In this document: piece after piece, positions 1 to 64,000 of the stretch
How the letters are laid out: every line of letters begins with the position of its first letter
How positions within the stretch are numbered: position 1 is the first letter of the stretch
Source of the DNA: Omnitrophica WOR_2 bacterium RIFOXYA2_FULL_38_17
Lineage (GTDB): Bacteria; Omnitrophota; Gorgyraeia; Zapsychrales; Zapsychraceae
Direction of reading: 5' to 3'
Length of the DNA stretch: 64,000 nt
Assembly (NCBI GenBank): GCA_001805965.1
Contig: MHHG01000006.1
Coordinates: 3,741-67,740 of the forward strand
The notes under the pieces: generated by a model
The model's input: only the letters and a program-made list of their open reading frames with translations
What the model was told of the DNA's origin: nothing
The model's database searches: none
Translations under genes and position numbers: made by a program

Positions 1-76
1 CAAACCGCCTCCTTGGGTATTTTTATGAAGTATTTTATTTGTATGAATGAAGGCTTCTAACACTTTATAGGAAAAA

Positions 77-955
77 ATGTTCGAAATTATTAATAAACAG
101 ATAATTGCGGAAAGCATAAAGAGAATAGATGTTTATGCTCCAGATATTGCAAGCAAGGTTTTGCCGGGACAGTTTGTAAAGATATGCCCTGAGGAAGGTG
201 ATGAAAGTATTCCTTTAACGGTTTCGGACCATGATGCGGCAAGAGGGATCATTACGCTTATTTTCCAGGAGGTTGGAAGCACAACTGGAAAATTAGGATC
301 TTTGCCAATAGGGGAAGCTGTATTTTCTATTCTTGGTCCTTTGGGTAAGGCGGTTCACATTGAAAAAGTGGGCAGGGTTATTTGTATTGCAACTGGAATA
401 GGAGCTGCTCAGATCCTTCCTATTTGTCGTGCCTTGAAAAAAGAGGGAAACAAAATTGTCGGCATAATTGGAGCTAAGACAAAATCAAAATTGATGCTTG
501 AAGCACAGATGAGAATAGCGTGTGATAAAATTCTTATTGCAACGGAAGATGGTTCTTATGTAAGGAGAGGGCTTGCTTCTGATGTTTTAAGAGAGGTCAT
601 TGGAAAAGAATCAATAGACCTTGTATATGCAATTGGTAATTTGGAAATGATGGAAACAGTTTGCTCAATTACAAAAAAAGCAAAGATCAAGACTCTAGTT
701 CAGCTAAAGCCTATCATGGTAGATTGCGTCGGAATGTGTGGGTCTTGCAGGGTAAAGGTCGGTGGCAAGATATTGATGGCGTGTACAGATGGACCGGAGT
801 TTGATGGCCATAAAGTGGATTTTAAAGATTATCAAATCAGGAAAAAATCACATGAGGAAGCAGGCAAATGCTTAAATCAAAAGTCATTACCCAATCAGCA
901 ACAAAGAGAATCGGGAATTTTAACGAAGTTTCTCTCGGGTATTCTAAAAAAATAG
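77..955 (+). CDS. NfnA/SudB/PyrK-family FAD/NAD(P)-binding ferredoxin reductase-like electron-transfer subunit
   Basis: The translation has an FAD/NAD-binding oxidoreductase fold and a C-terminal Cys cluster (CVGMCGSCRV) typical of the [2Fe-2S] PyrK/NfnA subunits. It is immediately followed by, and overlaps, a GltD/NfnB-like gene. Confidence 0.7.
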   Translation: MFEIINKQIIAESIKRIDVYAPDIASKVLPGQFVKICPEEGDESIPLTVSDHDAARGIITLIFQEVGSTTGKLGSLPIGEAVFSILGPLGKAVHIEKVGRVICIATGIGAAQILPICRALKKEGNKIVGIIGAKTKSKLMLEAQMRIACDKILIATEDGSYVRRGLASDVLREVIGKESIDLVYAIGNLEMMETVCSITKKAKIKTLVQLKPIMVDCVGMCGSCRVKVGGKILMACTDGPEFDGHKVDFKDYQIRKKSHEEAGKCLNQKSLPNQQQRESGILTKFLSGILKK

Positions 956-2244
956 CGATAGAGGAGTCGAGGAGGTGTCCGCAGTGCACTGAACCTAAGT
1001 GTGTTGATGCTTGTCCGGCTCGAGTTGATATCCCTAAGTTTATCAGGGCATTAAGAGAAGGGGATATCGCAGGAGCATATTCTAAGATAAAGGAAGAGAA
1101 TTGTTTCCCATCTGTTTGTGGACGTATATGTTTTGCGCCTTGTGAAGATGCGTGTGTATTAGCCAAGGAGAACGCTCCTATCGGAATTCGTGCACTTGAG
1201 AGATATATTGCTGATTTTGGTAAATCACGTTTTACAAAAAAGGAATCTTTTTTAAAAATAGCAAAAAGAGTTGCTATTATCGGGGCAGGTCCCAGCGGTC
1301 TTGCAGCAGCCTGCAGCCTTTCAAATAAAGGTTATTCTGTTGAGGTTTTTGAATCATCCGATAAACCAGGAGGGGTCTTATTCTACGGTGTACCGGGTTT
1401 TAGGATACCAAAAAAAGTTCTGGAATCTGAGATCAATGATATTAAAGCCTTAGGCGTAGAGATAAAGAATAATTTTCTGGCAGGCAAAACAGTGCTAATT
1501 GAGGAATTGTTTGGCTCGGGATTTAATGCTGTCTTGATAGCAACCGGAGCAGGAATCCCAAAGCTAATTGACCTACCTGGGGCAAATTTAGGCGGTGTTT
1601 ATTATGGCGAAGAGTTTCTAATGAGGACTAATCTTATTAAGACGAACATTTTTTCCAGATATGTTCCTTCTTTTCCTTTGGGAGAAAGGATCGCTGTTGT
1701 TGGCTCCGGTAATACTGCTTTAGATTGTGCCAGGTCAGCAGTAAGATTTGGCAGGTCAGTCAGCTTGATCTTTAGGAGGACTGAAGATGAGATGATGGTG
1801 CGTTTTGAAGAAAGACAATATGCAAAGGAAGAGGGGGTCAGTTTTCATTCACTAACTCGTCCTGTAGAAATTATTTCAAATAATAGTGGGTTTGTAGGTG
1901 GTTTAAAATGTGTGCGTATGGATTATGCAGATGAAGATTCTGACGGAAAATGGCAGCTTGCTGAAGTTCCGGATTCTGAATTTATTATTGAAGCTGACAC
2001 CGTAGTGATTGCAGTCGGACATAAACCTAATTCTTTAGCTTGTAAAGACAGTGCCAAGATGTCGCCGTCAATCAGTAAAAGTGGCACTATCAAGGTTAAC
2101 AGCAGTAATCTTATGACAAACATTGAAGGGGTTTTTGCTTGTGGCAATGTGACAACTGATGCACGTCCTCTGGTTGAAGCTATTGCATCAGGGAAACGGG
2201 CTGCAGAGGGTATAGATGTTTATTTGAAGAAGATCGTTAAATGA
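868..2244 (+). CDS. NfnB/GltD/SudA-family NAD(P)H-dependent oxidoreductase (glutamate synthase small-chain-like)
   Basis: N-terminal 2x[4Fe-4S] Cys motifs (CPQCTEPKCVDACP; CGRICFAPCEDAC). Two dinucleotide-binding GxGxxG motifs (IIGAGPSGLAAA; VVGSGNTALDCA). The start overlaps the preceding ORF by 88 nt. Confidence 0.8.
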   Translation: MLKSKVITQSATKRIGNFNEVSLGYSKKIAIEESRRCPQCTEPKCVDACPARVDIPKFIRALREGDIAGAYSKIKEENCFPSVCGRICFAPCEDACVLAKENAPIGIRALERYIADFGKSRFTKKESFLKIAKRVAIIGAGPSGLAAACSLSNKGYSVEVFESSDKPGGVLFYGVPGFRIPKKVLESEINDIKALGVEIKNNFLAGKTVLIEELFGSGFNAVLIATGAGIPKLIDLPGANLGGVYYGEEFLMRTNLIKTNIFSRYVPSFPLGERIAVVGSGNTALDCARSAVRFGRSVSLIFRRTEDEMMVRFEERQYAKEEGVSFHSLTRPVEIISNNSGFVGGLKCVRMDYADEDSDGKWQLAEVPDSEFIIEADTVVIAVGHKPNSLACKDSAKMSPSISKSGTIKVNSSNLMTNIEGVFACGNVTTDARPLVEAIASGKRAAEGIDVYLKKIVK

Positions 2245-2273
2245 TTTATTAAGTTTGAACTGAGGAAGATATA

Positions 2274-3113
2274 ATGAACCAAAGGATAACTGTTCAAGAG
2301 ATAATAGCTAAAAAGAAATCCGGAGAGAAGATAACGGTACTTACTGCTTATGATTATTCTGGTGCGTTGTTAATCGATAAAGCAGGTATTGATATTGTTT
2401 TAGTCGGAGATTCTCTTGCAAATGTTGTCCTGGGCCTGGATTCTACTCTAGAAGTAGGCATGGCAGAAATGATACATCATGCAAAGGCAGTAAACAGGGG
2501 TGTTAAGAGGGCGCTTGTTGTTGGGGATATGCCTTATGAGGCCTATCAAATTGATGTATTTAAAGCAGTTGAAAATGCAAAGAGGTTTGTTGATGAAGCT
2601 GGATGTGATGCCATCAAGCTTGAGTGGTTCGATCAATGTTTAGAAGTTGCAGAAATGGTAGTTGCCCAGGGAATACCTGTAATGGGACATGTTGGTTTAA
2701 CTCCTCAGACTGCTGAAAAGTTGGGGGGGTTTAAAGTTCAGGGTAAAGATGCTGAATCCGCGAAAAAGATCATTGATAATGCAAAGGCCTTAGAGGCAAA
2801 AGGATGCTTTTGTGTGGTATTAGAATGTGTCCCTTTTGCTTTGGCCGAGATCATCACTAAAGAGTTAAGTATCCCTACGATAGGGATCGGGGCCGGCGTC
2901 TATTGCGATGGACAGGTTTTGGTAACAAATGATCTCTTGGGATTGTTTGATAGATATGTCCCAAAATTTGTTAAAAAATATGCGGACCTGAGCGAAGCTA
3001 CATTAAAAGCAATAACTCAATTCCGGGATGAAGTAAAAGCTAGGAAATTTCCTGATGTTGAGCATAGCTATTCAATGTCAATTGATGAAATTAATAGAAT
3101 AAAGGAAGCATAA
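2274..3113 (+). CDS. panB: 3-methyl-2-oxobutanoate hydroxymethyltransferase (ketopantoate hydroxymethyltransferase)
   Basis: Protein-level match to the PanB family ([21 protein letters not shown] motifs). Length of 279 aa is typical. Confidence 0.9.
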
Positions 3114-3115
3114 TA

Positions 3116-3454
3116 ATGAAAAAATGCCCCTTTTGTGCCGAAGAGATACAGGATGAAGCAATAAAGTGTAAGCATTGTTCTGAGTTTTTAAATGGAGCAA
3201 GGCCTGCTCCACAAAAAAAGGACAATTTGTCATTGATGCAAAAAGTTCCCTGGTTCTTGGGATTTTTAATTATCGGCCCTTTTGTTTTACCTCTTGTTTG
3301 GAAGAATGCGAAATATTCAAAAGAATATAAGATAATTATTACGATAGTGATATTAGCGCTCACATTGGTTATTGTGTTCGCGTTGATCGCTGCTGTAAAA
3401 AGCATAGCAGCCTATTACAAGAGCCTGACTAATTTATTTAATGGTATGTATTAA
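3116..3454 (+). CDS. zinc-ribbon (CPFC...CKHC) membrane protein, unknown function
   Basis: N-terminal CxxC-x13-CxxC zinc ribbon followed by two predicted TM helices. Its start is 2 nt after the panB stop. Confidence 0.5.
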
Positions 3455-3602
3455 TAGAATGTAAATTATCTTGAATTTATATCCCCGCATAATTACCGTG
3501 GGGAGTTTAATTTGGTTAGCTTTTACTGGACATCATGGTTAATATTTGTTAGTATGCCCACGTTTTTTTAAGTATAGTTCGCTGGTTTGATCGATAAAAG
3601 CA

Positions 3603-4544
3603 ATGGATAAAAATCACCCAATAAAAAGAATAAATAGGTTTATAGCTCGAAGCGTTTTCTTTGTGTTTCAAGCAGTTATTCGTATCTTCCCTTATCCTGT
3701 TTTCCGTATAATATTCTGGATCTTCATTCCTTTTGGATATTGCTTTATGCTTGTTAAAAGAGGTTTTGTTATGGGGAATCTCAGGACAGCTTTTGGCAAT
3801 GAGAAGACCGAATTTGAATTAAAAAAAATAGCTAATGATTATTTTTATAATTTTGGAAAAGGAATGATAGAGCTAATCTATTTGCTTAACAGGCCAAAGA
3901 AGATCGTAGAGAATGTTTCAATAGAAGGTCTGGAAAATTTAGAAAAAGTTCTTTCGGCGAATAAAGGGGCGATTATCATTAGTGCGCATTTTGGAAGTTT
4001 TATTGCAATGTATCTTAGGATAATTCAGCAAGGGTATAAAACCAATGTCGTTATGCGTAGAATGAGGGACAATGTTTTCGAAGAGTATATTTCAGATCTC
4101 AGAAGGAAGCTGGGAATTCAAACGATATATTCTCTTCCTCAAAGACAATGTATTCAAGAATCAATTAAAGCATTAAGAAGAAATGAGCTATTATTTATGC
4201 TAATGGATCAGAATTTTGGCGGAGAGGGAGGCGTTTTTGTTGATTTTATGGATAAAAAAGCTTCAACAGCCCCAGGAGCGATAGTTTTTGCAAAACGTAC
4301 AAAAGCGCCTGTGGTTCCGATGTTCATAAGGCGTGATGGCAAAGATAGCTATAAAATTATCATTGAGCCTGAAATGACACTGGAAGAGGATGAAGATGAT
4401 AAGAGGTCAATAGAGCTTAATGTTGCAAAAGCAACAAGAATAATCGAGAGGTATGTAAGGCAATATCCGCATGAATGGGGAGGGTGGATGCATAAGAGAT
4501 GGAAGACAGAATACTCTGAGTTTTCTTCGAATGACCCCAAATAG
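3603..4544 (+). CDS. LpxL/HtrB-family (lipid A biosynthesis-type) lysophospholipid/lipid acyltransferase
   Basis: N-terminal membrane anchor and an AHFGSF (HX4-type) acyltransferase motif. Overall similarity to the Lip_A_acyltrans family. Size of 313 aa is typical. Confidence 0.6.
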   Translation: MDKNHPIKRINRFIARSVFFVFQAVIRIFPYPVFRIIFWIFIPFGYCFMLVKRGFVMGNLRTAFGNEKTEFELKKIANDYFYNFGKGMIELIYLLNRPKKIVENVSIEGLENLEKVLSANKGAIIISAHFGSFIAMYLRIIQQGYKTNVVMRRMRDNVFEEYISDLRRKLGIQTIYSLPQRQCIQESIKALRRNELLFMLMDQNFGGEGGVFVDFMDKKASTAPGAIVFAKRTKAPVVPMFIRRDGKDSYKIIIEPEMTLEEDEDDKRSIELNVAKATRIIERYVRQYPHEWGGWMHKRWKTEYSEFSSNDPK

Positions 4545-4595
4545 GTCTTGTCTCAAAAAAACTAATATTTTAATTTTAGACTTTATATTTCTCAT

Positions 4596-5999
4596 ATGTT
4601 ATTTAATTCTGTAGAGTTCTTAATATTTTTTACAATAGTTTATTCCTTGTATTTGATCCTGAATTTTAAGTGGCAGAACCGAATGCTCCTTGTTGCCAGT
4701 TATGTGTTTTACGGTTTTTGGGATTGGCGTTTTCTTTCATTGATCATTTTTTCTACTATTGTTGATTATTGTTGCGGTTTGTATATAGCCGAGACTGATG
4801 ACGTTAAAAAGAAAAAGAAATTATTGTTAATAAGTATTTTTATGAATCTTGCGCTCCTTGGATTTTTTAAATATTTTAATTTTTTTGCAGGAAGTTTAAT
4901 AAAGTTGTTTAGCTTATTTGGTGTTTCATTAAAACTGCAGTATCTGAATGTTATCCTTCCCGTAGGAATCTCATTTTATACTTTTCAAACATTAAGTTAT
5001 ACCTTTGATATTTATAAAGGGCAGCTTAAGCCGACAAAAAAATTCTTTGATTTTGCGTTGTTTGTGGCATTTTTCCCCCAATTGGTCGCCGGTCCGATCG
5101 AAAGGGCTAAATGCCTTTTACCTCAAATTCTTGAGCCTCGATCGGTAACACTTAATAAATTTTATGAAGGATGTTTTCTTGTGTTTTGGGGGCTTTTTGA
5201 GAAAATATTTATTTCAGGAAATCTGGCAAAGATAGTTGACCCTGTCTTTGTTTCCGGAGAACATAAAGGTTCAGAGGTTATGGTCGCTCTTTATGCCTTT
5301 GCATTCCAGATCCTTTGTGATTTTGATGGGTATTCGAATATTGCAAGAGGTTTAGGCAAGGTCATGGGTTTTGAATTGATGATAAATTTCAATTTGCCTT
5401 ATTTTGCAACAAATCCGAGCGATTTCTGGAAAAGGTGGCATATCAGCCTTTCAACATGGCTTAAGGATTATCTTTATATCCCTTTAGGAGGGAACAAGGT
5501 CTCTAATTTGATAACATATAGAAATCTGGCAATAACCATGTTATTGGGCGGGTTATGGCACGGAGCTGCTTGGACCTTTGTTGTGTGGGGCGCGTATCAG
5601 GGGATTTTGCTAATGGCTCACCGCAAAGTTTCTTCAATAAGAATATTTGACTTTTTGAAGAACAGGTTTTTTATTGTTAAGCTTTTTGTTTTTTTTCATT
5701 TGGTGGTCCTTGGCTGGCTGTTTTTCAGGGCGCAGAACATGGCGCAAGTAATGAGGATGCTCCATTCTATTGTTTTTAGTCTTGATCTTGACGGGAACAC
5801 TTTGGTGCTTTTCCAAAGATTCCTGCTTGTTGTTTTACCGTTATTGATAGTACAGATCGGCCAGTATAAGAAAAATGATCTGATGTTCCTTTTTCACGGG
5901 CACTGGTTCATTAAGACTTTTGCATATGCTTTAATGACATATCTTATTTTAGGGTATGGAGTTTTAACGGCTGAAGAATTCATTTATTTTCAATTTTGA
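4596..5999 (+). CDS. MBOAT-family membrane-bound O-acyltransferase (AlgI/DltB/PatA-like)
   Basis: Polytopic membrane protein with the conserved MBOAT block WHISLSTWLKDYLYIPLGGNK (catalytic His) and an AlgI-like N-terminus (MLFNSVEFLIFF). Confidence 0.85.
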   Translation: MLFNSVEFLIFFTIVYSLYLILNFKWQNRMLLVASYVFYGFWDWRFLSLIIFSTIVDYCCGLYIAETDDVKKKKKLLLISIFMNLALLGFFKYFNFFAGSLIKLFSLFGVSLKLQYLNVILPVGISFYTFQTLSYTFDIYKGQLKPTKKFFDFALFVAFFPQLVAGPIERAKCLLPQILEPRSVTLNKFYEGCFLVFWGLFEKIFISGNLAKIVDPVFVSGEHKGSEVMVALYAFAFQILCDFDGYSNIARGLGKVMGFELMINFNLPYFATNPSDFWKRWHISLSTWLKDYLYIPLGGNKVSNLITYRNLAITMLLGGLWHGAAWTFVVWGAYQGILLMAHRKVSSIRIFDFLKNRFFIVKLFVFFHLVVLGWLFFRAQNMAQVMRMLHSIVFSLDLDGNTLVLFQRFLLVVLPLLIVQIGQYKKNDLMFLFHGHWFIKTFAYALMTYLILGYGVLTAEEFIYFQF

Positions 6000-7327
6000 T
6001 GTGTTTAAAATATATGTTCACAAATTATAAAATTTTAACTAGAGTTGCATTTAGAATAGTTTTGTTCCTTCTTTTTATTGAGATATTCCTGCGTTTCGAT
6101 GGATGGATATCTTTAGTTCTTCAGGAGAACAGAAATAAAAGTAATTTAAAAGGACTGAATACTTACAGGATTATATGTATTGGTGATTCAAATACGGCTT
6201 TGGGGGGTGATGAATCTTTTCCTAGTCAACTTGATGTTGTTTTAAACAAATTAGATACAAAAAGAAAATATGAAGTTATCAATAAGGGTTTACCTGCGGC
6301 GGATTCAACGGAAATAGTGGATAATGTTGAAGAGTTGATTAACGAGTATAAGCCTAATATGATAGTTTCAATGATGGGTGCAAATGATAGGAATGATCTA
6401 ACAAAAGAAGATCCGGTTTTTATTCTCATTTCACGATTGAAGGTATTTAAATTAGCCCAGGGAGTTTTTTTGAGACTATTATATTTTAAAAGTGACAAGG
6501 GAATTAATCAGCTGCTTTTAGAAAGAGCGCTTGTTCAGAAAAATAATATTACTGTAAAAAAACAAGAAGTTATTGAGCGTAAGGCAGTAGATCCTCAATA
6601 TGTTAAAATGCTTTTCTTAGGACTTAAAATGCTAGAAGTAAAAGATTATGTGAAAGCGGAAGTAATTTTTAAAAGCCTTGTTTCACAGGATCTTGATATT
6701 ATTTTTCTAGATAGAGCGTACAAAGAGTTGGGGAATAGTTTAAAAGCGCAAGGGAAAATAAACGAGCTTATTAATGTTTTTAAATATCAGTTTGAAAGAG
6801 ATGAATTTAGTGTTTTTGCAACGGATGAAATTAGAGAGTTGTGCAGTAATAAGAAGGCAGTTTATGAGACTGAACAACTGCTTTTGTCATTGCTTGAGAT
6901 AAAACCAGACAGGGAAAATATTAATGGCTTGTTAGGTGCTTGTTATGCAGAGTGGGGAGATGATGTTAAGGCAGAAAAATATCTCAGTAAGGTGCGGGAG
7001 ATAAGAAGAAATGCTGTCAATGTTGCTTCTAAAAAGAATTATTTAAGGTTAGCTGAAATATTGAAGAAAAATAAAATTAAAGGAATTTTTGTGCAATATC
7101 CTATGCTGAGTATGGAAAATCTTGAAATACTGTTTAATGAAATGGATGATTCTTATGATTTCATTTTGGTGGATAATTTGGAAAATTTCAAGGAAGCTCT
7201 TAATCCTGAGAAATACAAAGAGTATTTTAGTGATAGAAGTTTAAATGACCGTGGTCATTGCACTCTAAAAGGAAATTTTATTCTTGCAGAGAACGTAGCT
7301 AAAGTTATTTTAAATAGTTTTAAATAG
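5996..7327 (+). CDS. membrane-anchored SGNH/GDSL hydrolase-like protein with C-terminal TPR-like region; probable partner of the MBOAT
   Basis: N-terminal TM anchor. GDS(N) block I (ICIGDSNT) and block III GxND (MMGANDRND). Overlaps the MBOAT stop by 4 nt, suggesting translational coupling. The arrangement is analogous to AlgI/AlgJ, PatA/PatB and DltB/DltD. Confidence 0.6.
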   Translation: MMCLKYMFTNYKILTRVAFRIVLFLLFIEIFLRFDGWISLVLQENRNKSNLKGLNTYRIICIGDSNTALGGDESFPSQLDVVLNKLDTKRKYEVINKGLPAADSTEIVDNVEELINEYKPNMIVSMMGANDRNDLTKEDPVFILISRLKVFKLAQGVFLRLLYFKSDKGINQLLLERALVQKNNITVKKQEVIERKAVDPQYVKMLFLGLKMLEVKDYVKAEVIFKSLVSQDLDIIFLDRAYKELGNSLKAQGKINELINVFKYQFERDEFSVFATDEIRELCSNKKAVYETEQLLLSLLEIKPDRENINGLLGACYAEWGDDVKAEKYLSKVREIRRNAVNVASKKNYLRLAEILKKNKIKGIFVQYPMLSMENLEILFNEMDDSYDFILVDNLENFKEALNPEKYKEYFSDRSLNDRGHCTLKGNFILAENVAKVILNSFK

Positions 7328-7459
7328 ATGAAGTTATACAAAAATGTTTTTTTCAACAAAGGCCTCTTCAGAGTTTTTTATGATTAAAAGCGGCTTGCTT
7401 TTTAGAGTTCTTTTGATACAATGGTGTTCTTAACGGAGAAAAATTGAGAGAATATATTA

Positions 7460-8767
7460 ATGAAAGATAATGAATTAATGGATAAAATTGTTTCACTTTG
7501 CAAAAGGCGCGGGTTTATTTTTCAGTCTTCCGAGATATATGGCGGCTTGGGCAGCACTTGGGATTATGGCCCTTTGGGTGCGGAGCTGAAAAGGAATGTA
7601 AAGAATGCATGGTGGAAATCGGTTGTCCACGATAGGGAAGATATTGTTGGCTTAGACGCAAGTATCTTGATGCATCCTAAGACCTGGGAAGCATCGGGGC
7701 ACGTTGAAGGCTTTAATGATATTTTGGTTGATTGTAAAAAGTGTAAAGGAAGGTTTCGCCAGGATCATTTAAAGGGTAAATGCCCTAATTGCGGTGCGAA
7801 TGATTTTACGGAAGGGCGTGCTTTTAATTTGATGATGAGCACTAACCTTGGAGCAATGGAAGATTCAAGCTCTAAGGTTTTTTTTCGCCCGGAAACTGCC
7901 CAGGGGATCTTTGTTAATTTTCAAAATGTAATTGATTCAACAAGCCGTAAGCTGCCTTTTGGTATTGCTCAAATGGGCAAGTCTTTTCGTAATGAAGTTA
8001 CTGCAGGTAATTTCACTTTTCGTATGCGTGAATTTGAGCAAATGGAAGTAGAGTATTTTACAACGCCTCAAGAAGCTGAAAAGTGCCATGAACAATGGAT
8101 AGCTGAACGATTTCAGTGGTATGTTGACCTAGGAATTAAGAAGGAAAATCTGCAGCTTCGAGAACATGGCTCAGATGAGTTGGCTCACTATGCAAAAAGG
8201 TGTTGTGATGTTGAGTACAATTTTCCGTTTGGCTGGTCAGAATTAGAAGGAATTGCAAATCGAGCGGATTTTGATCTAAAACAACATTCTGAGTTTTCAG
8301 GAAAAGACCTTCGCTATCAGGATAAGATCAGTAATGAACGGTTTTTCCCTTATGTAATTGAGCCTTCCGGAGGAGTTGACCGTGCAACGCTAGCTTTTTT
8401 AGTGGATGCATACCATGAGGAAGAGGTTGAAGGAAGTACAAGGGTGGTTTTAAGGCTCAATAAAAAACTGGCACCTCGCCATATAGCGATATTACCATTA
8501 TTGAAGAAGAATAATGAAATTGTTAATATGGCTAAAAATATTAAGAGCGACCTGCAAAAAGATTTTGTTTGTGTTTATGACGATACTGCTGCAATCGGTA
8601 AACTTTACAGGAGGCAAGACGAAGTGGGTACTGCATACTGTCTTACCATTGATGTGCAGTCATTAGAGGATAAACAAGTGACTATTAGGGACAGAGATAC
8701 AATGAAACAAGAAAGGATTTCTGTTGAAAATTTAAAAAAATATTTTAAAGAAAATTTAGGAATGTAA
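7460..8767 (+). CDS. glyQS: glycine--tRNA ligase (single-chain alpha2 type)
   Basis: Strong family match. Class II aaRS motifs and a C-terminal anticodon-binding domain. 435 aa. Confidence 0.92.
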   Translation: MKDNELMDKIVSLCKRRGFIFQSSEIYGGLGSTWDYGPLGAELKRNVKNAWWKSVVHDREDIVGLDASILMHPKTWEASGHVEGFNDILVDCKKCKGRFRQDHLKGKCPNCGANDFTEGRAFNLMMSTNLGAMEDSSSKVFFRPETAQGIFVNFQNVIDSTSRKLPFGIAQMGKSFRNEVTAGNFTFRMREFEQMEVEYFTTPQEAEKCHEQWIAERFQWYVDLGIKKENLQLREHGSDELAHYAKRCCDVEYNFPFGWSELEGIANRADFDLKQHSEFSGKDLRYQDKISNERFFPYVIEPSGGVDRATLAFLVDAYHEEEVEGSTRVVLRLNKKLAPRHIAILPLLKKNNEIVNMAKNIKSDLQKDFVCVYDDTAAIGKLYRRQDEVGTAYCLTIDVQSLEDKQVTIRDRDTMKQERISVENLKKYFKENLGM

Positions 8768-8794
8768 TCAGAAAAAGAAAGGGAAGAGTAAAAA

Positions 8795-11491
8795 ATGGAC
8801 AAGAAATATGTTTATTTCTTCGGAGGCGGGCAGTCCGAAGGTAAAGCATCAATGAAAGATCTCTTAGGGGGAAAGGGCGCTAATTTGGCGGAGATGGCTA
8901 GCATTGGCGTTCCGGTACCTCCGGGTTTTACAATCACAACTGAAGTCTGTGAATATTACTACGCAAACGGACTAAAATATCCTGAAGGATTGGATGCTGA
9001 AATTGATCTGAATATCACAAAGCTTGAACAGACAATGGGCGCTCAGCTAGGTGGCAAGGAGAACCCTCTTTTAGTATCTGTTAGAAGCGGCGCGGCAGTC
9101 TCTATGCCGGGTATGATGGATACAGTTCTTAACCTGGGTATCAATGATGAGGCAGTAGTTGCACTTGCTAAGAAGACAAATAATGAAAGAATGGCTTGGG
9201 ATTCATACAGAAGATTCATCAATATGTTCGGGGATGTTTGTATGGGTGTTGACCATCATGATTTTGAAAAAGAATTAACAAGAATTAAGAAAAAATACAA
9301 GAGGAACTTGGATACAGATTTAACTGCCAACGAATTAAAAGAAGTTGTTGACGCTTATAAGGCTGTATATAAGAAACAAATTGGCAAAGGGTTCCCTACC
9401 AATGCACGTGAACAATTAACACATGCTATTAATGCTGTTGTTAAATCTTGGAATATTCCCAGAGCTGTTACTTACAGAAGAATCAATAAAATGGTCGGAT
9501 ACAAAGGAACAGCTGTTAATGTGCAGGCAATGGCTTTTGGCAACATGGGAGATAGTTCCGGAACAGGTGTTGCTTTTACAAGAAATCCCGCAAATGGAGA
9601 TAATGAGTTTTATGGTGAGTATCTGATCAATGCGCAAGGTGAAGATGTTGTTGCAGGGATCAGGACGCCAGACCCTATTTCCACATTGAAGAAGAAAATG
9701 CCTGATATTTACAAGGAGCTTGATGATATTCGCCTTAAGCTAGAACAGCATTACAGAAATATGCAGGATGTTGAGTTTACCATTCAGGAAGGAAAGCTTT
9801 TTATGCTTCAAACAAGAAATGGTAAGCGTACAGGTTTGGCTGCAGTTAAGATCGCAGTTGATATGGTTCAGTCAAAAATGATCACGCCTCAAGAAGGATT
9901 GATGAGAATTGACGGAGACCAGTTAAACCAGCTTCTTTTCCCTATATTTGACCTTAAAGTTAAAGCTGCTGCAATTGCAAAAAAGCAATGTGTTGCTAAA
10001 GGCTTGCCAGCAGGGCCTGGTGCGGCAAGCGGGCAAGTTGTTTTTACAGCTGATGATGCTGTGAAATGGGCTGGAAAAGGTAAGAAAGTTATTTTGGTTA
10101 GGCAAGACACCTCTCCTGAGGATGTTAGCGGTATGTGGGCAGCTGAAGCTATCCTTACATCAACAGGTGGGATGACATCACATGCAGCTGTTGTTGCACG
10201 TGGCTGGGGCAAATGTTGTGTTGCAGGTTGCGGCGCACTCGACATCTCTTGTAGTAGTAAAACTATCAAAGTTGACGGAAGAACGATCAAAGAAGGTGAT
10301 TTTATATCTATTGACGGTACGACAGGCGAAGTTATTTTAGGCAGTATTCAAACTTCAGCATCTCCTGTAGTTTCTGGCATTGTTGACGGCAATAAAACTG
10401 CTCTGAAGCATCCTATTTGTAAAATGTTCTTGGAGGTTATGAAATGGGCTGACGCAGAGCGCAAGATAAATGTAAGAACGAACGCTGATTCTCCTAAAGA
10501 TGCTGCATGTGCACGTGCTTTTGGGGCAGAAGGCATTGGGCTTACGCGTACAGAGCATATGTTCTTTGAAGGAGATAGAATATGGGCTATTCGTGAGATG
10601 ATCCTTGCTAGTGATTTAGCTGGACGTGAAGCAGCTCTAAAGAAATTGCTTCCTTATCAAAGAAAAGACTTTGAAGGCATCTTTAAGGCTATGAATGGAT
10701 TCCCTGTAACTATTCGCTTACTTGATCCACCGTTACATGAGTTCTTGCCACATGATGCAGCAGGTCAAAAAGAGATGGCAAAGCGATTGAATACTACTCC
10801 TGCAAAGGTTAAGGCTAAAGTTGATTCTCTTCATGAATTCAATCCTATGTTAGGCCATAGGGGCTGCCGTCTTTCAATTACATTTCCTGAGATCTGTAAA
10901 ATGCAGACACGGGCGATAATTGAAGCTGCATGTAATGTTGCCAGCAAAGATGTAAAAGTTCTGCCTGAGATCATGATCCCTTTGATCGGAACAAAAGAGG
11001 AATATGATATTCTTGAAGTAATTGTGCGTGAAACAGCAGATGCGATTATCAAAGCCAAGCAATCAAAAATAAAATACATGGTTGGTACTATGATGGAAAT
11101 TCCTCGCGCAACATTAGTAGCTGATAAAGTTGCTGAAAAAGCGGAATTTTTCTCATTTGGTACTAATGACCTTACTCAAATGACATTGGGTTTTAGCCGT
11201 GATGATATCGGGACATTCTTGCCAGATTACATAGAAAAAAAGATCTTCATGGATGATCCTTTTGCGTCTATTGATCAAACAGGTGTCGGCGAGCTTGTCA
11301 AGATCGGTGTTGAGAGAGGAAGAGCAACACGTCCAAATCTTAAAATAGGTGTTTGCGGTGAGCACGGTGGCGATCCTGCATCGGTTAAGTTCTTTGCACG
11401 GGTTGGATTGAACTATGTCAGCTGTTCACCTTTTAGAGTTCCCATTGCAAGATTGGCTGCTGCCCAAGCTGCTTTGGAACAAAAGAAATAA
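8795..11491 (+). CDS. ppdK: pyruvate, phosphate dikinase
   Basis: 898 aa. N-terminal ATP-grasp region, central phospho-His domain (GGMTSHAAVVARGWG) and C-terminal PEP-utilizing TIM barrel (RLSITFPE, GTNDLTQ). Confidence 0.95.
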   Translation: MDKKYVYFFGGGQSEGKASMKDLLGGKGANLAEMASIGVPVPPGFTITTEVCEYYYANGLKYPEGLDAEIDLNITKLEQTMGAQLGGKENPLLVSVRSGAAVSMPGMMDTVLNLGINDEAVVALAKKTNNERMAWDSYRRFINMFGDVCMGVDHHDFEKELTRIKKKYKRNLDTDLTANELKEVVDAYKAVYKKQIGKGFPTNAREQLTHAINAVVKSWNIPRAVTYRRINKMVGYKGTAVNVQAMAFGNMGDSSGTGVAFTRNPANGDNEFYGEYLINAQGEDVVAGIRTPDPISTLKKKMPDIYKELDDIRLKLEQHYRNMQDVEFTIQEGKLFMLQTRNGKRTGLAAVKIAVDMVQSKMITPQEGLMRIDGDQLNQLLFPIFDLKVKAAAIAKKQCVAKGLPAGPGAASGQVVFTADDAVKWAGKGKKVILVRQDTSPEDVSGMWAAEAILTSTGGMTSHAAVVARGWGKCCVAGCGALDISCSSKTIKVDGRTIKEGDFISIDGTTGEVILGSIQTSASPVVSGIVDGNKTALKHPICKMFLEVMKWADAERKINVRTNADSPKDAACARAFGAEGIGLTRTEHMFFEGDRIWAIREMILASDLAGREAALKKLLPYQRKDFEGIFKAMNGFPVTIRLLDPPLHEFLPHDAAGQKEMAKRLNTTPAKVKAKVDSLHEFNPMLGHRGCRLSITFPEICKMQTRAIIEAACNVASKDVKVLPEIMIPLIGTKEEYDILEVIVRETADAIIKAKQSKIKYMVGTMMEIPRATLVADKVAEKAEFFSFGTNDLTQMTLGFSRDDIGTFLPDYIEKKIFMDDPFASIDQTGVGELVKIGVERGRATRPNLKIGVCGEHGGDPASVKFFARVGLNYVSCSPFRVPIARLAAAQAALEQKK

Positions 11492-11544
11492 AATACTAGC
11501 GCTATTAGATGGTTCAGTGCTAGACTACTAATTCGAAAAACAAT

Positions 11545-11610
11545 CCTAGATCCTGATCTTGAAGTTTGAGTACGGGTAAAAGATCTGGATTTTGAGATCA
11601 GGATTTAGGA
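11545..11610. promoter_or_regulatory. operator-like repeat set upstream of the sigma factor gene: 16-bp inverted repeat (1 mismatch) plus a third copy of the half-site agatc[at]ggat
   Basis: Read directly from the sequence. tcctagatcctgatct at 11545-11560 pairs with agatcaggatttagga at 11595-11610. An extra half-site agatctggat lies at 11581-11590. The set is 30 nt upstream of the sigma-factor start. The nearby T-run is weak, so this is not a convincing intrinsic terminator. Confidence 0.4.
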
Positions 11611-11640
11611 TAAATTTTAGATACCACATTACTCTATATT

Positions 11641-12462
11641 ATGGATCCAATAAAGGCATACCTAAAAGATATTAGACCGATTCCGCTTTTAACAGCTGAA
11701 GAGGAAATTGATTTATCGAAGAAAATCCAAAAGGGTGACATGGAAGCACGCGAGAAAATGATACGTTCGAATCTGCGTTTGGTTATCAGTATCGCAAAGA
11801 GGTATGTTAACCTTGGAGTTCCTTTAAGCGATCTCATTGAAGAGGGAAATATTGGCTTGATGCGTAGTGTTGAAAAATTCGATCCCGCGAAAGGCTTTCG
11901 TTTTTCAACATATGCGGCATGGTGGATAAGGCAAGGGATTTCACGCGCAGTTATTGATCAGGGGAAAATGATAAGAGTTCCGGTTTACATGAATGAAGAG
12001 ATCTTTAAGTATAAAAAGGCAATAGAGCATCTGACGCATAAGCTTAATAGAAGGCCGATTGCTAGTGAAATAGCGAAGAAGCTGAAAGTTAATGTTGATA
12101 GGATTAGAGAGCTAGAGAACTCAATAGCAAAAATATCAAGCCTTGATGCACCTATTGGTGAGGATGGCGATGGTATGGTAAAAGATATTATTGAAGATGA
12201 TAATATAATTGGCGCTGATGAGCAGCTAGAAACCTTTTTTGCAAAAGAACGTACAACCGGCTTTCTTGAAATGCTTAATGAGAGAGAAAGAAAGATAATA
12301 GATCTGCGCTATGGTTTAACTAATGGGAATACTCACACGCTTGCTGAGATAGCTGATGTTTTAGGTGTGTCGCGTGAACGAGTTCGTCAGATTGAAGCTG
12401 CAACAATAAAGAAGATAAAAGCTATCATTGAGCAGAAAAATAGCGAAATGAGTGAAGAATAG
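11641..12462 (+). CDS. RNA polymerase sigma factor, sigma-70 (RpoD/RpoS-like) family, short form with regions 2-4 only
   Basis: Region 2 ([19 protein letters not shown]; [17 protein letters not shown]). Region 4 HTH ([27 protein letters not shown]). 273 aa with no region 1.1. Confidence 0.85.
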
Positions 12463-12471
12463 TTTTTCCTG

Positions 12472-12529
12472 GGGCATGCACCTATTTATTAAAAAAATTT
12501 GTTTAATAGGTGTGTGCCCTCTTGATTTT
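12472..12529 (+). terminator. candidate intrinsic terminator after the sigma factor gene
   Basis: Imperfect 15-bp stem (gggcatgcacctatt / aataggtgtgtgccc, 2-nt internal mismatch) with an A/T-rich loop, followed by a T-rich tract. It starts 10 nt after the stop codon. Confidence 0.4.
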
Positions 12530-12558
12530 AAAGCTAATTAATTAAAAGGAGAGATGAT

Positions 12559-13080
12559 ATGGATAAAAATGATTTGAAAAAAATTATAAGAGATATTCCA
12601 GATTTTCCCAAAAAAGGAATTATTTTTAAAGATATCACTACTTTGTTGAAGGACAAAGACGCTCTTAGGGTGGCTATAGATGCTCTAGCTGAAAAATATA
12701 AAGGGCAAGAAATAGACGCTGTTATAGGTATTGAAGCCCGCGGTTTTATTTTTGGCACGGCTTTAGCCTATAAGTTAGGCACTGGATTTATACCTGTTCG
12801 AAAAAAAGGCAAGTTGCCGTATAAGACAAAAAAAGTGACTTATGATCTTGAGTATGGCACAGATACTTTAGAGATTCATGAAGATGCTTTATCTAAAGAT
12901 TCTAAGGTTTTAATAGTTGACGATTTATTGGCTACCGGAGGTACGGTAAGTGCTGTTGCAAAATTAGTTAAAGGTCAGGGAGCTTCTATTGTTGGAGTGG
13001 CATTTTTAGTTGAGCTTGGTTTTTTAAATGGAAGAGAGAAATTAGGAAAACTTCCAGTTCATTCGATCATTACTTATTAG
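12559..13080 (+). CDS. apt: adenine phosphoribosyltransferase
   Basis: 173 aa. PRPP-binding motif ([13 protein letters not shown]). Typical Apt N-terminus. Confidence 0.9.
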
Positions 13081-13118
13081 GCTGATTTAGTAAAAGACTG
13101 GCCAGTTTGAATAAATTT

Positions 13119-13192
13119 GCGCCTGTAACTCAGATGGACAGAGTGCGTCCCTCCTAAGGACGAAGTCGGAGGTTCGAATCCGCCCAGGCGCA
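13119..13192 (+). tRNA. tRNA-Arg (anticodon CCT)
   Basis: Cloverleaf read by hand: acceptor GCGCCTG/CAGGCGC, anticodon stem CGTCC/GGACG with loop CTCCTAA, T-arm GGAGG-TTCGAAT-CCGCC, discriminator A. No encoded CCA. Confidence 0.85.
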
Positions 13193-13197
13193 TTAAA

Positions 13198-13230
13198 AAG
13201 AATTCCCTTTTTAGGGAATTCTTTTTTTTT
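13198..13230 (+). terminator. rho-independent terminator downstream of tRNA-Arg
   Basis: Perfect 10-bp stem (aagaattccc / gggaattctt) with a 6-nt loop, followed by T7+. Confidence 0.8.
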
Positions 13231-13593
13231 GTAAGCGAAGGCAATTTATCAGAAAAAAATCCGCATGTTTAGCAGAAACAATAAGGCTTTTCAATTATCT
13301 TAATATCTTTAATCGTAATAATCTAAAAATTAAATTAAACAAAAGGGAAGAAGACATAAATAAGTTCTAGTTTGTTTAATTAGTTTGTTTTAATTTGTGC
13401 CTGCTGGTAAGAGGGCAACAAGAGATTCGTATGTGCCGACGGTAAACAATGTTTTAAAATATAAAAATAAATGAAATTGTGTTTTGAATAAATCCAATGT
13501 TTGGTATGATTAAATAGCATCCAAAAAAAATACTGATCAACGTTATAGTGTATACAGTTTATTACTCCATTAAAAATTTCATTAAAAAGAACA

Positions 13594-14196
13594 ATGAACA
13601 GAGAAGAAATTTACGACCATCTCGCTCAGGTATATTTGGGCAAAAGAAAAGAAGTTGATGTTAAGAAAAAGCGTCAAAAAAACGCATGGTTGCTTGTGAA
13701 CATTTTCATTTCCGTATTAATATTTACTAGTGCAATTTGGGGGTTTACGGCTTTTTTAACGCAGAGGGGAACATCTCTTCAGAGTAATGTGATTTTTTCA
13801 TTAAATCGCGGACCAATAAGTGTTGATTATAATTTCAAAGATACATTTTCTCCTGAAAAAACATTTTCTTTGGTTGTTCCAGACATGGATGTTTCGAAAT
13901 ATCAGGCTATTGAGTTTTCAATTAGAGGTAAAGAAGAGGGTACTCCTGGAGTAGTTAAAATTGTTATTGCTAATGAAAAGAATGAGACTGCCTCATATTA
14001 TGTTCAAGGCGTGAATCTGAAGTGGCAGGATATTAATATTCCTTTGAGTGAATTTAAGCAGATTACTGATTGGTCAAGCTTGACAGATATTTCTTTTGTT
14101 TTAGAGGTTTGGAATGTTGATGATAAAAAGGGAATTATTCTTATAGAAGATGTTCGTTTTTCAGGTGCTTATGATGCGAGTGCTTCAAAGGTATAG
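13594..14196 (+). CDS. hypothetical single-pass membrane protein with basic cytoplasmic N-tail and extracytoplasmic beta-rich (possibly CBM-like) domain
   Basis: One TM helix at about aa 31-55, preceded by a Lys/Arg-rich tail (KRKEVDVKKKRQKN). The C-terminal 140 aa has an alternating beta pattern. The gene lies 42 nt upstream of the ParA-CBM48 gene. Confidence 0.45.
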   Translation: MNREEIYDHLAQVYLGKRKEVDVKKKRQKNAWLLVNIFISVLIFTSAIWGFTAFLTQRGTSLQSNVIFSLNRGPISVDYNFKDTFSPEKTFSLVVPDMDVSKYQAIEFSIRGKEEGTPGVVKIVIANEKNETASYYVQGVNLKWQDINIPLSEFKQITDWSSLTDISFVLEVWNVDDKKGIILIEDVRFSGAYDASASKV

Positions 14197-14237
14197 AAGA
14201 AAACAAGCTTTTGGGTAGAGAAAGGGGATAAAAAAGC

Positions 14238-15368
14238 ATGAAGATTATTTCAATTGCCAATCAAAAAGGGGGATGTGGGAAAACTACTACAGCTATTAAT
14301 TTAGCTTCTGCGCTCGGAGTGAATGGCAAAAAAGTACTGTTAATTGATCTGGACCCGCAAGCACATGCTACTCTAGGATTGAACGTTGAAAGTCAGGATA
14401 GCATATATAATGTTATATCAAAATTGACCCCCAGAAAATTAAAGATTGAAGATATTATAAAGCCAGTTGAGGATAATTTTGATATAGTTCCTTCAAATAT
14501 TCTAGTTGGGACCCTTGAACAAGAATTATCTGATGAAATTGGTAGAGAGCTTAAGTTATATGAGGTCGTATCTGGTATTAGGAAAAAATATGACTATATT
14601 CTGATCGACTGTCCTCCAAGTTTAGGTATTCTCACTGTAAACTCGATCCGGGTCAGCGATGAAGTAATGGTTCCTGTTGAAACAAGCAGATTCTCTATGC
14701 AGGGCGTGGACCATATTATGGATATTATTAATTTGATCAGAGAGCGTTTATACCATCAAGTCAAATGTAAGATTCTAATTACTATGTTTGATTCAAGATT
14801 AAGGCATTCATTTTCAATGTTAGGCGCTTTTAAAGAGAAATTTGGCACACTGCTTTACGATACTATTATTCATGTGAATGTCAAATTAAAAGAATCAGTC
14901 GTTATTGGTAAGACAGTAGCAGCTTTTGATAAATATTGTCGAGGTTCAAAGGATTATAATTCTTTAAGTAAGGAAATTATTTTCTTGGATAGTCAGAATG
15001 AGGAAGAACAGGAGCTGGCTCAAGAGAGGTCAGTTTTCAGGCCTTTATCTAATAAGATGAAAGAGACAGTAAAAGCTGAAGCTAAGCAGTTCTATGTTAC
15101 CAGGTTTGCTATTGAAGCGCCTGAAGCAAGAACAGTATATGTAACTGGAAGTTTTAATGATTGGTCATTAAATGATACCTGTCGTTTGAATTCAGTGAAT
15201 GGAAATTGGTTTGTAGATATCCCTTTGAAGCCTGGTGTTTATGAATATCAGTTTATTGTTGATGGGGTTTGGAAGGAAGATCCAGCTAATTGCAGAAAAG
15301 AAAGAAACCCATATGGTGATGATAATTCACTAATTGAGGTTACTGCTGATCAGGCTATAAATGTTTAA
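14238..15368 (+). CDS. ParA/MinD-family (deviant Walker A) ATPase fused to a C-terminal CBM48/AMPK-beta-type glycogen-binding domain
   Basis: N-terminal KGGCGKTT deviant Walker A and a full ParA/Soj-like fold (about 250 aa). C-terminal about 85 aa (VYVTGSFNDWSLNDTCRLNSVNGNWFVDIPLKPGVYEYQFIVDGVWKEDP) aligns residue-by-residue with the AMPK beta glycogen-binding domain, including the conserved Trp residues. Confidence 0.8.
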   Translation: MKIISIANQKGGCGKTTTAINLASALGVNGKKVLLIDLDPQAHATLGLNVESQDSIYNVISKLTPRKLKIEDIIKPVEDNFDIVPSNILVGTLEQELSDEIGRELKLYEVVSGIRKKYDYILIDCPPSLGILTVNSIRVSDEVMVPVETSRFSMQGVDHIMDIINLIRERLYHQVKCKILITMFDSRLRHSFSMLGAFKEKFGTLLYDTIIHVNVKLKESVVIGKTVAAFDKYCRGSKDYNSLSKEIIFLDSQNEEEQELAQERSVFRPLSNKMKETVKAEAKQFYVTRFAIEAPEARTVYVTGSFNDWSLNDTCRLNSVNGNWFVDIPLKPGVYEYQFIVDGVWKEDPANCRKERNPYGDDNSLIEVTADQAINV

Positions 15369-15404
15369 CAATTAAATTAGTGAATTGATTATTTCCAATA
15401 TAAT

Positions 15405-15728
15405 ATGAGCAAAAGAATTTCAAATGACGACCCTCAAGTAGTTGATGGTAAAATCTTCGCAGTACTGTCCTACCTTTCTATACTTTGTATAATCCCATTA
15501 ATCCTAAAAAAAGATAATGAATTTGTTCTCAAGCATGGAAAACAAGGGCTTGTCATATTTGTTTCAGAGGTTGCTGTTTTTATTCTCAGCATTGTTTTTC
15601 CATGGATATTTAAATTCGGCATGTTTCTTTTGCTAATAATGTCTTTTATAGGTATTGTTGCTGTTCTAGAAGGGAAATATACAAGGCTTCCTTTTGTTGC
15701 AGATATAGCAGATTCAATTGTTCTATAG
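15405..15728 (+). CDS. DUF4870-family small membrane protein
   Basis: Signature block SYLSILCIIPLILKKDNEFVLKHGKQGL and three TM helices. A paralog lies at 46234..46680. Confidence 0.55.
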   Translation: MSKRISNDDPQVVDGKIFAVLSYLSILCIIPLILKKDNEFVLKHGKQGLVIFVSEVAVFILSIVFPWIFKFGMFLLLIMSFIGIVAVLEGKYTRLPFVADIADSIVL

Positions 15729-15831
15729 TCTTTTACAGTAGAACAGCCCATATAATCTTAATTAATCTTTTGAACAGTTCTAATGGAATAGCTGTGTTTT
15801 CTTGCGGCTTTTTTGAAAGCTAAGGAATTTT

Positions 15832-16419
15832 ATGGTTTTAGACAGTATTCTTGATGCAATAAAAAATTTATTAACAGGGGGTAATTCTAAAAGAAAAAGA
15901 ATTTCTCGCAAAGTAATTAAGAAAAAGCCAAATAGTAATAAACCGTCCTTGCCAAAAAAAAATCCTAAAAAAACACCAAAGAATAAGTCTGCGGTAAAAA
16001 AGAAAACTATTATCAAGAAAAAGAAAGTTGTTGTTAACCGCTCTAAGCCTGAATTGCGAAAGAAGCCTGTTGCAAAGAAAACGTCTCCCGTAAAATTAAG
16101 AAATAAGCCGAAGGTATCTAAGAAGGTAGTAAAAAGTAAAACAGCTATAGAAGAAGCGAAAGGAGAGTTAGTTGGAGAGATCACCCATTTTTTTTCCCGT
16201 ATAAGTGTTATCGTGGTGAAAATAGTTTATGGAAAGCTGTCGGTTGGTGATGAGATAAGGATAAAAGGTAAAGTAACAAACTTTGTGCAAAAGGTTGATT
16301 CACTGCAATTAGAAAGCATTGATGTTAAGGTTGTAAAGAAGGGGCAGATTGTAGGGTTACAAGTCAAAAAAATAGCTAAGGTGGGAGACAGGGTCTTTAG
16401 GTTAAAAAAATTTAGATAG
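15832..16419 (+). CDS. histone H1/Hc1-like lysine-rich protein fused to a translation-factor domain-II-like beta-barrel
   Basis: Residues about 20-115 are a Lys/Pro/Ser-rich basic low-complexity tail (KKKPNSNKPSLPKKNPKKTPKNK...). The C-terminal about 80 aa (KLSVGDEIRIKGKV...VGLQV...KVGDRVF) resembles the EF-Tu/IF2 domain II beta-barrel. Codon usage supports + strand coding. Confidence 0.5.
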   Translation: MVLDSILDAIKNLLTGGNSKRKRISRKVIKKKPNSNKPSLPKKNPKKTPKNKSAVKKKTIIKKKKVVVNRSKPELRKKPVAKKTSPVKLRNKPKVSKKVVKSKTAIEEAKGELVGEITHFFSRISVIVVKIVYGKLSVGDEIRIKGKVTNFVQKVDSLQLESIDVKVVKKGQIVGLQVKKIAKVGDRVFRLKKFR

Positions 16420-16535
16420 CACATTTCTAGGGAAGGGTTGCTGTACAAACATTATTAGTTATGGTATATTTTGATTAGACTTAGCATAGTGCTAAATTTA
16501 TAATAATTTGATATTAATAGAAGCTGGGAAATAGA

Positions 16536-16778
16536 ATGCTAAAAGTAATAAGAACAAGACAAAAAAGAACATGTCGGTCAGGTCAAAATGCTATTGAATA
16601 TATGCTTGTGCTTTGTATCGTAATAATTTCCCTGCTGGCTATAGCAGGTCCTAAAGGGCCTTTTTTTCGTTCGTTGAATTATACTTTGTTTACTACTCAG
16701 AATGTAATAGAGCAGATGGCCCATAATATTTATTATAATGTTTATGCAGAGCCCGGCACTTTAACGGTAGAGCCTTAA
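16536..16778 (+). CDS. Flp/Fap-family type IVb prepilin-like protein (orphan)
   Basis: Class III signal peptide: basic leader, then SG|QNAIEYMLVLCIVIISLLAIA. This matches the Flp consensus G-xxAIEY followed by a hydrophobic helix. No tad/cpa genes are in the window. Confidence 0.5.
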   Translation: MLKVIRTRQKRTCRSGQNAIEYMLVLCIVIISLLAIAGPKGPFFRSLNYTLFTTQNVIEQMAHNIYYNVYAEPGTLTVEP

Positions 16779-16790
16779 TTTAATAAATCA

Positions 16791-17219
16791 ATGGTACAAA
16801 TTAAAAAAAAAGAAAAAGACCTGACGCGTAGGTATTTAATTTGGTGTTATAAAACAACAAAAGAATCATTGGATAGGATTGAAAGATATTATACTCAAAT
16901 TCCTGTGGATCATTATTTGTTGAAACAATTAAAATGTTCAAAGGATTTCAGAGGATCTAAATCCAATGTGAAGTATAAAGGGTTTGTGAATGATTTTGAG
17001 AAATATATAGATACCAAAAAAAAGAATGTTGATGCTAAGAAATTTACTGATTTGCAATGTAAGACTTTAGACCCGGAATATATGTATCTTAAGGAAAGAT
17101 TTGTTGCAATTGAAAAAGCTATTGTTTATTTTCTTGGCAATAAAGAGCTATCAAAGATAAATAATCTTTATGAGACTGAGATGATCGGGCGAATTTTAAA
17201 TGCTAGGGAACATTCTTAG
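16791..17219 (+). CDS. hypothetical protein (142 aa), no recognisable domain
   Basis: Long ORF, 12 nt after the Flp-like gene. Lys-rich. No motif recognised. Confidence 0.35.
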   Translation: MVQIKKKEKDLTRRYLIWCYKTTKESLDRIERYYTQIPVDHYLLKQLKCSKDFRGSKSNVKYKGFVNDFEKYIDTKKKNVDAKKFTDLQCKTLDPEYMYLKERFVAIEKAIVYFLGNKELSKINNLYETEMIGRILNAREHS

Positions 17220-17317
17220 CGGGTGGAATCTTTGGGCTTTACGCTGTTTCTAGAAAACAAAAAGCTGCCTTATATAAGGCAGCTTTTTTATGAGCTTATA
17301 AGCGACTTGTAATGTTG

Positions 17318-17554
17318 TTATCTGCTATTGAAAGCACGCATTCTATCTTCTCGTTCTTCTTTAAGTTTTTTTTCACGTGCTTTTAGATCTAGGATCTTTT
17401 GTTTTTGTGCGCTAATTTTATTGGCATTATCTGTCTTTTCAATTTTAGGCGTAGAGCTGAAAGACTTTTTAATCAGCTTTATGACGCCAAAAGACAGCGC
17501 ACCAAAAACAACAATTCCAAGAACTAAATAAATTATTCCATCATTATCTTTCAT
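17318..17554 (-). CDS. small single-TM protein with charged coiled-coil tail
   Basis: 78 aa. N-terminal TM (IIYLVLGIVVFGALSFGVI) then a K/E-rich tail. It is the only minus-strand ORF in this stretch. Weak support. Confidence 0.3.
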   Translation of the reverse strand: MKDNDGIIYLVLGIVVFGALSFGVIKLIKKSFSSTPKIEKTDNANKISAQKQKILDLKAREKKLKEEREDRMRAFNSR

Positions 17555-17720
17555 AATAATTTAATTATAAATGTTAATTAATGATACAGCAAATAAATTA
17601 TTGAGAAAGATAATGATGGTAGAATAGCTATCGGATTGTTATAATGATTCAAAAATAAACAGCTGATATGAAGTAAAGTTTATTAAAAGAATGAATTCAT
17701 ATTAATGGGAGAAAAGGAAT

Positions 17721-18050
17721 ATGCCAAATTTATCTGATTACAAAACAGAGTGGGAAAAAACAAAGAAGCAGCTTGTCAAGTTTAGCAAAGAGGCTTTAGA
17801 TGTTGCTAAAAAAGGTGAACAGGAGCTTGTCAGGCTTTCAAAGAAAAGTAAGTTGCACATTGATTCAACAGCTATTAGCTTACAGAAAGAAAAGTTGTAT
17901 TATTTTATTGGTAAAGAATATGTAAAAACAAATGGCAAGACAGAAAAAAGTGCAAAATTGAAGAAATTACTGGATGAATTAAAAGCGGCTGATAAAGAGC
18001 AAAAAGCTTTGCAATTAAAAATCAAAAAGACAAATGATAATGAAAAGTAA
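17721..18050 (+). CDS. hypothetical coiled-coil protein (109 aa)
   Basis: Lys/Glu-rich with heptad-like periodicity. No catalytic motifs. Confidence 0.35.
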   Translation: MPNLSDYKTEWEKTKKQLVKFSKEALDVAKKGEQELVRLSKKSKLHIDSTAISLQKEKLYYFIGKEYVKTNGKTEKSAKLKKLLDELKAADKEQKALQLKIKKTNDNEK

Positions 18051-18519
18051 AAGATTATTTTTAATGCCATTATATTGCTCTTTATTTTTAATGTTATGCT
18101 ATTTGGGATTGTCCTTTGCTGAAGATAAAGCAGACTTGACAATATACAGCAATGGTAAGAAAATGGGTTCTCTTCATGAATATAAATTATCAATGTTGAG
18201 GAACAAAGTTCTTGATTCAATTCCACCCGGGCAAGATGATCAGTTGAAGGAGTTTATAAAGAGATTTTCAGAGAATCTTTCTTATGAAAATAGTAAAGAA
18301 TATAGCGAAAACGACCTGAAAATCTTGTTTCAGGGGATCCATAAGAGCCTGGTTAATAAAGAAATACAAAGTCCGAAAAGCGAGGATTTAGATAAAATGC
18401 AGGAAATGCTTGAAGATTATAATAAAGATTACAATAAATCAGGGACTTATGTGATTGATCCAGAAAAGGTTAAAACTCTTATAATTGAGCCATCCTTAAA
18501 TAAAAAGGAAAGAGAATAA
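18034..18519 (+). CDS. hypothetical secreted protein (161 aa)
   Basis: N-terminal signal peptide (LFLMPLYCSLFLMLCYLGLSFA|ED). Overlaps the previous ORF by 17 nt. Confidence 0.4.
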   Translation: MIMKSKRLFLMPLYCSLFLMLCYLGLSFAEDKADLTIYSNGKKMGSLHEYKLSMLRNKVLDSIPPGQDDQLKEFIKRFSENLSYENSKEYSENDLKILFQGIHKSLVNKEIQSPKSEDLDKMQEMLEDYNKDYNKSGTYVIDPEKVKTLIIEPSLNKKERE

Positions 18520-18577
18520 CCCTGACTTTATGAATTTGCAGTTCGTTTGTAATATTATCCATCATGATTCTTAGCGC

Positions 18578-18606
18578 TTGACTTAAAATTACACTAATAG
18601 TATAAT
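18578..18606 (+). promoter_or_regulatory. sigma70-type promoter for rpsO (TTGACT-17-TATAAT)
   Basis: Read directly: TTGACT at 18578-18583, a 17-nt spacer, TATAAT at 18601-18606. This gives a roughly 90-nt leader, with an AGGAGG RBS at 18691-18696 and a TTG start at 18705. Confidence 0.7.
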
Positions 18607-18704
18607 ACCGACCTCGTTGAAGGAAAAGTATTAACAATCACAATCTATATAGTTATTTATCATAAGATATATATAGGAAATAGAATGATAAGGAGGAAGT
18701 AAAA

Positions 18705-18974
18705 TTGGTTTTATTAAAAGAAAAGAAAACAGAGGTAATTGATAATTTTAGAATTCATTCGAAAGATACTGGTTCTCCCGCAGTGCAAATAGCATTGCTT
18801 TCAGAGAAGATAGAATATCTAGATACTCATTTTAAGGAGCATAAGAAGGATTTTCATTCTCGTCGTGGACTTCTAATGATGATTGGTAAAAGAAGGAGAC
18901 TTCTTGCTTATCTAAAAAATAAGGATGAACAAAAATATCAAGAAACAATTACAAAATTGAAATTGCGTAAATAA
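18705..18974 (+). CDS. rpsO: 30S ribosomal protein S15
   Basis: 89 aa. Conserved S15 sequence ([20 protein letters not shown]). TTG start with a strong RBS. Confidence 0.92.
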
Positions 18975-19125
18975 GAATTTATCGATCATGCGTAAAATAC
19001 GTATGATAACGCTCGCATTATTTTGCAAAATTGTTGTATATAGCAAGTCTTTCGTTAGATAACACATTTTGACTAGTAATATAATGATGCTTGATTAGTG
19101 GGCGGTATGCTTTAGGAGGCTAAAA

Positions 19126-21240
19126 ATGAGTAAAGTTAGTGCTGAAATTCCATTTGGTGGAAAAAATATTATTATTGAGACCGGTAAGCTTGCGAAGCAG
19201 GCGAATGCATCTGTTACGGTTACTTTAGGCGGTACAGTTGTGCTGGTTGCTGTTTGTATGTCAAAAAAGTCAAATCCCGATGGCGGATTTTTTCCCTTGG
19301 TAGTTGAATATCAGGAAAAGACTTATTCTGCAGGACGTATTCCAGGAGGTTTCTTCAAAAGAGAAGGACGGCCGACACAAAAAGAGATTCTTACATGCCG
19401 AATAATTGACAGGCCGATCAGGCCATTGTTTCCAGAAGGATTCTTTAATGATGTGGTTGTTACAGCTACGGTCTTAAGCAGTGATGGTGAAAATGATCCT
19501 GATATGCTTGCATTGATAGGAACATCAACTGCGCTTACTATTTCAGATATTCCTTTTTCAGGACCTTTAGGAGCTATGAGGCTTTCTGTTGTAGATGGTG
19601 AATTTATTATTAATCCAACATATGAACAAAGATTAAAAGGAAAGATGGAGCTTGTTGTTGTCGGATTAGAAGATGGTATTGTCATGATCGAAGGTGAGGC
19701 AATTGAAGCTTCCGAGGAAAAAGTTGGCGAAGCTCTTAAATTTGCAACAAAACATATCCAGCCGATTAGAATAGCTCAGATTGAGTTAAGGGAGAAAATA
19801 GGTAAGGAAAAAGCGACAGTGGAGCTTTTTAATCCTCATCCTGGTTTGAAGAATAAAGTTGCTGAAATGGTAAAGGGCCGTGTAGTTGAAATTTACAAAA
19901 TTGCTGATAAGCAAGCAAGAGAAGATGGATTAAGTAAGATACACAATGATATTCTTTCTGATATGGGCGTTTTTGAAGCATTTAAAGTTGGCGATAAAGA
20001 AGTCTCTGTTGGTGACATCATGATGATGTTTGACCAGGTTGAGTATGATGTTGTCAGAAAAGCAATTTTTGAAGAAGGAAAAAGAGCTGACGGCAGAGGT
20101 ATTAAGGATATACGCGAACTTACTTCTGAAATCAATATTTTACCAAGGACACATGGTTCAGGGCTATTTACCAGGGGACAAACACAAAGCTTAGCTGTTG
20201 TGACTCTTGGTTCACGCCGCGATGAACAAATGATCGAATCTCTTGAAGGAGTTGAGTATAATAACTTCATGCTTCATTATAACTTTCCTGGTTTTAGTGT
20301 GGGAGAGGCAAAAGGTAGCAGGGGTCCTGGAAGACGTGAAATAGGACATGGTGCTTTAGCAGCAAAGGCTATCAAAGCGGTTTTACCTTCAAAAGATGAC
20401 TTTCCTTATACGATCAGAGTTGTTTCGGAGATTTTAGAATCAAATGGCTCATCTAGCATGGCTAGTGTTTGTGCTGGATGTTTGAGCCTTATGGCAGCAG
20501 GAGTTCCGATTAAAAATCCTGTTGCGGGTATTTCCATTGGGCTGCTTCTTGGAGAAAATAAAAAAGAATATCGTTTGTTAACCGATATTATGGGATTGGA
20601 AGATCATTTTGGCGACATGGATTACAAAATTGCTGGTTCAAGAGTTGGTGTTACAGCGATTCAGCTTGACATGAAAGTTAAAGGTGTTCCTGTTGAGATA
20701 TTGATAGAGGGTATTACGCAGGCCAAAGAAGCCCGCGCAGCTATTCTAGATAATATGGAATCAGTCATATCAAAGCCTATGGCTGAAATATCAGAATTTG
20801 CACCAAGGATATTAATTACCCAGGTGCCTGTTGATAAAATAGGTGAGATTATTGGTCCCGGCGGGAAAATGATCAAAAAGATAATTGAAATGACAGGGGC
20901 TGAATCTATTGACATAAACGATGAAGGGCAAGTTCATATTGCGGCAGTAGATAGAAATGCTGCGCAAAGGGCGCTTGATTATGTTAATGGCATTGTAGCT
21001 GTTCCTGAAATCGGCAAAATATATGATGCGGTTGTAGTCAAGGTTATGAACTTTGGAGCATTTTGCGAGTTTATGCCGGGTAAACAGGGATTGGTTCATG
21101 TTTCAGAATTCTCTAATGATTTTGTTAAGGACATTGAAAGTGTTGTAAAAGTTGGTGATACTTTTAAGGTTAAGCTGCTTGAAATTGATAAAATGAAGCG
21201 TATGAACTTGAGCAAAAAGCAGGCTGAGGCGGATTCTTAG
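19126..21240 (+). CDS. pnp: polyribonucleotide nucleotidyltransferase (PNPase)
   Basis: 704 aa. Two RNase PH domains plus C-terminal KH and S1 domains. Conserved synteny downstream of rpsO. Confidence 0.95.
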   Translation: MSKVSAEIPFGGKNIIIETGKLAKQANASVTVTLGGTVVLVAVCMSKKSNPDGGFFPLVVEYQEKTYSAGRIPGGFFKREGRPTQKEILTCRIIDRPIRPLFPEGFFNDVVVTATVLSSDGENDPDMLALIGTSTALTISDIPFSGPLGAMRLSVVDGEFIINPTYEQRLKGKMELVVVGLEDGIVMIEGEAIEASEEKVGEALKFATKHIQPIRIAQIELREKIGKEKATVELFNPHPGLKNKVAEMVKGRVVEIYKIADKQAREDGLSKIHNDILSDMGVFEAFKVGDKEVSVGDIMMMFDQVEYDVVRKAIFEEGKRADGRGIKDIRELTSEINILPRTHGSGLFTRGQTQSLAVVTLGSRRDEQMIESLEGVEYNNFMLHYNFPGFSVGEAKGSRGPGRREIGHGALAAKAIKAVLPSKDDFPYTIRVVSEILESNGSSSMASVCAGCLSLMAAGVPIKNPVAGISIGLLLGENKKEYRLLTDIMGLEDHFGDMDYKIAGSRVGVTAIQLDMKVKGVPVEILIEGITQAKEARAAILDNMESVISKPMAEISEFAPRILITQVPVDKIGEIIGPGGKMIKKIIEMTGAESIDINDEGQVHIAAVDRNAAQRALDYVNGIVAVPEIGKIYDAVVVKVMNFGAFCEFMPGKQGLVHVSEFSNDFVKDIESVVKVGDTFKVKLLEIDKMKRMNLSKKQAEADS

Positions 21241-21315
21241 CCTTAAGCTGGTCCATAAGTATAAAAAAGTTCTTCATTATCCTCTAAGTAGTAGTATTTT
21301 GAACACTTAACATTA

Positions 21316-21352
21316 ACTTTTATCCAGCTGGGAAAGGATATCCTATCCCAGT
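21316..21352 (+). other. near-perfect palindromic hairpin between pnp and ftsK, with no U-tract
   Basis: ccagctgggaaaggata / tatcctatcccagttgg forms a stem of about 15 bp with a tiny loop. The sequence after it is not T-rich. Confidence 0.4.
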
Positions 21353-21377
21353 TGGAAATTGTAGGCCCTTCAAATTT

Positions 21378-23609
21378 ATGAAAGAAGAGCACATTAATGA
21401 GATAAAGGCTATTATTGTTTTAGCCATAGGTATGATTATTTTTGCCAGTCTCATTTCTTTTACACCAGAAGACCTTCCGTTTTATACTTCTAGTCCAAAT
21501 ATTCCAACACAAAATTTAATTCGTGTAACGGGTGCTTATTTAGCAAGTTCGTTATTATTTGTTTTTGGATATAGTTCTTATGTTTTGGTGCTGTATCTGT
21601 TCTTTTGGAGTTGGAATAAATTTACATCCAGAGATATAGTTTTCTCAGTCCCCAAATTTATAAGTTTTATTGTACTGTTCTGTGTTGTTAGCGCGTGGTT
21701 GGGAATGACAAGTTCCCAGGATGCTGTTATTCGTTTTGAAAAAGCTGGATTGGTTGGTTCCTTGCTCTCGGAATTTTTAATATCTTATATCGGCAGAATG
21801 GGTGCGCATATTGTTCTATTGACACTGGGCGTGTTATCTCTGATTCTTACTGGTGAATTCCTGGTTACTCCTTTGTTCTTAAGGATTGTTGAGGGGTTTC
21901 AAGGATTTTATGCTGGAATAAAATTGAGAATGTTGTCTAATGAGACAAGGTTGCCGGCAGTCAATATTAAATCGATCTTTGAAAAAAAGTTCAAGAAAAA
22001 GATTGATAAAGAAGCGCCTGCGTATGTTGGGCAAAAGGGTCTTGATGAGGACGAAGGATATGAAGATATTTATGAAGATGAGGAAGATCAAGAAAAGCCT
22101 AAGGGCAAGAAGAACAAAGCTCCAAAAATAAAGATAGCTCCTAATCAGACTAATAAGAGTAATTCTTCAGAAGATGAGATTGAAAAGATTGTTGGAGAAT
22201 ACAGGATACCTTCTATTGATCTTCTTGACGATTCTCCGGTTGTTTCAAGTTCTAAGATAGAAAGTGGATTGAAAAGTGGGGCTAAGCTGTTAGAAGAAAC
22301 ATTAGCACAGTTTGGAGTGGACGCTCGTGTTGCGGATATTGAGAGAGGCCCGGCGATTACAAGATATGAATTAGAGCCTGCACCAGGTGTAAAGGTTAAT
22401 CAGTTTACAACCCTGTCTGATGATATTGCTCTTGCCATGAAAGCTACAGCTGTTCGCATTGTTGCCCCAATACCAGGAAAGAATAGGGTCGGAATTGAAG
22501 TGCCCAACGATTCATCAGCTACGGTTTTTCTTAAAGATGTTATGTGCAGCGATGAATTCAGGTCTTCAAAATCGAAATTGACTTTAGCTCTAGGAAAAGA
22601 TATTGCAGGTAAGCCTATGATAGCTGACCTTGCAGAGATGCCTCATTTGCTTATTGCCGGTACGACAGGCTCCGGTAAGACAGTTTGTGTGAATGGCATA
22701 ATAATGTCTATGATATTGAATGTAACGCCTGATGAAGTAAAATTTGTTATGGTTGACCCTAAAATGGTCGAGATGGCGCAATATAATGATATACCACATT
22801 TGCTGTGTCCTACAGTGACGGATTCAAAGAAAGCTGCAAATGTCCTTAACTGGGTTGTTTTAGAAATGGAAACGCGTTATAAACAGTTATCAAAAGCTGG
22901 TGTAAGAAATATTAAAGGTTTCAATGAACAAGGCAACAAGATGCCATATATTGTTGTTATAATAGATGAGCTTGCTGATCTTATGCAGGTTTCTGCAAAA
23001 ACTGTAGAAAGCTCTATAACACGGATTGCTCAATTGTCACGAGCTGTAGGCATTCATTTGATCTTGGCTACTCAAAGGCCTTCTGTCGATGTTATTACCG
23101 GCGTTATTAAGGCAAATTTTCCTGCAAGGATCTCTTTTAAAGTTGCTTCTAAGATCGATTCAAGAACGGTTTTAGATGCAAACGGAGCTGAATGCTTATT
23201 GGGTAAAGGGGATATGCTTTTTATTCAACCTGGTGATTCAAAGCCTACAAGGGGCCAGGGTAATTATGTTAATGATAAAGAAATTAATAGGGTTATTCAA
23301 TTCATTAAAGATCAGCAGGCGCCAAATTATGATGAAAGTATAATCCATTTACAAAAAACATCCGGTGCCGGTGGAACAGAAAACCAAGATGAGTATTATA
23401 ATGAAGCGGTAAAGCTTGTTATAGAAACAAACCAGGCTTCTGTTTCAATATTGCAAAGAAGGATGCGTCTTGGATATACCCGTGCAGCAAGATTGATCGA
23501 TATGATGGAGCAAAGTGGCATAGTCGGACCTTATTGCGGCAGTAAACCTAGAGATATTCTTGTTGATAGAGAACAATGGTTATTAGAGAATATGAATGAT
23601 GATAAATAA
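21378..23609 (+). CDS. ftsK: DNA translocase FtsK
   Basis: N-terminal 4 TM helices, an acidic/Lys-rich linker, an FtsK/SpoIIIE ATPase core (GTTGSGKT Walker A) and a C-terminal gamma domain. Confidence 0.9.
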   Translation: MKEEHINEIKAIIVLAIGMIIFASLISFTPEDLPFYTSSPNIPTQNLIRVTGAYLASSLLFVFGYSSYVLVLYLFFWSWNKFTSRDIVFSVPKFISFIVLFCVVSAWLGMTSSQDAVIRFEKAGLVGSLLSEFLISYIGRMGAHIVLLTLGVLSLILTGEFLVTPLFLRIVEGFQGFYAGIKLRMLSNETRLPAVNIKSIFEKKFKKKIDKEAPAYVGQKGLDEDEGYEDIYEDEEDQEKPKGKKNKAPKIKIAPNQTNKSNSSEDEIEKIVGEYRIPSIDLLDDSPVVSSSKIESGLKSGAKLLEETLAQFGVDARVADIERGPAITRYELEPAPGVKVNQFTTLSDDIALAMKATAVRIVAPIPGKNRVGIEVPNDSSATVFLKDVMCSDEFRSSKSKLTLALGKDIAGKPMIADLAEMPHLLIAGTTGSGKTVCVNGIIMSMILNVTPDEVKFVMVDPKMVEMAQYNDIPHLLCPTVTDSKKAANVLNWVVLEMETRYKQLSKAGVRNIKGFNEQGNKMPYIVVIIDELADLMQVSAKTVESSITRIAQLSRAVGIHLILATQRPSVDVITGVIKANFPARISFKVASKIDSRTVLDANGAECLLGKGDMLFIQPGDSKPTRGQGNYVNDKEINRVIQFIKDQQAPNYDESIIHLQKTSGAGGTENQDEYYNEAVKLVIETNQASVSILQRRMRLGYTRAARLIDMMEQSGIVGPYCGSKPRDILVDREQWLLENMNDDK

Positions 23610-24975
23610 ACCTGATTTTTTTAAAAAAGATCCTTTGGAAAAAGAGGATAAAATAAAATTAGAAAATATCGATATTGATGAGATTGAATATGTAAATGAT
23701 ATTGAAACAGATACAGAAGAAAACATTGATGATCCGATCGCAGAATATAACGAATTAAACAGTAGTATTTCTGAGGGTGATAGTGATAAAGATCTTTTTG
23801 GCGATAGCCTTTTAAAGAATGTAAAGCCAGAGATAATTGCTGACGGGGAACAAGAAACTACATTTGACAGTGAACTAGATGAGGATATTAAGATAGTTGA
23901 GGATCCTGAAATATCAATAGCGCCAGAACATTGCTCTGAGCCTGAAGAAGAGCCTCAATTGCAGCATGCAATAAAAAAGGCGGATGATTTTAATCCTGAG
24001 AATAAAGGTGAAATTCTCAAAAGAGAAAGGCTGAAGAAGGGATTATCTTTAGAATTTATTCATGAAGTTACTAAAGTGCCTATGGACGTTCTGCGTGCCA
24101 TAGAAGAAGGATATAGCGTTAGGACGCTGTCTCCCTTTTATTTGAAAGGTTTTACAAAGATATATGCAAAATATCTGGAAGTTGATACTGATAGGGTAAT
24201 TGATGATTATAAGAGGGAGAAACTTCCGGAGCATGTTAAATATGAAGCAAATGATTTTGATTTTAATAAATGGTTGTCTAAAATCTTTACTAAAAAAAGA
24301 AAACAGCAGATCGTTATTGGATTAGGCCTTCTTCTGATACTTTTTACGATCTTTAAGATAGCAACTTTTATAGCTAATTTAAAACCAAAACAAAAAGTAA
24401 TAAAGATTGATAAAGTTAACACGGAAACAAAAGTAATTGTTGTGCCAGAAAAGAAAATAACCGTTAGAAAGCCTAAGGAAGAGGTAAAGCAAACAATTAT
24501 ACCGATAAAGGAAGAGAAAAAAGAAGTTAAGGTTGTTGCAGAGAAGAAATCTGAAGAGGTTGTAAAGAAAAAAGAAGCTGAGAAGCAAGCTTTAATAAAG
24601 AACGTAGCTGAAAAGAAAGTAGTTGAAACTGCAAAAACAATTCCTGCTGTAACCCCACCACAAAATGTTGTTCCCAAGGCTGTTAGTGCTGTAAAGACAG
24701 AGGTGCCTGTACAAAAGAATGTCAGTCTTACTGTCCGTGCCAAAAAGAATAGTTGGCTTAGTGTAAAAGTTGATGGAAATGTTGTTTTTCAATCAACACT
24801 GAAACTAGGTTCTGTTGAAACATGGATGGCTGATGAAAGCATTGAGATCTCAGGCAAAAATATCAACCAACTTGATTTTGAGCTAAACGGCAAGATGATC
24901 AGGTCATTAGGAAGAAAAGACAGCAAGGCTAAGAGGCTTATAGTGACAAAAGAAGGCCTGACAGTTACGAACTAA
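23596..24975 (+). CDS. rodZ: RodZ-like cytoskeleton protein (HTH_XRE + TM + C-terminal DUF4115) with long acidic N-terminal extension
   Basis: HTH (LKRERLKKGLSLEFIHEVTKVPMDVLRAIEEG). One TM (IVIGLGLLLILFTIF). K/E/V-rich linker. C-terminal beta domain (VSLTVRAKKNSWLSVKVDGNVVF). Overlaps the ftsK end by 14 nt. Confidence 0.65.
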   Translation: MMINKPDFFKKDPLEKEDKIKLENIDIDEIEYVNDIETDTEENIDDPIAEYNELNSSISEGDSDKDLFGDSLLKNVKPEIIADGEQETTFDSELDEDIKIVEDPEISIAPEHCSEPEEEPQLQHAIKKADDFNPENKGEILKRERLKKGLSLEFIHEVTKVPMDVLRAIEEGYSVRTLSPFYLKGFTKIYAKYLEVDTDRVIDDYKREKLPEHVKYEANDFDFNKWLSKIFTKKRKQQIVIGLGLLLILFTIFKIATFIANLKPKQKVIKIDKVNTETKVIVVPEKKITVRKPKEEVKQTIIPIKEEKKEVKVVAEKKSEEVVKKKEAEKQALIKNVAEKKVVETAKTIPAVTPPQNVVPKAVSAVKTEVPVQKNVSLTVRAKKNSWLSVKVDGNVVFQSTLKLGSVETWMADESIEISGKNINQLDFELNGKMIRSLGRKDSKAKRLIVTKEGLTVTN

Positions 24976-24979
24976 TATA

Positions 24980-26293
24980 ATGGCTAAAGTAGTGAAAAAT
25001 CCGAGCATAAAGATCATATCTGAACAAATAGGGAGCAATAACAAGATAGCTCTTGTTAATTTTGGGTGTGCAAGGAATTTGGTTGACTCCCAGATAATTT
25101 TAGGGGAATTGACAAAGAACAAGAACAAAATTGTTGATATTTCTAAGGCGGAAGTTGCGATTATAAATACTTGTGGCTTCATTGAATCTGCAAAAAAGGA
25201 ATCTTTAGATGCCATTGTTGAGCTGGTTGATTTAAAGAAGGAAGGAAAATTAAAGAAAATTGTTGTCGCTGGTTGTCTGGCGGAAAGATATAAGGCAGTT
25301 ATAGAGAAAGAGTTTAAAGAAGTTGATGTGATTGTTGGAGTTCAGCAACTTCAAAAAGACCAGGCTGTTAAACAGGTCAGGTTAACACCAGGACATTTTG
25401 CATATTTAAAGATCTGTGAAAGTTGTTATAACAAATGCAGCTTTTGCGCTATTCCTGGGATCAAAGGCGAATTTAGGTCGCGGTCTATTGGCTCTATTAT
25501 TGAGGAAGTAAAGACATTAGATAAAGAAAAAGTGAGAGAGCTAAACATGATTGGTCAAGATATCACTGCTTATGGTATTGATATTTATAAGAAGAAGTCA
25601 TTGGCCAGACTTCTAAAAGCAATTTTAAAAGAAACAAAGAATATTAAATGGATCAGGCTTCTTTATATGTTCCCGACGCATATTACGGATGATTTGTTGG
25701 ATATAATTGCTTCTGAAGATAAAATATGCAAATATATGGACATTCCTTTTCAGCACATTAATAATAATATACTAAAACGGATGAACAGGAATATTACAAA
25801 AAAGCAAACAATAGGTCTGATGAATAGGATCAGAGAAAAAATACCGCAGGTCAGGATAAGAACATCCTTTATTGTGGGGTTTCCTCAGGAAACTGATGAT
25901 GAATTTGAAGAGTTAGTTGATTTTGTTAAAGAACAGAGATTTGATAAGGTCGGAGTTTTCAAGTATTCGCATGAAGAAGATACTCCTGCCTATAAATTGT
26001 CTGGCCAAATATCAGAAAAGGTCAAGGATGTTAGATATAATAAGCTTATGGGTGCTCAACTTGAAGTATCAAAGGATATTCAAGAAAGATTCATAGGCCG
26101 AGATTTAATGGTCTTAATTGATGAACCACACTTGGAAGATAAAGGGGTTTATGTAGGAAGGTCAGAATATGATGCGCCTGAAGTTGATGGGGTTGTTTAT
26201 GTGCATTCAACAAAGAAATTAAAAGTGGGGGACCTTGTTAAGGTTAGAATAACAGATGCTTATGACTATGATCTATTAGGAGATTTAGTTTGA
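24980..26293 (+). CDS. rimO: ribosomal protein S12 methylthiotransferase RimO (MiaB-family radical SAM MTTase)
   Basis: N-terminal MTTase Cys triad. Radical SAM CYNKCSFC motif. C-terminal TRAM domain. 437 aa with a RimO-like N-terminus (VNFGCARNLVDSQ). Confidence 0.6.
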   Translation: MAKVVKNPSIKIISEQIGSNNKIALVNFGCARNLVDSQIILGELTKNKNKIVDISKAEVAIINTCGFIESAKKESLDAIVELVDLKKEGKLKKIVVAGCLAERYKAVIEKEFKEVDVIVGVQQLQKDQAVKQVRLTPGHFAYLKICESCYNKCSFCAIPGIKGEFRSRSIGSIIEEVKTLDKEKVRELNMIGQDITAYGIDIYKKKSLARLLKAILKETKNIKWIRLLYMFPTHITDDLLDIIASEDKICKYMDIPFQHINNNILKRMNRNITKKQTIGLMNRIREKIPQVRIRTSFIVGFPQETDDEFEELVDFVKEQRFDKVGVFKYSHEEDTPAYKLSGQISEKVKDVRYNKLMGAQLEVSKDIQERFIGRDLMVLIDEPHLEDKGVYVGRSEYDAPEVDGVVYVHSTKKLKVGDLVKVRITDAYDYDLLGDLV

Positions 26294-26856
26294 ACCTGCC
26301 AAACATGTTAACAATTTTCAGGATGGTCTTGGTTTTTGTTTTTATAAAACTATTTTTAGCAGATTCTTTAGCTTCTATGATAGCGGCTTGTTTTGTCTTT
26401 GCAATAGCATCTATAACGGACTATTTGGACGGATATATCGCAAAAAAATATGATCTTATAACCGATTTTGGAAAGATAATGGACCCTATTGCGGATAAAT
26501 TCTTAATGCTTGCAGCGTTCTATTTATTCGCTGGATTTGGTTTAATATCTATCTGGATGTTTGTTGTGATCGCGATAAGAGAAGCTGGCGTTACGGCTTT
26601 GAGGCTTATTGCATTAAAGAGAAAAGACGTTTTAGCTGCAGAGAATCTGGGAAAAGTGAAAACAGTGTCGCAAATTGTTGCGATTTCTGTTATTTTAATA
26701 TACATTGTCTTAAAAAAGGTTTTTCCGGGATGGACACAATCAGCGCAGGGCAGCAATGGCCTGGTGATTGCATTTATTAATATGTTGATGTATATTGTTG
26801 TGGGTCTTACAGTGATCTCCGGAGTACAATTCTTGAATAATTTAAAGAAAGATTAA
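26290..26856 (+). CDS. pgsA: CDP-diacylglycerol--glycerol-3-phosphate 3-phosphatidyltransferase
   Basis: CDP-alcohol phosphatidyltransferase motif DYLDGYIAKK...DFGKIMDPIADK. 188 aa, 4-5 TM. Confidence 0.8.
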   Translation: MNLPNMLTIFRMVLVFVFIKLFLADSLASMIAACFVFAIASITDYLDGYIAKKYDLITDFGKIMDPIADKFLMLAAFYLFAGFGLISIWMFVVIAIREAGVTALRLIALKRKDVLAAENLGKVKTVSQIVAISVILIYIVLKKVFPGWTQSAQGSNGLVIAFINMLMYIVVGLTVISGVQFLNNLKKD

Positions 26857-26857
26857 G

Positions 26858-27319
26858 GTGCAGAACATGAGTGATAAATTTGCAAGATTAATGGCGACGT
26901 GGTTTTATGTGGGGGATTTCCCGGTTGCGCCAGGGACAATGGCAAGTGCGGTTGGAATGTTAATATGCTTTATTCTCAGCGCGCATCCTATTCTTTATAT
27001 CTTGTTTTTTGTTGTTATCACTTATATCGGATTTAGAGCTAGTGATATTACTGAGGGATTGGTCGGGACTAAAGACCCAAGTTGCGTGGTTATTGATGAG
27101 GTTGCAGGCGTTATGATCGCATTTTTCCTTTTGCCAGTAACACCTCCGGTGTTCTTTACAGCATTTTTTCTTTTCAGGGCTTTTGACATGTTCAAGATCT
27201 ATCCGGTAAATAAATTTGAAGAAATGAAGGGCGGAGTAGGTATCATGATGGATGACCTGTTTGCAGGCCTATATACAAATATTATAATGCATTTAGCAAT
27301 AAGATTTGCAGGTGTTTAG
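26858..27319 (+). CDS. pgpA: phosphatidylglycerophosphatase A
   Basis: PgpA-family sequence (WFYVGDFPVAPGTMASAVG). 153 aa. Directly downstream of pgsA. Confidence 0.7.
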   Translation: MQNMSDKFARLMATWFYVGDFPVAPGTMASAVGMLICFILSAHPILYILFFVVITYIGFRASDITEGLVGTKDPSCVVIDEVAGVMIAFFLLPVTPPVFFTAFFLFRAFDMFKIYPVNKFEEMKGGVGIMMDDLFAGLYTNIIMHLAIRFAGV

Positions 27320-27336
27320 AAAGGGAGGGAATAAAA

Positions 27337-28116
27337 ATGAGAACAAAAAATCCAGCTTTAAATTTGAAGGCATTTGATCAGGTTCGAAGCTATGGCTCGG
27401 GTGAATCGATGACTATTCAAGGAACAGTAAACAAAACATTTGTCATGCTGTTCTTGTTAGTCATGAGCGCGTCATGGGTATGGTCCAAATTAATGCGTCC
27501 GGCCGCACTTGTCGGAGGGTTTGAAGCAGTTGCAGATAAGCCTGTTGTCAATGTGGGGCCTTACTTGATGCTAGGACTGATCGGCGGAATGATCGTAGCA
27601 CTAGTAACTATATTTAAAAAAGAATGGGCCCCAGTTTCTGCTCCGATCTATGCCGTGTTAGAAGGATTATTTATTGGAGGCATTTCTGCTATTTTTGAAA
27701 TGCAGTACCCGGGGATCGTAATTCAGGCAGTTTCGCTGACATTTGCAACAATGTTCTCTTTGTTGGTAGCTTATAAATTCCAGATAATAAGAGTAACTCA
27801 GAAGTTTAGGATGGGCATAATTGCAGCAACGGGGGCAATATGCTTAGTTTATTTTATAAACTTTATAATGAGTTTCTTCGGTGGTTCTATTTCAGTTATT
27901 CATAGCAACGGGACTTTTGGTATAGTTTTCAGTTTGATAGTTGTTGCTATCGCAGCTTTAAACCTGGTTTTAGATTTTGATTTTATAGAGAATGCATCAT
28001 TAATGGGCCTTCCGAAATATATGGAATGGTATGGTGCTTTTGGTCTTATGGTAACTTTGGTATGGCTATACATAGAGATATTAAGACTACTTTCAAAGTT
28101 AAGAAGCAGGGACTAA
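27337..28116 (+). CDS. Bax-inhibitor-1/YccA-like 7-TM membrane protein
   Basis: 259 aa, about 7 TM. N-terminal arrangement similar to the BI-1 family. The assignment is tentative. Confidence 0.45.
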   Translation: MRTKNPALNLKAFDQVRSYGSGESMTIQGTVNKTFVMLFLLVMSASWVWSKLMRPAALVGGFEAVADKPVVNVGPYLMLGLIGGMIVALVTIFKKEWAPVSAPIYAVLEGLFIGGISAIFEMQYPGIVIQAVSLTFATMFSLLVAYKFQIIRVTQKFRMGIIAATGAICLVYFINFIMSFFGGSISVIHSNGTFGIVFSLIVVAIAALNLVLDFDFIENASLMGLPKYMEWYGAFGLMVTLVWLYIEILRLLSKLRSRD

Positions 28117-28137
28117 TAGAAAGAGCATACATCTTTA

Positions 28138-29559
28138 ATGGCATCAGTTACTAGAAAATCCTTAGTAAGGGATCATTTTGATAGCATTGCCAGTGAATAT
28201 GATTATTGGAAGAAAAAGAACAGCTATTACTATGACACAATAATCGAATTTGTATCGAGGATCGTGCCAGAAGGCAGCACTGTTCTTGAGATAGGTTGTG
28301 CGACTGGCTCGATCCTTTCAGCGATAAAGCCTTCTAGAGGCGTCGGAGTGGATCTTAGCTCTGAAATGATCAAGATCGCTTCAGCAAAATATCCTGAATA
28401 TTCTTTCTACAGCCTACCTATAGAAAAACTGCAGCTTGATGAAAAGTTTGATTTCATTTTAATGATCGATGTTGTTGATCATGTTTATGATGTAATGGAT
28501 GTCTTTGAGCAAGTCCACAAGTTCTGCAAGCCCACAACAAGAATAGTTCTTACCACAATAAATCCCTGGTGGGACCCGATCCTTTCAGTAATGGAAAGGC
28601 TTGGTGCTAAGATGCCGGAAGGGCCCCATAATTTTATAGAAAAAGGGAATTTAAAAAGAATGGCTGAGGCGGAAGATATTTCAGTTAGTTATAGTGGGTA
28701 TCTTTTATTGTTCCCTAAAAAAATCCCAATACTGTCATTTCTGGCAAATTCAATTGGCGTCAGAACATGGCTTATAAATAAATTCTCTTGTGTTCAGTAT
28801 ATGATAATGCAGACATTACCAAAGAATACAAATAATCTTGACCTTGGGTGTTCTGTTATTATCCCGTGTCACAATGAACAAGACAATATTCAGGATGCTA
28901 TCAAGAGAGTTCCTCATATGGGAAAGGGCACTGAGATTATTGTCGTTGATGACGGGAGCACTGATTCAACGTCCAAAAAAGTGAAAGAAATGATGGAGTT
29001 CTATTCAAACTTAAATTTAATAAGTTACCCGAAGAACGAAGGAAAAGGCGCTGCGGTCAAGAAGGGATTTGAGGCAGCTACGAAAGAAGTGGTAATGGTA
29101 TTGGATGCAGATCTTTCAGTAAGTCCGGAAGAGCTGCCGAGGTTTTTTGAGCCATTAAATAAAGGTATCTGTCAGTTTGTCAATGGTACGAGAATGGTCT
29201 ACCCGATGGAACATCAGGCAATGAGGATATTGAATCTTTTGGGCAATAAGTTATTCGGATTTATCCTTTCATTTATTATTCAGCAGAATCTCACAGATAC
29301 TTTGTGCGGGACAAAAGCGCTTTATCGTAAAGATGTTGATAGAATTAAATGGGGCACGGATAAGTGGGGGGATTTTGATCTTCTATTCGGAGCAACAAGA
29401 ATAGGCAGTAAGATAATCGAGATACCGGTGCACTATATGTCCAGAAAGACAGGTGAGTCCAAAATGAGATCATTTAAACACGGGCTTCATTTGTTAAGGG
29501 CTTGTTTTTTAGGGTTTATAGAACTAGTATCAAGCCGGTCTGATGAAAAGTTCAAGTGA
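28138..29559 (+). CDS. bifunctional class I SAM-dependent methyltransferase / GT2 polyprenyl-phosphate sugar synthase (ArnC/DPM1/GtrB-like) fusion
   Basis: N-terminal half carries a methyltransferase motif I (VLEIGCATGSIL). C-terminal half is GT2 (CSVIIPCHNEQDNI; VVDDGSTDST; LDAD). It ends in a short hydrophobic segment. Confidence 0.75.
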   Translation: MASVTRKSLVRDHFDSIASEYDYWKKKNSYYYDTIIEFVSRIVPEGSTVLEIGCATGSILSAIKPSRGVGVDLSSEMIKIASAKYPEYSFYSLPIEKLQLDEKFDFILMIDVVDHVYDVMDVFEQVHKFCKPTTRIVLTTINPWWDPILSVMERLGAKMPEGPHNFIEKGNLKRMAEAEDISVSYSGYLLLFPKKIPILSFLANSIGVRTWLINKFSCVQYMIMQTLPKNTNNLDLGCSVIIPCHNEQDNIQDAIKRVPHMGKGTEIIVVDDGSTDSTSKKVKEMMEFYSNLNLISYPKNEGKGAAVKKGFEAATKEVVMVLDADLSVSPEELPRFFEPLNKGICQFVNGTRMVYPMEHQAMRILNLLGNKLFGFILSFIIQQNLTDTLCGTKALYRKDVDRIKWGTDKWGDFDLLFGATRIGSKIIEIPVHYMSRKTGESKMRSFKHGLHLLRACFLGFIELVSSRSDEKFK

Positions 29560-30923
29560 TTTATAAGTATTATTAAAATTGGAGCAAGCGGGTAGAAATG
29601 TAATATCAATCTTGAAAGAGTTGTTACTTTTTTATCGCCTGCTATCCATGGATAATTTGAAGTAAATAAGGCTATTGCCGAGTAAAGACCTATAAAAAGA
29701 AAAATGCTTACAAGAACAAGGAAAGCTTCCCTGTTCTTTTTTTTATAATCCCATAATAAAATACTAACACAAGCTATCATCCATACGATATTCCAGTTTC
29801 CAGATAAAAACATATTAAGATAGAACGCATGAATAACTTTTGGTAGCTTCAATAACTGTCCCAAGCCCAACACGAGGGCAGTCTTATCACAATCTGCAGT
29901 ACCATCAATAAGATTATTGGTAAAAAATTTATAAATATGAAAAGACAGGCAAATTGTAAGCGAGGGTATTAATAACGCCAGGGTATTTTTTATGTTCTCT
30001 TTAAAAGAAGTTTTATTAAAAAAACTGATCATTATAAACAGGATGATATAAATAACAATAAACGATGAGCCTTCAAGCTTAGTGAATGATGCAAATCCTG
30101 CAAAAAATGCTGCTGTTATAAGGAAAGAGGTTTTTTTGCTGGATGACCAAAGTATCAACATCATTATAGTTATGCAGTTGTAATACATTAAAAATAGGTC
30201 TCTATATGAAATGGTGGCATGATAAAAGGCCAGGTTAGATGATATTAAGAGTACACAGCCCAGCAATGACCATGTCGTATCCGTGTAGTTCTTTAGAAAT
30301 TTATATTGAACTATGAGGAAAGAAAGAAAAGTACAAGGGAAAATAATCTTTATGTATTGATCTGACCAGCGACCTATATTAATAGCTGTCCAAGTTTCAG
30401 CCAAAGAAGTGTGAAGCGGGTATGTCGGATGCGGCAGGATCTTAAGAGAGGGAATGCTCTTTTCATAAAAGAAAATCTTTGCTTTGAAAGCGATCGTAGC
30501 AAAAGCGTCCCATGAGTCAATAGGCCAGCTTATCGCCCCCCAGAATATCTGAAGTATATTTACAGTGATAAATATTATAAGAAAGGAGTTAAATGATATT
30601 AGCATTATGCTTGGTTTTGGTGTAGTGACAATATCCTTTGGAGTTTGGATATTTTCAGATAGCGGGGTGCTATGCTTTGCTATAAGTAGGAAAATAAAAG
30701 AAAAACAAACGAGAGGAAATGTAGTATTTGCAAAATTTAATTCTAACCCGGATATGCCAATAATAAACATCCATATTGTAAGTATGCCCATGCCCATTCC
30801 ATATGAGAGGGCCAGATTTAAAACAATATCAAGTTTGTTCTTTGTAAAAATAAAAGATATTAGGCAATAACCACAAAACACGGGTATTAGTACGCTTATT
30901 AATAATAAGATAGAAAGGGCCAT
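29487..30923 (-). CDS. GT-C fold polytopic membrane glycosyltransferase (PMT/ArnT-like, GT39/GT83 family)
   Basis: 478 aa with at least 11 TM helices and an architecture like 4-amino-4-deoxy-L-arabinose or protein mannosyltransferases. Its 3' end overlaps the 3' end of the GT2 fusion gene convergently by 73 nt. Confidence 0.55.
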   Translation of the reverse strand: MALSILLLISVLIPVFCGYCLISFIFTKNKLDIVLNLALSYGMGMGILTIWMFIIGISGLELNFANTTFPLVCFSFIFLLIAKHSTPLSENIQTPKDIVTTPKPSIMLISFNSFLIIFITVNILQIFWGAISWPIDSWDAFATIAFKAKIFFYEKSIPSLKILPHPTYPLHTSLAETWTAINIGRWSDQYIKIIFPCTFLSFLIVQYKFLKNYTDTTWSLLGCVLLISSNLAFYHATISYRDLFLMYYNCITIMMLILWSSSKKTSFLITAAFFAGFASFTKLEGSSFIVIYIILFIMISFFNKTSFKENIKNTLALLIPSLTICLSFHIYKFFTNNLIDGTADCDKTALVLGLGQLLKLPKVIHAFYLNMFLSGNWNIVWMIACVSILLWDYKKKNREAFLVLVSIFLFIGLYSAIALFTSNYPWIAGDKKVTTLSRLILHFYPLAPILIILINHLNFSSDRLDTSSINPKKQALNK

Positions 30924-30925
30924 TT

Positions 30926-31654
30926 TTATTTCCTCAGGGTTAAAATATATTCATTGTTCATGTTTACTAAGATCTCATCCTTATCATTTATATACTTTTG
31001 GGGATCATTAACAAAGTAAAGGACATTAACATCCTTTTTTGTTTTGTTATCAAACCCGATAGTTACTTCTGGATAAAGAAAGTATTTTATTATTCTGGAG
31101 TTGATAATGCACGGATCTTCATCGCATTTTAAGTCGGTTAAAAATTCTGCTTGATGCCGCCCGGACAATTTGTTTTTTGCTCTTATGGCAAATTCGTATT
31201 CTTCCTTAAAAAGCATTGATTTCTTATCGCTTTCAGAACGCTTTTTTGTTACTGCAAAATCCTTTGTAAGAACGTTGTATCTGCTAGATTGTTGTAGGAA
31301 AGTTAATAAGAAGAAACAGAAGAACATGAATAGCAGTATGGTCCTCTTTATTGATCGAGCAGTCGAAAAATTTTTTCCAATATAGTTTATTATTGCAAAA
31401 ATATAAAGGCTAGTTACTATTAAGACCATAAAGAAATATGTAAAGCTGTATATGTGGAAATCCTTGATATTTTTTAGTGTGAAGAGATCAGAATTCGGGG
31501 TGCACAATCTTTCCTTATGTGCCTCTATGACAGCAACATAAGGGATATCCAATATGCTTTTCAATATGAAGATATAAAGTAAGGAATATAATAGGAAACA
31601 GATCAATGTCTTTAAACAGAAAAGCGTGTCTTTTTTTATGGGTAGTTGAATCAT
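30926..31654 (-). CDS. 3-TM membrane protein with conserved C-terminal domain, paralog 1 of a tandem pair
   Basis: Shares GRHQAEF...YFLYPEV...FDNKT.KD...Y...DP and an identical 3-TM layout with the adjacent ORF. It starts 2 nt after the GT-C stop on the same strand, so it is the same operon. Confidence 0.5.
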   Translation of the reverse strand: MIQLPIKKDTLFCLKTLICFLLYSLLYIFILKSILDIPYVAVIEAHKERLCTPNSDLFTLKNIKDFHIYSFTYFFMVLIVTSLYIFAIINYIGKNFSTARSIKRTILLFMFFCFFLLTFLQQSSRYNVLTKDFAVTKKRSESDKKSMLFKEEYEFAIRAKNKLSGRHQAEFLTDLKCDEDPCIINSRIIKYFLYPEVTIGFDNKTKKDVNVLYFVNDPQKYINDKDEILVNMNNEYILTLRK

Positions 31655-31677
31655 TGTTTCTTGTTTGTAAAAAAAAA

Positions 31678-32394
31678 TTATTGTTGATGTTCTGTTAAAA
31701 TGAAATTGTCTTTAATGTTAACTAAGGTCTTGTCATTTTCAGAAATAAAGCTTTTTGGGTCCTCTGAAAAATAAATAACCTTATGGTCTTTAGGCGTTTT
31801 ATTGTCAAATCTCAATGAGACTTCTGGATATAGAAAGTACGAAATCATTCGCAGTTTTTTCATGCCAGGATTAATGTTGCAATCAAGACTGGTAATAAAG
31901 TCCGCTTGATGCCTTCCTTTGACAGCCTTTTTTGACAGAAGTGAAAAATAGTATTCACCTTTGAAAAGAGCCAGATTCCTTTCGACCTCAGTTTTGCCTT
32001 TCATTGTTGAATAGTCCTTTATAGTCTGATTGCACCTGTTTAATTGCTGAAATAAAGCAATAGTAAAGAAATTAAGCATTATGAAGGAATAAATAATTTT
32101 TCGTATTGTTTTTATTAAAGAGTTATCCCCGAAGAACAGCCTTGTGATACTTATGGAGAATATTGTTGACGAAAAAATAAAGATAATCCAATAAAAATAA
32201 CTGTAAATGTTTATTCCTTTGATCTTTATAAGCTTAATGAGATTTTCTCTTCGGTGGATAAGGATCTTTCCTAAAATCTTAATAAGATCAAAGGGTGACA
32301 TTTTTAATAAAAAGGCAAGAAAACATATAGCTAGAACGGGATATATGACAATAGCTGCTATTAAAAGCTTATTGAATTTCGGATTATTGTTCAT
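31678..32394 (-). CDS. 3-TM membrane protein with conserved C-terminal domain, paralog 2 of a tandem pair
   Basis: Paralogous to 30926..31654 across the TM region and the C-terminal about 115 aa (GRHQADF...YFLYPEVSLRFDNKTPKD). It is the first gene of the minus-strand operon. Confidence 0.5.
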   Translation of the reverse strand: MNNNPKFNKLLIAAIVIYPVLAICFLAFLLKMSPFDLIKILGKILIHRRENLIKLIKIKGINIYSYFYWIIFIFSSTIFSISITRLFFGDNSLIKTIRKIIYSFIMLNFFTIALFQQLNRCNQTIKDYSTMKGKTEVERNLALFKGEYYFSLLSKKAVKGRHQADFITSLDCNINPGMKKLRMISYFLYPEVSLRFDNKTPKDHKVIYFSEDPKSFISENDKTLVNIKDNFILTEHQQ

Positions 32395-32530
32395 GAAAGG
32401 TTTTTTTCTGTCGTTTATATGGAATGTCTTCTTTCCTGTATTTTATCGGTTTTGTATTGTTTCGCAAGAAAAGAGTTTTTTACTTTAATATATATATGTT
32501 ATTCAAATTATTAACGTTTATAACAAAAAT

Positions 32531-32559
32531 TTGACAAAGCGGCAGACATCCTACATACT
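32531..32559 (+). promoter_or_regulatory. candidate sigma70 promoter for the multi-receiver gene (TTGACA-17-CATACT), within a divergent intergenic region
   Basis: TTGACA at 32531-32536, 17-nt spacer, CATACT (4/6 to consensus). An AAGGAGA RBS lies at 32614-32620 and an in-frame ATG at 32627. Confidence 0.35.
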
Positions 32560-32602
32560 TTAATACTAATATTTTTTTCAATCCAAAATACAATTTGTTT
32601 TT

Positions 32603-35600
32603 ATGATGATCTCAAGGAGATTGTTTATGTATGTTTATTCAGGGAAAAGACGTTTTTGCGCAATTAATCGTCTTTTTATTGCATTTATATCTTTTTCGCT
32701 GTTATTTAGCTCAATGATCACAGGACCTGCTTTTGCTCAAAGCATTGGAATGCTTAACCTGCCGGTTCCTGGCACTATGGTCGTTCAATCACAGGCATTT
32801 GTCCCGGTGCTGCTTAAAGGTATGACAATTTATCCGGATGACCCGCTGAAATTTGACTTTATTGTCGATAGTGGGAACACGGATTTTGATCAAGACGAGA
32901 TACAGAAAGAATCAGAGAAGCTTGTGAAATATTTTCTGGCTTCAATGACCGTTCCCAAGGATGACCTCTGGGTCAATCTTTCTCCTTATGAAGGGGACCG
33001 CATAATAACGGATGAGCTGGGGAAAACTGAATTGGGGAGAGATCTTTTAGCTCAGGATTATATTTTAAAGCAATTAACAGCATCTTTGATGTATCCGGAA
33101 GATGAATTGGGCAGGGAATTCTGGGAAAGAATATATGAAAAAGTTCAAGATCAGTTTGGAACATCGGATATTCCCGTCAATACTTTCAACAAAGTTTGGA
33201 TCCTCCCGGAAAGTGCTACTGTTTACGAAAACGGGCATACTGTTTTTGTTGTAGAGTCAAAATTAAAGGTAATGTTGGACAGCGATTATCAGGCGATGAT
33301 GCATAGTGCTGATTCCGTAGGGGATTCCCTTGCTGGTGCCCGTGATCAAAATGGGATTAATGTAAACGGACAGGTACAAGACCTGTCCTTACAGAAATAT
33401 TCAAATATAGTCCGAGAGATACTCATTCCCGAGATTGAAAAAGAAGTTAATGAGGGAAAGAATTTTGCTCCTCTTCGTCAGATATATAATTCTTTGATAC
33501 TTGCAAAATGGTACAAAGAAACGATCAAAGATTCTTTATTGTCCTCAATTTATATTGATCAGAACAAGACCGCGGGCGTTGAGCTTGATGATACAGCGTT
33601 TAAAGAAGAGATATACCAAAGGTATCTTAAGGCATATAAAAAAGGCGTTTTTGATTATATAAAGGAAGATTATGATGCTTTAACTGATCAGGTTGTTGAT
33701 AGAAAATATTTTTCAGGCGGCTTTAGGGATACCTCAATGCTGATAGACAAGACAAGCAACAAAGCAATTATCGGAAGGTCAGTTACTGGTAAGACATTCA
33801 GTTTTGAAATGGGCATTAAGCCGGAAATCACCAGGCCGGATGTTGCTATGTTATCTGGCAAGAGGATATTAGTAGTAGACGGTGATGATACGTATTCAGA
33901 TTTGATGGAAGATATTCTTGAAAGGGAAAACGCTGTTGTTGTAACTGCTTCAGATGGGCAGCAGGCCTTGGTTATTTTAAAAGCAGACAGAAAATTTGAT
34001 CTGGTTTTAGCTGACCTGGATATGCCTAATATGAGTGGTGATCAGTTAGCAAGAATGGTAAATGAATTGGCTTTTGGGATACCTGTTGTCCTTCAAACCT
34101 GGAATGGGTCAAAAATACCGCAACTTTCTGAAAGCCTTGCAGGCATTGCTAGAGTTGTGGATAAAGGCTTGTCATTTGACCTCGGCAAATTTTACAAGGA
34201 AATTGAAAGTTCAGTTACTCAAGAAAATGCTTTGAAAAAAGATGCAGCGATGCTCTCGGGGAAAAGGATATTAGTTGTTGATGACAGTGATTTCATGCTA
34301 AAGGTCATGAAGAGCCTTTTAGAAGGACAGAATGCTGAAGTTGTAACGGCAGCTGATGGCAAAGATGCTTTAGATATACTTAAGGACGATTCAAGATTTG
34401 ACTTAATAGTTTCAGATTTTAGGATGCCTATAGTTAAGGGAGATGAACTAGCTCAGGTTGTAAAGGATTCAGGGTATGGCATCCCAGTGCTGATTCAAAC
34501 AACAAATACTGAGGAGGTGGTTTCTGGCTTGTCGAAAAGATTATCGGGAATTGCCACGGTAATTGATAAAGGCGACCTCGGGAATTTGTATAAAGGGATC
34601 AATGGTTTAATCTCACCTGAGAGAAAATCCGGAGCAGATAGGTCCATGCTCTCTGGAAAAAGGATCTTGGTAGTTGATGATTATGATTCAATGAGAGAAG
34701 GTATGGAGATACTTTTTCGAATGAGGGGTGCTGTTGTTGTCACTGCTTCAAATGGACAGGAAGCATTAGATATATTGGCAAAAGACCAGAAATTCGATTT
34801 GATAATGACAGACTATCAAATGCCTGTAATGGATGGGGTAGAATTGGCCCAAAAAGTAAGTGAAACTAAACTTGGGATACCTGTTCTCATGCAAACCGCG
34901 AAAGATGAGGAAATCCCTAGATTAACAGAGGAGCTTTCAGGTGTCGCAAATGTAATAAAAAAAGGTCTAGATAATAAAATTATTGTTGAGGCTGTTGCTA
35001 ATTCAATAGAAGGTACCATTCCAGCAAAGAAAGACAGCTCTATGTTAGCTGGAAAGAGAGTATTGGTTGTTGATGATTATCCCGGTATTGCGAGAATGAT
35101 CCAAAGGGTATTAGGCTTAAAAAATATTGCAGTTGTAACTGCTAATAATGGACAGGAAGCATTGGATATATTGGCAAAAGACCAGAAATTCGATTTGATA
35201 ATGACAGACTATCAAATGCCTGTGATGGATGGGGTAGAATTAGCCAAAAAAGTAAGTGAATCTAAATTTGGGATACCTGTTCTTATGCAAACTGCAAGAG
35301 AGGAGGAAATACCTCGATTAAAAGAAGATCTTTCAGGTGTTGCAACAATAATCAAAAAAGGCTTTGGCGTTGATGCGCTTGTTGAGGCAATCGCTGGATC
35401 AATTAAGAGCGTGGCTTCTTTAAACAAAGAGGGCTCTATGCTTAGTGAAAAGGCAAAAGTTCAGTTATCACAAATGCATGTAACTGAAGATGATGAAGTC
35501 CAGCTTAGAAGATTATCCGAAAGTGACTGGTATGAACTTATTAAACAGATAAATCAATCTAGGGTAGTAAATCCGGTCTCTTATGATGTGACAAGTGATA

Positions 35601-36154
35601 TTTTCGGTATTTATGTTGACGAGGAGCAATCGGGCTCAATGACTCAAGCTGCAATAAGAAAGATCTTGGATGCGTTAGATGATTCGTTCAACAGGCCGAT
35701 AAATCTTGTGGTTTTTACTGATTTTTCTTTAGAGGTTGGATTGGTTTATGAGGGGCTGCATAACGTATTGTTTGTTTCAACGCCTGCATTTTTAGTTGCT
35801 ATGAGCTCTGGGGAAAAATATTCTCCTGTGATCGTGTCAGGAGATATGTTGAGTAATAATAGCGATGAAGATTTGTTGGTTATTAAAGAACAACTTCAAT
35901 CAGCTACTTCTGATAATCCTCAAGCAGGAGATGTCGGTGGTATTGATATGAACAGTATTGACTTTGAAAGGACTGGCGAGGGCGTAAAAATTGAATTTTC
36001 ACCTAGCGCTTTTGACCCGGTGATAATAAATATGGGGATAGAGGGATTTTCTCCGGTGATTATTAATTTAACACCGTTAAATAGTGTGTTTCCACTTCTT
36101 GGTTTTGATTCAAGAGATGAAGATCCCTTAGAAATATCATTGGGGAGGAATTAG
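32603..36154 (+). CDS. large protein with Sec-type signal peptide, about 380-aa N-terminal domain, four tandem receiver (REC) domains and about 250-aa C-terminal domain; no output domain recognised
   Basis: Four repeats of the CheY-like receiver fold, each with an acidic pocket (VVDGDD, VVDDSD, VVDDYD, VVDDYP), a phospho-acceptor Asp (ADLDMP, SDFRMP, TDYQMP x2) and a conserved Lys (VVDKG, VIDKG, VIKKG, IIKKG). N-terminus is LFIAFISFSLLFSSMITGPAFA|QS. The true start is probably the in-frame ATG at 32627, which follows an RBS. Confidence 0.8.
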   Translation: MMISRRLFMYVYSGKRRFCAINRLFIAFISFSLLFSSMITGPAFAQSIGMLNLPVPGTMVVQSQAFVPVLLKGMTIYPDDPLKFDFIVDSGNTDFDQDEIQKESEKLVKYFLASMTVPKDDLWVNLSPYEGDRIITDELGKTELGRDLLAQDYILKQLTASLMYPEDELGREFWERIYEKVQDQFGTSDIPVNTFNKVWILPESATVYENGHTVFVVESKLKVMLDSDYQAMMHSADSVGDSLAGARDQNGINVNGQVQDLSLQKYSNIVREILIPEIEKEVNEGKNFAPLRQIYNSLILAKWYKETIKDSLLSSIYIDQNKTAGVELDDTAFKEEIYQRYLKAYKKGVFDYIKEDYDALTDQVVDRKYFSGGFRDTSMLIDKTSNKAIIGRSVTGKTFSFEMGIKPEITRPDVAMLSGKRILVVDGDDTYSDLMEDILERENAVVVTASDGQQALVILKADRKFDLVLADLDMPNMSGDQLARMVNELAFGIPVVLQTWNGSKIPQLSESLAGIARVVDKGLSFDLGKFYKEIESSVTQENALKKDAAMLSGKRILVVDDSDFMLKVMKSLLEGQNAEVVTAADGKDALDILKDDSRFDLIVSDFRMPIVKGDELAQVVKDSGYGIPVLIQTTNTEEVVSGLSKRLSGIATVIDKGDLGNLYKGINGLISPERKSGADRSMLSGKRILVVDDYDSMREGMEILFRMRGAVVVTASNGQEALDILAKDQKFDLIMTDYQMPVMDGVELAQKVSETKLGIPVLMQTAKDEEIPRLTEELSGVANVIKKGLDNKIIVEAVANSIEGTIPAKKDSSMLAGKRVLVVDDYPGIARMIQRVLGLKNIAVVTANNGQEALDILAKDQKFDLIMTDYQMPVMDGVELAKKVSESKFGIPVLMQTAREEEIPRLKEDLSGVATIIKKGFGVDALVEAIAGSIKSVASLNKEGSMLSEKAKVQLSQMHVTEDDEVQLRRLSESDWYELIKQINQSRVVNPVSYDVTSDIFGIYVDEEQSGSMTQAAIRKILDALDDSFNRPINLVVFTDFSLEVGLVYEGLHNVLFVSTPAFLVAMSSGEKYSPVIVSGDMLSNNSDEDLLVIKEQLQSATSDNPQAGDVGGIDMNSIDFERTGEGVKIEFSPSAFDPVIINMGIEGFSPVIINLTPLNSVFPLLGFDSRDEDPLEISLGRN
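34757..35362 (+). repeat. recent tandem duplication inside the multi-REC gene (REC3 vs REC4, about 90% nt identity, 396-nt period)
   Basis: 34757-34966 and 35153-35362 are near-identical at the nucleotide level. The antisense ORFs at 34816..35019 and 35212..35427 in the six-frame track are also duplicates. Confidence 0.8.
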
Positions 36155-36174
36155 TCCTTTATTGCCAGTGAAGG

Positions 36175-36756
36175 CTACTGTAGTTTGAAGGCCTTTAGAT
36201 CTTCATATATGGGGCCTTTAGGCGTTAATATGCTTTTGATAAGTTTTATTTCTGTTATTTCCTGATAGATGCTTTGCGGGAGCGAATAAATTTTTAATGC
36301 ATTAGCAAGTGCTGAAATATTCTTTAGGCTTCGAATCCTTCCTATCGTTACATGAGGCTTAAAGGAATGCTCTTCTTTTTTAAATCCTTCCTTAGTAAGC
36401 GTGTTGTCAATTGCTTCAACCAGATCAGCTATTTCATTTGAATTATCTTCGAGCCCTATCCAGATAACTTTAGGCTTTTCAATTTTTGGAAAAGCTCCAA
36501 GTTGACTCAACTGTGTTCGAATTGATCTAATGTGTTTTGTGAGAAATTCAAGCTTTTCAACAATCTTTGGAACTCTTTTTTGCTCGATTTCTCCTAAAAA
36601 TTTTAAAGTTAAATGTACATTTGTTGTTTTTACCCATTTAACGTCGCAGTCAATATTTTCTAAATGTTCCTGAGCTTTACCGATCTCATTTAAGATCGTA
36701 TCGTTTATGTTAGCTGCAATAAATGTTCGGATGTTTTCGCTTAAATTAGTAATCAT
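36175..36756 (-). CDS. thpR: RNA 2',3'-cyclic phosphodiesterase / 2'-5' RNA ligase (LigT/ThpR, 2H phosphoesterase)
   Basis: Two HxT/SxG motifs (VHLTLKF; HVTIGR). 193 aa. Confidence 0.8.
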   Translation of the reverse strand: MITNLSENIRTFIAANINDTILNEIGKAQEHLENIDCDVKWVKTTNVHLTLKFLGEIEQKRVPKIVEKLEFLTKHIRSIRTQLSQLGAFPKIEKPKVIWIGLEDNSNEIADLVEAIDNTLTKEGFKKEEHSFKPHVTIGRIRSLKNISALANALKIYSLPQSIYQEITEIKLIKSILTPKGPIYEDLKAFKLQ

Positions 36757-36815
36757 ATTCTTAATATTAATAGTAATTCATGGTGATTAGAAAAATAACT
36801 TTTGGAAAAAACGAA

Positions 36816-37325
36816 TTATAAAAATTCTAGAAGAAGCTTAAGTGCCTGCGTTGATGCTTTTGACCTGATGTTCGACCGAGTGCCTGTAAAGACACATTCT
36901 AAACAGATTGTTTCGTAATTTGAGCAAATTGCAATAAAAACAAGGCCGACAGGCTTTGATTTTGTTCCACCAGTAGGTCCTGCAATACCGCTCAAACCTA
37001 TTGAGAAATCAGTATTTAGGATCTTTTTGCATCCTTTCGCCATTGCAATGGTTGTTTGGAAACTAACTGCGCCGTGTTTTTTAATAGTTTCTTCCGGGAC
37101 TTTAAGTAATTTTATTTTTGAATCATTGCTATAAGTAACGAGCCCTAGCTTTAAGAATGCCGAGCTTCCGGATATGTTGGTTAGACGGTTTGATATGAGG
37201 CCGCCTGTACAGGATTCCGCGATTGATAATGATTTCTTCTCAGAAATAAACAAATCAGCTATTTTTTGTTCTATTTTCATAAAGGCATTATACGGCAGGA
37301 CAAAAGTCTTGACAAGCGATAACAT
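36816..37325 (-). CDS. pncC: CinA C-terminal domain protein (nicotinamide-nucleotide amidohydrolase PncC-like)
   Basis: 169 aa. CinA_C family sequence (SIAESCTGGLIS; GLSGIAGPTGG). Confidence 0.75.
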   Translation of the reverse strand: MLSLVKTFVLPYNAFMKIEQKIADLFISEKKSLSIAESCTGGLISNRLTNISGSSAFLKLGLVTYSNDSKIKLLKVPEETIKKHGAVSFQTTIAMAKGCKKILNTDFSIGLSGIAGPTGGTKSKPVGLVFIAICSNYETICLECVFTGTRSNIRSKASTQALKLLLEFL

Positions 37326-37395
37326 TTAGAATATATTACAACCTCAATTAGTAATATTAATAATATTCCGACTGGTCATTAATAAAGATAGACGT

Positions 37396-38670
37396 TTGGA
37401 AATTTTCTGCCCCAAGAGTTTATCTGGGGTTTTTTTATTGCAAGTCAATCAAACGGAGAAAAAGATAATGTTTAACACAATTAAAGAAGCATTAGAAGAC
37501 CTGAAACAAGGTAAAATGATAGTTGTTATGGATGATGAAGGCCGCGAAAATGAAGGAGATCTGTTGTGTCCTGCACAATTTATTACTACTGAAAAAATTA
37601 ATTTCATGGCAAGGGAGGCAAGAGGCCTTATTTGTATACCGATGGAGGCAAACAGGCTTGATGAGCTAGACCTTCATCCGATGAAAGTCCATGTAAGCCA
37701 TAGACATCAGCCATGTGATACTGGCTGGGCGATCTCAGTAGATGCTGCCAACGGTGTAACAACCGGTATTTCCGCATCAGATAGGGCTAAAACAGTGGAA
37801 GTTCTGATTGACCCGGACTCAAAGCCTTCTGACCTTATCACGCCAGGACATTTATTTCCTCTTCGTGCTGCAAAAGGAGGAGTTCTCGTCCGTGCCGGTC
37901 ATACTGAAGCGTCAGTTGACCTTACTCGCTTGGCTGGACTTTATCCTGCAGGTGTTATTTGTGAGATCATGAATGAAGATGGTACAATGGCACGTACCAG
38001 CGATCTTAAAGAATTTTCAAAAAAGCATGGCTTAAAGATCTGTACTATTGATAGCCTTATTGATTATCTGAGCAAATCAGAGAAGCTCATTGAAAAAGTT
38101 GTCGAAACAAAATTGCCTACGAAATATGGTGATTTTAAATTGTATGCCTATAAGTCAAAGATAGACGGAACAGAGCATTTAGCTATGGTTAAAGGTGATA
38201 TTGATGAAACGACTCCTGTTTTGGTTAGGGTTCAATCTGAATGTTTAACCGGGGATGTTTTTGGGTCCCTAAGATGTGACTGCAATGAACAGCTGCACGT
38301 AGCCCTAAGGACTATATCAGACAATGGCTCGGGTGTTTTGCTTTATATGAGACAAGAAGGAAGAGGCATTGGGCTGATAAATAAACTAAAAGCATATTGT
38401 CTTCAGGATGAAGGAATGGATACAGTAGAGGCAAATGAAGCTTTAGGCTTTTCTCCAGACCTTCGCAATTATGGATTAGGGGCTCAGATCTTGGTTGACT
38501 TAGGTATCAAGCAGATCAGGCTGTTAACGAACAATCCGAGAAAAATTGTAGGACTTGAAGGTTATGGCTTGTCAGTGACAGAAAGAGTTTCGCTAAAAAT
38601 TGCTCATAACCCGAGCAATGAGAGATATTTAAAAACAAAAAAAGATAAAATGGGACATATTCTGGATTAG
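37396..38670 (+). CDS. ribBA: bifunctional 3,4-dihydroxy-2-butanone-4-phosphate synthase / GTP cyclohydrolase II
   Basis: RibB half ([12 protein letters not shown]). RibA half with the Zn Cys motif ([14 protein letters not shown]). The ORF track starts at 37396, but the RBS GGAGAA plus the ATG at 37468 ([12 protein letters not shown]) is the more likely start. Confidence 0.9.
37415..37437 (+). terminator. terminator/attenuator-like hairpin plus T7 immediately upstream of the probable ribBA start
   Basis: ccccaagagtttatctgggg followed by ttttttt, lying 30 nt upstream of the RBS-supported ATG at 37468. No plus-strand gene lies upstream that it could terminate. Confidence 0.35.
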
Positions 38671-38680
38671 TGTTCTTATT

Positions 38681-39157
38681 ATGGTTAAAGAATATTCTGG
38701 AAAGTTAAATGGTAAAGGAAGAAGAATAGGCATTGTAGTGTCTCGGTTTAATGAGAATATTACTAAGCGTCTTCTTGAAGGTTGTTTAGACGAGCTTGCA
38801 AAGGCAGGGGTCAAGAAAAAAAATCTTTCTGTTTGCTGGGTGCCTGGGGCTTTCGAGATATCACTTGCAGCTCAGGAATTAGCCAAGAAAAAAACAATTG
38901 ATGCTGTTATTTGTTTAGGGGCTGTTATCCGAGGTGAAACTTATCATTATGAATTAGTTGCTCAAGGGGCTGCTCAGGGAATAGCAAAGGTAGCTCTAGA
39001 TTGCTCAAAGCCTGTGATCTTTGAGGTGCTTGCAACGGATACAGTTGAGCAGGCGAATAAGCGCAGTCAAGAAAATGGTGATAACAAAGGAAGGGATGCA
39101 GCATTAGCAGCTCTTGAGATGGCTGACCTTCTTGTTAATATAAAAAAGCAATCATAA
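38681..39157 (+). CDS. ribH: 6,7-dimethyl-8-ribityllumazine synthase
   Basis: 158 aa. Lumazine synthase family (RIGIVVSRFN; GAFEI). Confidence 0.9.
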   Translation: MVKEYSGKLNGKGRRIGIVVSRFNENITKRLLEGCLDELAKAGVKKKNLSVCWVPGAFEISLAAQELAKKKTIDAVICLGAVIRGETYHYELVAQGAAQGIAKVALDCSKPVIFEVLATDTVEQANKRSQENGDNKGRDAALAALEMADLLVNIKKQS

Positions 39158-39263
39158 TATCATAGTGATTGTTTTTAGAAGCTAAATCCTTATATTTGTC
39201 TTTTTGCCGGACAGGCGTTCAGGGGAAAGCTTCATTTGAAATATTATTTATTGAGGAATTTAT

Positions 39264-39677
39264 ATGCGTAAAAGGACTCATGCTCGCGAATATGTCTTAA
39301 AGATTCTTTATCAGGCTGAAATAACGCGTCGTGAAATTCATAAAGCCTCCGATTATTACTGGAGTGAAATAGATTCCATAGATAAATATGTAAAAGAATT
39401 CTCTGATATATTGACAGATGGCATTGCAAAGAATATTGAAAAGATTGATAATAAGATTTCCGAATATGCTACGAACTGGCAGTTGAAGAGAATGGCGGTT
39501 ATAGACCGGAATGTCTTAAGGATCGGTGTTTTTGAATTGTTATTCACCGATGATATTCCGCCTAAGGTCACGATAAATGAAGCTGTTGAACTGGCAAAAA
39601 AATATGGCGATATAGAGTCTAGTAAATTTGTTAACGGTATTTTGGATAAAATACATAAAACAGAGGTTCCTTCTTGA
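39264..39677 (+). CDS. nusB: transcription antitermination factor NusB
   Basis: 137 aa. NusB family. Conserved location next to ribH. Confidence 0.85.
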   Translation: MRKRTHAREYVLKILYQAEITRREIHKASDYYWSEIDSIDKYVKEFSDILTDGIAKNIEKIDNKISEYATNWQLKRMAVIDRNVLRIGVFELLFTDDIPPKVTINEAVELAKKYGDIESSKFVNGILDKIHKTEVPS

Positions 39678-39796
39678 GCCAAGCAGCAAAGAGATGGTCG
39701 TTCTACAAAACAATAAAAAATATAAATTCTTCTTTTTTCCTTCTAGCAGTCTATTAACCCAGCACATTTAGGTCAGCTATGGCCAATATATAGATT

Positions 39797-40630
39797 ATGA
39801 CACGATACGCAGATTTGCATATACATACAAATTACTCAGACAGCACGTTAACGCCTTTTGAGGTCGTTGAACAAGCCTATAAAAATGATATCTACTGTAT
39901 ATCTATAACTGATCATGATACTTTTGAAGGAGTTGCTTTGGCTATTGAGGCAGCAAAGAAGTATGGCATTGAAGTGATATCGGGTATAGAATTGTCGTCT
40001 GTTCTCAATGGTAAGGATGTTCATATTTTAGGCTATTTGTTTGATCATGTGAATGAAGAATTTACAAACAGATTAATGTGTATGCAGGATACAAGAGTGG
40101 GCAGAATGCAGAAGATGATCAATAAGCTGAAAGATCTTGGCATTGATAATATTGAGTTAGAAGAGGTTTGCAATCTTGCAGAAACAAGGTCGGTCGGAAG
40201 GCCGCATTTGGCCCTGATGTTGAAGCAAAAGGGGTGGGTTTCAGAAGTAAGAGAGGCTTTTGATAAATATATTGCGGAAGGGGCGCCTGCTTATTTTCCA
40301 AAATATAAACAAACACCTTATGAGGCCATTCAGTTAATAAATGAAATGGGAGGCGTTGCAGTTCTGGCTCATCCAATGATAACCAAGATCGATGAAATGA
40401 TACCTGGATTAGTTAAAGAGGGATTAAAAGGAATTGAAGTATATTATCCGAATGTTTCAAGCACTATCGTTGAGTTTTATGAAGGATTGGCAGCAAAGCA
40501 CGGCCTTGTTGCTACGGGAGGATCGGATTCTCATGGAAATGCTAAGAAAGATATCTTTATTGGCAAGATAAAGGTGGCGTATTCTCAGGTTGATCAGTTG
40601 AAAAATAAATTGGCTACAAATATATATTAA
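39797..40630 (+). CDS. PHP-domain phosphoesterase (TrpH/YciV, RNase AM-like)
   Basis: N-terminal DLHIHTNYSD and ITDHDT metal-binding motifs. 277 aa. Confidence 0.65.
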   Translation: MTRYADLHIHTNYSDSTLTPFEVVEQAYKNDIYCISITDHDTFEGVALAIEAAKKYGIEVISGIELSSVLNGKDVHILGYLFDHVNEEFTNRLMCMQDTRVGRMQKMINKLKDLGIDNIELEEVCNLAETRSVGRPHLALMLKQKGWVSEVREAFDKYIAEGAPAYFPKYKQTPYEAIQLINEMGGVAVLAHPMITKIDEMIPGLVKEGLKGIEVYYPNVSSTIVEFYEGLAAKHGLVATGGSDSHGNAKKDIFIGKIKVAYSQVDQLKNKLATNIY

Positions 40631-40645
40631 TTATAAAGGCTGCCA

Positions 40646-41773
40646 ATGAACACCAAGAATAATGATAAGTTCTTTATGCAGCAGGCGATCGGGCTTGCAT
40701 TAAAGGCTAAAGGTAATACTTCCCCAAATCCTGTAGTTGGTGCAGTGATTGTCAAAAATGGAAAAGTTGTTTCAAGTGGTTATCATCGACGATGTGGCGG
40801 AGATCATGCAGAAGTTATAGCTTTGAAAAAAGCAAATGGCGAAGACATCAAGGGAGCAACCCTTTATGTTACCCTTGAGCCCTGTAACCATTGGGGAAAT
40901 ACCCCTCCTTGCGTTGATAGTGTGATCGAAAGCGGAATTAGTGAAGTTGTTATTGCGATAAAGGACCCTAATCCTTTAACTAACGGTAGATCAATCAATA
41001 AGCTTAGAAGTGCAAAGTTAAAAGTAAGAGTTGGCGTTCTAGCTGAAGCAGCAGCAGCTATCAATGAAGCATTTATAAAACACGTAAAATTCGGTATGCC
41101 TTTTGTCGTTGCAAAATGTGCCCAGACATTGGACGGTAAGATCGCTGCGGCGTCGGGACATTCAAAATGGATAACTTCAAGCAAGACAAGAGATTACACT
41201 CATAAGCTTAGGGATGAATTTGATGCGATCTTGGTTGGAAGCAATACTGTACTAAAAGATGACCCGGGATTAAATGGGTCCAAGAAAAGTAAAAAGATCA
41301 AAAAGATAGTTTTGGATTCAGGGCTAAAGATCTCTAAGAATGCAAGTTTGTTCAAGGGGGTGGATCTTAATGACTGTATCATTGCCACTACAAAGAGAGC
41401 ATCGCCTGATAAGTTAAAACAGTTTGTCAGCAATGGTGTTGATGTAATTGTTTGTCCGGATGTTAAGGGCCGTGTAGATATGAAATGGCTGTTCAAAGAG
41501 CTTGCTAAAAGAAAAATTTTAAGTATTCTAATAGAAGGCGGCGCTAAGGTTATCGGGAGTGCTTTAAAGGCAGATCTTGTCGATAAAATGCAGATAATTA
41601 TTGCGCCGAAGATAATCGGGGATGATAAAGCATTAAGCTCAATAGTTGGGATGAATGTGCTGAACGTGAACAAAGCTATAGAGCTGGAAAAAGTCAATAT
41701 TAAGAAAATTAATAAAGAAATCATGGTGGAAGGTTATGTTCTCAGGAATTGTAGAAGAAACAGGAGTAGTTGA
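40646..41773 (+). CDS. ribD: bifunctional diaminohydroxyphosphoribosylaminopyrimidine deaminase / 5-amino-6-(5-phosphoribosylamino)uracil reductase
   Basis: CMP/dCMP deaminase Zn motif (HAEVIAL...PCNHWGNTPPC) plus a RibG reductase domain. 375 aa. Confidence 0.9.
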   Translation: MNTKNNDKFFMQQAIGLALKAKGNTSPNPVVGAVIVKNGKVVSSGYHRRCGGDHAEVIALKKANGEDIKGATLYVTLEPCNHWGNTPPCVDSVIESGISEVVIAIKDPNPLTNGRSINKLRSAKLKVRVGVLAEAAAAINEAFIKHVKFGMPFVVAKCAQTLDGKIAAASGHSKWITSSKTRDYTHKLRDEFDAILVGSNTVLKDDPGLNGSKKSKKIKKIVLDSGLKISKNASLFKGVDLNDCIIATTKRASPDKLKQFVSNGVDVIVCPDVKGRVDMKWLFKELAKRKILSILIEGGAKVIGSALKADLVDKMQIIIAPKIIGDDKALSSIVGMNVLNVNKAIELEKVNIKKINKEIMVEGYVLRNCRRNRSS

Positions 41774-42350
41774 AAAGATCGTTAAGAAAGAAAACCTTTC
41801 GACCCTTTATATAAGAGGGAAGAAGGTTGTAAGAGGGACAAAAGCGGGAGATAGCATTTCGGTCTCAGGCGTTTGCTTGACGGTAACAGGCGTTAATAAT
41901 GGCTTGTTATGTTTTGACATAATGAAAGAGACCATAATCAGGACTTCTCTGGGCAAGCTATGTGCTAAAAGCAAGGTTAATCTCGAAAGGGCTTTAAAGA
42001 TGAACAGCAGGATCAGCGGGCATTTTGTCAGCGGGCATGTTGATGATATGGAGACGGTAAAGGATGTAATTACCGGGCCGAATTATACAGAGATCCAAGT
42101 TACTGTTTCAAAAGAACTTTCAAAATATATAGTTCCAAAGGGCTCTGTCACTCTTGATGGAGTAAGCCTGACTGTCGGAGATGTTAGAAAGACGTTCTTC
42201 TCGGTCTATTTGATACCTTTCACATTAGAGGTCACAACATTGGGAATAAATAAAAAAGGTGATAAAATAAACATAGAGACAGATATATTAGCAAAGTATG
42301 TGCTCGCAGGATGTAAAGATTCTAAATCGCCTTATGTTTATTCAGAATGA
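41736..42350 (+). CDS. ribE: riboflavin synthase (alpha subunit)
   Basis: MFSGIVEETG N-terminus. Two lumazine-binding repeats. Overlaps ribD by 38 nt. Confidence 0.9.
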   Translation: MFSGIVEETGVVEKIVKKENLSTLYIRGKKVVRGTKAGDSISVSGVCLTVTGVNNGLLCFDIMKETIIRTSLGKLCAKSKVNLERALKMNSRISGHFVSGHVDDMETVKDVITGPNYTEIQVTVSKELSKYIVPKGSVTLDGVSLTVGDVRKTFFSVYLIPFTLEVTTLGINKKGDKINIETDILAKYVLAGCKDSKSPYVYSE

Positions 42351-42385
42351 TATTTTTTTAAAGAACAACTTGAAAGGAAAATGAA

Positions 42386-42820
42386 ATGGAATTAGATATT
42401 ATACAAATTCAAAAGATCATACCTCACAGATTTCCATTTTTGCTTATTGATAAAGTCACTGAATTAGTTCCCAATGAAAAATTGATCGCTATCAAGAACG
42501 TTACAGTTAATGAGCATCATTTTGTGGGACATTTTCCTAATGAAAAGGTCATGCCTGGAGTTTTGATAATTGAAGCAATGGCTCAGGCAGGTTGCATATA
42601 TTTTTATTATAGCAAGAATATGCAGGGTAAAGACCTTGTTTATTATCTTGCAAAAGTCACTTGTAAATTTCGTGCGCCAGTAGTGCCTGGCGATCAGTTG
42701 CGTATTGAGGTAACGACTATTAAAATGCTTCCCACTGCTGGATTTTTAAGAACCCGTGCTTATGTTAAAGATAATCTTGTAGCTGAGGCTGAGATAGGTT
42801 TCGGCATAAAGGAAGTATAA
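42386..42820 (+). CDS. fabZ: 3-hydroxyacyl-[ACP] dehydratase FabZ
   Basis: Hotdog fold with the HHFVGHFP...PGVLIIEAMAQ catalytic motif. 144 aa. Confidence 0.9.
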   Translation: MELDIIQIQKIIPHRFPFLLIDKVTELVPNEKLIAIKNVTVNEHHFVGHFPNEKVMPGVLIIEAMAQAGCIYFYYSKNMQGKDLVYYLAKVTCKFRAPVVPGDQLRIEVTTIKMLPTAGFLRTRAYVKDNLVAEAEIGFGIKEV

Positions 42821-43206
42821 TGTTCTCGAACAAAATGAATAAGAGTGATAATCATATGCATAAAGAGCGCAGGAGCATAGAAAGAGTCCAATACTATAAG
42901 CCGGTTCAGTTAAGCTTTGGTATACAGGTTTCTGTAACTGGCAAAATAAGGGATATTTCAGAGAAGAGCGCATTTATTGATATGAAGAGTTCTCTTTATG
43001 TTGAAAAAGACGATGAGTTTGATTTTAAGATATTTTTATCCAGAGATGATGCTGATTTAACAGTTGAAGGCAAGGCAAAGATATCTCGTGTAGCAACAGA
43101 GGGTATTGCGATCTATTTTACGTATTTAAGCAAGGATTCCCAGGAAAAGCTATTGGATCTTATCGATGAGCTGAGGCCAACGCAAAGAAGGCCGGATTAT
43201 TATTGA
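42820..43206 (+). CDS. PilZ-domain (c-di-GMP-binding-type) protein
   Basis: RxxxR motif (ERRSIER) and a DxSxxG-like motif (RDISEKSAF). 128 aa. Its start overlaps the fabZ stop. Confidence 0.6.
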   Translation: MFSNKMNKSDNHMHKERRSIERVQYYKPVQLSFGIQVSVTGKIRDISEKSAFIDMKSSLYVEKDDEFDFKIFLSRDDADLTVEGKAKISRVATEGIAIYFTYLSKDSQEKLLDLIDELRPTQRRPDYY

Positions 43207-43251
43207 ACTTAAATAAATAGAAATAAATAGTAAATGCAAATAAAGAATAAA

Positions 43252-43305
43252 TGGGGTCAGGCCTCGGGAATTGTAAAAGTTTCTCGGTTTCTGGCCCCAT
43301 TTTTC
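43252..43305 (+). terminator. rho-independent terminator after the PilZ gene
   Basis: Extended hairpin (tggggtcaggcctcgggaa ... ttctcggtttctggcccca, G-U wobbles only) followed by tttttc. Confidence 0.55.
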
Positions 43306-43340
43306 TATTATTTAAATCATTATAACTGAACTTAGAATCT

Positions 43341-45233
43341 ATGGAAAAATTGAATTTTCAGAAAAGTATTTATCTGACGAAAGATGCGTTCATTCTTATC
43401 TTTGCGGCTTACGCGCTGGATGTTATTTATGCGCGATTGACAACCTTTGCCTTGGGCCTGTGGCTTGCCCCTCTTTTTCTGGTTTTAAAGATCTTTCTCT
43501 TCGGAGGTATTTTTGCTACATGTATCGATATGATTTTTAAAGAGAATTACCGCATAACCCTTTTTCGGACATTGAAAAATTGCCAAAAGTATGCATGGAG
43601 CTATTTGCTATTGTTGGCTGCCATGGTCATGGTATATGTTTTTCTTACCACTTTTTTTGAGGCCTTTAACCAATTATCTTTTTTGCAGGCCAAAAATCAT
43701 TTTCAGTTTTTTGTTTATCCTTTGATAGCGTATTTGATAATTATCTCAAAATACGGAAGCACCCTCAAGAAGGGGCATTGTAAGGGGTTCTTTAGCTGTT
43801 TTGTTCTTGGGGTTTTTACAGCTGCCTATTGTCTGGATATTTTTCTTTTTTACTTTTCCGAAATTATCGATGTTGCCAATTTTGAGATCCCAAGGATCAC
43901 TCTTTTTTTGTCGAGAAGCCTGCAGACCTTTATGTTCTTCTATGTTGCTGTTTTGATCGCCGATCCTTATCTTCCAGAGGAAAAGGAGGGAAACGGAAAA
44001 GAGCTCTACTTGATAAGGCCTATCAGTAAGGGGCTTCCTGGGTATTTCAGTAGGTTTGTTGTCAGGAAATACCCTTCTTTTTTTCATGTTTTGAGGGCTT
44101 TGACACCTGCTAATTACAAAGTCAAAGAGTTTGACCAAAAAGTATTTTCAGAACGTGATTATAAGCCAGGGAAACTGGTTGCCATTACCTGTTACACCTC
44201 TAACGCTTTTCAGGCTTACCATATTGCAAGAAAATTCAAGAAAAGGGGGTCAACAGTTGTTATGGGAGGGCCTCATGTTAATTTTCTTCCCCAGGAAGCA
44301 TTGGAATATTGTGATAGCGTTGTTATCGGCGAAGCAGAAGGGGTCTGGCCAAAGCTGATAGAAGATCATGAAAAAGGAGAGCTTCAGAAGATGTATTCTG
44401 GAGAGCCTTTGGAAAACTTTTATGAGAAGACAGATGATTTTATCCTTAAAGATCTTGATAAAAATAAGGACATATTTTTGGAAGTGACAAGGGGTTGCAA
44501 ATACGGGTGCGATTTTTGTACGATTCCCAGTTTAAGTTTTGGCAGGATAAGGCGTCGCCCTATTGAAAATATTGCAAAGATGATCGAAAAGACGAAAAAA
44601 AAGAAAATGTTCTTCTATTTTCTGGATAATAATATTTTTGCCGATCCCGAATATGCTAGAGAGCTCTTTAATGAGTTGAAGCAACATAAAATAAGATGGG
44701 TGGGATCAAGCAGTCTGGATATAGCCAAGAATGATGAGGATCTGGAGCTGCTGAAACAAAGCGGTTGCGTTGAACTGCTTATTGGGTACGAGATATTCTC
44801 ATTGTCCAGTGAAAAAGAAAAGAGAGGTAAATATTCTTTGGCTGATGAATATTTGTCCCTGACGAAAAAGATCAAGAAAAAGGGCATCGCTATAAAGGCA
44901 CAGTTCATTTTGGGCTTTGAATCAGATACAATTAAAAGTTATTGGCATTTGTGGAAATTTGCATTTACGCTTCACCCAACAGAATCCGCGGTTTCTGTGC
45001 TGACCCCTTTGCCCGGATCAAAGCTGTTTCAAAAAATGACACAAGAGGACAGGATTATAAATTTAAATTGGAGCAACTATGCCCTGGACAGAGTGGTCTT
45101 TAAACATCCGTTTTTAAATGAATGGGTTTTGTCGTCCGGGTATTATGCTTATTTTCTATTCTTTCACTTAACAACATCTATTACCGGGCATTTGTTTCTT
45201 TTTATTCTGGTCGTTGCAGATTATTTGTTTTAA
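43341..45233 (+). CDS. polytopic-membrane-anchored B12-binding radical SAM enzyme (class B rSAM, probable membrane-substrate methylase or modifier)
   Basis: Residues 1-280 form about 6 TM helices. A cobalamin-binding Rossmann segment follows (VAITCYTSNAFQAYHIARKFKKRGSTVVMGGPHV). Then the CxxxCxxC radical SAM motif (GCKYGCDFC) and about 200 aa of C-terminal region. Confidence 0.7.
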   Translation: MEKLNFQKSIYLTKDAFILIFAAYALDVIYARLTTFALGLWLAPLFLVLKIFLFGGIFATCIDMIFKENYRITLFRTLKNCQKYAWSYLLLLAAMVMVYVFLTTFFEAFNQLSFLQAKNHFQFFVYPLIAYLIIISKYGSTLKKGHCKGFFSCFVLGVFTAAYCLDIFLFYFSEIIDVANFEIPRITLFLSRSLQTFMFFYVAVLIADPYLPEEKEGNGKELYLIRPISKGLPGYFSRFVVRKYPSFFHVLRALTPANYKVKEFDQKVFSERDYKPGKLVAITCYTSNAFQAYHIARKFKKRGSTVVMGGPHVNFLPQEALEYCDSVVIGEAEGVWPKLIEDHEKGELQKMYSGEPLENFYEKTDDFILKDLDKNKDIFLEVTRGCKYGCDFCTIPSLSFGRIRRRPIENIAKMIEKTKKKKMFFYFLDNNIFADPEYARELFNELKQHKIRWVGSSSLDIAKNDEDLELLKQSGCVELLIGYEIFSLSSEKEKRGKYSLADEYLSLTKKIKKKGIAIKAQFILGFESDTIKSYWHLWKFAFTLHPTESAVSVLTPLPGSKLFQKMTQEDRIINLNWSNYALDRVVFKHPFLNEWVLSSGYYAYFLFFHLTTSITGHLFLFILVVADYLF

Positions 45234-45966
45234 ACTGCAAAACCCAAATATGAATGATCGTAAAATAAATATCCAATATAAAAAGTGCTGCCGCCATGAT
45301 CAGGACTGTTGTTATAAAATTTATCGGATGAATGAATGTGGCGAAGAAAAAGGCAATGAAAAGAACTGTAGCCTGAAGAGAAAGCCTTTTGTTCAGGAAC
45401 TCAACAAGGGATATCGTTTTGTATTCTGACGCAAAAAATTCACCAATTTGATATAGGGAGAGGTTTTCAAAAGAACGCTCTTTGTAGGCGGTATCAATGA
45501 ATTCGTTCACTATTGTTAATAGGGCCACCCTGATCTGCTTTTTGAAAAAGAAATAAAGGGATAGAAGCAGGCAAAGGAATATCCATGTTCGCAGGGATTC
45601 ATGAAAAATGTATAGACGAGCGCAGGAAAACAGTGAAGGAATAGAAATTAAAAAAAGAATGTTTATGTAGGTGAAAAGTTTTTTGTATTTCCTTTTTATG
45701 CCCTGGCTGCTTTCGAGCTTTTCTCTGACCCGGTCATTTAAAATTAAAACAAGAAACCAGAAAAAAACATCGCTGTCATTTTTAATGGTTTCTTTCAATG
45801 CTTTAGGGCTTGAGAGATCAATATTTAGAAAGTTCTTGTTTATAATATTATTCATATGCATCATATTATTATAAATAGTGTTGTCAACGCAACAGTTTTG
45901 AGGCTTTTTAATAGTTACATATTTATTGATCTGGCGCACCCGGCACTTTTGTTGACTGGGGAACAA
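45202..45966 (-). CDS. hypothetical polytopic membrane protein
   Basis: 4-5 TM helices. The N-terminal about 35 aa may be an over-extension, since there is an internal Met cluster (MMHM). Converges on the rSAM gene with a 32-nt overlap. Confidence 0.4.
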   Translation of the reverse strand: MFPSQQKCRVRQINKYVTIKKPQNCCVDNTIYNNMMHMNNIINKNFLNIDLSSPKALKETIKNDSDVFFWFLVLILNDRVREKLESSQGIKRKYKKLFTYINILFLISIPSLFSCARLYIFHESLRTWIFLCLLLSLYFFFKKQIRVALLTIVNEFIDTAYKERSFENLSLYQIGEFFASEYKTISLVEFLNKRLSLQATVLFIAFFFATFIHPINFITTVLIMAAALFILDIYFTIIHIWVLQFKTNNLQRPE

Positions 45967-46084
45967 TTTCCCAAACTGCGATAAACTCAGAGAGTTATCG
46001 CGTTAATATCGCTTTTTTGATGTTGCAAAAAATAAATTAAACTGATAGACTAGAGCACAAACATTTATTGTTAACTACGATCAA

Positions 46085-46158
46085 CGGGAAGTAGCGCAGC
46101 TGGCTAGCGCGCAACGTTCGGGACGTTGAAGTCGCGGGTTCGAATCCCGCCTTCCCGA
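46085..46158 (+). tRNA. tRNA-Pro (anticodon CGG)
   Basis: Acceptor CGGGAAG/CTTCCCG, D-arm GCGC-AGCTGGCTA-GCGC, anticodon stem CAACG/CGTTG with loop TTCGGGA (G37), T-arm GCGGG-TTCGAAT-CCCGC, discriminator A. Confidence 0.85.
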
Positions 46159-46233
46159 TGATATGTAGTTAATGTAGGGATAAGCCAAAAGGATTCACTA
46201 TTATTTTTAATATTATTTTAAAGGGAGATTTAA

Positions 46234-46680
46234 ATGAGCGAAAATAACAATGATTTCCAAGAAAAAGTAGAGAACGACCAGGATAGTGCTAAGAATCCCA
46301 AAGAGCAGGGAGGACCGAAAAAGGTTAAAATTATTTGTGATGCTAAAACAGAGCGCAATTGGGCGATGTTCTGCCATTTAAGTGCCTTGAGTTGTTTTTT
46401 AGGTGTGCCTTTTGGGAATGTCCTTGGGCCTTTGATTCTTTGGCTAGTAAAGAAAGATGAGCTTCCGGTTGTTGATGTTGAAGGAAAAGAGGCATTGAAC
46501 TTCCAGTTATCTATGACTATCTATACGATGGTCGCATTTATGTTATGTTTCTTTTTAATAGGATTTCTTTTGGTATTCCCGATAATTATAGCTAATCTTG
46601 TTCTTGTTATTGTGGCGGCGATTAAGGCAAGTAACGGAGAACATTATGAATACCCTTTTACAATTAGATTTATAAAATAG
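46234..46680 (+). CDS. DUF4870-family membrane protein with acidic N-terminal extension (paralog of 15405..15728)
   Basis: Block NWAMFCHLSALSCFLGVPFGNVLGPLILWLVKKDELPVVDVEGKEALNFQLSM, then TM helices. Confidence 0.55.
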   Translation: MSENNNDFQEKVENDQDSAKNPKEQGGPKKVKIICDAKTERNWAMFCHLSALSCFLGVPFGNVLGPLILWLVKKDELPVVDVEGKEALNFQLSMTIYTMVAFMLCFFLIGFLLVFPIIIANLVLVIVAAIKASNGEHYEYPFTIRFIK

Positions 46681-46780
46681 CCCATTTTATCTTAAAACTT
46701 TGGCTGGTAAAAGGAGACAAATAGCTCAAAGTTATTGTTTTTTAACATCTTATTAGAAACTAAAAAATATTCCTTAATAA

Positions 46781-47047
46781 ATGATAGCTCATATTTTATA
46801 TTCAGGAAGGGTCCAGGGAGTCGGCTTTCGGTATACTGTGCATAGGTACGCTCTTGATCTTGGGCTTAAAGGCACAGTAAGGAATTCGGCTGCGGGTGAT
46901 GTCGAGATATATGTTCAAGGGGCGCAGGATGATATTGACAAAATGTGTTCTTTGATCGAAAGGCATTTTGATGGGTACATTAGTAACAAGGAGATCAGCT
47001 ATTCAAAAGAAGATAAGGTCTACCATGACTTTAGGATAACTTTTTAA
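46781..47047 (+). CDS. acyP: acylphosphatase
   Basis: 88 aa. VQGVGFRY and GxVRN motifs. Confidence 0.85.
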   Translation: MIAHILYSGRVQGVGFRYTVHRYALDLGLKGTVRNSAAGDVEIYVQGAQDDIDKMCSLIERHFDGYISNKEISYSKEDKVYHDFRITF

Positions 47048-47055
47048 TTAATGAT

Positions 47056-47781
47056 ATGAAATACGGGATAATTTCAGATATTCATAGCAACCTTGAGGCT
47101 CTTAAGGAAGTATTAGCCGCATGTCAGAAGGAGAGGGTCGATAAATATCTATGTGTTGGTGATATTGTAGGCTACGGACCTAATCCTAAAGAATGTATTG
47201 ATATAGTGCAGTCTTTAGGGGCTGTTTGTGTTGCAGGCAATCATGACTGGGCTTCAATAGCGAAACTGGATGCTTCATATTTTACGCCTGATGGCAAGGA
47301 AGCTATTGCCTGGACTAGAGAACATTTGACCATGGAAAGCTTCACTTTTCTTAATAGCTTTCCGCTAATTGAAAAAGTGGAGGATCTTATCCTTGTTCAT
47401 GGGACCCTTTTTGAGCCGGAAAAGTTCAACTATCAGAATAATATTGCAGAGGTGCCAGACAGTTTTAATTTAATGGATAAGAACCTGTGCTTTGTTGGGC
47501 ATACCCATTCCCCTAAGGTCTTTGTTCAATTTAAAGATAAAGTCTATGTATCAAGTGAGCGTGTTGTGGAAATTGAGCAGGGGGTAAAATATATTGTCAA
47601 TGTTGGAAGTGTCGGTCAGCCTCGGGACGGGAATCCTTTAGCCTCATTTTGCATATATGATACTGACGCTGAGATTATTGAGATCAAAAGGGTCCGGTAT
47701 GATATTGAAGCGGTCCAAAAAAAGATAATAGACGCAGGCCTGCCCGGTATGCTGGCCTACAGGATTTCGATAGGTATGTAA
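47056..47781 (+). CDS. calcineurin-like metallophosphoesterase (YfcE/MJ0936 family)
   Basis: Metal-binding motifs DIHSN, GDIVGYG and GNHD. 241 aa. Confidence 0.75.
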   Translation: MKYGIISDIHSNLEALKEVLAACQKERVDKYLCVGDIVGYGPNPKECIDIVQSLGAVCVAGNHDWASIAKLDASYFTPDGKEAIAWTREHLTMESFTFLNSFPLIEKVEDLILVHGTLFEPEKFNYQNNIAEVPDSFNLMDKNLCFVGHTHSPKVFVQFKDKVYVSSERVVEIEQGVKYIVNVGSVGQPRDGNPLASFCIYDTDAEIIEIKRVRYDIEAVQKKIIDAGLPGMLAYRISIGM

Positions 47782-50326
<2,545 letters not shown>

Positions 50327-50340
50327 TTTGCAAGGCGTAC

Positions 50341-51228
50341 ATGAAGAATAAAATCGATGAATTTATAAACTACTTGTCTGTCGAAAGAGGATTGGCCAAC
50401 AATACATTGCTGGCCTATAGAAGAGATCTTACCAAATATGCAGAGTTCTCTGAAAAAAAAGGAGTGGATGACGCTCAAAGAGTTAATAGAGGGCATATCA
50501 CCGATTATATGTTTTCTCAGAAACAAAAGGGGCTTTGCGCAAGTTCCATCAGCAGGAATCTGGCTGCTATTAAAACATTTCACAGGTTCCTGGTCCGTGA
50601 AAGGCTGGCGACAGAAGACCCTTCTGACCTGATCGATACCCCAAGGCTTTGGAAAAAAGTTCCTGAGGTCTTAAGTGCCGTTGAGGTGGAAGCCATGATA
50701 AATGCTTCAAAGGGCCGTGGATGGCAGGCTATAAGGGATAATGCAATTCTAGAGCTGTTCTATGCAAGCGGCATGAGGGTTTCAGAACTGGTAAACCTTA
50801 AGGTTGATAATGTGAATATTGAAGTAGGGTATGTGAGATGTATAGGCAAAGGACAGAAGGAAAGGATAATCCCTATAGGGAAAAAGGCGCGTGCGGCTGT
50901 TGAAAAATATTGTCTTTCAGCCCGGCCGAAATTAGCAAAAAAGAATATGACGCTGGTGCTTTTTCTCAGCCGTTTAGGCAAGCAGATAAGCCGGCAGAGC
51001 ATCTGGAAAATAATAAAGCAGTATGCGAAAAAAGCCAAGATAAAGAGAGAGATCAAACCCCACACTTTAAGGCATTCATTTGCGACGCATTTGCTTGAGC
51101 ATGGTGCGGACCTTCGCTCTGTCCAGGAGATGCTGGGCCATTCGGACATTTCTACAACACAAATTTATACTCATGTCGATAAAGAGAGGCTTAAAACCAT
51201 TCACTCACAATTTCATCCAAGGGGCTGA
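50341..51228 (+). CDS. xerD: site-specific tyrosine recombinase XerD/XerC family
   Basis: 295 aa. Catalytic R...HxxR...Y set (RHSFATHLLEHGADLRSVQEMLGHSDISTTQIYTHV). N-terminal SAM-like domain. Housekeeping neighbourhood. Confidence 0.8.
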   Translation: MKNKIDEFINYLSVERGLANNTLLAYRRDLTKYAEFSEKKGVDDAQRVNRGHITDYMFSQKQKGLCASSISRNLAAIKTFHRFLVRERLATEDPSDLIDTPRLWKKVPEVLSAVEVEAMINASKGRGWQAIRDNAILELFYASGMRVSELVNLKVDNVNIEVGYVRCIGKGQKERIIPIGKKARAAVEKYCLSARPKLAKKNMTLVLFLSRLGKQISRQSIWKIIKQYAKKAKIKREIKPHTLRHSFATHLLEHGADLRSVQEMLGHSDISTTQIYTHVDKERLKTIHSQFHPRG

Positions 51229-51235
51229 TATATAG

Positions 51236-52492
51236 ATGACAGATTATTTTAGAAAATGCGATAAAGATGTTTTGAGGATAATAAAAAAGGTGGGAAAGGT
51301 CGCAGATAGGACCGGGATCGATTGTTATATTGTCGGGGGGATAGTTCGTGATCTGGTCTTGGGAAAGAAGAACCTTGACCTGGATATTGTTCTTGAGGGT
51401 GACGCAATTTCTTTTGCAAAAAATGTCAACGAGGATTTCGGGGGGAAGCTAAACACATATGACGGATTCGGCACGGCAAGCGTTATTCTGAAAAATGGTT
51501 TTGTTGTGGATTTTGCCACCGCAAGGAAAGAAAGGTATGCTAAGCCGGGGGCCCTTCCAACAGTTAGAAGGGGTAGTTTAAAAGACGATCTTTACAGGCG
51601 GGATTTTACTATAAATGCCTTGGCAATATCCATAAGAAAAGATAGTTTTGGTGAGCTTGTAGATGAGTTCGGGGGATTGAGGGATATAAAGAGCAAAAAA
51701 ATACGGGTTCTTCATGATAAAAGCTTTATTGATGATCCAACCAGGATCTTAAGAGGTGTCAGGTTTGAACAGAGGTTTGATTTTAAGTTTGAACAAAGGA
51801 CCAGTGAGTTGCTGATAAGGGCCTTAGAAAAAAGGCGGGAAAGGAATGTCAAGGCGCCAAGATATTTTGTTGAGTTCAAGAAATTATTGGCTGAAAATGA
51901 CCCTGTTAAGGGCTTGAAGAGGCTTAAGGTTTTAGGCGGTTTGGATTTTCTGACCGGTAAGAACAAAATAAGCTTTGTTCTTATGTCAAATGTACACAAG
52001 AACATTATAGAGATCAAAAAGAAGGATATTTTCGATAATAAGAACTGGTGGCTGATATATTTTATGTCGATAATTAAAGTGCTGGATGATTTTACGTTTA
52101 ATAATATCCTTGGGAAATTTCATTTTAAAAAAGAGGAAAAAGTTAGTATTTTATACTCAAGGGAAGTTGAGCTCATCATTAAAAGGCTTTCGGAGAAAGA
52201 GATTCTGCCAAGCCAGGTCTACGAAATATTGAACAGGTTAAATGGGGATGTTGTTGTTTTTACAAGGGCTTGTTCGAAGAGCAGCCTGGTTTCATCGAGA
52301 ATAGATAGATACTTAACAAAAGATAGAAATGTTAAATTGAGCATAACGGGCAAAGACCTTAAGGCATTTGGAGTGGAATCAGGCAAAAGGATTGGCGAGA
52401 TCCTTGAAACGGTCCTTTACTGGAAAATCGATAATAATATTAACCTTAAAAGAGAAGAAATAAGTTTAGCTAAACAGCTTGCTTTGCTGTGA
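51236..52492 (+). CDS. cca: tRNA nucleotidyltransferase (CCA-adding) / poly(A) polymerase-family enzyme
   Basis: Pol-beta-like head with GGIVRD and DLDIV motifs. 418 aa. Confidence 0.6.
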   Translation: MTDYFRKCDKDVLRIIKKVGKVADRTGIDCYIVGGIVRDLVLGKKNLDLDIVLEGDAISFAKNVNEDFGGKLNTYDGFGTASVILKNGFVVDFATARKERYAKPGALPTVRRGSLKDDLYRRDFTINALAISIRKDSFGELVDEFGGLRDIKSKKIRVLHDKSFIDDPTRILRGVRFEQRFDFKFEQRTSELLIRALEKRRERNVKAPRYFVEFKKLLAENDPVKGLKRLKVLGGLDFLTGKNKISFVLMSNVHKNIIEIKKKDIFDNKNWWLIYFMSIIKVLDDFTFNNILGKFHFKKEEKVSILYSREVELIIKRLSEKEILPSQVYEILNRLNGDVVVFTRACSKSSLVSSRIDRYLTKDRNVKLSITGKDLKAFGVESGKRIGEILETVLYWKIDNNINLKREEISLAKQLALL

Positions 52493-52507
52493 GATAGGAG
52501 TTTATAT

Positions 52508-52861
52508 ATGAGCAGAATAGAGAGAGTGAACCAGCAGGTAAAAAGAGAGATCAGCCGGATAATACAGCTTGAATTGTCCGATCCCAGGCTTGAATTTGTA
52601 TCTATTACAGGTGTGGAGGTGAGCAAGGACCTTAGAAATGCCCGGGTATATTTTAGCGTTCTTGGCGATGAAAGCAGGGTGGAAGCTGCTGCTACAGGAC
52701 TTAACGGCGCCGGAGGAACAATTAGGGGGTTGCTAAGTAAAAAACTCAATATGCGCAATACGCCGGAACTAAGATTTTACCACGATAAATCGATAGAGTA
52801 TTCCAGCTTCGTCGAGGAAACGTTAAAGGAGATAAATGATGAACATAACAGCGATCAATGA
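52508..52861 (+). CDS. rbfA: ribosome-binding factor A
   Basis: 117 aa. RbfA family (RVNQQVKREIS; VSKDLRNARVYFSV). Confidence 0.85.
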   Translation: MSRIERVNQQVKREISRIIQLELSDPRLEFVSITGVEVSKDLRNARVYFSVLGDESRVEAAATGLNGAGGTIRGLLSKKLNMRNTPELRFYHDKSIEYSSFVEETLKEINDEHNSDQ

Positions 52862-53798
52862 ACTTATAAGGAAGAACAAAAGCTTTCTGGTCACTACGCA
52901 TGTTAATCCTGACCCTGACGGGATCTGTTCTCAGCTTACATTTGCCCAGTATCTAAAGAGCAAAGGGAAAAAGGTCTTTGTTATAAATAATGAGAAGATG
53001 CTGGCAAGATTTCATTTTCTCCCGGGAGTAAAGCAGATAAAGCATTATCAGGAAGGCATGATAAAGAAGTTCGATGTTGCGGTCGTTCTGGATTGTGGTG
53101 AACCAAATAGGGTTGGTAAGGTTAGCAGGCTGATAAAAGATGGAGTGAAGGTCATTAATATTGATCACCATATTACAAACAGTTATTTTGGAGATGCAAA
53201 CCTGGTTGATCTAAAAGCTTCCTCAACTTCCGAGATCGTGTTTGAGTATCTGAAAAAAGTTAAGTTCAAGCTTAATAAGAATATTGCGATCTGGCTGTAC
53301 TCCGGAATCATGACCGACACAGGTTCTTTCCGTTATGAAAATACAACTCAACGCACACATGCTATTACCGCAGAGCTTATGCATTTCAAGTTCTCAGTAA
53401 CCGATATATACCGTCATTTATATGAAATGGTCCCTATCGGGGACCTTCAGGCTTTCACTCAGGTCGTTACGCGCTTTGACGCGCTTTTTGGAGGGAAAGT
53501 CGTTTGTGTGGAGCTGCATAAAAAAGTTTTATCAAAGTTTTCAGATAGCTTTGATCTTCGTGATACAATATTTAAATTTTTAAGGGCCATTAAAGGTGTA
53601 GAGGTATATGTAATATTAACTGAGATAGGTCGCAATAAGACCAGGGTTAACCTGAGGTCTTCAAGGAAATTTGATGTTGCAAGGCTTGCGAATGTTTTTG
53701 ACGGCGGCGGTCATAAAAGGGCGAGCGGGTGCGCGATAGATAAAAATATAAAAGATGCAAGGACCAAGATAATTAATCAAATAAAAAAGAGCTTATAA
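52836..53798 (+). CDS. nrnA: DHH/DHHA1 phosphoesterase, NrnA-like bifunctional oligoribonuclease / pAp phosphatase
   Basis: DHH motif (NIDHHITN). DHHA1 GGGH motif (FDGGGHKRASG). 320 aa. Confidence 0.75.
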   Translation: MMNITAINELIRKNKSFLVTTHVNPDPDGICSQLTFAQYLKSKGKKVFVINNEKMLARFHFLPGVKQIKHYQEGMIKKFDVAVVLDCGEPNRVGKVSRLIKDGVKVINIDHHITNSYFGDANLVDLKASSTSEIVFEYLKKVKFKLNKNIAIWLYSGIMTDTGSFRYENTTQRTHAITAELMHFKFSVTDIYRHLYEMVPIGDLQAFTQVVTRFDALFGGKVVCVELHKKVLSKFSDSFDLRDTIFKFLRAIKGVEVYVILTEIGRNKTRVNLRSSRKFDVARLANVFDGGGHKRASGCAIDKNIKDARTKIINQIKKSL

Positions 53799-54460
53799 TG
53801 AATGGTATAGTAGTCATAAACAAACCGAACGGGATAACATCTCATGATGTTGTCGACAGGATAAGAAGGAAGTTCCGCATGAAGCGCGTCGGACATGCCG
53901 GGACGCTGGACCCTTTAGCAACCGGGGTTTTGGTCTTGCTGCTTGGAAAATCCACAAAGTTATTTGATAGATTTGTGGATTTTGACAAAGCTTATAGGGC
54001 AACAATGATATTGGGGACAAAGACTATTTCAGCTGATACAGAAGGTGAAATAATTGAAACGAAGGCCTTTAGCCATATTACAGAAGGGCAAATAAAAGAA
54101 GTTTTTGAGAGATTTCAAGGAGATATAGAGCAATTGCCGCCGATGGTCTCAGCGGTAAAAATAGGTGGCAAGAAACTTTATGAGATGGCAAGAAAAGGGG
54201 TGAACATTGAGAGAAAGCCCAGGAATGTAAGGATCGACCGCCTTGATATCGAAGAGATTGATTTTCCGGATGTAAGGTTCTATATGGAATGTTCAAAAGG
54301 CACTTATGTCAGGCAGCTGGCTGATGATGTCGGCGATGCTTTAGGCTGCGGTGCCTGTATATCACAAATTCAGAGAACGAAAGTCGGCCCATTTAATATT
54401 GAAGAAGCGGTAACTATTGAGGATCTAAATGAGGATCATATACGGGATTGGACAGATTAA
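53798..54460 (+). CDS. truB: tRNA pseudouridine(55) synthase
   Basis: Catalytic motif GHAGTLDPLATGVL. 220 aa. Confidence 0.9.
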   Translation: MNGIVVINKPNGITSHDVVDRIRRKFRMKRVGHAGTLDPLATGVLVLLLGKSTKLFDRFVDFDKAYRATMILGTKTISADTEGEIIETKAFSHITEGQIKEVFERFQGDIEQLPPMVSAVKIGGKKLYEMARKGVNIERKPRNVRIDRLDIEEIDFPDVRFYMECSKGTYVRQLADDVGDALGCGACISQIQRTKVGPFNIEEAVTIEDLNEDHIRDWTD

Positions 54461-55370
54461 AAAGCCTTTAAATAGCTCTGTTATGGCTATTGGGGTTTTT
54501 GACGGGGTCCATAAAGGGCACCAGGCGCTTATTAAAAAAGCTGTTTCAAAGGCTAAGCGGCTGGGCACAAAATCAGTTGTAATGACATTTTCACCGCACC
54601 CGGTTTCTGTTCTTCATCCCAAATTCGAATTATCCCTTATCACTTCCCTTGACCATAAGATAAAGCTTATTGAGGCTTTGGATGTTGATATTTTAATTGT
54701 TATTAAGTTTACGAAGCTCTTCGCAGTCCAGTCACCTGACACATTTATTAAAAAATATATTGCTAATAAGCTTAACTCAAAAGAGGTATATGTTGGTGAT
54801 GATTTTCGCTTTGGGAGCGGAAGGACCGGGGAAATTGATTCATTTAAAGCCTTGGCCAGGTCTTATGGATTTAATGTTAATGTTATAAAACTGATCAAAA
54901 ATGATAATGAAAAAGTAAGCAGCTCGGTTATTCGAAATTTGATCAAGAGCGGAGATCTAAATAAGGCTAAAAGGCTTCTTGGCCGTTATGTTGCAATAGA
55001 AGGCAAGGTCGTCAAGGGTGATGCTAGAGGCAGAAAGCTCGGGTTCCCGACAGCAAATATAATTCCGGATAAAGAGATAATACCTCCTCTTGGGGTTTAC
55101 GCGGCTATTATAAGTATTGATGGCAAGCGTTACAGGGGGGTGACAAATGTGGGGTTTTGTCCTGTCTTTAGAAGGAATGCAGAGAATGTAACAGTGGAGA
55201 CCTTTATTTTTGATTTTAATAAGAATATCTATGGAAAAGTCATAGTGATCGCTTTTGTTAAAAGAATACGTGATGAATTGAATTTCAAAACACAGGATAA
55301 ACTTATTGAGCAAATGAAGAAAGATGAATTTAAGGCAAGAAGGATTCTATCAGGGGAGGCATCAATATGA
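54429..55370 (+). CDS. ribF: bifunctional riboflavin kinase / FMN adenylyltransferase
   Basis: N-terminal FAD synthetase domain (GVFDGVHKGHQ) plus a C-terminal riboflavin kinase domain. 313 aa. Confidence 0.85.
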   Translation: MRIIYGIGQIKKPLNSSVMAIGVFDGVHKGHQALIKKAVSKAKRLGTKSVVMTFSPHPVSVLHPKFELSLITSLDHKIKLIEALDVDILIVIKFTKLFAVQSPDTFIKKYIANKLNSKEVYVGDDFRFGSGRTGEIDSFKALARSYGFNVNVIKLIKNDNEKVSSSVIRNLIKSGDLNKAKRLLGRYVAIEGKVVKGDARGRKLGFPTANIIPDKEIIPPLGVYAAIISIDGKRYRGVTNVGFCPVFRRNAENVTVETFIFDFNKNIYGKVIVIAFVKRIRDELNFKTQDKLIEQMKKDEFKARRILSGEASI

Positions 55371-58054
55371 GGCTTAAAACAAGGAATATTGGGATCAGTA
55401 TTTTAGTGTTATTCTTGCTGGATCTAATAAGCTGCAATCTCTCTTTTGCAAAAAACAATGTTCCAAGTACTTATAATGTGCTTGTCATGCAGTCCTATCA
55501 CAGTACCTTGACATGGTCTAAGTCAATAGAACAAGGAATAGAAACATATTTTGAGCATTCAGGTCAGGGCGTTAACTTGCAAATTGAATATATGGATTCG
55601 AAGAGAGTTTGGGATGAGACCTACAAAAAGGTGCTTTATGATATTTATAAATATAAGTATAAGCCAAATGAGTTTAATCTTATCATAAGCGTCGATAACA
55701 ATGCATTTGATTTTCTGGTTGAATATAGGGATAAGCTTTTTGGGAGCATTCCTGTTGTTTTCTGCGGAGTAAATGATTTTCAGGATTCAATGTTAAATAA
55801 TGTGGGGCTTTTTACAGGTATTGTTGAAGATATTAGCTTTAAAGAGACAATTGATGCTGCGCTTTCTCTTCATCCTGAAACAAACAATATAGTTATTTAT
55901 GGGATTGATTCAATAACATATATGGCAAATAAAGCTGCTATCAGGAGAATTGAAGGCGATTATAAGGATAGTGTGAAGTTCACTTATGTAGAAAATGCAA
56001 ATATGGAAATGATAGAAAAACATGCGCATGCCCTAAAGAACGGTAATCTTATCTTGATCATATCCTCCATGAAAAATGCTGCTGGAGTGATTCTTTCTTT
56101 TGAGGACTATTGTTACAGGACAAGCCATGCGGCAAAGGTCCCTGTTTATAGCTTTTGGGATTTTCATGTCGGGCATGGCATAGTCGGAGGAAAAGTTATT
56201 AGCGGAAGGTCGCAGGGAGAAACAGCTGCAAAAATGGCTTTAACTATTCTTAAAGGCGCAGATCCCAGGATGATCCCAGTTATTAAGACCAGTCCTAATG
56301 AATATTATTTTGATCTTCAACAGTTAGAGAGATTTCATATAGATGTTTCCAGCCTGCCTAAGGGAAGTAATGTTGTTAACAAGAAAGTCGGGGTCTATGA
56401 AAAATATTATAATCTGATATTTAAGGTTCTAGGCGTTTTTGTTTTTCTTTTTATTTTGATCTTGCTGTTGATCGTGGATATTGAAGGAAGAAAAAGAACA
56501 GAAATTGCTTTAAGGGCAAGTGAGAAAAAGTTCAGGTCGATCATAGAATCATCAAGCGACTGGATCTGGGAAGTAGATGGCGATGGTGTATATACTTATG
56601 TAAGCCCGATGGTCAAGGATATTCTTGGATATGAGGTTGACGAAGTTCTGGGAAAAACCGTTTTTGATTTTATGAACGATGAAGAGGCGGAAAGGGTGTT
56701 CGAGGTTTTTGATCATATTATTGATAAAAAAGCCAATATGGAATCTGTTGAGAGCACTTGTATCCATAAAAAGGGTCACGAAGTGGTTCTCGAGACGAAC
56801 GGGGTACCGATCCTTGATAACGAAGGACAACTGCGAGGGTATAGAGGTGTTGACCGGGATATTACTAAGCGAAAAAAAGCGGAAAATGAGCTTAAGGATA
56901 GTGAGGAGAAGTTCCATAAGATATTTTATACGGGATCTGCGGCAATGATCATCAGTGATTTTAACTCCGGAGAAATAATCGATGTTAATAATATGTTCCT
57001 TGATAGTATGGGGTATAAAAAGGAAGAGGTCATTGGTAGAACTTCAAAGGCATTGGGGCTTTTTTCGGATTATTCTGACAGGGAAAAAATGAGGAATATG
57101 ATGATCGATAACGGCAGTGTCAGGAATTTTGAGATCAAGGTTAGAACAAAGGGAAATGAAGAACGTTTAGGCCTGTTTTCTGCGGATTTTATTAACATAC
57201 AGGACAAGAAAGCATTATTGTCGATAGTCACTGATATTACTGAATTAAAGAGGTCACAGGAACTTATGATCCAGTCTGAAAAAATGTTGTCTGTGGGCGG
57301 CCTTGCCGCAGGCATAGCACACGAGATCAACAATCCCCTGGCGGGGATCCTGCAGAACATGCAGCTGATAAGGAATCGTTTGAAAAAAGAAAAAGCGGCT
57401 AATGTGAACATTGCCAACGAATTTGGCTTGAACCTCCATGCCCTTGATGAGTATATGCAGCGAAGAGATATTGAAATGATGATGGATCTTATAGTTGACT
57501 CTGGGAAGCGCGCTGCAAAAATTGTTAACAATATATTAAGTTTTAGCCGTAAGTCGGAAGAGGACTTTGCATATAACAATATTGCAAAGCTTTTAGATGA
57601 ATCTGTTGAGCTTGCAAGCAGCGATTATGATCTTAAGAAAAAATATGATTTTAAAAATATAAAGATCATTCGTGAGTGCAAAGATGAGGGTTGCATGATC
57701 CCTTGTGAATTCAGTCAGATACAGCAGGTATTCTTTAATATCTTAAGAAATGGCGCAGAGGCGATGAAATCTACAAAGGACCCTAAATTCATCATTCGGA
57801 TGTATCATAAAAACAATATGTTTGTTATAGAGTTTGAGGATAATGGCCCTGGACTGGAAGAAAGTGTTGCAAAAAGAGTGTTTGAGCCTTTTTTTACAAC
57901 AAAGGCTGTCGGTGAAGGGACCGGCTTAGGCTTGTCTGTCTCATATTTTATTATAGTGGAGAAACATGGCGGGAAGTTGGAGGTTGAATCTGTTTTAGGG
58001 AGAGGAGCTAAATTTATCGTTTCTCTGCCTAAGAATCACGAGAAAATTTCGTAA
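55367..58054 (+). CDS. sensor histidine kinase with periplasmic substrate-binding-protein-like sensor domain, TM, tandem PAS, HisKA and HATPase_c
   Basis: Signal/TM at the N-terminus. About 320-aa periplasmic domain. TM around aa 355-375. Two PAS domains. H-box AHEINNPL. N/G1/G2 boxes (ILRNGAEAM; DNGPG; GTGLGLS). Overlaps the ribF stop by 4 nt. Confidence 0.85.
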   Translation: MRLKTRNIGISILVLFLLDLISCNLSFAKNNVPSTYNVLVMQSYHSTLTWSKSIEQGIETYFEHSGQGVNLQIEYMDSKRVWDETYKKVLYDIYKYKYKPNEFNLIISVDNNAFDFLVEYRDKLFGSIPVVFCGVNDFQDSMLNNVGLFTGIVEDISFKETIDAALSLHPETNNIVIYGIDSITYMANKAAIRRIEGDYKDSVKFTYVENANMEMIEKHAHALKNGNLILIISSMKNAAGVILSFEDYCYRTSHAAKVPVYSFWDFHVGHGIVGGKVISGRSQGETAAKMALTILKGADPRMIPVIKTSPNEYYFDLQQLERFHIDVSSLPKGSNVVNKKVGVYEKYYNLIFKVLGVFVFLFILILLLIVDIEGRKRTEIALRASEKKFRSIIESSSDWIWEVDGDGVYTYVSPMVKDILGYEVDEVLGKTVFDFMNDEEAERVFEVFDHIIDKKANMESVESTCIHKKGHEVVLETNGVPILDNEGQLRGYRGVDRDITKRKKAENELKDSEEKFHKIFYTGSAAMIISDFNSGEIIDVNNMFLDSMGYKKEEVIGRTSKALGLFSDYSDREKMRNMMIDNGSVRNFEIKVRTKGNEERLGLFSADFINIQDKKALLSIVTDITELKRSQELMIQSEKMLSVGGLAAGIAHEINNPLAGILQNMQLIRNRLKKEKAANVNIANEFGLNLHALDEYMQRRDIEMMMDLIVDSGKRAAKIVNNILSFSRKSEEDFAYNNIAKLLDESVELASSDYDLKKKYDFKNIKIIRECKDEGCMIPCEFSQIQQVFFNILRNGAEAMKSTKDPKFIIRMYHKNNMFVIEFEDNGPGLEESVAKRVFEPFFTTKAVGEGTGLGLSVSYFIIVEKHGGKLEVESVLGRGAKFIVSLPKNHEKIS

Positions 58055-58076
58055 ATATCTGTAATTTATAATATTT

Positions 58077-58127
58077 AAGGCGATTGTCACTGATTTGATC
58101 ATGAAAGGTGGCAATCGCCTTTTTTTG
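58077..58127 (+). terminator. rho-independent terminator after the histidine kinase gene
   Basis: 14-bp stem (aaggcgattgtcac / gtggcaatcgcctt, 1 mismatch) with a 17-nt loop, then T6. Starts 23 nt after the stop. Confidence 0.75.
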
Positions 58128-58138
58128 TCCTTATTTTA

Positions 58139-58167
58139 TTGACTTTCTTATTTGTTATATGTATACT
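58139..58167 (+). promoter_or_regulatory. sigma70-type promoter of the dcw cluster / mraZ (TTGACT-17-TATACT)
   Basis: TTGACT at 58139-58144, 17-nt spacer, TATACT at 58162-58167. About 88 nt upstream of the mraZ ATG. Confidence 0.65.
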
Positions 58168-58201
58168 GTGAATTGTAATGGTGTAAAGTGGAGTGAAGTG
58201 G
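58168..58201 (+). promoter_or_regulatory. MraZ-box-like direct repeats (GTGG/GTG at about 5- and 10-nt phasing) just downstream of the mraZ -10
   Basis: gtgaattgtaatGGTGtaaaGTGGagtgaaGTGGtt. The GTGG motifs recur with 10-nt periodicity, resembling the GTGGG-N5 repeats bound by MraZ in E. coli and other bacteria. Confidence 0.45.
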
Positions 58202-58254
58202 TTAACAGGGCAAAAATATTTTGCTTATCTGCTTTTATTATCTGATTCGGAGAA

Positions 58255-58698
58255 TTGATAATGTTTTATGGTGAATTCAAACATAGCATTGATGAAAAAG
58301 GGCGGGTGATACTTCCATCAAAGTTCCGGGATGTCTCCAAGGAATTCTCTATTGAAAAATTCTTTCTTACCCGTGGCTTAGATAAATGTATTTTCATGTT
58401 CAGCGAAAATGAATGGACTATACAGGAAGAGAAGTTCAAGCAGGCCCCTTTCACAAAAAAAGAAACAAGAAGTTTTAACAGGATGTTTTTTGCCGGTGCT
58501 GTAGATGTTTTTCCTGACAAGCAGGGCAGATTCATAATTCCTCAGTATTTAAAAGATTACGCCAGTATAACAAAAGATATTGTCGTGATCGGTGTTTCAA
58601 ACAGGATCGAGATCTGGGATAGGAAGAAGTGGAGTGAATTTTATTCCAATTCCAGTGATTCGTTTGAGCAGGTAGCAGAAAATATTTTAGATCTTTAG
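58255..58698 (+). CDS. mraZ: transcriptional regulator MraZ
   Basis: 147 aa. Duplicated SpoVT-AbrB-like MraZ halves with DxxxR motifs (DEKGRV; DKQGRF). Confidence 0.9.
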   Translation: MIMFYGEFKHSIDEKGRVILPSKFRDVSKEFSIEKFFLTRGLDKCIFMFSENEWTIQEEKFKQAPFTKKETRSFNRMFFAGAVDVFPDKQGRFIIPQYLKDYASITKDIVVIGVSNRIEIWDRKKWSEFYSNSSDSFEQVAENILDL

Positions 58699-58790
58699 TC
58701 CTTATTAATATATCTCTTACAGCATAGGGAATTTATAAATTTTCCTACTCGTTAGTAAAAATATACGAGGCAATAGCCGGATTTTTAATT

Positions 58791-59735
58791 ATGTCTCAAC
58801 TAACTTTAGAACAAGCAAAGGATGAGATGACGGAATCTTACGGAGTGAAATCTATACATGTTCCGGTGATGCTCCAGGAGGTTATGGAATACCTGAGGCC
58901 TCGGGAGGGCAATATTTTTCTCGACGGGACGATAGGCTTGGGTGGGCACGCTGAAAGCATCCTCGAGGCTATCGGTGAAAAAGGCCGTTTAATTGGCATT
59001 GACCGTGACCAGAATGCGCTTAGCCTTGCCGAGAAAAGATTGGAGAAGTACGCAAAGCAGTGTAATTTTATTTACGGGAATTTTAGGGATTTTGACAATA
59101 TCTCTAAAGATCTCGGTATAAGGAACCTCGATGGTATTTTGTTGGACGTAGGCGTTTCAAGCCTGCAGCTAGATAATCCTGACCGCGGATTTAACATAAG
59201 GTCCGAGGGCCCGCTTGATATGCGAATGGACCAGAACGGGCAAATATCCGCATATGATCTTGTTAATTCATTATCCGAGAACGAGATTGCTACTATATTA
59301 AAGGATTTTGGTGAAGAGCGGTTCGCTTTCCGTATTGCCAGGGTTATAGTGGAAAACAGGCATAAAAAGCCAATAGAATCTACCAGAGAGCTGCGGCATC
59401 TGATAATGCGCGCAATGCCTTACAGGAAAAAAAGGGAAAAGATACACCCTGCTACAAGGAGTTTTCAGGCTTTCAGGATCGCGGTTAACAGGGAACTTGA
59501 AGCGCTTGATAAAGCCCTGGATAAGTGTGTGGATATGTTAAAGCCTTCAGGCAGGATCGGAGTGATATGTTTTCATTCTCTGGAAGACAGGATAGTTAAG
59601 GTTAAATTCAGGGATTTTGCAAAAGAAGGAAAATTAAGATTAATTGTGAAAAAACCATTACGGCCTTCAGAAAAAGAGATGGATTTGAACCCTCGTTGCC
59701 GAAGCGCGCGTTTAAGGATCGCCGAAAGGATATAA
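58791..59735 (+). CDS. rsmH: 16S rRNA (cytosine1402-N4)-methyltransferase
   Basis: 314 aa. RsmH/MraW family (DGTIGLGGHA; SAM-binding motifs). Confidence 0.95.
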   Translation: MSQLTLEQAKDEMTESYGVKSIHVPVMLQEVMEYLRPREGNIFLDGTIGLGGHAESILEAIGEKGRLIGIDRDQNALSLAEKRLEKYAKQCNFIYGNFRDFDNISKDLGIRNLDGILLDVGVSSLQLDNPDRGFNIRSEGPLDMRMDQNGQISAYDLVNSLSENEIATILKDFGEERFAFRIARVIVENRHKKPIESTRELRHLIMRAMPYRKKREKIHPATRSFQAFRIAVNRELEALDKALDKCVDMLKPSGRIGVICFHSLEDRIVKVKFRDFAKEGKLRLIVKKPLRPSEKEMDLNPRCRSARLRIAERI

Positions 59736-60116
59736 ATGAGACTCGCAAAGCTTATAAAATTCATGTGTCTTATGACAGTACTGGCATTGATATACATTCA
59801 TATACAAATGCAGATCACAGACTTTGCTTATCAGGGAATAAAAAAGGATGGGCGCATCAAAGAATTAATAGAAGAGAACGGAAATATTACTTACGCAGTA
59901 TCTACCTTAAAGTCGGCAAATTATTTAGGATTGAAAATGTTTAATGAAAATTCTGATATGCAGTATATAGATCAGGATAATATTGAGCAGATCTCGACAT
60001 CTGAAGAACTTGATGACGTGAAAATTGCAGTTAAGAAAGCTGGCTTTAATAAAGTCCCCGATCAATTATTAAGCCTTTTGTCTTTCGGTTCCCAGGCTGA
60101 GGCAAAACAGCGATAA
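59736..60116 (+). CDS. ftsL: FtsL-like cell division membrane protein
   Basis: 126 aa. Single N-terminal TM (LIKFMCLMTVLALIYIHI). Located between rsmH and ftsI. Its start abuts the rsmH stop. Confidence 0.45.
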   Translation: MRLAKLIKFMCLMTVLALIYIHIQMQITDFAYQGIKKDGRIKELIEENGNITYAVSTLKSANYLGLKMFNENSDMQYIDQDNIEQISTSEELDDVKIAVKKAGFNKVPDQLLSLLSFGSQAEAKQR

Positions 60117-60196
60117 CCTATGAGCCAAAACAGATTTGGAAGCAACCTCCAGTACGATTTTAATCAAGCAGATAAAATATTTAGAGTTTAAGAAAA

Positions 60197-61873
60197 GTGC
60201 AAATTAGAAAACACGTCCTACGATTCAGTATCACTTATTTGATCCTTATCGTCTGTCTTTTCACATTTTTGATCAAGCTTATATTTATACAGGTATTTAA
60301 TTCGTCACATTTGACAGGGCTCGCTGAAAAGCAGCAAAAACACCTTGTTGAAATTGAAGCAGTTCGGGGAAGTATTTTTGACAGGAATATGCGCCCTTTG
60401 GCTTTTAACGTCGCTGTTCATTCCCTTTTTGTGAACCCAAAAGCTATGACAAAAGAGAATAAGTTGCGGGTAGAACAAGAGCTTTCGGCGCTGCTTAATG
60501 TGGAGCCTTCCTATATAAGCGATCGGTTAAGCAAGAATAAATATTTTGTCTGGCTAAAAAGGAAGATGCCTGCAGAAATGGTCGAGAAGGTCAAAGCGCT
60601 GAAAATAAAAGGGCTTAATTTCAGGAAGGAAAGCAAGAGATATTATCCTAACGGAAGATTGGGCGCTCATATCATAGGGTTTGCCGGAGTTGACAACGAG
60701 GGGCTTGAGGGTCTCGAGCTTTATTATAATAAAGAGCTAAAAGGTAAACCGGGCGAAGTGCGGATCTTGAGGGATGCAAAACAAAGAGAGCTCATGATAG
60801 AAAGCAGTTTTGTCCCGCCTTTGGACGGTTTTAATTTAGTCCTGACCATTGATGAAACGATTCAGTATATTTCAGAGAAGGCACTTGAAAGTATGTTCCT
60901 GAAATATAAGGCGAGATCCGGCAGCGTTATCGTTATGGATATCAGGACGGGGGAGATCCTTGCGCTTGCAAATCTGCCTACATATGATCTTGGAAAAGTC
61001 GCCGATAGCAGCTCTGAAAGCAGGACTAACAGGGCAATAAGTTACCTTTATGAGCCGGGCTCTGTATTTAAGATAGTCACTGCAGCCGCAGCCCTTGAAG
61101 AGGAAAAGTACGACGAAAAAAATGTTATATTCTGTGAGAACGGCAAATACAGGGTTTCCAGGAACATACTGACCGACCACACCCCTCACGGAAAACTTAC
61201 TTTCTCGGAAGTCTTTGAAGTGTCCAGCAACATCGGGGTCGTTAAGATAGCCCAGAAGCTTGGTGCTGCAACTATTTATAAATATGCAAACAAGTTCCGC
61301 TTCGGCAAGATGACGGGCATTAACCTTAAAGGGGAAGTTGGAGGATGGCTGAAAAAACCTTCGATCTGGTCGAAGACCTCTATAGGCGCGATACCGATAG
61401 GATATGAGGTCACGGTCACTCCTTTGCAGCTGATTTGTGCCCTTTCAAGTATTGCGAATGATGGCGTGTATATGAAGCCTTTTGTGGTAAAATATATAAA
61501 AGATAATCAGGATCAGGTCATTCAGTCATTCAGCCCTCAAGTTGTGGACCGTATCATTAGTATAGACACGGCAAGAAGGATAAAAAAGATACTTGTTCAG
61601 GTCGTTGAAAAGGGTACTGCAAAAAAAGCAAAAATAAAGGGAATGGAAGTTGCTGGAAAAACAGGGACTGCAAGAAAAGTGATTGATGGTAGGTATGCTC
61701 AGGGTAAGTATTATGCTACTTTTATGGGGTTTGCCCCGGCAGACGAGCCAAGGATCGCTGCGATAGCTGTTATTGATGAGCCTCATCAAAGTTATTTTGG
61801 CGGTACTGTTGCAGCTCCGGTCGTAAAAGAGATCTTAGAGAATTCATTAAAATATTTAGCAAGTTCGGAGTAA
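60197..61873 (+). CDS. ftsI: peptidoglycan D,D-transpeptidase FtsI (class B PBP)
   Basis: GTG start. N-terminal TM, PBP dimerisation domain, transpeptidase motifs SVFK, SSN, KTGT. 558 aa. Confidence 0.88.
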   Translation: MQIRKHVLRFSITYLILIVCLFTFLIKLIFIQVFNSSHLTGLAEKQQKHLVEIEAVRGSIFDRNMRPLAFNVAVHSLFVNPKAMTKENKLRVEQELSALLNVEPSYISDRLSKNKYFVWLKRKMPAEMVEKVKALKIKGLNFRKESKRYYPNGRLGAHIIGFAGVDNEGLEGLELYYNKELKGKPGEVRILRDAKQRELMIESSFVPPLDGFNLVLTIDETIQYISEKALESMFLKYKARSGSVIVMDIRTGEILALANLPTYDLGKVADSSSESRTNRAISYLYEPGSVFKIVTAAAALEEEKYDEKNVIFCENGKYRVSRNILTDHTPHGKLTFSEVFEVSSNIGVVKIAQKLGAATIYKYANKFRFGKMTGINLKGEVGGWLKKPSIWSKTSIGAIPIGYEVTVTPLQLICALSSIANDGVYMKPFVVKYIKDNQDQVIQSFSPQVVDRIISIDTARRIKKILVQVVEKGTAKKAKIKGMEVAGKTGTARKVIDGRYAQGKYYATFMGFAPADEPRIAAIAVIDEPHQSYFGGTVAAPVVKEILENSLKYLASSE

Positions 61874-61880
61874 ACAAAAA

Positions 61881-63347
61881 ATGCTTTTAAAAGACCTACT
61901 AAAAGACATAGTTGATATTGATGTATTAAACAAATACCAGGATATCGAGATAAGATCTGTTTGCTGCGATACCAGGAACATTGAAGAAGATTCGATGTTC
62001 ATTGCACTTAAGGGCAGCAAGTATGATGGAGCGGATTATTCTCTTGAGGCTGTTGCTAAAGGGGCCAGCGTTGTTGTAATGAACAAAAGCACGATGCCTT
62101 CTAAGACATTTGACAGTGGGTGTTATGTTTATGTTGACGATACCAATAAGATATTAAAGATAGTAGCTGAAAGATTTTATGATAACCCTTCCAAGAGGAT
62201 CAAAACAATTGGAATTACCGGGACAAACGGAAAAACGACTATTTCATATTTAATAGAGTCTATATTAACGGCTTCCGGGAAAAAATGCGGGGTTATCGGG
62301 ACAATAAATTACAGGTTCGCTGGCAAAGAAATGCCTGCGGTCAATACGACTCCAGGCATATTAGATAACCAGAAGCTGTTATCTGAAATGGTCGAGGAAA
62401 AGCTTGATTATTGCATAATGGAGGTTTCCTCGCACGCTCTGTCACAGGGAAGGGTCGACCTGATAAATTTCCATGCCGCGGTCTTTACAAATCTGACGAA
62501 CGAACATCTTGATTATCACATAACTAAAGAGAATTATTTTGAGGCTAAAGCGAAACTGTTTCAGGGCCTTTTGTCGGACAAGACTTCTGCCGTGAATATT
62601 GACGATGAATTTGGGGAAAAGCTTGTTTTGATGACGCAATCCAGGGTATTGACCTATGGCATCGAGCATAACGCGGACCTTAGGGCTATTGATATCAAGC
62701 TTGGACAGGATAAGACCAGATTCAAGATAAAATATGAACTAATGGACATACCTATAAGAACAAGCCTGATAGGAATGCATAATGTGCAAAATATTCTAGC
62801 TGCTGCTGCAATTTGCCTGAGCGAGGGCGTTAGCTCGGCCGCGGTTAAGCAAGGGATAGAGAATTTAAAAGTGGTCCCCGGAAGATTGGAGAAAATAGAT
62901 TATGGGCAGGGTTTTGATGTTTTCATTGATTATGCCCATACACAAGACGCTTTGGAAAGAGTGCTTGATTCTTTAAAGATTATTAACGGTTCACGCTTGA
63001 TAGTTGTCTTTGGATGCGGCGGCGACAGGGACAGGCAAAAGAGATCGGAGATGGGAGAGGTTGCCTCCCGCTGCGCGGATTTTTCAATAATCACGACAGA
63101 TAATCCAAGGGGGGAAGACCCCAAGGCGATCGTGCACCAGATACTTAACGGGTTTAAGGGCGACAATTATATAGTCGAGATAGACAGGAAAGAAGCGATA
63201 AAGAAAGCCCTTAAGATGGCAGAGCCGGGGGATATTGTGCTTCTTGCAGGAAAGGGCCACGAGCTGTACCAGATAGTCAAAAATCAGAAAATTGAGTTTG
63301 ATGAACATAAAATAATTTCCGAGCTTCTATATGATAACAATAAATGA
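61881..63347 (+). CDS. murE: UDP-N-acetylmuramoyl-L-alanyl-D-glutamate--2,6-diaminopimelate (or L-lysine) ligase
   Basis: Mur ligase P-loop GITGTNGKTT. 488 aa. dcw synteny. Confidence 0.9.
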   Translation: MLLKDLLKDIVDIDVLNKYQDIEIRSVCCDTRNIEEDSMFIALKGSKYDGADYSLEAVAKGASVVVMNKSTMPSKTFDSGCYVYVDDTNKILKIVAERFYDNPSKRIKTIGITGTNGKTTISYLIESILTASGKKCGVIGTINYRFAGKEMPAVNTTPGILDNQKLLSEMVEEKLDYCIMEVSSHALSQGRVDLINFHAAVFTNLTNEHLDYHITKENYFEAKAKLFQGLLSDKTSAVNIDDEFGEKLVLMTQSRVLTYGIEHNADLRAIDIKLGQDKTRFKIKYELMDIPIRTSLIGMHNVQNILAAAAICLSEGVSSAAVKQGIENLKVVPGRLEKIDYGQGFDVFIDYAHTQDALERVLDSLKIINGSRLIVVFGCGGDRDRQKRSEMGEVASRCADFSIITTDNPRGEDPKAIVHQILNGFKGDNYIVEIDRKEAIKKALKMAEPGDIVLLAGKGHELYQIVKNQKIEFDEHKIISELLYDNNK

Positions 63348-64000
63348 GATAGTCAAGGCCACTTCAGGCAAATTGGTTAGGGGTGTCGCCGGCAAAAAAA
63401 CCTTTAGGATATCTATTGATTCAAGGACCATTGAGCCGGGCGAAGTTTTTGTCGCGGTCAGGGGTAAGAACTTTGACGGCCATAAATTCGTTTATGACGC
63501 TATCATAAAAGGTGCCGCCGCTATTGTCTCCTCAAAGAAGATAATGTGGATCCCTTCGAACTTTAAGGGGAAAACCCCTCCGGAAACCCCTGTCATAAAA
63601 GTCAATGATACCAACAAGGCCCTGGCTGATATTGCGGGCTTCTACCGCCGGAAATTTGATATTCCGGTCATTGCGATAACCGGAAGTGTCGGCAAGACAA
63701 GCACAAAAGAGATAGCGGCAAATGTCCTTATGACAAAGTATCCTGTTCTTAAGAATACAAGGACAGAGAATAATCTGTTCGGGGTCTCTCTGACCTTGCT
63801 GAACCTTAATAAGAGCCATAAAGCCGCAGTTATTGAACTGGGCACCAATCATTTTGGTGAAATTGCCGTCCTGTCAAAGATAGCAAGGCCTACTATTGCG
63901 GTATTTACTAACATTGGTGAATCTCATCTGCAGCATTTTAAGACTCCTGCAGGGGTCTTTAGGGAAAAGTTCAATATAGTTAAGTATATGGACAAGAACG
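63331..64000 (+). CDS. murF: UDP-N-acetylmuramoyl-tripeptide--D-alanyl-D-alanine ligase, 5' partial (continues beyond window)
   Basis: ATG at 63331 overlaps the murE end in another frame. It reads MITINEIVKATSGKLVRGV...ITGSVGKTSTKE (Mur ligase P-loop). Not in the ORF track because the window ends before any stop. Confidence 0.8.
   Translation, partial: MITINEIVKATSGKLVRGVAGKKTFRISIDSRTIEPGEVFVAVRGKNFDGHKFVYDAIIKGAAAIVSSKKIMWIPSNFKGKTPPETPVIKVNDTNKALADIAGFYRRKFDIPVIAITGSVGKTSTKEIAANVLMTKYPVLKNTRTENNLFGVSLTLLNLNKSHKAAVIELGTNHFGEIAVLSKIARPTIAVFTNIGESHLQHFKTPAGVFREKFNIVKYMDKN

Follow-up and report, generated by a model that had tools for sequence, protein, structure and literature searches.

ParA/MinD-family ATPases are the general means by which bacteria place large objects such as chromosomes, plasmids, carboxysomes, chemoreceptor arrays, flagella and division sites, and in all of the characterized systems known to us a separate adaptor joins the ATPase to its cargo. 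The orphan ParA systems McdA/McdB, PomXYZ and ParC/ParP follow this plan, with the adaptor on the cargo and a ParA that lacks a cargo-binding domain. Two further systems bring polymers into the picture: BcsQ, the cellulose synthase organizer, is a ParA/MinD ATPase tied to a polysaccharide and to membrane partners, and PhaM, which is not an ATPase, tethers PHB granules to the nucleoid so that daughter cells inherit them. Glycogen is, to our knowledge, the most widespread bacterial carbon store, and we are aware of essentially nothing on how it is organized and inherited. Here we describe a locus from the Omnitrophota, uncultured bacteria that are often ultra-small and possibly host-dependent, in which a ParA/Soj-type ATPase is fused to a CBM48 module. 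We propose, with a confidence just short of even and on the strength of sequence comparisons, that the product of the locus is a positioning ATPase derived from ParA/Soj, which bears its own cargo-binding module and would act on glycogen.

This locus resembles the orphan ParA systems in having a ParA outside a par locus, a small partner with a likely regulatory N-terminal peptide and a presumed non-DNA cargo, and it differs from them in having its cargo module built into the ATPase and its partner in the membrane. PhaM offers a conceptual analogy only, that of a storage granule attached to DNA, and is unrelated in sequence.

The window (the whole stretch of 64,000 nucleotides that was analyzed, from contig MHHG01000006.1) contains both open reading frames on the + strand at the coordinates given in the earlier note: a 200-aa partner gene at 13594..14196 (A2Y03_09335, "hypothetical protein" in GenBank) and the 376-aa fusion gene at 14238..15368 (A2Y03_09330), separated by 41 nt. 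The genes, domains and hairpins described below, the tRNA apart, lie on the + strand. Upstream, a terminator-like hairpin (13195..13226; a 14-bp stem with a T-run) lies 3' of a tRNA-Arg(CCT) gene (13118-13193, found by both Rfam and ARAGORN; the Rfam scan of the window returned two tRNAs and nothing else) and delimits the transcription unit on its upstream side. Downstream of the fusion, a gene at 15405..15728 (A2Y03_09325) encodes a small membrane protein of 107 aa with three TM segments, DUF4870 or MamF_MmsF-like by a weak PF09685 match, and a gene of this type was found directly 3' of the fusion in 23 loci. A second terminator-like hairpin (15790..15809), detected by consensus scan only, probably marks the end of this three-gene unit. 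The partner and fusion genes are a conserved pair and, together with the third gene, probably make up an operon. A co-conserved Lys-rich protein follows at 15832..16419 (the longest ORF gives 195 aa, and a 90-aa version with an alternative start is annotated in GenBank as well), in which a variable, poly-Lys, disordered N-terminus precedes a conserved beta-barrel some 75 aa long with a weak match to EF-Tu domain 2 (22 bits). It occupies positions +1 to +3 in 33 Omnitrophota loci, and its membership in the system is uncertain. A plasmid or other mobile element was ruled out by the uniform composition of the window and by flanking genes that are chromosomal housekeeping genes.

The first 250 residues of the fusion protein (14238..14987) constitute a Soj/ParA-type deviant-Walker-A ATPase domain, with the Walker A motif NQKGGCGKTT at aa 8-17 (14259-14288). 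Because the protein has no signal peptide and starts at the Walker A strand (MKIISIANQKGG), it is cytoplasmic. The ParA-CBM48 architecture that had been read from the sequence was borne out by HMM searches, in which Pfam AAA_31 matched aa 1-175 with 186 bits (cut-off 27), CbiA matched with 64 bits (cut-off 25.4) and AMPK1_CBM (PF16561) matched aa 296-372 with 52.5 bits (cut-off 26.8). Residues K10, K15, T16, D37, D39 and D124 were invariant in 72/72 relatives and, judged by these motifs, the ATPase is a catalytically intact deviant Walker A enzyme. Its nearest solved structures are chromosomal proteins, i.e., Myxococcus xanthus ParA (8RAY, 158 bits), Thermus thermophilus Soj (1WCV) and Helicobacter pylori Soj (6IUB), which share its fold and motifs and were the best matches by sequence and by structure. 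McdA appeared at ranks 17-21 of the structural matches and with 52 bits by sequence, so that the ATPase is much nearer to Soj. The MinD model TIGR01968 scored 53.7 against a cut-off of 212.9, and the amphipathic membrane-targeting helix found at the C-terminus of MinD is absent from the fusion protein, which ends in the CBM.

We compared the ATPase with the nonspecific DNA-binding patch of T. thermophilus Soj (R182, R194, R208 and R211; positions from PMC6393308). Three of the four equivalent positions are basic (R187, K199 and K216), and at the fourth, V213, all 72 relatives have a hydrophobic residue. R187 and K216 match positions at which DNA binding has been validated experimentally (BsSoj R189 and R218; MxParA R238), and K216 is basic in only 19/31 distant members. 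Given how very near the ATPase is to chromosomal Soj, and that most of the patch is kept, a link to the nucleoid is likely to be part of the mechanism; the never-basic V213 position and the inconstant K216 count against glycogen positioning. The pocket that receives the ParB peptide is also conserved, as L129, G130, I131 and L171 (MxParA L150, G151, L152 and L192) beside Y57 (MxParA Y81), the last being Tyr in 69/72 relatives. The Arg site retains its acidic residues only in part, with E96 present and the equivalents of E82 and D110 replaced by N58 and L89. Residue 58 is either acidic or Asn according to the type of partner, a covariation that is confounded by phylogeny.

These similarities raise the alternative that the fusion is a chromosome-segregation ParA (Soj) or a DNA-acting paralog, for which the nucleoid is the substrate, the membrane partner replaces ParB as activator or anchor, and the CBM either serves as an accessory link between glycogen and the nucleoid or division or is just a structural Ig-like domain. 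In addition to its close relatives, its DNA-binding positions and its peptide pocket, this account draws on the "chromosome partitioning protein" label that many members carry at JGI, on mnmG/gidA close to the fusion in L042, L047 and L057, and on an ftsK and a rodZ-like gene 6 kb downstream of the fusion in the window. It also draws on conservation across Omnitrophota at the level of PNPase or sigma-70. Conservation of the cluster like that of core housekeeping genes hints at an important cellular role, which could be chromosome segregation rather than glycogen positioning. However, a ParB box motif was found neither in six-frame translations of the window nor in those of 81 loci (1.2 Mb, within 10 kb of the fusion), ParBc domains were absent among the neighbors of the fusion, and the window contained no second deviant Walker A protein. 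Likewise, the parS consensus TGTTNCACGTGAAACA had no occurrence in the window at two or fewer mismatches and no exact occurrence in the 81 loci. The product of fam39, which follows mnmG, was considered as a ParB and rejected on reading its sequence, which looks like that of a radical-SAM protein. A conventional partition locus was thereby ruled out in the searched DNA, and since Pfam found no min genes in the window and the flanks are housekeeping genes, the earlier note was right that this is not a conventional parAB/parS, min or plasmid locus. The score for the NCBIfam model ParA_partition (NF041546; 111 bits, cut-off 180) also argues against a chromosomal role, as does the occurrence of the fusion in MAGs labeled Myxococcota, Desulfobacterota and Planctomycetota. 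Canonical ParABS is normally present in these phyla, so the fusion would be an extra ParA there. Altogether, we consider a chromosomal function unlikely, and it is the most credible of the alternatives to glycogen positioning.

The ATPase is joined to its C-terminal module by an acidic, low-complexity linker (aa 251-285; 14988..15092), the length of which varies from 9 to 102 aa among the 72 relatives. Within it, a short helix PLSxxMxExV (aa 269-279) is conserved within Omnitrophota, with M274 invariant in the alignment of relatives, and in the AF2 model residues 240-265 and 272-282 are helical, at a confidence that is low to moderate.

The module itself (aa 286-370; 15093..15347) is of the CBM48/AMPK-beta type and was modeled by AF2 with a pLDDT of about 88. 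The strings VYVTGSFNDW and EYQFIVDGVW quoted in the earlier note are present in the translation, as is the partner's KRKEVDVKKKRQKN. The best PDB sequence match was the CBM of AMPK beta1 (1z0m, E 1.6e-7), and next came pullulanase, GlgB and SEX4. These matches are proteins active on glycogen or starch, with which the module has PF16561, the Trp pair and the Asn in common; it differs from them in being carried by a P-loop ATPase instead of a kinase scaffold or a glycoside hydrolase, and in having Gln at the K126 equivalent. For these comparisons we used AMPK beta1 numbering that we take to be W100, K126, W133, L146 and N150, the spacing of which agrees with the 1z0m alignment. The sugar-platform pair W309 and W345 (W100 and W133) is invariant in 72/72 relatives, as predicted for conserved carbohydrate-binding Trp residues; the N150 equivalent (N363 in the window protein) is N or D in 70/72, and the L146 equivalent is F or Y in 61/72 and Tyr in the window protein. 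The K126 equivalent is R or K in 60/72 relatives and Q in 12, including the window protein, which speaks against glycogen positioning here. The proposal of a built-in polysaccharide module is supported at the platform residues and revised at this position, where AMPK-beta has a cargo-recognition Lys.

The Gln, together with a score for CBM_48 (PF02922) just under the cut-off (18.9 versus 22.4) and the lack of glycogen genes in the window, would fit a CBM48-like beta-sandwich that has moved past carbohydrate binding and makes protein-protein contacts, with cargo or with the Lys-rich downstream protein, so that the cargo positioned would be something other than a glycan. E-set and CBM48-like folds act as protein modules elsewhere, and the T9SS plug protein profile gave sub-threshold matches to this CBM subtype; such matches indicate that the fold is not reserved for sugar binding, a further point against glycogen positioning. 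Against this account stand the PF16561 score, which is far over its cut-off, the conservation of platform Trp, Asn and aromatic residues in 72 sequences from several phyla, and the nearest CBM relatives outside the fusion family, which include P0222, a protein that joins the same subtype to an alpha-glucan enzyme of family GH57. We therefore regard the loss of sugar binding as quite improbable. Similarly, the invariant sugar-platform residues are not accounted for by the purely structural domain that a chromosomal ParA might carry.

Genes for alpha-glucan metabolism were found near the fusion in part of its range. In 28 Omnitrophota loci, the second gene upstream of the fusion encodes a cytoplasmic GH57 (Pfam, 227 bits), an adjacency confined to one Omnitrophota subclade, and a GH57 is also near the fusion in L045 and L059; a GlgC-like gene, 4-5 kb away, is limited to L042 and L047. 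Sequences of both genes and of the porin considered below, taken from related loci, had no tblastn match in the window, and Pfam found no glycogen genes among 20 further large ORFs. Around distant fusions there was no enrichment of glycogen genes, the 150 neighbors in a batch Pfam scan being heterogeneous housekeeping genes. The restriction of GH57 to one subclade and the window without a glycogen gene count against glycogen positioning. Omnitrophota MAGs have been reported to encode glycogen synthesis (PMC8542988).

With a GH57 close by in 28 loci and a CBM of the AMPK-beta type, the fusion could also be a metabolic switch with AMPK-like logic, in which ATP-dependent dimerization serves as an energy sensor and alters binding or cross-linking of glycogen by the CBM, and so the access of enzymes such as GH57. 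ATP-dependent dimerization is established for the ParA family, and a dimer would present two CBMs on flexible linkers of variable length. This model leaves unexplained the membrane partner, the ParB-type peptides of the neighbors and the DNA patch, and it has no precedent among ParA/MinD ATPases; it is the least probable of the alternatives.

The partner is a single-pass inner-membrane protein oriented N-in, C-out, and the description of its N-tail as basic was confirmed: a TM helix at aa 31-55 (13684..13758; hydrophobic stretch AWLLVNIFISVLIFTSAIWGFTAFL, read from the sequence) has eight Lys/Arg residues before it and one after, in keeping with the positive-inside rule. The ectodomain, which had been called beta-rich and CBM-like, is indeed predicted to be a periplasmic beta-jelly-roll or beta-sandwich at aa 68-192 (13795..14169; pLDDT about 90) with a CBM11-like fold. 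Its top Foldseek matches in the PDB were CBM11 structures (6r3m and 1v0a, E 1e-7; TM only 0.45-0.51 and identity 16-17%), followed by CBM8, CBM28 and CBM30. Pfam CBM_11 was sub-threshold on the partner (23.1 versus 27) and matched 14/39 homologs. All 306 homologs are unnamed or hypothetical, one of them with the UniRef label "CBM11 domain-containing", and NCBIfam left the partner, fam9, the downstream proteins and the GH57 unnamed. The partner is directly upstream of the fusion in 41/41 Omnitrophota loci, and in 8 more distant loci its place is taken by fam9, a diverged homolog (hhalign 97.5%, E 7e-12). The upstream neighbor that the earlier note had suggested looking for in related genomes thus recurs there.

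The cytoplasmic N-tail motif (aa 4-19, EEIYDHLAQVYLGKRK; 13603..13650) comprises an amphipathic helix and the start of the basic patch, and AF2 predicted an unbroken helix over aa 3-58. I6, Y7, D8, H9, L10, A11, Q12, V13, Y14, G16 and K17 are invariant in 39 homologs, and the best-conserved part of the whole partner is the amphipathic IYDHLAQVYLG that precedes the Lys/Arg patch. The basic patch expected of a ParA-stimulating peptide is present, and the strongest selection falls on the preceding motif and not on the patch. We propose from these sequence features that the motif may be a ParA-docking peptide. ParB motifs have been described as amphipathic helices with hydrophobic and basic residues (PMC12462528).

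In other phyla, LGRGLxDISHxFLS, a ParB-type ParA-interaction peptide, opens unrelated genes just downstream of the fusion. Its carriers are degenerate ParA-like, AAA_22 and small Cys-rich proteins in MAGs labeled Desulfobacterota, Planctomycetota and others. A regular expression for the peptide, defined post hoc, matched 53/128 adjacent ORFs and 4/918 others, and the peptide was also seen out-of-sample on a neighbor of the fusion in CP070840.1. The partner's N-tail motif resembles the C-terminal half of this peptide and is without the central Arg of LGRGL. That missing Arg, the post hoc definition and the phylogenetically confounded covariation at residue 58 all weigh against glycogen positioning. 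The related clades with LGRGL-type partners are a further likeness to chromosomal ParA/Soj, from which the fusion is distinguished by its linker-borne CBM48, by the lack of ParB and parS nearby, and by partners that are membrane proteins or other non-ParB proteins.

The membrane partner with its periplasmic CBM-fold domain, a second co-conserved membrane protein, an Alginate_exp-like porin 2-3 genes upstream of the fusion in 30 Omnitrophota loci, and a Pfam CBP_BcsQ match of 43.6 bits together suggest another possibility, i.e., that the fusion organizes an envelope glycan machine in the manner of BcsQ. The ATPase would localize or gate a complex of the partner, the DUF4870 protein and the Alginate_exp-type outer-membrane porin for import or export of a glucan that is held by the CBM inside and the CBM11-like domain outside. 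However, the ATPase is far nearer to Soj than to BcsQ, which was well below Soj in the fold search and the equivalog model of which (TIGR03371) scored 66 against 157.85. No bcs or cellulose synthase genes, and no adjacent glycosyltransferase, synthase or transporter gene, accompany the fusion, and its CBM type is specific for alpha-glucan and not for cellulose. Furthermore, the window lacks the porin and the GH57, and distant clades are without the membrane partner and use soluble partners instead. We judge an envelope machine to be very unlikely, ranking it between a chromosomal role and a C-terminal domain for protein contacts.

The fusion is widespread, with an identity of at least 47% across Omnitrophota and of 34-44% in MAGs labeled as several other phyla. 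Both domains (PF16561 precomputed) occur in 120/120 best database matches, and species-representative genomes yielded 588 relatives, which shows that the fusion is no assembly accident. Apart from the JGI label, the database names are only "hypothetical" or "AAA family ATPase". A literature search found no paper on a ParA with CBM48/AMPK1_CBM or on ParA-driven glycogen positioning, in agreement with the view that the architecture is uncharacterized; a 2026 paper on CipG concerns carboxysome-GlgC coupling and not ParA.

Positioning of glycogen by the fusion system is plausible on these comparisons, and we envisage it as follows. The ATP-bound protein would dimerize like Soj and bind the nucleoid via the basic patch R187, K199 and K216, and the dimer would offer two CBMs on flexible tethers with which cytoplasmic alpha-glucan, in the form of glycogen particles, could be gripped. 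The N-tail helix of the partner may dock at the dimer edge in the pocket formed by L129, G130, I131 and L171 beside Y57, as the ParB peptide does in ParABS, and docking would have one of two effects, stimulation of ATP hydrolysis and release or recruitment of the dimer to the inner membrane. By cycling through these states, the system would distribute, tether or partition glycogen with respect to nucleoid and membrane, and the periplasmic CBM11-like domain may contribute a cue about position or environment. The fusion proteins of other phyla would work with different partners that carry the ParB-like LGRGL...SHxFLS peptide. A stimulator that is anchored in the membrane, rather than borne on the cargo, misfits the canonical ParA scheme and counts against glycogen positioning.

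A ParA with a predicted glycogen-binding domain, next to a neighbor with a ParB-like docking peptide, may represent an undescribed glycogen-organizing system. More tentatively, and as a possibility in which we place less confidence than in an action on glycogen as such, this would be the first active system for positioning or partitioning glycogen granules: a ParA that has taken over the role of the cargo adaptor through its fused CBM48, bridges glycogen and nucleoid, and is switched by a portable ParB-derived peptide grafted onto unrelated proteins. The peptides found next to the fusion suggest that the N-terminal peptide of ParB is a mobile module that recurs on unrelated proteins, which could help to find the partners of orphan ParA proteins. 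A multi-phylum ParA with a predicted glycogen module also names testable parts, i.e., W309, W345, the likely regulatory peptide and the docking pocket. If partitioning of glycogen is indeed its function, the fusion would add a new class of cargo and an "adaptor-less" architecture to the ParA/MinD family.

Two plus-strand open reading frames were found where the earlier note had placed them, at 13594..14196 (200 aa; the partner) and 14238..15368 (376 aa, A2Y03_09330; the fusion), with a gap of 41 nt between them. The GenBank product for all four genes of the cluster (A2Y03_09335, A2Y03_09330, A2Y03_09325 and A2Y03_09320) is 'hypothetical protein', and database labels of the fusion comprise 'hypothetical', 'AAA family ATPase' and 'chromosome partitioning protein'. 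The fusion of a ParA-type ATPase to a CBM48 domain, which had been spotted by eye, proved to be real in Pfam: AAA_31 (aa 1-175, 186 bits), CbiA (64 bits) and AMPK1_CBM PF16561 (aa 296-372, 52.5 bits; gathering score 26.8) were all above threshold, with the sister model CBM_48 PF02922 slightly under it (18.9 vs 22.4). Both domains were present in all of the 120 best database matches, which were 56-100% identical and came from Omnitrophota MAGs.

A scan of species-representative genomes yielded 588 fusion relatives. The best 80 of these 588 loci include full-length fusions of 34-44% identity from MAGs labelled as other phyla, i.e., Planctomycetota (Phycisphaerae, Sedimentisphaerales, Pirellulales), Desulfobacterota, Myxococcota, Spirochaetaceae, Margulisiibacteriota, Eisenbacteria and Auribacter. 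A protein search seeded with a Desulfobacteraceae member added at least 120 further fusion clusters; the 120 listed were all from MAGs or metagenomes, none from a named cultured species. Seven loci titled 'uncultured Planctomycetales bacterium' (L004, L012, L014, L015, L018, L023 and L037; L numbers denote genome loci of fusion relatives) carried the complete Omnitrophota-type cluster with fusions 50-66% identical, and these TPA assemblies have probably been mis-assigned to Planctomycetales.

The solved structures nearest to the fusion by sequence were Myxococcus xanthus ParA (MxParA; 8RAY, 158 bits), Thermus thermophilus Soj (TtSoj) and Helicobacter pylori Soj, with McdA, ParF, MinD, FleN and BcsQ far below, and a fold search returned the same order. 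Each PDB alignment in that search covered only ~250 columns, so the two-domain architecture has no solved structure. Residues were counted in an alignment of 72 sequences, the window fusion and 71 relatives drawn from the 80 genome loci. All 72 had the signature Lys K10, Walker A K15 and T16, Walker A' D37 and D39, and Walker B D124. The ATPase domain is of the Soj type and predicted to be catalytically intact, and the protein is cytoplasmic. The non-specific DNA patch of Soj consists of TtSoj R182/R194/R208/R211, equivalent to R189/K201/R215/R218 of Bacillus subtilis Soj (PMC6393308), and maps by alignment onto R187, K199, V213 and K216 of the fusion. The R187 position was Arg in 71/72 sequences and the K199 position Lys or Arg in 64/72; the K216 position was basic in 40 of the 41 Omnitrophota sequences versus only 19 of the 31 distant ones, and position 213 was basic in none of the 72. 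Three of the four patch positions are therefore kept. They include the two that mutagenesis confirmed in B. subtilis as well as the counterpart of MxParA R238, and nucleoid binding by the fusion is plausible.

The C-terminal region (aa 265-376) matched the AMPK beta1 and beta2 CBMs best among PDB sequences (E about 1e-7), followed by GH13 pullulanase, GlgB, and the glucan phosphatases SEX4 and LSF1, and AF2 modelled the domain with a pLDDT around 88. The contact residues of AMPK beta1, which we take to be W100, K126, W133, L146 and N150 (the numbering was checked by the 33-residue W-to-W spacing), aligned with W309, Q338, W345, Y359 and N363. The conserved carbohydrate-binding Trp residues were in place, the W309 and W345 positions being Trp in 72/72. 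The K126 position held Arg in 35, Lys in 25 and Gln in 12 sequences, the window fusion included, the L146 position was Phe or Tyr in 61/72, and the N150 position was Asn or Asp in 70/72. Between the two domains lies an acidic, low-complexity linker of 9 to 102 residues among the 72 sequences, a character expected of a flexible tether. Within this otherwise variable linker, aa 269-279 (15042-15074) form a short helical motif in Omnitrophota, PLSxxMxExV, with M274 invariant in 44 sequences, which may be a second interaction site.

An exhaustive search with linker and CBM as query returned 8160 representative proteins, in which the CBM's nearest relatives outside the ParA fusions were secreted and had the domain repeated 3-18 times in tandem. 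P0222, a protein of this group, joins two copies to a GH57 catalytic domain, which ties this CBM subtype to alpha-glucan enzymes. Sub-threshold matches to the NCBIfam T9SS 'plug' model came from tandem-CBM proteins and, weakly, from the window fusion, so the fold is not used for sugar binding only. The secreted tandem family is large (P0126, P0131, P0132, P0141, P0222 and many others from this search), carries signal peptides and most frequently takes the form of ~480-aa proteins with 4 copies.

Directly 5' of the fusion, 41/41 Omnitrophota loci (those with fusions at least 47% identical) carried a homolog of the 200-aa partner, whose gene had been proposed to form an operon with the fusion. 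A diverged partner homolog, fam9 (240-304 aa; hhalign probability 97.5%, E 7e-12, over the C-terminal domain), takes this position in eight loci that are more distant. The AF2 model of the partner (pLDDT 82) showed a single long helix at aa 3-58, comprising the tail and a TM segment (aa 31-55), and a beta-sandwich at aa 68-192 (pLDDT around 90). Because 8 Lys/Arg residues precede the TM segment and 1 follows it, the N-tail is placed in the cytoplasm and the sandwich outside. The suggestion that the exterior domain is beta-rich and CBM-like held at the fold level only: Foldseek on the modelled sandwich retrieved jelly-rolls of CBM11 (E 1e-7), CBM8, CBM28 and CBM30, and Pfam CBM_11 stayed sub-threshold (23.1 vs 27) and was matched in 14/39 homologs. 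The emphasis on a basic N-tail needed to be shifted. The Lys/Arg character of the patch is kept, but its sequence is variable, and it is the preceding tail motif (I6 Y7 D8 H9 L10 A11 Q12 V13 Y14 G16 K17) that is invariant in 39 homologs and forms the best-conserved part of the partner.

In distant loci that do not have the membrane partner, the gene directly downstream of the fusion was of several unrelated kinds, i.e., degenerate CbiA/ParA-like, AAA_22, or proteins of ~180 aa or ~480 aa without Pfam domains. Nearly all of these proteins start with one common peptide, exemplified by MNKLKKLGKGLEDISYLFLS, MEKKSLGRGLEDIADIFIS and RRKLGRGLSDVSHIFLSG, and further by KKLGRGLEDFSHLFLS, ISNIAHFFLSD and RSLEDISHFFLSG. 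Its pattern, LG[RK]GL[ES]D[IV]SH[IF]FLS, occurred in the gene next to the fusion on its 3' side (e.g., L083:11094-11654) in L043, L051, L054, L055, L058, L059, L061, L069, L074, L075, L077, L079, L080, L081 and L083; the ~180-aa carriers contain Cys. In chromosomal ParB, the N-terminal motif for interaction with ParA consists of LGRGL and hydrophobic residues spaced behind it. This ParB motif folds as a short helix (PMC12462528). LAQVYLG of the Omnitrophota partner and LAEVYFS of fam9 match ISHIFLS, which makes up the second half of the peptide. A regular expression for this half, defined post hoc, was matched among the N-terminal 60 residues in 53 of the 128 ORFs that are adjacent and on the same strand, but in only 4 of 918 other ORFs of the same loci. 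The 41 partner homologs are one family, and the meaningful point is the recurrence of the peptide on unrelated proteins. Out of sample, in the complete Desulfobacterota chromosome CP070840.1, the fusion was tightly paired with a 186-aa gene beginning MEKKSLGRGFEEISNIFLST. The ParA-interaction peptide looks like a module grafted onto different proteins. Separately, a protein of ~230-265 aa with a weak NucS_C (PD-(D/E)xK-like) match was found at L043:12053-12748 and L054:4253-5053 and in L059, L079 and L080, and these distant loci had the three-gene order ParA-CBM, degenerate ParA-like, NucS_C-like, unlike the Omnitrophota module.

The fusion retains the pocket for such a peptide. Residues L150, G151, L152 and L192 of the MxParA peptide pocket correspond to L129, G130, I131 and L171, all conserved, and the invariant surface Tyr of MxParA most likely to Y57, which is Tyr in 69/72. 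The residue beside it, equivalent to Mx E82, was acidic in 10 of the 12 fusions that have a partner with the LGRGL Arg, and Asn in 33/40 fusions with the 200-aa partner and 8/8 with fam9, both of which do not have that Arg; this pattern is consistent with a shared docking site, the groups being clades, so that phylogeny confounds the comparison.

The view that this is not a conventional partition locus was upheld. The ParB box motif did not occur in 1.2 Mb of sequence (81 loci and the window), nor did any parS-like site turn up; none of the fusion partners is ParB, and the fusion, with no adjacent parB and no local parS, scored 111 against the NCBIfam ParA_partition equivalog cut-off of 180. 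The fusion is as strongly conserved as housekeeping genes, which would fit a core role, e.g., chromosome segregation, as well. In one distant lineage (L042:12597-14612 and equivalents in L047 and L057) the partner and the fusion are flanked by purL/purQ on one side and by mnmG (gidA) on the other. The latter is a classic neighbour of chromosomal parAB, and this placement may be a trace of descent from a chromosomal par locus.

The genes around the cluster are ordinary chromosomal ones, with aminoacyl-tRNA synthetase, PPDK, a sigma-70, APRT and tRNA-Arg genes on the 5' side and rpsO, pnp, ftsK, a rodZ-like gene and miaB, then ligA, ftsI and murE, on the 3' side, and base composition is uniform along the window. 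Terminator-like hairpins from a consensus scan flank the partner, the fusion and the 107-aa gene that follows, suggesting a three-gene transcription unit. One (13195-13226, 14-bp stem) directly follows tRNA-Arg(CCT) on the plus strand (the two spanning 13118-13226), and the other (15790-15809) lies after the 107-aa gene. Ahead of the partner gene, 13227-13593 held no ORF of at least 60 aa and no Rfam match; in related genomes porin and GH57 genes occupy the equivalent stretch. Elsewhere in the window, ftsK, whose 743-aa product has all four FtsK domains, and a rodZ-like gene that overlaps it (HTH_25 and RodZ_C) occupy 21378-24972 (+), 6 kb 3' of the cluster and beyond rpsO-pnp; in L001 a gene of about ftsK size (783 aa, no Pfam match on record) comes after rpsO-pnp. 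The gene at 32603-36151 (+) encodes 1183 aa, with four receiver domains and nothing recognised as an output domain, and a 478-aa ORF without Pfam match lies at 29490-30923 (-), amid otherwise plus-strand genes.

The extended Omnitrophota cluster begins with an Alginate_exp-like outer-membrane porin (30 loci) and a GH57 glycoside hydrolase that has no signal peptide (28 loci; Pfam 227 bits), followed by the partner and the fusion, a DUF4870 / MamF_MmsF-like small 3-TM protein (in the window the 107-aa gene, 15405-15728 (+); directly after the fusion in 23 loci) and a Lys-rich protein (15832-16419 (+) in the window; 33 loci, 1-3 genes 3' of the fusion). The last combines a variable, extremely Lys-rich disordered N-terminus with a conserved ~75-aa beta-barrel (weak EF-Tu domain-2 match) and could be a polyanion or DNA binder of the system; GenBank has 195-aa or 90-aa versions of it, the start codon being uncertain. 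GH57 adjacency was limited to the subclade with 47-54% identity, and GH57 was absent from the locus in the window and its closest relatives. GH57 also occurred near the fusion in L045 and L059, and a GlgC-like gene lay 4-5 kb from it in L042 and L047. Glycogen synthesis is reported to be encoded by Omnitrophota MAGs (PMC8542988); no glycogen genes were found in the window.

Altogether, sequence comparison describes the fusion as a cytoplasmic Soj-type ATPase bearing, on a flexible tether, a module of the CBM48 type whose sugar platform is conserved. Its ParB-peptide pocket is retained, as is the DNA patch for the most part. In the genome the fusion is obligatorily paired with a protein whose conserved peptide, amphipathic and basic, is predicted to face the cytoplasm, and in one large subclade it is linked to GH57. 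No literature description of a ParA + CBM48 architecture or of ParA-driven glycogen positioning was found, in line with the initial impression that the architecture was uncharacterised. That the locus is a ParA system for glycogen granules which needs no adaptor and is switched by a portable peptide of ParB origin is a tentative reading that we regard as somewhat doubtful. A role in organising glycogen has its weak points in the Gln at the K126 equivalent and the window without glycogen genes, and cargo positioning by way of a membrane-anchored stimulator is unorthodox. The fusion belongs to the ParA/MinD superfamily, in which it is closest to chromosomal Soj. Its mode of action would resemble that of McdAB-type orphan positioning systems, except that the cargo-binding module is joined to the ATPase. 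Since ParB peptides bind the face opposite the DNA-binding one (PMC12462528), a sandwich of membrane partner, ParA dimer and DNA, with the CBMs dangling, is geometrically possible. The ATP-bound dimer would bind the nucleoid, its two CBMs would hold glycogen, and docking of the partner peptide at the dimer edge would trigger hydrolysis or recruit the dimer to the membrane, such that glycogen would be spatially organised or inherited.

Follow-up and report, generated by a model that had tools for sequence, protein, structure and literature searches.

Gene organisation of the locus

We report that a 64,000-nucleotide stretch of the genome of the uncultured Omnitrophica WOR_2 bacterium RIFOXYA2_FULL_38_17 (referred to as the window) carries a fusion gene for a methyltransferase and a GT2 glycosyltransferase (MT-GT2) and, convergent with it, a gene for a predicted GT-C transferase (G) preceded by two copies of a gene for a small membrane protein (S; parA and parB). 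The four open reading frames and the convergent overlap, originally called from the sequence alone, were confirmed (Table 1). The protein tails encoded by the overlap are either poorly conserved in MT-GT2 and G or of low pLDDT, and the length of the overlap in relatives is 73 nt (L001), 55 nt (L008 and L010) or 4 nt (L003). The parA stop and the G start are separated by 2 nt, with GAGGA upstream of the G start, and the parB stop and the parA start by 23 nt.

Table 1. Features of the locus (positions counted from the first nucleotide of the window)
Feature	Position	Strand	Description	Basis
MT-GT2	28138..29559	+	473 aa; class I SAM methyltransferase + GT2 fusion	Pfam, NCBIfam and PDB sequence matches
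G	29487..30923	-	478 aa; predicted GT-C-fold membrane glycosyltransferase	AF2 + Foldseek
S copy A (parA, G-proximal)	30926..31654	-	242 aa; 3 TM helices + C-terminal alpha/beta domain	
S copy B (parB, distal)	31678..32394	-	238 aa; lineage-specific paralog of copy A	
Convergent 3' overlap MT-GT2/G	29487..29559	.	73 nt; encodes C-terminal tails of both proteins	

MT-GT2 combines a methyltransferase with a putative polyprenyl-phosphate-sugar synthase

Matches to Methyltransf_23/31/11/12/25 (8e-17 to 2e-11; N-terminal domain, approximately residues 29-178) and to Glycos_transf_2 (3e-33; GT2 domain, approximately residues 236-455) were obtained with Pfam in one and the same polypeptide, in agreement with the original prediction of a GT2 fused to a class I SAM methyltransferase. 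For the GT2 half the best solved relatives in the PDB sequence search (matches 5mlz, 9bhc and 5ekp) were PfDPMS (9e-19), ArnC (1e-18) and GtrB (1.5e-9), and its DAD and R..GESK motifs align with those of these three proteins. The DAD motif (residues 323-325) is invariant and, together with SAM motif I (LEIGC.TG), conserved among 19 MT-GT2 family members. The top NCBIfam matches, AglJ, Dol-P-hexose transferase and ArnC, all scored far below the equivalog cut-offs (AglJ model, 106 bits vs cut-off 325). No TM-like segment was predicted in MT-GT2, unlike in GtrB, ArnC and PfDPMS. Sequence similarity places the GT2 half in the DPMS/ArnC/GtrB group of putative polyprenyl-phosphate-sugar synthases, as had been proposed.

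G has a predicted GT-C fold

The proposed GT-C identity of the 478-aa protein is backed by its modelled fold (AF2 pLDDT 87, pTM 0.90) and weakly by sequence. Specifically, the top 20 Foldseek PDB matches were all GT-C enzymes, with ArnT (5ezm; prob 1.0, TM 0.50) as the best match followed by Pmt4, while the PMT_2 score of the window G (23.1 bits) is under the Pfam cut-off of 26.1. Among 28 members of the G family 16 matched PMT_2 and two matched PMT, and four relatives, checked singly, exceed the Pfam cut-offs; no solved structure was found by sequence with the G profile (A2). Three N-terminal TM helices precede the canonical TM1/EL1, the charge distribution fits an N-out orientation with a periplasmic N-terminus, and D139, which sits in the predicted long first periplasmic loop, is invariant in the family. 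G is thus modelled as a GT-C fold of the GT39/GT83-like type (PMT_2 clan) with a presumed transferase activity, and as an all-membrane protein without a periplasmic domain of its own.

S is a previously undescribed family of small membrane proteins

The two S copies share 34% identity over 221 aa (E 2e-45), and copy B matches the S family HMM with 1.5e-76. Hydrophobicity and AF2 give each copy three hydrophobic helices and a soluble tail of approximately 120 aa, and the motifs GRHQAxF, YFLYPEV and FDNKT are present, which confirms the anticipated pair of paralogs with three TM helices and a conserved C-terminal domain. In the copy A model (AF2 pLDDT 88.6) the C-domain is a compact alpha/beta unit (pLDDT above 90) that includes the 'YFLYP' motif, and loop 1 forms a hairpin. 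The N-terminus and loop 2 carry positive charge (positive-inside rule, 59 sequences), and loop 1 and the C-domain are therefore predicted to be periplasmic. Mean pairwise identity among S members is higher in the C-domain (29%) than in the TM region (17%), and the conserved C-domain residues (TD, R187, Y191, Y194, P195 and D208) look like a functional site. The family comprises 264 representative clusters; since no relatives were found in Pfam, NCBIfam or the PDB by sequence or fold, the earlier view that it could not be placed is upheld, and S is a previously undescribed small membrane protein family.

S and G are coupled across related loci

By HMM, 33 of 34 distinct loci have S directly upstream of G and in the same orientation, and in the remaining one (L033) the S ORF is broken by a run of N; counting this one, S precedes G in 34/34 loci. 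The commonest S-G overlap is 4 nt (17/34 cassettes), and the mirror-tree correlation of S and G is r = 0.74 (permutation maximum 0.32). There are up to four S-G cassettes per genome, tandem cassettes in L007, L014 and L016 are co-duplications (S-G, S-G, S-G), and S is found also at loci without a nearby GT2. Most genomes have one S per G; the window, L001 and L005 are the only cases seen with an extra S but no extra G. The S duplication in the window is recent and lineage-specific, and the two copies may give a single G two specificities or assemble into a heteromer.

The S-type domain also occurs in split and fused forms. In L037 a 158-aa protein with one TM helix and an S-type domain is encoded 1 nt upstream of a divergent G (1.9e-8 against the S C-domain HMM), and two proteins of 609-610 aa (L001 and L036) combine TM, S-type domain and GT-C in one chain. 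These three bridging sequences align with the S profile in a motif-centred alignment (hhalign E 3.1e-5, prob 73%, 83 columns), and with an HMM of the fused N-domains 10 of the top 11 non-self matches among 1215 ORFs were S members (P 1e-14). This similarity argues that the S C-domain is homologous to a domain at the N-terminus of related GT-Cs.

The donor side and its link to S-G

In 19 of the 34 loci S-G has a linked polyprenyl-P-type GT2, usually with extra methyltransferases, which lends support to the original GT2 and GT-C logic; in the other 15 none was found within 7 kb of S-G. MT-GT2 is convergent to G in 17/34 loci. In L032 the two parts are separate, a methyltransferase standing beside a true GtrB-type GT2 (5ekp, 6e-73) that is a full-length homologue, aligned across the entire solved GtrB chain, and in L030 B12-radical-SAM and rSAM/SPASM genes accompany a DPMS-like GT2. 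Moreover, additional class I or FkbM methyltransferases are present in 12 loci (up to two more in relatives), and an NAD epimerase/dehydratase gene follows MT-GT2 in L015 and L028. The linked GT2s together with the extra methyltransferases point to a methylated lipid-linked sugar donor, where the methyl acceptor could be something other than the sugar.

MT-GT2 and S-G could be neighbours through housekeeping synteny only and act in separate pathways. They lie between FtsK-RodZ-RimO-PgsA-PgpA-BaxI and CinA-LigT in a block that as a whole is syntenic across Omnitrophota, and half of the S-G loci lack MT-GT2, two of which (L004 and L012) keep the rest of the block. However, S-G and MT-GT2 occur together in four loci outside the block (L015, L028, L029 and L031), and the secondary cassettes in L032 and L030 have other polyprenyl-P-type GT2s and methyltransferase-type genes. 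Moreover, GT-C enzymes require a lipid-linked donor and MT-GT2 is the only candidate synthase near G, which also counts against this explanation, and we regard it as unlikely.

The role of S

As implied by the original prediction, which likened S in role to the small subunits of the Arn and Gtr systems, S might be a flippase for the polyprenyl-P-sugar, with the two copies as an ArnE/ArnF-like heterodimer. S is small and with its three TM helices close to GtrA-type flippases, which have three to four and are thought to dimerise (PMC8035078); the window has two tandem copies, and the locus has no gene for a recognisable flippase. We find this distinctly unlikely: S copy number goes with G and not with the GT2, most genomes having a single S per G, while several GT-A/GT-C pairs of L. 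lactis share a single flippase, CflA. It is the soluble, predicted periplasmic domain of S that is conserved and the TM helices that vary most, 23 S members gave no consistent match to GtrA, EamA/SMR or any transporter family, and the one-TM (L037) and GT-C-fused (L001, L036) architectures cannot form a transporter.

That S instead serves the TM-less MT-GT2 as membrane anchor and activator on the cytoplasmic side has a precedent in Streptococcus pyogenes, where a small 3-TM protein, GacJ, is the partner of the GT-A enzyme GacI (PMC8035078), but is highly improbable here. S always adjoins G, often at loci without MT-GT2, and their numbers are unmatched (one S and two MT-GT2 genes in L003; three S and one MT-GT2 in L014); furthermore, the linked GT2 in L032 is a complete GtrB homologue, the S C-domain is predicted to be periplasmic, and the 23 S members gave no DUF2304 match. 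Least credible is that S is a dedicated acceptor glycosylated by G in a PMT-like protein O-glycosylation, for although G falls in the PMT/PMT_2 clan and the strict 1:1 adjacency and co-duplication would fit, the C-domain is compact and confidently folded with 9% Ser+Thr and no disordered S/T-rich stretch, its conserved residues resemble a functional site, and fusion to the enzyme itself is unusual for a substrate.

Considering that S adjoins G in all 34 loci, co-duplicates with it and has a C-domain homologous to a GT-C-fused domain, its context indicates that S is most likely a periplasmic subunit dedicated to G, rather than an ArnE/F- or GtrA-like flippase.

Comparison with known systems

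GT-Cs that are all-membrane and lack soluble domains, PimE and the ALG enzymes among them, function without an S-like partner, and G is therefore not strictly in need of one. In eukaryotes, GT-C enzymes have partner subunits such as PIG-X for PIG-M and the accessory subunits of STT3; like these, and like GacJ, which also has three TM helices, S would be a small membrane protein dedicated to one glycosyltransferase. GacJ, however, partners a cytoplasmic GT-A and lacks a soluble domain, and no sequence or fold similarity was found between S and GacJ, PIG-X or the STT3 accessory subunits. In Haloferax N-glycosylation the SAM methyltransferase AglP acts on a lipid-linked sugar, and the predicted lipid-carrier loading and SAM-dependent methylation resemble AglJ/AglP, AglJ being the top-scoring NCBIfam model for the GT2 half; there, AglJ and AglP are two proteins rather than a fusion as here, and an STT3-type enzyme, AglB, carries out the last transfer, in contrast to the ArnT/PMT-like G of this locus.

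G shares with ArnT (GT83) and PMT/PMT_2 (GT39) its predicted fold, the weak family-wide PMT_2/PMT matches and the invariant Asp in the long first periplasmic loop, but its identity to ArnT is 11%, the window G is below the Pfam gathering score, and it has three extra N-terminal TM helices and neither a C-terminal periplasmic nor a MIR domain. Three-component glycosylation systems include GtrA/GtrB/GtrC, ArnC/ArnE-F/ArnT, CsbB/GtcA/YfhO and the GT136 pentofuranose systems (PMC11127046, PMC8035078). The Omnitrophota locus is like these in its linked genes, its predicted polyprenyl-P loading by a DPMS/GtrB/ArnC-type GT2 and its predicted periplasmic GT-C transfer, and unlike them in having no GtrA, SMR, MATE or Wzx flippase and in its GT2, which has no TM helices and shares one polypeptide with a SAM methyltransferase; relatives have up to two further methyltransferases. 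Unlike in any described system, G has an obligate upstream partner gene, and the literature searched gave no bacterial example of a GT-C whose periplasmic-domain subunit is obligate and separately encoded.

A proposed glycosylation pathway

Our data make it reasonably probable that the genes of this locus form a periplasmic glycosylation pathway that depends on polyprenyl phosphate and is typical of Omnitrophota, in which S partners G specifically and does not serve the pathway in general. On the cytoplasmic side of the membrane the GT2 domain would, to judge from its family, load a sugar from a nucleotide sugar onto polyprenyl phosphate, and the fused methyltransferase would methylate that sugar or its precursor, as one or two stand-alone methyltransferases probably do in relatives. 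The lipid-linked sugar would then be flipped to the periplasmic face, where G, given its fold, would hand it to a periplasmic acceptor. Since G has no periplasmic domain, S, a predicted 3-TM anchor with a periplasmic alpha/beta domain, would supply one in trans, most likely positioning or recognising the acceptor or the donor head group. This kind of pathway is well known; the S partner of a GT-C and the methyltransferase on a predicted lipid-sugar synthase set the locus apart from the systems compared above.

Gene organization of the locus

We report that the four open reading frames of the original prediction, i.e., one for a methyltransferase-GT2 fusion (MT-GT2), one for a GT-C-like membrane protein (G) and two for paralogs (S-A and S-B) of a 3-TM small protein family (S), are all present in the window exactly as described. 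The two S paralogs are 34% identical over 221 residues (E = 2e-45), the S-A stop codon is 2 nt from the G start codon, and a GAGGA Shine-Dalgarno-like sequence lies within the 3' end of S-A. The convergent MT-GT2 and G genes overlap at their 3' ends, which leaves no room for independent termination, and overlaps of 73, 4, 55 and 55 nt are present in relatives (L001, L003, L008 and L010, respectively; L numbers denote related loci); the codons within the overlap encode unconserved tails and the arrangement may be incidental. Scanning 27900-32800 for promoters and terminators gave sites no more than in shuffled sequences, and no terminator. In their database records (Omnitrophica WOR_2 bacterium GWF2_38_59), all four proteins are named 'hypothetical protein'.

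Coordinates of the features discussed, in the window and in related loci
Feature	Sequence	Position	Strand	Description
MT-GT2	window	28138-29559	+	methyltransferase-GT2 fusion, 473 aa
G	window	29487-30923	-	membrane protein, 478 aa
S-A	window	30926-31654	-	small paralog, G-proximal, 242 aa
S-B	window	31678-32394	-	small paralog, distal, 238 aa
MT-GT2/G 3' overlap	window	29487-29559		73 nt
Receiver-domain protein	window	32603-36154	+	1183 aa
LigT/CinA	window	36175-37325	-	neighbouring genes
MT-GT2/G 3' overlap	L001	7365-7437		73 nt
MT-GT2/G 3' overlap	L008	8380-8434		55 nt
MT-GT2/G 3' overlap	L010	5152-5206		55 nt
MT-GT2/G 3' overlap	L003			4 nt
Fused domain + GT-C gene with Polysacc_lyase neighbour	L001	611-3416	-	fused protein 609 aa
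DIE2_ALG10-family GT-C gene	L037	2214-3458	+	GT59-like
Gene for protein with weak YfhO match	L020	5931-8630	+	899 aa; directly downstream of S-G

Across the window (1-64000) the strand bias is extreme, with 34 of 38 ORFs of at least 200 aa on the plus strand and a positive GC skew in every 2-kb bin; the S-S-G unit and LigT/CinA are among the few minus-strand blocks. Between S-B and LigT is placed a gene whose product carries response-regulator receiver domains, four in tandem (PF00072, four stretches, 3e-69), while in most relatives LigT adjoins S directly. No output domain was recognised in this protein, and its N-terminal part of approximately 400 aa is without a Pfam family; the L001 counterpart (1461 aa) has methyltransferase domains in addition.

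The two predicted glycosyltransferases

That a methyltransferase is fused to a GT2 domain in one chain was borne out by the Pfam profile search: Glycos_transf_2 matched MT-GT2 residues 239-401 (3e-33), and five class I methyltransferase models scored above their cut-offs over residues ~29-178 (8e-17 to 2e-11). The best NCBIfam matches of the GT2 half were AglJ (106 vs 325 bits), the haloarchaeal Dol-P-hexose transferase (79 vs 375) and ArnC (67 vs 529), all far under the cut-offs, i.e., no equivalog-level score to a named enzyme was reached. Its closest solved relatives are the Pyrococcus Dol-P-Man synthase (PfDPMS; 5mlz, 9e-19), ArnC (9bhc, 1e-18) and GtrB (5ekp, 1.5e-9), with alignments that extend from the N-terminal 'SVIIP..NE' through DAD to 'RKTGESK'. 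Together with the DAD signature these relatives uphold the proposed polyprenyl-phosphate-sugar synthase type, and with its DxD GT-A domain and C-terminal R..G.SK region the GT2 half is classified, from sequence, as a putative DPMS/ArnC/GtrB/AglJ-type enzyme. Likewise, a Rossmann-like domain in which motif I is rich in glycine and beta-2 is followed by an acidic residue marks the other half as a predicted class I SAM methyltransferase. Among 19 MT-GT2 fusion proteins from the related loci the metal site DAD (residues 323-325) is invariant, SAM motif I (LEIGC.TG) and 'TDTLCGTKA' are invariant or nearly so, and the GVD aspartate is conserved; the conservation of motif I, DAD and 'TDTLCGTKA' shows that both halves are under selection. 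GtrB, ArnC and PfDPMS have C-terminal membrane anchor helices, whereas no segment of MT-GT2 comes up to the hydropathy threshold for a TM helix, and beyond the GT2 domain the chain continues only as a short amphipathic tail.

The AlphaFold2 model of G (based on 28 sequences; pLDDT 87, pTM 0.90) predicts a GT-C fold, in keeping with the class originally proposed for this protein: a Foldseek search of the PDB has nothing but GT-C enzymes among its best 20 matches (ArnT, Pmt4, AftA, ALG12, ALG9 and STT3; prob 0.96-1.0, best TM 0.50, best E 4e-3), with ArnT first (prob 1.0, TM 0.50). The G profile against PDB sequences gave chance aquaporin matches only. The window G scores 23.1 bits against Pfam PMT_2 (PF13231), under the gathering cut-off of 26.1; at E<=0.01 PMT_2 is matched by 16 of 28 family members and PMT (PF02366) by two, and four individually tested relatives pass the cut-offs (score/cut-off: P0012, PMT 29.1/22.7; P0018, PMT 25.5/22.7; P0031, PMT_2 27.3/26.1; P0053, PMT_2 28.7/26.1), so that the G family represents a divergent branch of this clan. 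Near relatives bear the NCBI name 'glycosyltransferase family 39 protein', and the family comprises 58 clusters in the 90% collection, the named ones mostly from Omnitrophota.

G is almost entirely membrane, with three N-terminal helices followed by a helix at 106-132 and a net-negative loop of 57 residues (133-189) that has two short helices and contains D139, invariant in 28 sequences. Extrapolating the PF02366 register (P0012 202-315 = model 87-208), the PMT DE motif would presumably fall near residue 140. Family charge counts are consistent with a periplasmic N-terminus and a periplasmic 133-189 loop.

The S family

No consistent match was obtained for the two S paralogs in Pfam or NCBIfam, nor in Pfam for 23 diverse S members, and GtrA, SMR/EamA (ArnE/F) and GacJ (DUF2304) were absent from the Pfam matches of these 23 at E<=1. 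The family profile matched no PDB sequence and the AlphaFold2 model (pLDDT 88.6) no PDB fold (best E 0.17). A word-indexed homolog search with the S alignment returned five proteins only, and an exhaustive profile search was therefore used instead; it gave at least 264 representative clusters, and most of the 150 homologs listed are 200-260 aa long. One homolog, P0174 (437 aa), starts with a LigT (2',5' RNA ligase-like) half and continues as an entire S; since LigT is the usual upstream neighbour of S this is probably a read-through gene call or a recent fusion.

In the model, TM1 (10-35) is followed by an amphipathic helix and beta-hairpin (39-63), TM2 (68-92), a long TM3 that extends as a stalk (96-136) and a compact alpha/beta domain (141-240). 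In 59 sequences the N-terminus carries a net charge of +1.6 in 13 residues and the TM2-TM3 loop +1.8 in 11, compared with +0.4 in 31 residues for loop 1, and on this basis loop 1 and the soluble C-terminal domain (C-domain) are predicted to be periplasmic. Conservation is highest in the C-domain, with 29% mean pairwise identity vs 17% for the TM region; T173, D174, P181, R187, Y191, Y194, P195 (100%) and D208 are conserved, and so are N56 (loop 1) and Q121 (end of TM3). Both window copies depart from the family: in S-A an Asp replaces the loop-1 Asn (consensus P-x-x-N), and in S-B a Ser replaces the near-invariant Asp of the 'TD' motif and an Arg the loop-1 Pro. Such complementary degeneration might fit a heteromer or subfunctionalisation.

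Pairing of S with G

As the S alignment is without a sufficiently conserved stretch, related loci were collected with G as query. Besides the window, 36 loci were surveyed, and 34 are distinct and of the S-G type (L013 duplicates L003 and L036 has the fused form described below). Using an HMM, an S-family gene was identified directly upstream of G and in the same orientation in 33 of these loci; the exception, L033, was rejected as an S-less locus, its upstream ORF being broken by an N run with an N-terminal part that aligns weakly to the S TM region. The 33 loci hold 34 distinct full-length S-G cassettes, and in half of these (17/34) the end of S overlaps the start of G by 4 nt. Where G is duplicated S is duplicated too (three tandem S-G pairs in L014, two each in L007 and L016), and with the additional cassettes found at other sites of the same genomes (L032, L034 and L035) a single genome has as many as four. 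When cassettes are compared pairwise, S distances correlate with G distances (r = 0.74; maximum in 2000 permutations 0.32), with S evolving faster than G. Extra S genes without an extra G are present only in the window (two S), L001 (three) and L005 (two), and the nearest relatives of the window G lie in the latter two loci.

Several loci with a shared CinA-LigT-S-G...PgpA-PgsA gene order belong to MAGs recorded as 'uncultured Planctomycetales' or 'Deltaproteobacteria bacterium', which are probably taxonomic labels given by the submitters to Omnitrophota-like genomes. The protein encoded downstream of S-G in L020 matches YfhO weakly and has F5/8 type C (galactose-binding-like) domains at its C-terminus; it may represent a further GT-C that contains a carbohydrate-binding domain of its own.

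Split and fused forms of the S domain

The 609-aa L001 protein consists of one TM helix, a soluble domain of ~130 aa with 'ARYFLYP', and a G-like GT-C part (G profile positions 15-454, 3e-18); a 610-aa protein from an activated-sludge contig has the same architecture ('WRYFLFP') and is 29% identical to it. Aligned to S with one or two sequences the fused domains gave weak scores (hhalign E 0.0058 and 0.0024, prob 6-12%), the latter reached by 0 of 100 column shuffles, and with an HMM of the fused N-terminal domain against 1215 ORFs S members were 10 of the best 11 non-self matches (hypergeometric P 1e-14). P0061 in L037 is the most divergent G relative, and the gene 1 nt upstream encodes a protein of 158 aa that combines a single TM helix with the domain ('GRYYLYP') and is matched by both the S C-domain HMM (1.9e-8) and the fused-domain HMM (3e-5). 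The homology of split and fused forms became convincing only when this bridging protein was added to the two fused domains (hhalign prob 73%, E 3.1e-5, 83 columns covering nearly the whole S C-domain). Judged by their positive N-terminus and single helix, the 1-TM and fused forms carry the domain outside the cytoplasm, directly before the periplasmic N-terminus of G, which agrees with the topologies predicted from charge for both S and G.

The neighbour of the fused gene in L001 encodes a Polysacc_lyase (PF14099), a hint that the acceptor of this paralog is related to polysaccharides. In L037 the DIE2_ALG10-family gene is just upstream of the short-S/G pair, i.e., two different GT-C genes are adjacent.

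Linkage to donor-side genes

MT-GT2 is convergent to G in 17 of the 34 loci, four of which (L015, L028, L029 and L031) are without the surrounding housekeeping block. At 12 loci further methyltransferase genes accompany it, mostly between G and MT-GT2, and encode either one or two separate class I proteins (from two families of ~241 and ~260 aa) or an FkbM-type enzyme; in L015 and L028 an NAD-dependent sugar epimerase/dehydratase gene follows MT-GT2. The secondary cassette of L032 is convergent with two genes, one for a methyltransferase on its own and the other for a GtrB homologue of full length (5ekp 6e-73, ArnC 2e-46), and upstream of S-G in L030 are genes for a DPMS-like GT2 (5mlz 3e-14), a B12-binding radical SAM enzyme and a radical SAM/SPASM enzyme. 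Polyprenyl-phosphate-type GT2 genes are thus linked to S-G in 19 of 34 loci, in nearly all cases together with methylation enzymes, a linkage that bears on the predicted use of a polyprenyl-phosphate-linked sugar by G; none was detected within 7 kb of the remaining loci. L034, L035 and L032 (which has a split version of its own) represent secondary cassettes with MT-GT2 in the primary locus of the same genomes. The GT2 beside S-G in L023 is generic (chondroitin-synthase/SpsA-like), not of the polyprenyl-phosphate type, and was left out of the count.

Discussion

Our data show that the system is real and conserved, with a predicted function in lipid-carrier periplasmic glycosylation. G and each half of MT-GT2 are individually ordinary family members; what is new is the family of S domains, which is obligately paired, as a separate protein or by fusion, with a GT-C of a divergent GT39/83-like type. 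The original prediction of a three-part logic therefore stands for the GT2 and the GT-C and fails for the third part: rather than a flippase or a small subunit serving the whole pathway, S is most likely a partner of its own G, and its predicted periplasmic domain is fused to the N-terminus in other members of the same GT-C lineage. BaxI, encoded beside MT-GT2, was also considered as the third component and rejected, as it does not co-vary with MT-GT2, being present without MT-GT2 (L009 and L024) and absent with it (L017, L019 and L026). S and G would form a complex in which S may supply recognition of the acceptor or of the donor head group.

Bacterial GT-C enzymes are usually regarded as self-sufficient, with acceptor recognition within the polypeptide. 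Three-component systems have a dedicated flippase encoded with the GT2 and GT-C, whereas no flippase-family gene is present in the window locus or the related loci surveyed. Known multi-component systems involve GtrA, SMR, MATE or Wzx flippases (PMC11127046; PMC8035078), and in S. pyogenes the 3-TM helper GacJ serves a GT-A (PMC8035078); a subunit dedicated to the GT-C, as S would be, is not known in any of them. In the literature on Omnitrophota glycosyltransferases, lipid-linked sugar methylation with GT-C enzymes and GT-C accessory proteins, we did not find the S-G system described.

A broader model, which we put forward with low confidence, is that the 'YxLYP' alpha/beta domain constitutes a new modular periplasmic specificity module for GT-C enzymes (3-TM, 1-TM or fused), and that fast-evolving S-G cassettes, up to four per genome or with several S per G, have multiplied in Omnitrophota to direct methylated sugars from a single lipid-linked donor pool to different envelope acceptors. 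A separately encoded obligate periplasmic subunit that also exists fused would provide a handle on how acceptor specificity of GT-C enzymes is built and evolves, and would assign a role to at least 264 sequence clusters of 'hypothetical proteins'. Finally, the recurrent methyltransferases point to a lipid carrier that bears a methylated sugar. Omnitrophota is a phylum mainly known through metagenome-assembled genomes, and the methylated polyprenyl-phosphate sugar predicted from this repeated linkage is a concrete statement on its envelope chemistry.

Follow-up and report, generated by a model that had tools for sequence, protein, structure and literature searches.

A four-receiver protein of Omnitrophota as a probable exported carrier of a large modular family

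In the window analyzed here, a 64-kb stretch of DNA, one gene places four tandem CheY-like receiver domains behind a Sec-type signal peptide. Such a combination raises the question of whether the product is a response regulator, the phosphate sink or multi-input phospho-scaffold proposed by the initial annotation, or a protein of another kind, and on which side of the cytoplasmic membrane its receivers would work.

Gene model, leader and receiver domains

Inspection of the open reading frame (32603..36154, plus strand), its Pfam matches and its leader revealed that the reported gene with a signal peptide and four receivers is real. The reading frame encodes 1183 aa from the first ATG and 1,175 aa from the ATG at codon 9 (32627-32629), which is the likely start and follows a Shine-Dalgarno-like AGGAG (Table 1). 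A deposited hypothetical protein from Omnitrophica WOR_2 bacterium GWF2_38_59 (P0121) matches the product at a reported 100%, with at least one residue different, and is annotated from the same codon (32627). Because public annotations begin at codon 9, an exact look-up of the 1183-aa translation obtained no deposited record. The initial annotation had allowed that the true start might lie downstream of the hydrophobic segment; this is ruled out by the codon-9 start and its AGGAG, which retain the leader. The number of sigma-70-like sites in the region around the upstream promoter match was not above shuffle expectation.

The leader has an n-region with 4 K/R, an h-region of about 16 aa and the site AFA|QS at aa 43-47, and aa 17-45 form the sole hydrophobic segment of the protein. 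The canonical Sec signal peptide without a later TM helix, as originally described, was thereby borne out, and the leader proved to be conserved family-wide (see below). A position of the receivers beyond the cytoplasmic membrane, which had been called unusual, is upheld as a prediction from the leader and the lack of a later TM helix. Tat export was rejected: the protein has KRRF, with Phe one position too early, none of the 366 family leaders fits the consensus [ST]-R-R-x-F-[LIV], and RR occurs in only 16% of them.

The Pfam profile check recommended by the initial annotation confirmed four Response_reg (PF00072) stretches (230.6 bits; cut-off 30.2), and the best PDB matches to them were the receivers of PhoP and Spo0F. 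While the acceptor Asp, the Thr and the Lys are kept in all four, the set in REC1 is D-G-D-T-K, with Gly replacing the acidic residue at the CheY-D13 position. Judged by these residues, REC2-4 are predicted to be catalytically complete and REC1 lacks the second acidic residue, so that the claim of an acidic pocket, Asp and Lys in each receiver holds for Asp and Lys throughout and for the pocket of REC2-4, but not for that of REC1. REC4 is 65% identical to REC3, and a tblastn search with REC3 found no other receivers or paralogs in the window. Pfam detected no HisKA, HATPase, HTH, GGDEF, EAL or CheB/CheR domain in the full-length protein, and the flanks gave no Pfam or NCBIfam match, which agrees with the original statement that a recognizable output domain is absent. 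The class of classical response regulators and hybrid phosphorelay proteins was rejected on the lack of output, HisKA, HATPase and Hpt modules in Pfam and NCBIfam; the gene does not encode a classical response regulator that pairs with the window's histidine kinase.

Table 1. Features of the four-receiver gene and its upstream region (window positions; aa counted from the first ATG)
Feature	Position	Strand	Remarks
Sigma-70-like promoter match	32531..32559	+	TTGACA-17-CATACT; 10/12 matches; weak evidence only
Shine-Dalgarno-like AGGAG	32615..32619	+	7 nt upstream of likely start codon; read from sequence
Likely start and Sec-type signal peptide	32627..32737	+	MYVYSGKRRFCAINRLFIAFISFSLLFSSMITGPAFA|QS; leader conserved in family
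Family N-domain	32738..33721	+	aa 46-373; LNLPVPG...WVNLSPYE...KYFSGG; no known family or fold
Linker element	33722..33847	+	aa 374-415; between DTSML and DVAML; modelled as small beta unit
Junction motif 1, DTSML	33728..33742	+	N-side edge of linker element
Junction motif 2, DVAML	33839..33853	+	N-side/REC1 border
REC1	33848..34249	+	aa 416-549; acceptor Asp471; Gly in place of second acidic-pocket residue
Junction motif 3, DAAML	34241..34255	+	REC1/REC2 border
REC2	34250..34645	+	aa 550-681; acceptor Asp605; full D-D-D-T-K set
Junction motif 4, DRSML	34637..34651	+	REC2/REC3 border
REC3	34646..35041	+	aa 682-813; acceptor Asp737; full D-D-D-T-K set
Junction motif 5, DSSML	35033..35047	+	REC3/REC4 border
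REC4	35042..35437	+	aa 814-945; acceptor Asp869; full D-D-D-T-K set
Junction motif 6, EGSML	35429..35443	+	Degenerate; REC4/orphan-domain border
Orphan cargo domain	35438..35902	+	aa 946-1100, 155 aa
Family C-terminal module and short tail	35903..36151	+	Core GGID (aa 1112), PVIINL (aa 1151)...LLGF

Terminal modules, the carrier family and its junction motif

The two flanks had been given as about 380 and about 250 aa and left unassigned. Both are present and belong to no known family, but they are 415 and 238 aa long and consist of family modules: the N-side flank runs from the signal peptide through an N-domain to a linker element of 42 aa, and the C-side flank joins an orphan domain to a C-module of about 70-80 aa. 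The possibility that the terminal domains represent a known output family found no match in Pfam or NCBIfam.

P0121 matches the profile of the N-domain with 616.9 bits (E = 1.8e-180) and shares its invariant columns. Clustered at 50% identity, the proteins that match this profile make up at least 8,393 clusters, nearly all of them labelled Omnitrophota; the N-domain begins within the first 64 residues in all of the best 150 profile matches, and proteins as long as 5,312 aa are found among these top 150. No Pfam, NCBIfam (E up to 10; sub-threshold noise only) or PDB sequence profile match was obtained for the N-domain. Its structural model (pLDDT 75.7, pTM 0.77) has no significant fold match in PDB (best E = 0.29, TM 0.11) or BFVD; the top fold matches, NheA, SmhA and CorA, were insignificant and so discounted. 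The C-module (GGID...PVII...LLG) ends essentially every complete family member; in 113 retrieved family proteins it was located at the extreme C-terminus, whatever the cargo. A search with aa 946-1183 gave no Pfam or NCBIfam match at E up to 10 and no PDB sequence match to it, and the full-length AF2 model is weak in the C-terminal third, with no confident model of the C-module fold or of N-C docking. In the retrieved loci, C-only ORFs adjoin an N-only family ORF or meet the locus end, as expected if family genes had been split or truncated.

Between these ends the content varies. Homologs with N-domains at 50-72% identity carry unrelated middles, among them repeats (ankyrin, HEAT, TPR), NDK, adenylate kinase, hexokinase, PFK, UDPGP, epimerase, LpxC, radical SAM, NUDIX, HAD, GGDEF and HATPase_c; the cargo of the family includes kinases, sugar enzymes, methyltransferases and receivers. 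Sequence comparison establishes one order for the members: a predicted cleavable Sec-type signal peptide comes first, then, in every member, an N-domain of about 330 aa with YFSGG at its end, one or more unrelated cargo modules and, at the very C-terminus, a C-module of about 70 aa. The four-receiver protein has the A|Q leader, followed closely by LNLPVPG (family motif LNLPxPG) at aa 51-57, as well as the N-domain, the C-module and the border motifs. Its linker arrangement, FSGG-x-D-x-[AS]-M-L-[IV]-x-K, recurs in P0122, P0150 and P0288. The orphan 155-aa domain is common only to this protein and its ortholog P0122 (52% identity). It has no Pfam or NCBIfam match, and its homolog search was empty even of the self-match, hence a weak negative; its identity as a degenerate receiver was rejected (hhalign probability 0.7%). 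Across the family, catalytic residues are kept in 18 of the 24 distinct receiver cargo domains.

The leaders are uniform. The A|Q site occurs in 323 of 366 family leaders (88%), about 7 aa before LxxPG and with S/A/G/V in the -3 position; h-regions have a median length of 16 aa (n = 366), and n-regions hold 3-5 K/R. Internal TM-like segments are absent from 37 of 41 complete members, while in a few members a TM helix directly follows the N-domain, so that their cargo would sit in the cytoplasm. Family genes occur in several copies per genome and stand in tandem in about 20 or more of 79 loci; no conserved protease, secretion system or other partner was found beside them across the 79 loci, and no protease or secretion genes lie within the window. 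Literature searches obtained no description of a family with this N-domain and C-module (PMC10407285 concerns unrelated SpeD fusions and was set aside), and the carrier family is thus undescribed so far.

Module borders in the family often bear a D-x-A-M-hydrophobic (D-x-[AS]-M-hydrophobic) motif, of which the four-receiver protein has six copies, one per border, the sixth degenerate. The motif was observed 280 times in the family compared with 50.6 in shuffles, at a rate of 4.95 per 10k residues; ORFs of these loci that lie outside the family reach 0.21, an enrichment of about 24-fold in the family. Its flanks are unconserved, one family protein has 13 copies, and Met is strongly favoured over other residues at its position. 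This preference, and the opening of the receivers with M-L-S/A-G-K-R-I-L-V-V-D-D, as in stand-alone receivers, would also suit genes within a gene, in which the motif Met starts free cytoplasmic receivers from the same mRNA. We consider this very improbable and unsupported, since SD-like sequences are not enriched at motif Mets (5.8%, against 12% for other internal Mets and 26% for gene starts), the six motif sites of this gene have no consistent SD, and the conserved D-x-A upstream and hydrophobic residue downstream form a protein-level signature. We infer instead that the motif is a recognition or processing site able to separate modules.

Probable export and alternative readings

With a probability of roughly 0.55, the gene product is a Sec-exported member of a huge modular carrier-cargo family, with the receivers and the orphan domain as its cargo. 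Because its ends are the conserved head and tail found around interchangeable, normally cytoplasmic domains, the protein probably serves as an exported carrier of cargo rather than as a conventional response regulator. Likewise, the receivers are taken as cargo and not as the core of a dedicated phospho-scaffold, since the flanks are common to a family with a freely exchanged middle; the earlier proposal of a multi-input scaffold is not supported, as these flanks are the N-domain and C-module that at least 8,393 clusters have in common. Export of the family is predicted from sequence statistics, and Sec is the route we infer for this protein. The leader would take the entire chain across the cytoplasmic membrane, the N- and C-modules might be used for sorting, anchoring or delivery rather than for signalling output, and processing at the junction motif would separate the modules. 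The receivers could then accept phosphate wherever the carrier brings them. As they keep the chemistry needed for phosphorylation and the known phosphodonors, histidine kinases and acetyl phosphate, occur in the cytoplasm, a destination with phosphodonors is proposed, most plausibly the cytoplasm of another cell or a not-yet-recognized compartment. A phosphate-sink role for the receiver cargo itself is conceivable. Points against the carrier reading are the TM helices after the N-domain in some members, the lack of adjacent partner genes and the incomplete pocket of REC1.

Against export, the cargo is overwhelmingly nucleotide-dependent and cytoplasm-type and suits the cytoplasm more naturally than the periplasm or the outside. 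A membrane-tethered cytoplasmic scaffold, with an uncleaved or unconventional leader and the receivers inside as sink or hub for the cell's own histidine kinases, would accommodate this cargo, the conserved catalytic residues of the receivers and those members whose TM helix after the N-domain would put cargo inside; 46% of giant Omnitrophota proteins have also been read as TM-anchored cytoplasmic proteins (10.64898/2026.06.07.730766). It is nevertheless unlikely, for an n-region with 3-5 K/R predicts an N-in leader with the remainder out by the positive-inside rule, the A|Q site with small residues at -3/-1 in 88% of leaders and the median h-region of only 16 aa are typical of cleaved signals rather than of anchors, and the four-receiver protein has no second TM segment to return the chain inside. 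Carrier modules might also anchor the chain on the cell surface as a coat or adhesin, displaying cargo for binding and not for catalysis, as the signal peptide without TM helix, the protein-binding-type repeats common in the family (ankyrin, HEAT, TPR) and the surface and attachment roles proposed for giant Omnitrophota proteins by West-Roberts et al. (10.1101/2023.11.21.568195) would allow. We hold this to be quite unlikely, as the full phosphorylation set in 18/24 receiver cargo domains is unexpected for a purely structural use and many of the cargo types are metabolic enzymes.

The reading of the initial annotation, an autonomous periplasmic phosphate sink or scaffold of several receivers that regulates the GT-C operon or is co-regulated with it, appears highly doubtful. 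It draws on the four receivers without output domain, the signal peptide, a chromosomal neighbourhood that is syntenic in close relatives and an intergenic region shared with the GT-C-side genes, which measures 208 bp from the first ATG, as stated before, but 232 bp from the likely codon-9 start. The recommended search for homologs and their neighbours did recover a close ortholog, P0122, in syntenic surroundings, but the GT-C-side arrangement is not kept: two extra same-strand genes are inserted there in this only close ortholog locus, which breaks the divergent promoter and leaves co-regulation unsupported. P0122 also differs by a whole methyltransferase module. Moreover, the neighbours of the gene are housekeeping genes (LigT, CinA, RibBA, RibH), the flanks are carrier modules common to thousands of receiver-less proteins, and we know of no phosphodonor in the periplasm.

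The exported-carrier reading can be carried further, to a phylum-wide delivery platform whose polyproteins ferry enzymes and signalling domains into host or prey, with the four receivers as a decoy phosphate sink. Omnitrophota have ultra-small cells, and the phylum is suspected of predation or parasitism. The D-x-A-M sites would then be cleaved or recognized, and the freed receivers might drain the two-component signalling of the victim; we regard this extension as unlikely.

Related systems and implications

Conserved ends around an exchangeable middle recall the MARTX toxins, in which conserved N and C regions flank recombining unrelated effector domains; cuts in the linkers between the domains set these free. 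MARTX toxins, which depend on type I secretion and lack a Sec leader, possess glycine-rich repeat arms and a cysteine protease domain of their own; a full-length scan of the four-receiver protein found neither such arms nor such a domain, and a MARTX-like toxin was rejected. T9SS cargo has a Sec signal peptide, diverse domains and a C-terminal sorting module of about 70-100 aa, with no common N-domain. Leader and C-terminal module are alike in the family, which adds a conserved N-domain; this class was also rejected, as aa 946-1183 have no Pfam or NCBIfam sorting-domain match at E up to 10. We are also unaware of any reported T9SS from Omnitrophota. Output-less regulators with several receivers, such as the FrzZ-type dual CheY and CheY-type sinks, are cytoplasmic proteins that lack a signal peptide and carrier modules. 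The four-receiver protein resembles them in its tandem CheY-like receivers with intact acceptors and no output, whereas its receivers are one exchangeable cargo type among dozens.

Giant Omnitrophota proteins have been described as 'Archaeovorins' (West-Roberts et al. 2023, 10.1101/2023.11.21.568195) and as the class named 'multi-enzyme metabolic cluster' (10.64898/2026.06.07.730766). The giants have at least 10,000 aa and mostly many TM helices, receivers occur in 105/916 long Omnitrophota proteins, and proteolytic processing has been proposed for the giants (10.1101/2023.11.21.568195; 10.64898/2026.06.07.730766). Compared by published description, giants and the carrier family are alike in phylum, signal peptides and unannotated N-terminal regions, and share methyltransferase, HATPase_c, radical SAM, NUDIX, GGDEF, HAD, PGM, starch synthase, hexokinase and HEAT/TPR domains. 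Unlike the giants, the four-receiver protein has 1,175 aa and no TM helix after the leader; with 1,175-1,183 aa and a single N-terminal hydrophobic segment it was not assigned to the Archaeovorin/giant class. Term searches turned up neither the N-domain nor the C-module nor the D-x-A-M motif as described in either preprint.

For the gene itself, annotation as a "response regulator" would mislead, and the N-domain profile could annotate at least 8,393 "hypothetical" clusters. Existing metaproteomes could be used to check the junction motif, a candidate site of cleavage or recognition. The giant-protein preprints raised the puzzle of signal-peptide Omnitrophota proteins with cytoplasmic enzyme domains (10.1101/2023.11.21.568195; 10.64898/2026.06.07.730766), and the head, the tail and the motif offer an approach to it. 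If the family is exported, thousands of Omnitrophota proteins would put kinases, nucleotide and sugar enzymes and receivers outside the cytoplasm of their producer, which would indicate a new effector-delivery system or an unrecognized energized compartment.

Receivers and start of the four-receiver protein

The ORF under study encodes a product of 1,183 aa. A Pfam scan of it detected Response_reg in four stretches, REC1 to REC4 (230.6 bits; cut-off 30.2); domains of kinase, Hpt, DNA-binding, GGDEF/EAL or CheB/CheR type were absent. The initial annotation as four receivers without a recognised output domain was thereby borne out. Among solved structures, ordinary receivers come nearest, for example those of PhoP and Spo0F, and alignment to CheY and Spo0F revealed that the acceptor Asp (aa 471, 605, 737 and 869), the Thr and the Lys are present in all four. 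The acidic pocket, previously described as intact in each receiver, has both of its residues in REC2-4, whereas REC1 carries Gly at the second one; with this change (D13G in CheY numbering), REC1 would probably take up phosphate poorly or not at all. REC3 and REC4 are 65% identical, and the remaining pairs 42-50%. The four-receiver observation is confirmed with these small corrections.

No ribosome-binding site precedes the first ATG; the ATG of codon 9 lies 7 nt downstream of AGGAG. The deposited copy (P0121, 1,175 aa, a hypothetical protein) starts at codon 9 with a reported identity of 100%; the 1,183-aa version has no public record. The Met at aa 1082 (VSGDMLSNN) is Ile in P0121 (VSGDILSNN), so the reported identity is rounded and strain-level variants exist. 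Both candidate starts include the hydrophobic leader, and the objection that the true start lies downstream of it, leaving no signal peptide, therefore fails.

Positions in the window of the ORF and of the features discussed
Feature	Position	Strand	Remark
Pyruvate phosphate dikinase (PPDK)	8795-11491	+	complete, stand-alone, without carrier modules
Methyltransferase-GT2 fusion gene	28138-29559		convergent; 3' end overlapped by the "GT-C" gene (73 nt)
"GT-C" gene	29487-30923	-	PMT_2 below curated threshold (23.1 vs 26.1 bits)
Membrane protein, ~240 aa	30926-31654	-	no Pfam match
Membrane protein, ~240 aa	31678-32394	-	adjacent paralog; no Pfam match
Four-receiver ORF	32603-36154	+	1,183 aa
AGGAG	32615-32619		
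ATG of codon 9	32627		
Codon for aa 1082	35846-35848		
PilZ-domain gene, small	~42820-43206	+	mapped from L081:20194-20580; ~6.7 kb downstream of the ORF
Histidine kinase	55367-58054	+	ABC-type substrate-binding-protein-like, PAS, HisKA and HATPase_c domains

A probable carrier family with exchangeable cargo

Using aa 9-415 as a query, more than 1,500 proteins were obtained at 50-72% identity, nearly all labelled Omnitrophota in their records, and the sequence beyond the shared region varied between proteins. In the full-length search, receivers were common only to P0122 (1,461 aa), the only close ortholog, among complete proteins; in all others the match was limited to roughly the first third of the query. 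An exhaustive profile search with the N-domain gave 8,393 clusters at 50% identity (6,772 at E <= 1e-30), and in 150/150 matches listed, with lengths from 420 to 5,312 aa, the domain started within the first 64 residues. A C-module of ~70 aa (GGID...GF-x-PVII...LLG) was found at the extreme C-terminus of 113 retrieved proteins, independent of cargo. ORFs with the C-module only either adjoin an N-only family ORF or are truncated by the end of the locus, which fits split or truncated genes, so N-domain and C-module appear coupled. N-domain ORFs split from an adjacent or overlapping C-module ORF (L003:2110-5679, L033:225-3550 and L073:5902-9595) suggest frameshifts, pseudogenes or sequencing errors in long genes. 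Neither module had a match in Pfam, NCBIfam or PDB sequences, so the terminal regions do not belong to a well-known output family overlooked at first; judged from sequence, both ends of the four-receiver protein are family carrier modules.

The ORF product is thus a member of a family built of signal peptide, N-domain, cargo and C-module, and its cargo is the four receivers plus an orphan domain. This 155-aa domain, between REC4 and the C-module, is shared only with P0122 (52% identity); no other match was found, a weak negative since the homolog search missed even the self-match. A receiver-like nature of the domain was ruled out by comparison with receivers. In P0122, REC3 and REC4 are separated by an additional methyltransferase module, indicating that cargo changes by whole modules. 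In the other complete proteins from the full-length search, the middle consists of domains such as aldose epimerase, NDK, adenylate kinase, LpxC, UDP-glucose pyrophosphorylase, hexokinase, PFK, PGM-type mutase, HEAT, ankyrin, TPR, radical SAM, YdcF, DprA, Maf, ThiG, NUDIX, HAD, GGDEF, glutamate dehydrogenase, HATPase_c or HTH.

A scan of reference genomes returned at least 595 pattern matches, 588 of them confirmed, and 79 loci were kept, several from the same genome. All 79 are from MAGs labelled Omnitrophota or from mislabelled bins, and the restriction of the family to Omnitrophota is one by record labels. Most cargo lacked a Pfam match in 41 complete members sampled without bias, and the most frequent recognisable cargo among them was receivers (3/41). 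Receivers occurred in 16 of the 435 sampled members, the four-receiver array only in the ORF product and P0122. Of the 24 distinct receiver domains that serve as cargo in the family, 18 retain the full catalytic set. One family paralog, P0123, carries aldose-1-epimerase as cargo, and its N-domain shares 70% identity with that of the ORF product; it lies on contig MHHI01000006.1 (81,745 bp; L084) of GCA_001805995.1. A contig of the same size carries a copy of the ORF, which suggests, by equal contig size only, at least two family members within ~80 kb in that assembly.

Every module border of the ORF product carries the motif D/E-x-[AS]-M-L, in six copies. A set of 435 family proteins contains 280 copies of the motif, compared with 50.6 in shuffled sequences. 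Per 10,000 residues, its density is 4.95 for family members and 0.21 for the non-family ORFs found at their loci. One family protein has 13 copies, always between modules, and in some members the motif lies inside the start of the C-module. The flanking positions show no conservation; Met is strongly favoured at its position (200 occurrences, <=36 for any other residue), followed by L, V, M, I or T. By these sequence statistics, D-x-A-M-hydrophobic is a genuine short linear motif. Internal translation starts at the motif Met were also considered. Shine-Dalgarno-like sequences precede 5.8% of motif Met codons, 12% of other internal Mets and 26% of gene starts, and this lack of enrichment makes such starts unlikely.

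Genomic neighbourhood

The window contains one family member and, by tblastn with REC3, no receivers beyond REC1-4. The ORF is surrounded by genes for a sub-threshold PMT_2-like membrane protein, two membrane proteins without a Pfam match, LigT, CinA and RibBA; elsewhere, the window contains core chromosomal genes (PPDK, PNPase, FtsK, RodZ, MiaB, LigA, FtsI, MurE). Other genomes have PPDK_N and PEP-utilizer domains as cargo of carriers, so the phylum has these enzyme types in both free and carrier-fused form. GC skew stays positive across all 2-kb intervals (0.07-0.33), and 34 of 38 ORFs of >=200 aa lie on the + strand, which would fit one replichore with a strong leading-strand gene bias.

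P0122 occupies the syntenic position in a relative, where it is separated from the GT-C side by two genes, one for a polysaccharide lyase and one of 609 aa. The divergent promoter proposed to be shared with the GT-C operon is therefore not conserved. The relative has three paralogous membrane protein genes (171, 246 and 257 aa) where the window has two, so the copy number of this small family varies. Same-strand tandems of two or three family genes were found at some 20 or more loci out of 79. No non-family neighbour was recurrent, the best cluster reaching 6/79. The only weakly recurrent neighbours (at L022, L028 and others), a 402-aa response regulator (6/79) and a 518-aa membrane protein (5/79), may owe their recurrence to common descent of the genomes and not to a functional link. 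pilZ homologs have been noted immediately downstream of giant Omnitrophota genes (West-Roberts et al., 10.1101/2023.11.21.568195), whereas the PilZ gene in the window is not adjacent to the ORF.

Predicted export and possible delivery of the cargo

A single hydrophobic segment (aa 17-45), followed by AFA-QS, is present in the ORF product, in agreement with the Sec signal peptide initially described, with no later TM helix. This leader type is kept family-wide. A predicted A-Q cleavage site lies ~7 residues ahead of the LxxPG that opens the N-domain in 323 of 366 leaders (88%), 82% of which have S, A, G or V at -3; the uncharged core has a median of 16 residues over the 366 leaders, and n-regions contain 3-5 Lys/Arg. 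A Tat signal was ruled out (RR in 16%, consensus in 0/366). The family leader thus has the textbook form of a Sec/signal peptidase I signal and has been kept by selection. No internal TM-like segment was found in 37 of 41 complete members from reference genomes; a few family fragments have one right behind the N-domain.

Given the conserved leader, Sec export and cleavage between A and Q of AFA-QS would be expected. The invariant position of the head and tail modules and their independence of cargo point to sorting, anchoring or delivery, and the junction motif, by its position and short-linear-motif nature, may be a recognition or processing site. The known phosphodonors lie in the cytoplasm. 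The receivers keep their phosphorylation chemistry, which is in tension with export: either the four-receiver protein is not exported, which we consider improbable with such a leader, or the receivers, if exported, would work in the cytoplasm of another cell or in an unrecognised compartment.

The closest described proteins are the giant Omnitrophota proteins, which draw on the same set of Pfam domains and bear signal peptides or TM helices; 105 out of 916 contain receivers (10.64898/2026.06.07.730766). The four-receiver protein differs in being 10 to 100 times shorter and without TM helices. Term searches of that study and of 10.1101/2023.11.21.568195 found no description of a conserved N-domain, C-module or linker motif. 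MARTX toxins, T9SS cargo and polymorphic effector families are alike in logic, but their defining features fail in the four-receiver protein. Novel points are the definition of the family, the junction motif and the rereading as cargo of receivers first suggested to be a phosphate sink or scaffold. Omnitrophota cells are ultra-small, and a host-dependent or predatory life is predicted for them (PMC10066038); it has been proposed that their giant proteins act as secreted effectors and are perhaps cleaved into pieces (10.1101/2023.11.21.568195). For these reasons, delivery of the cargo to other cells is plausible but unproven.
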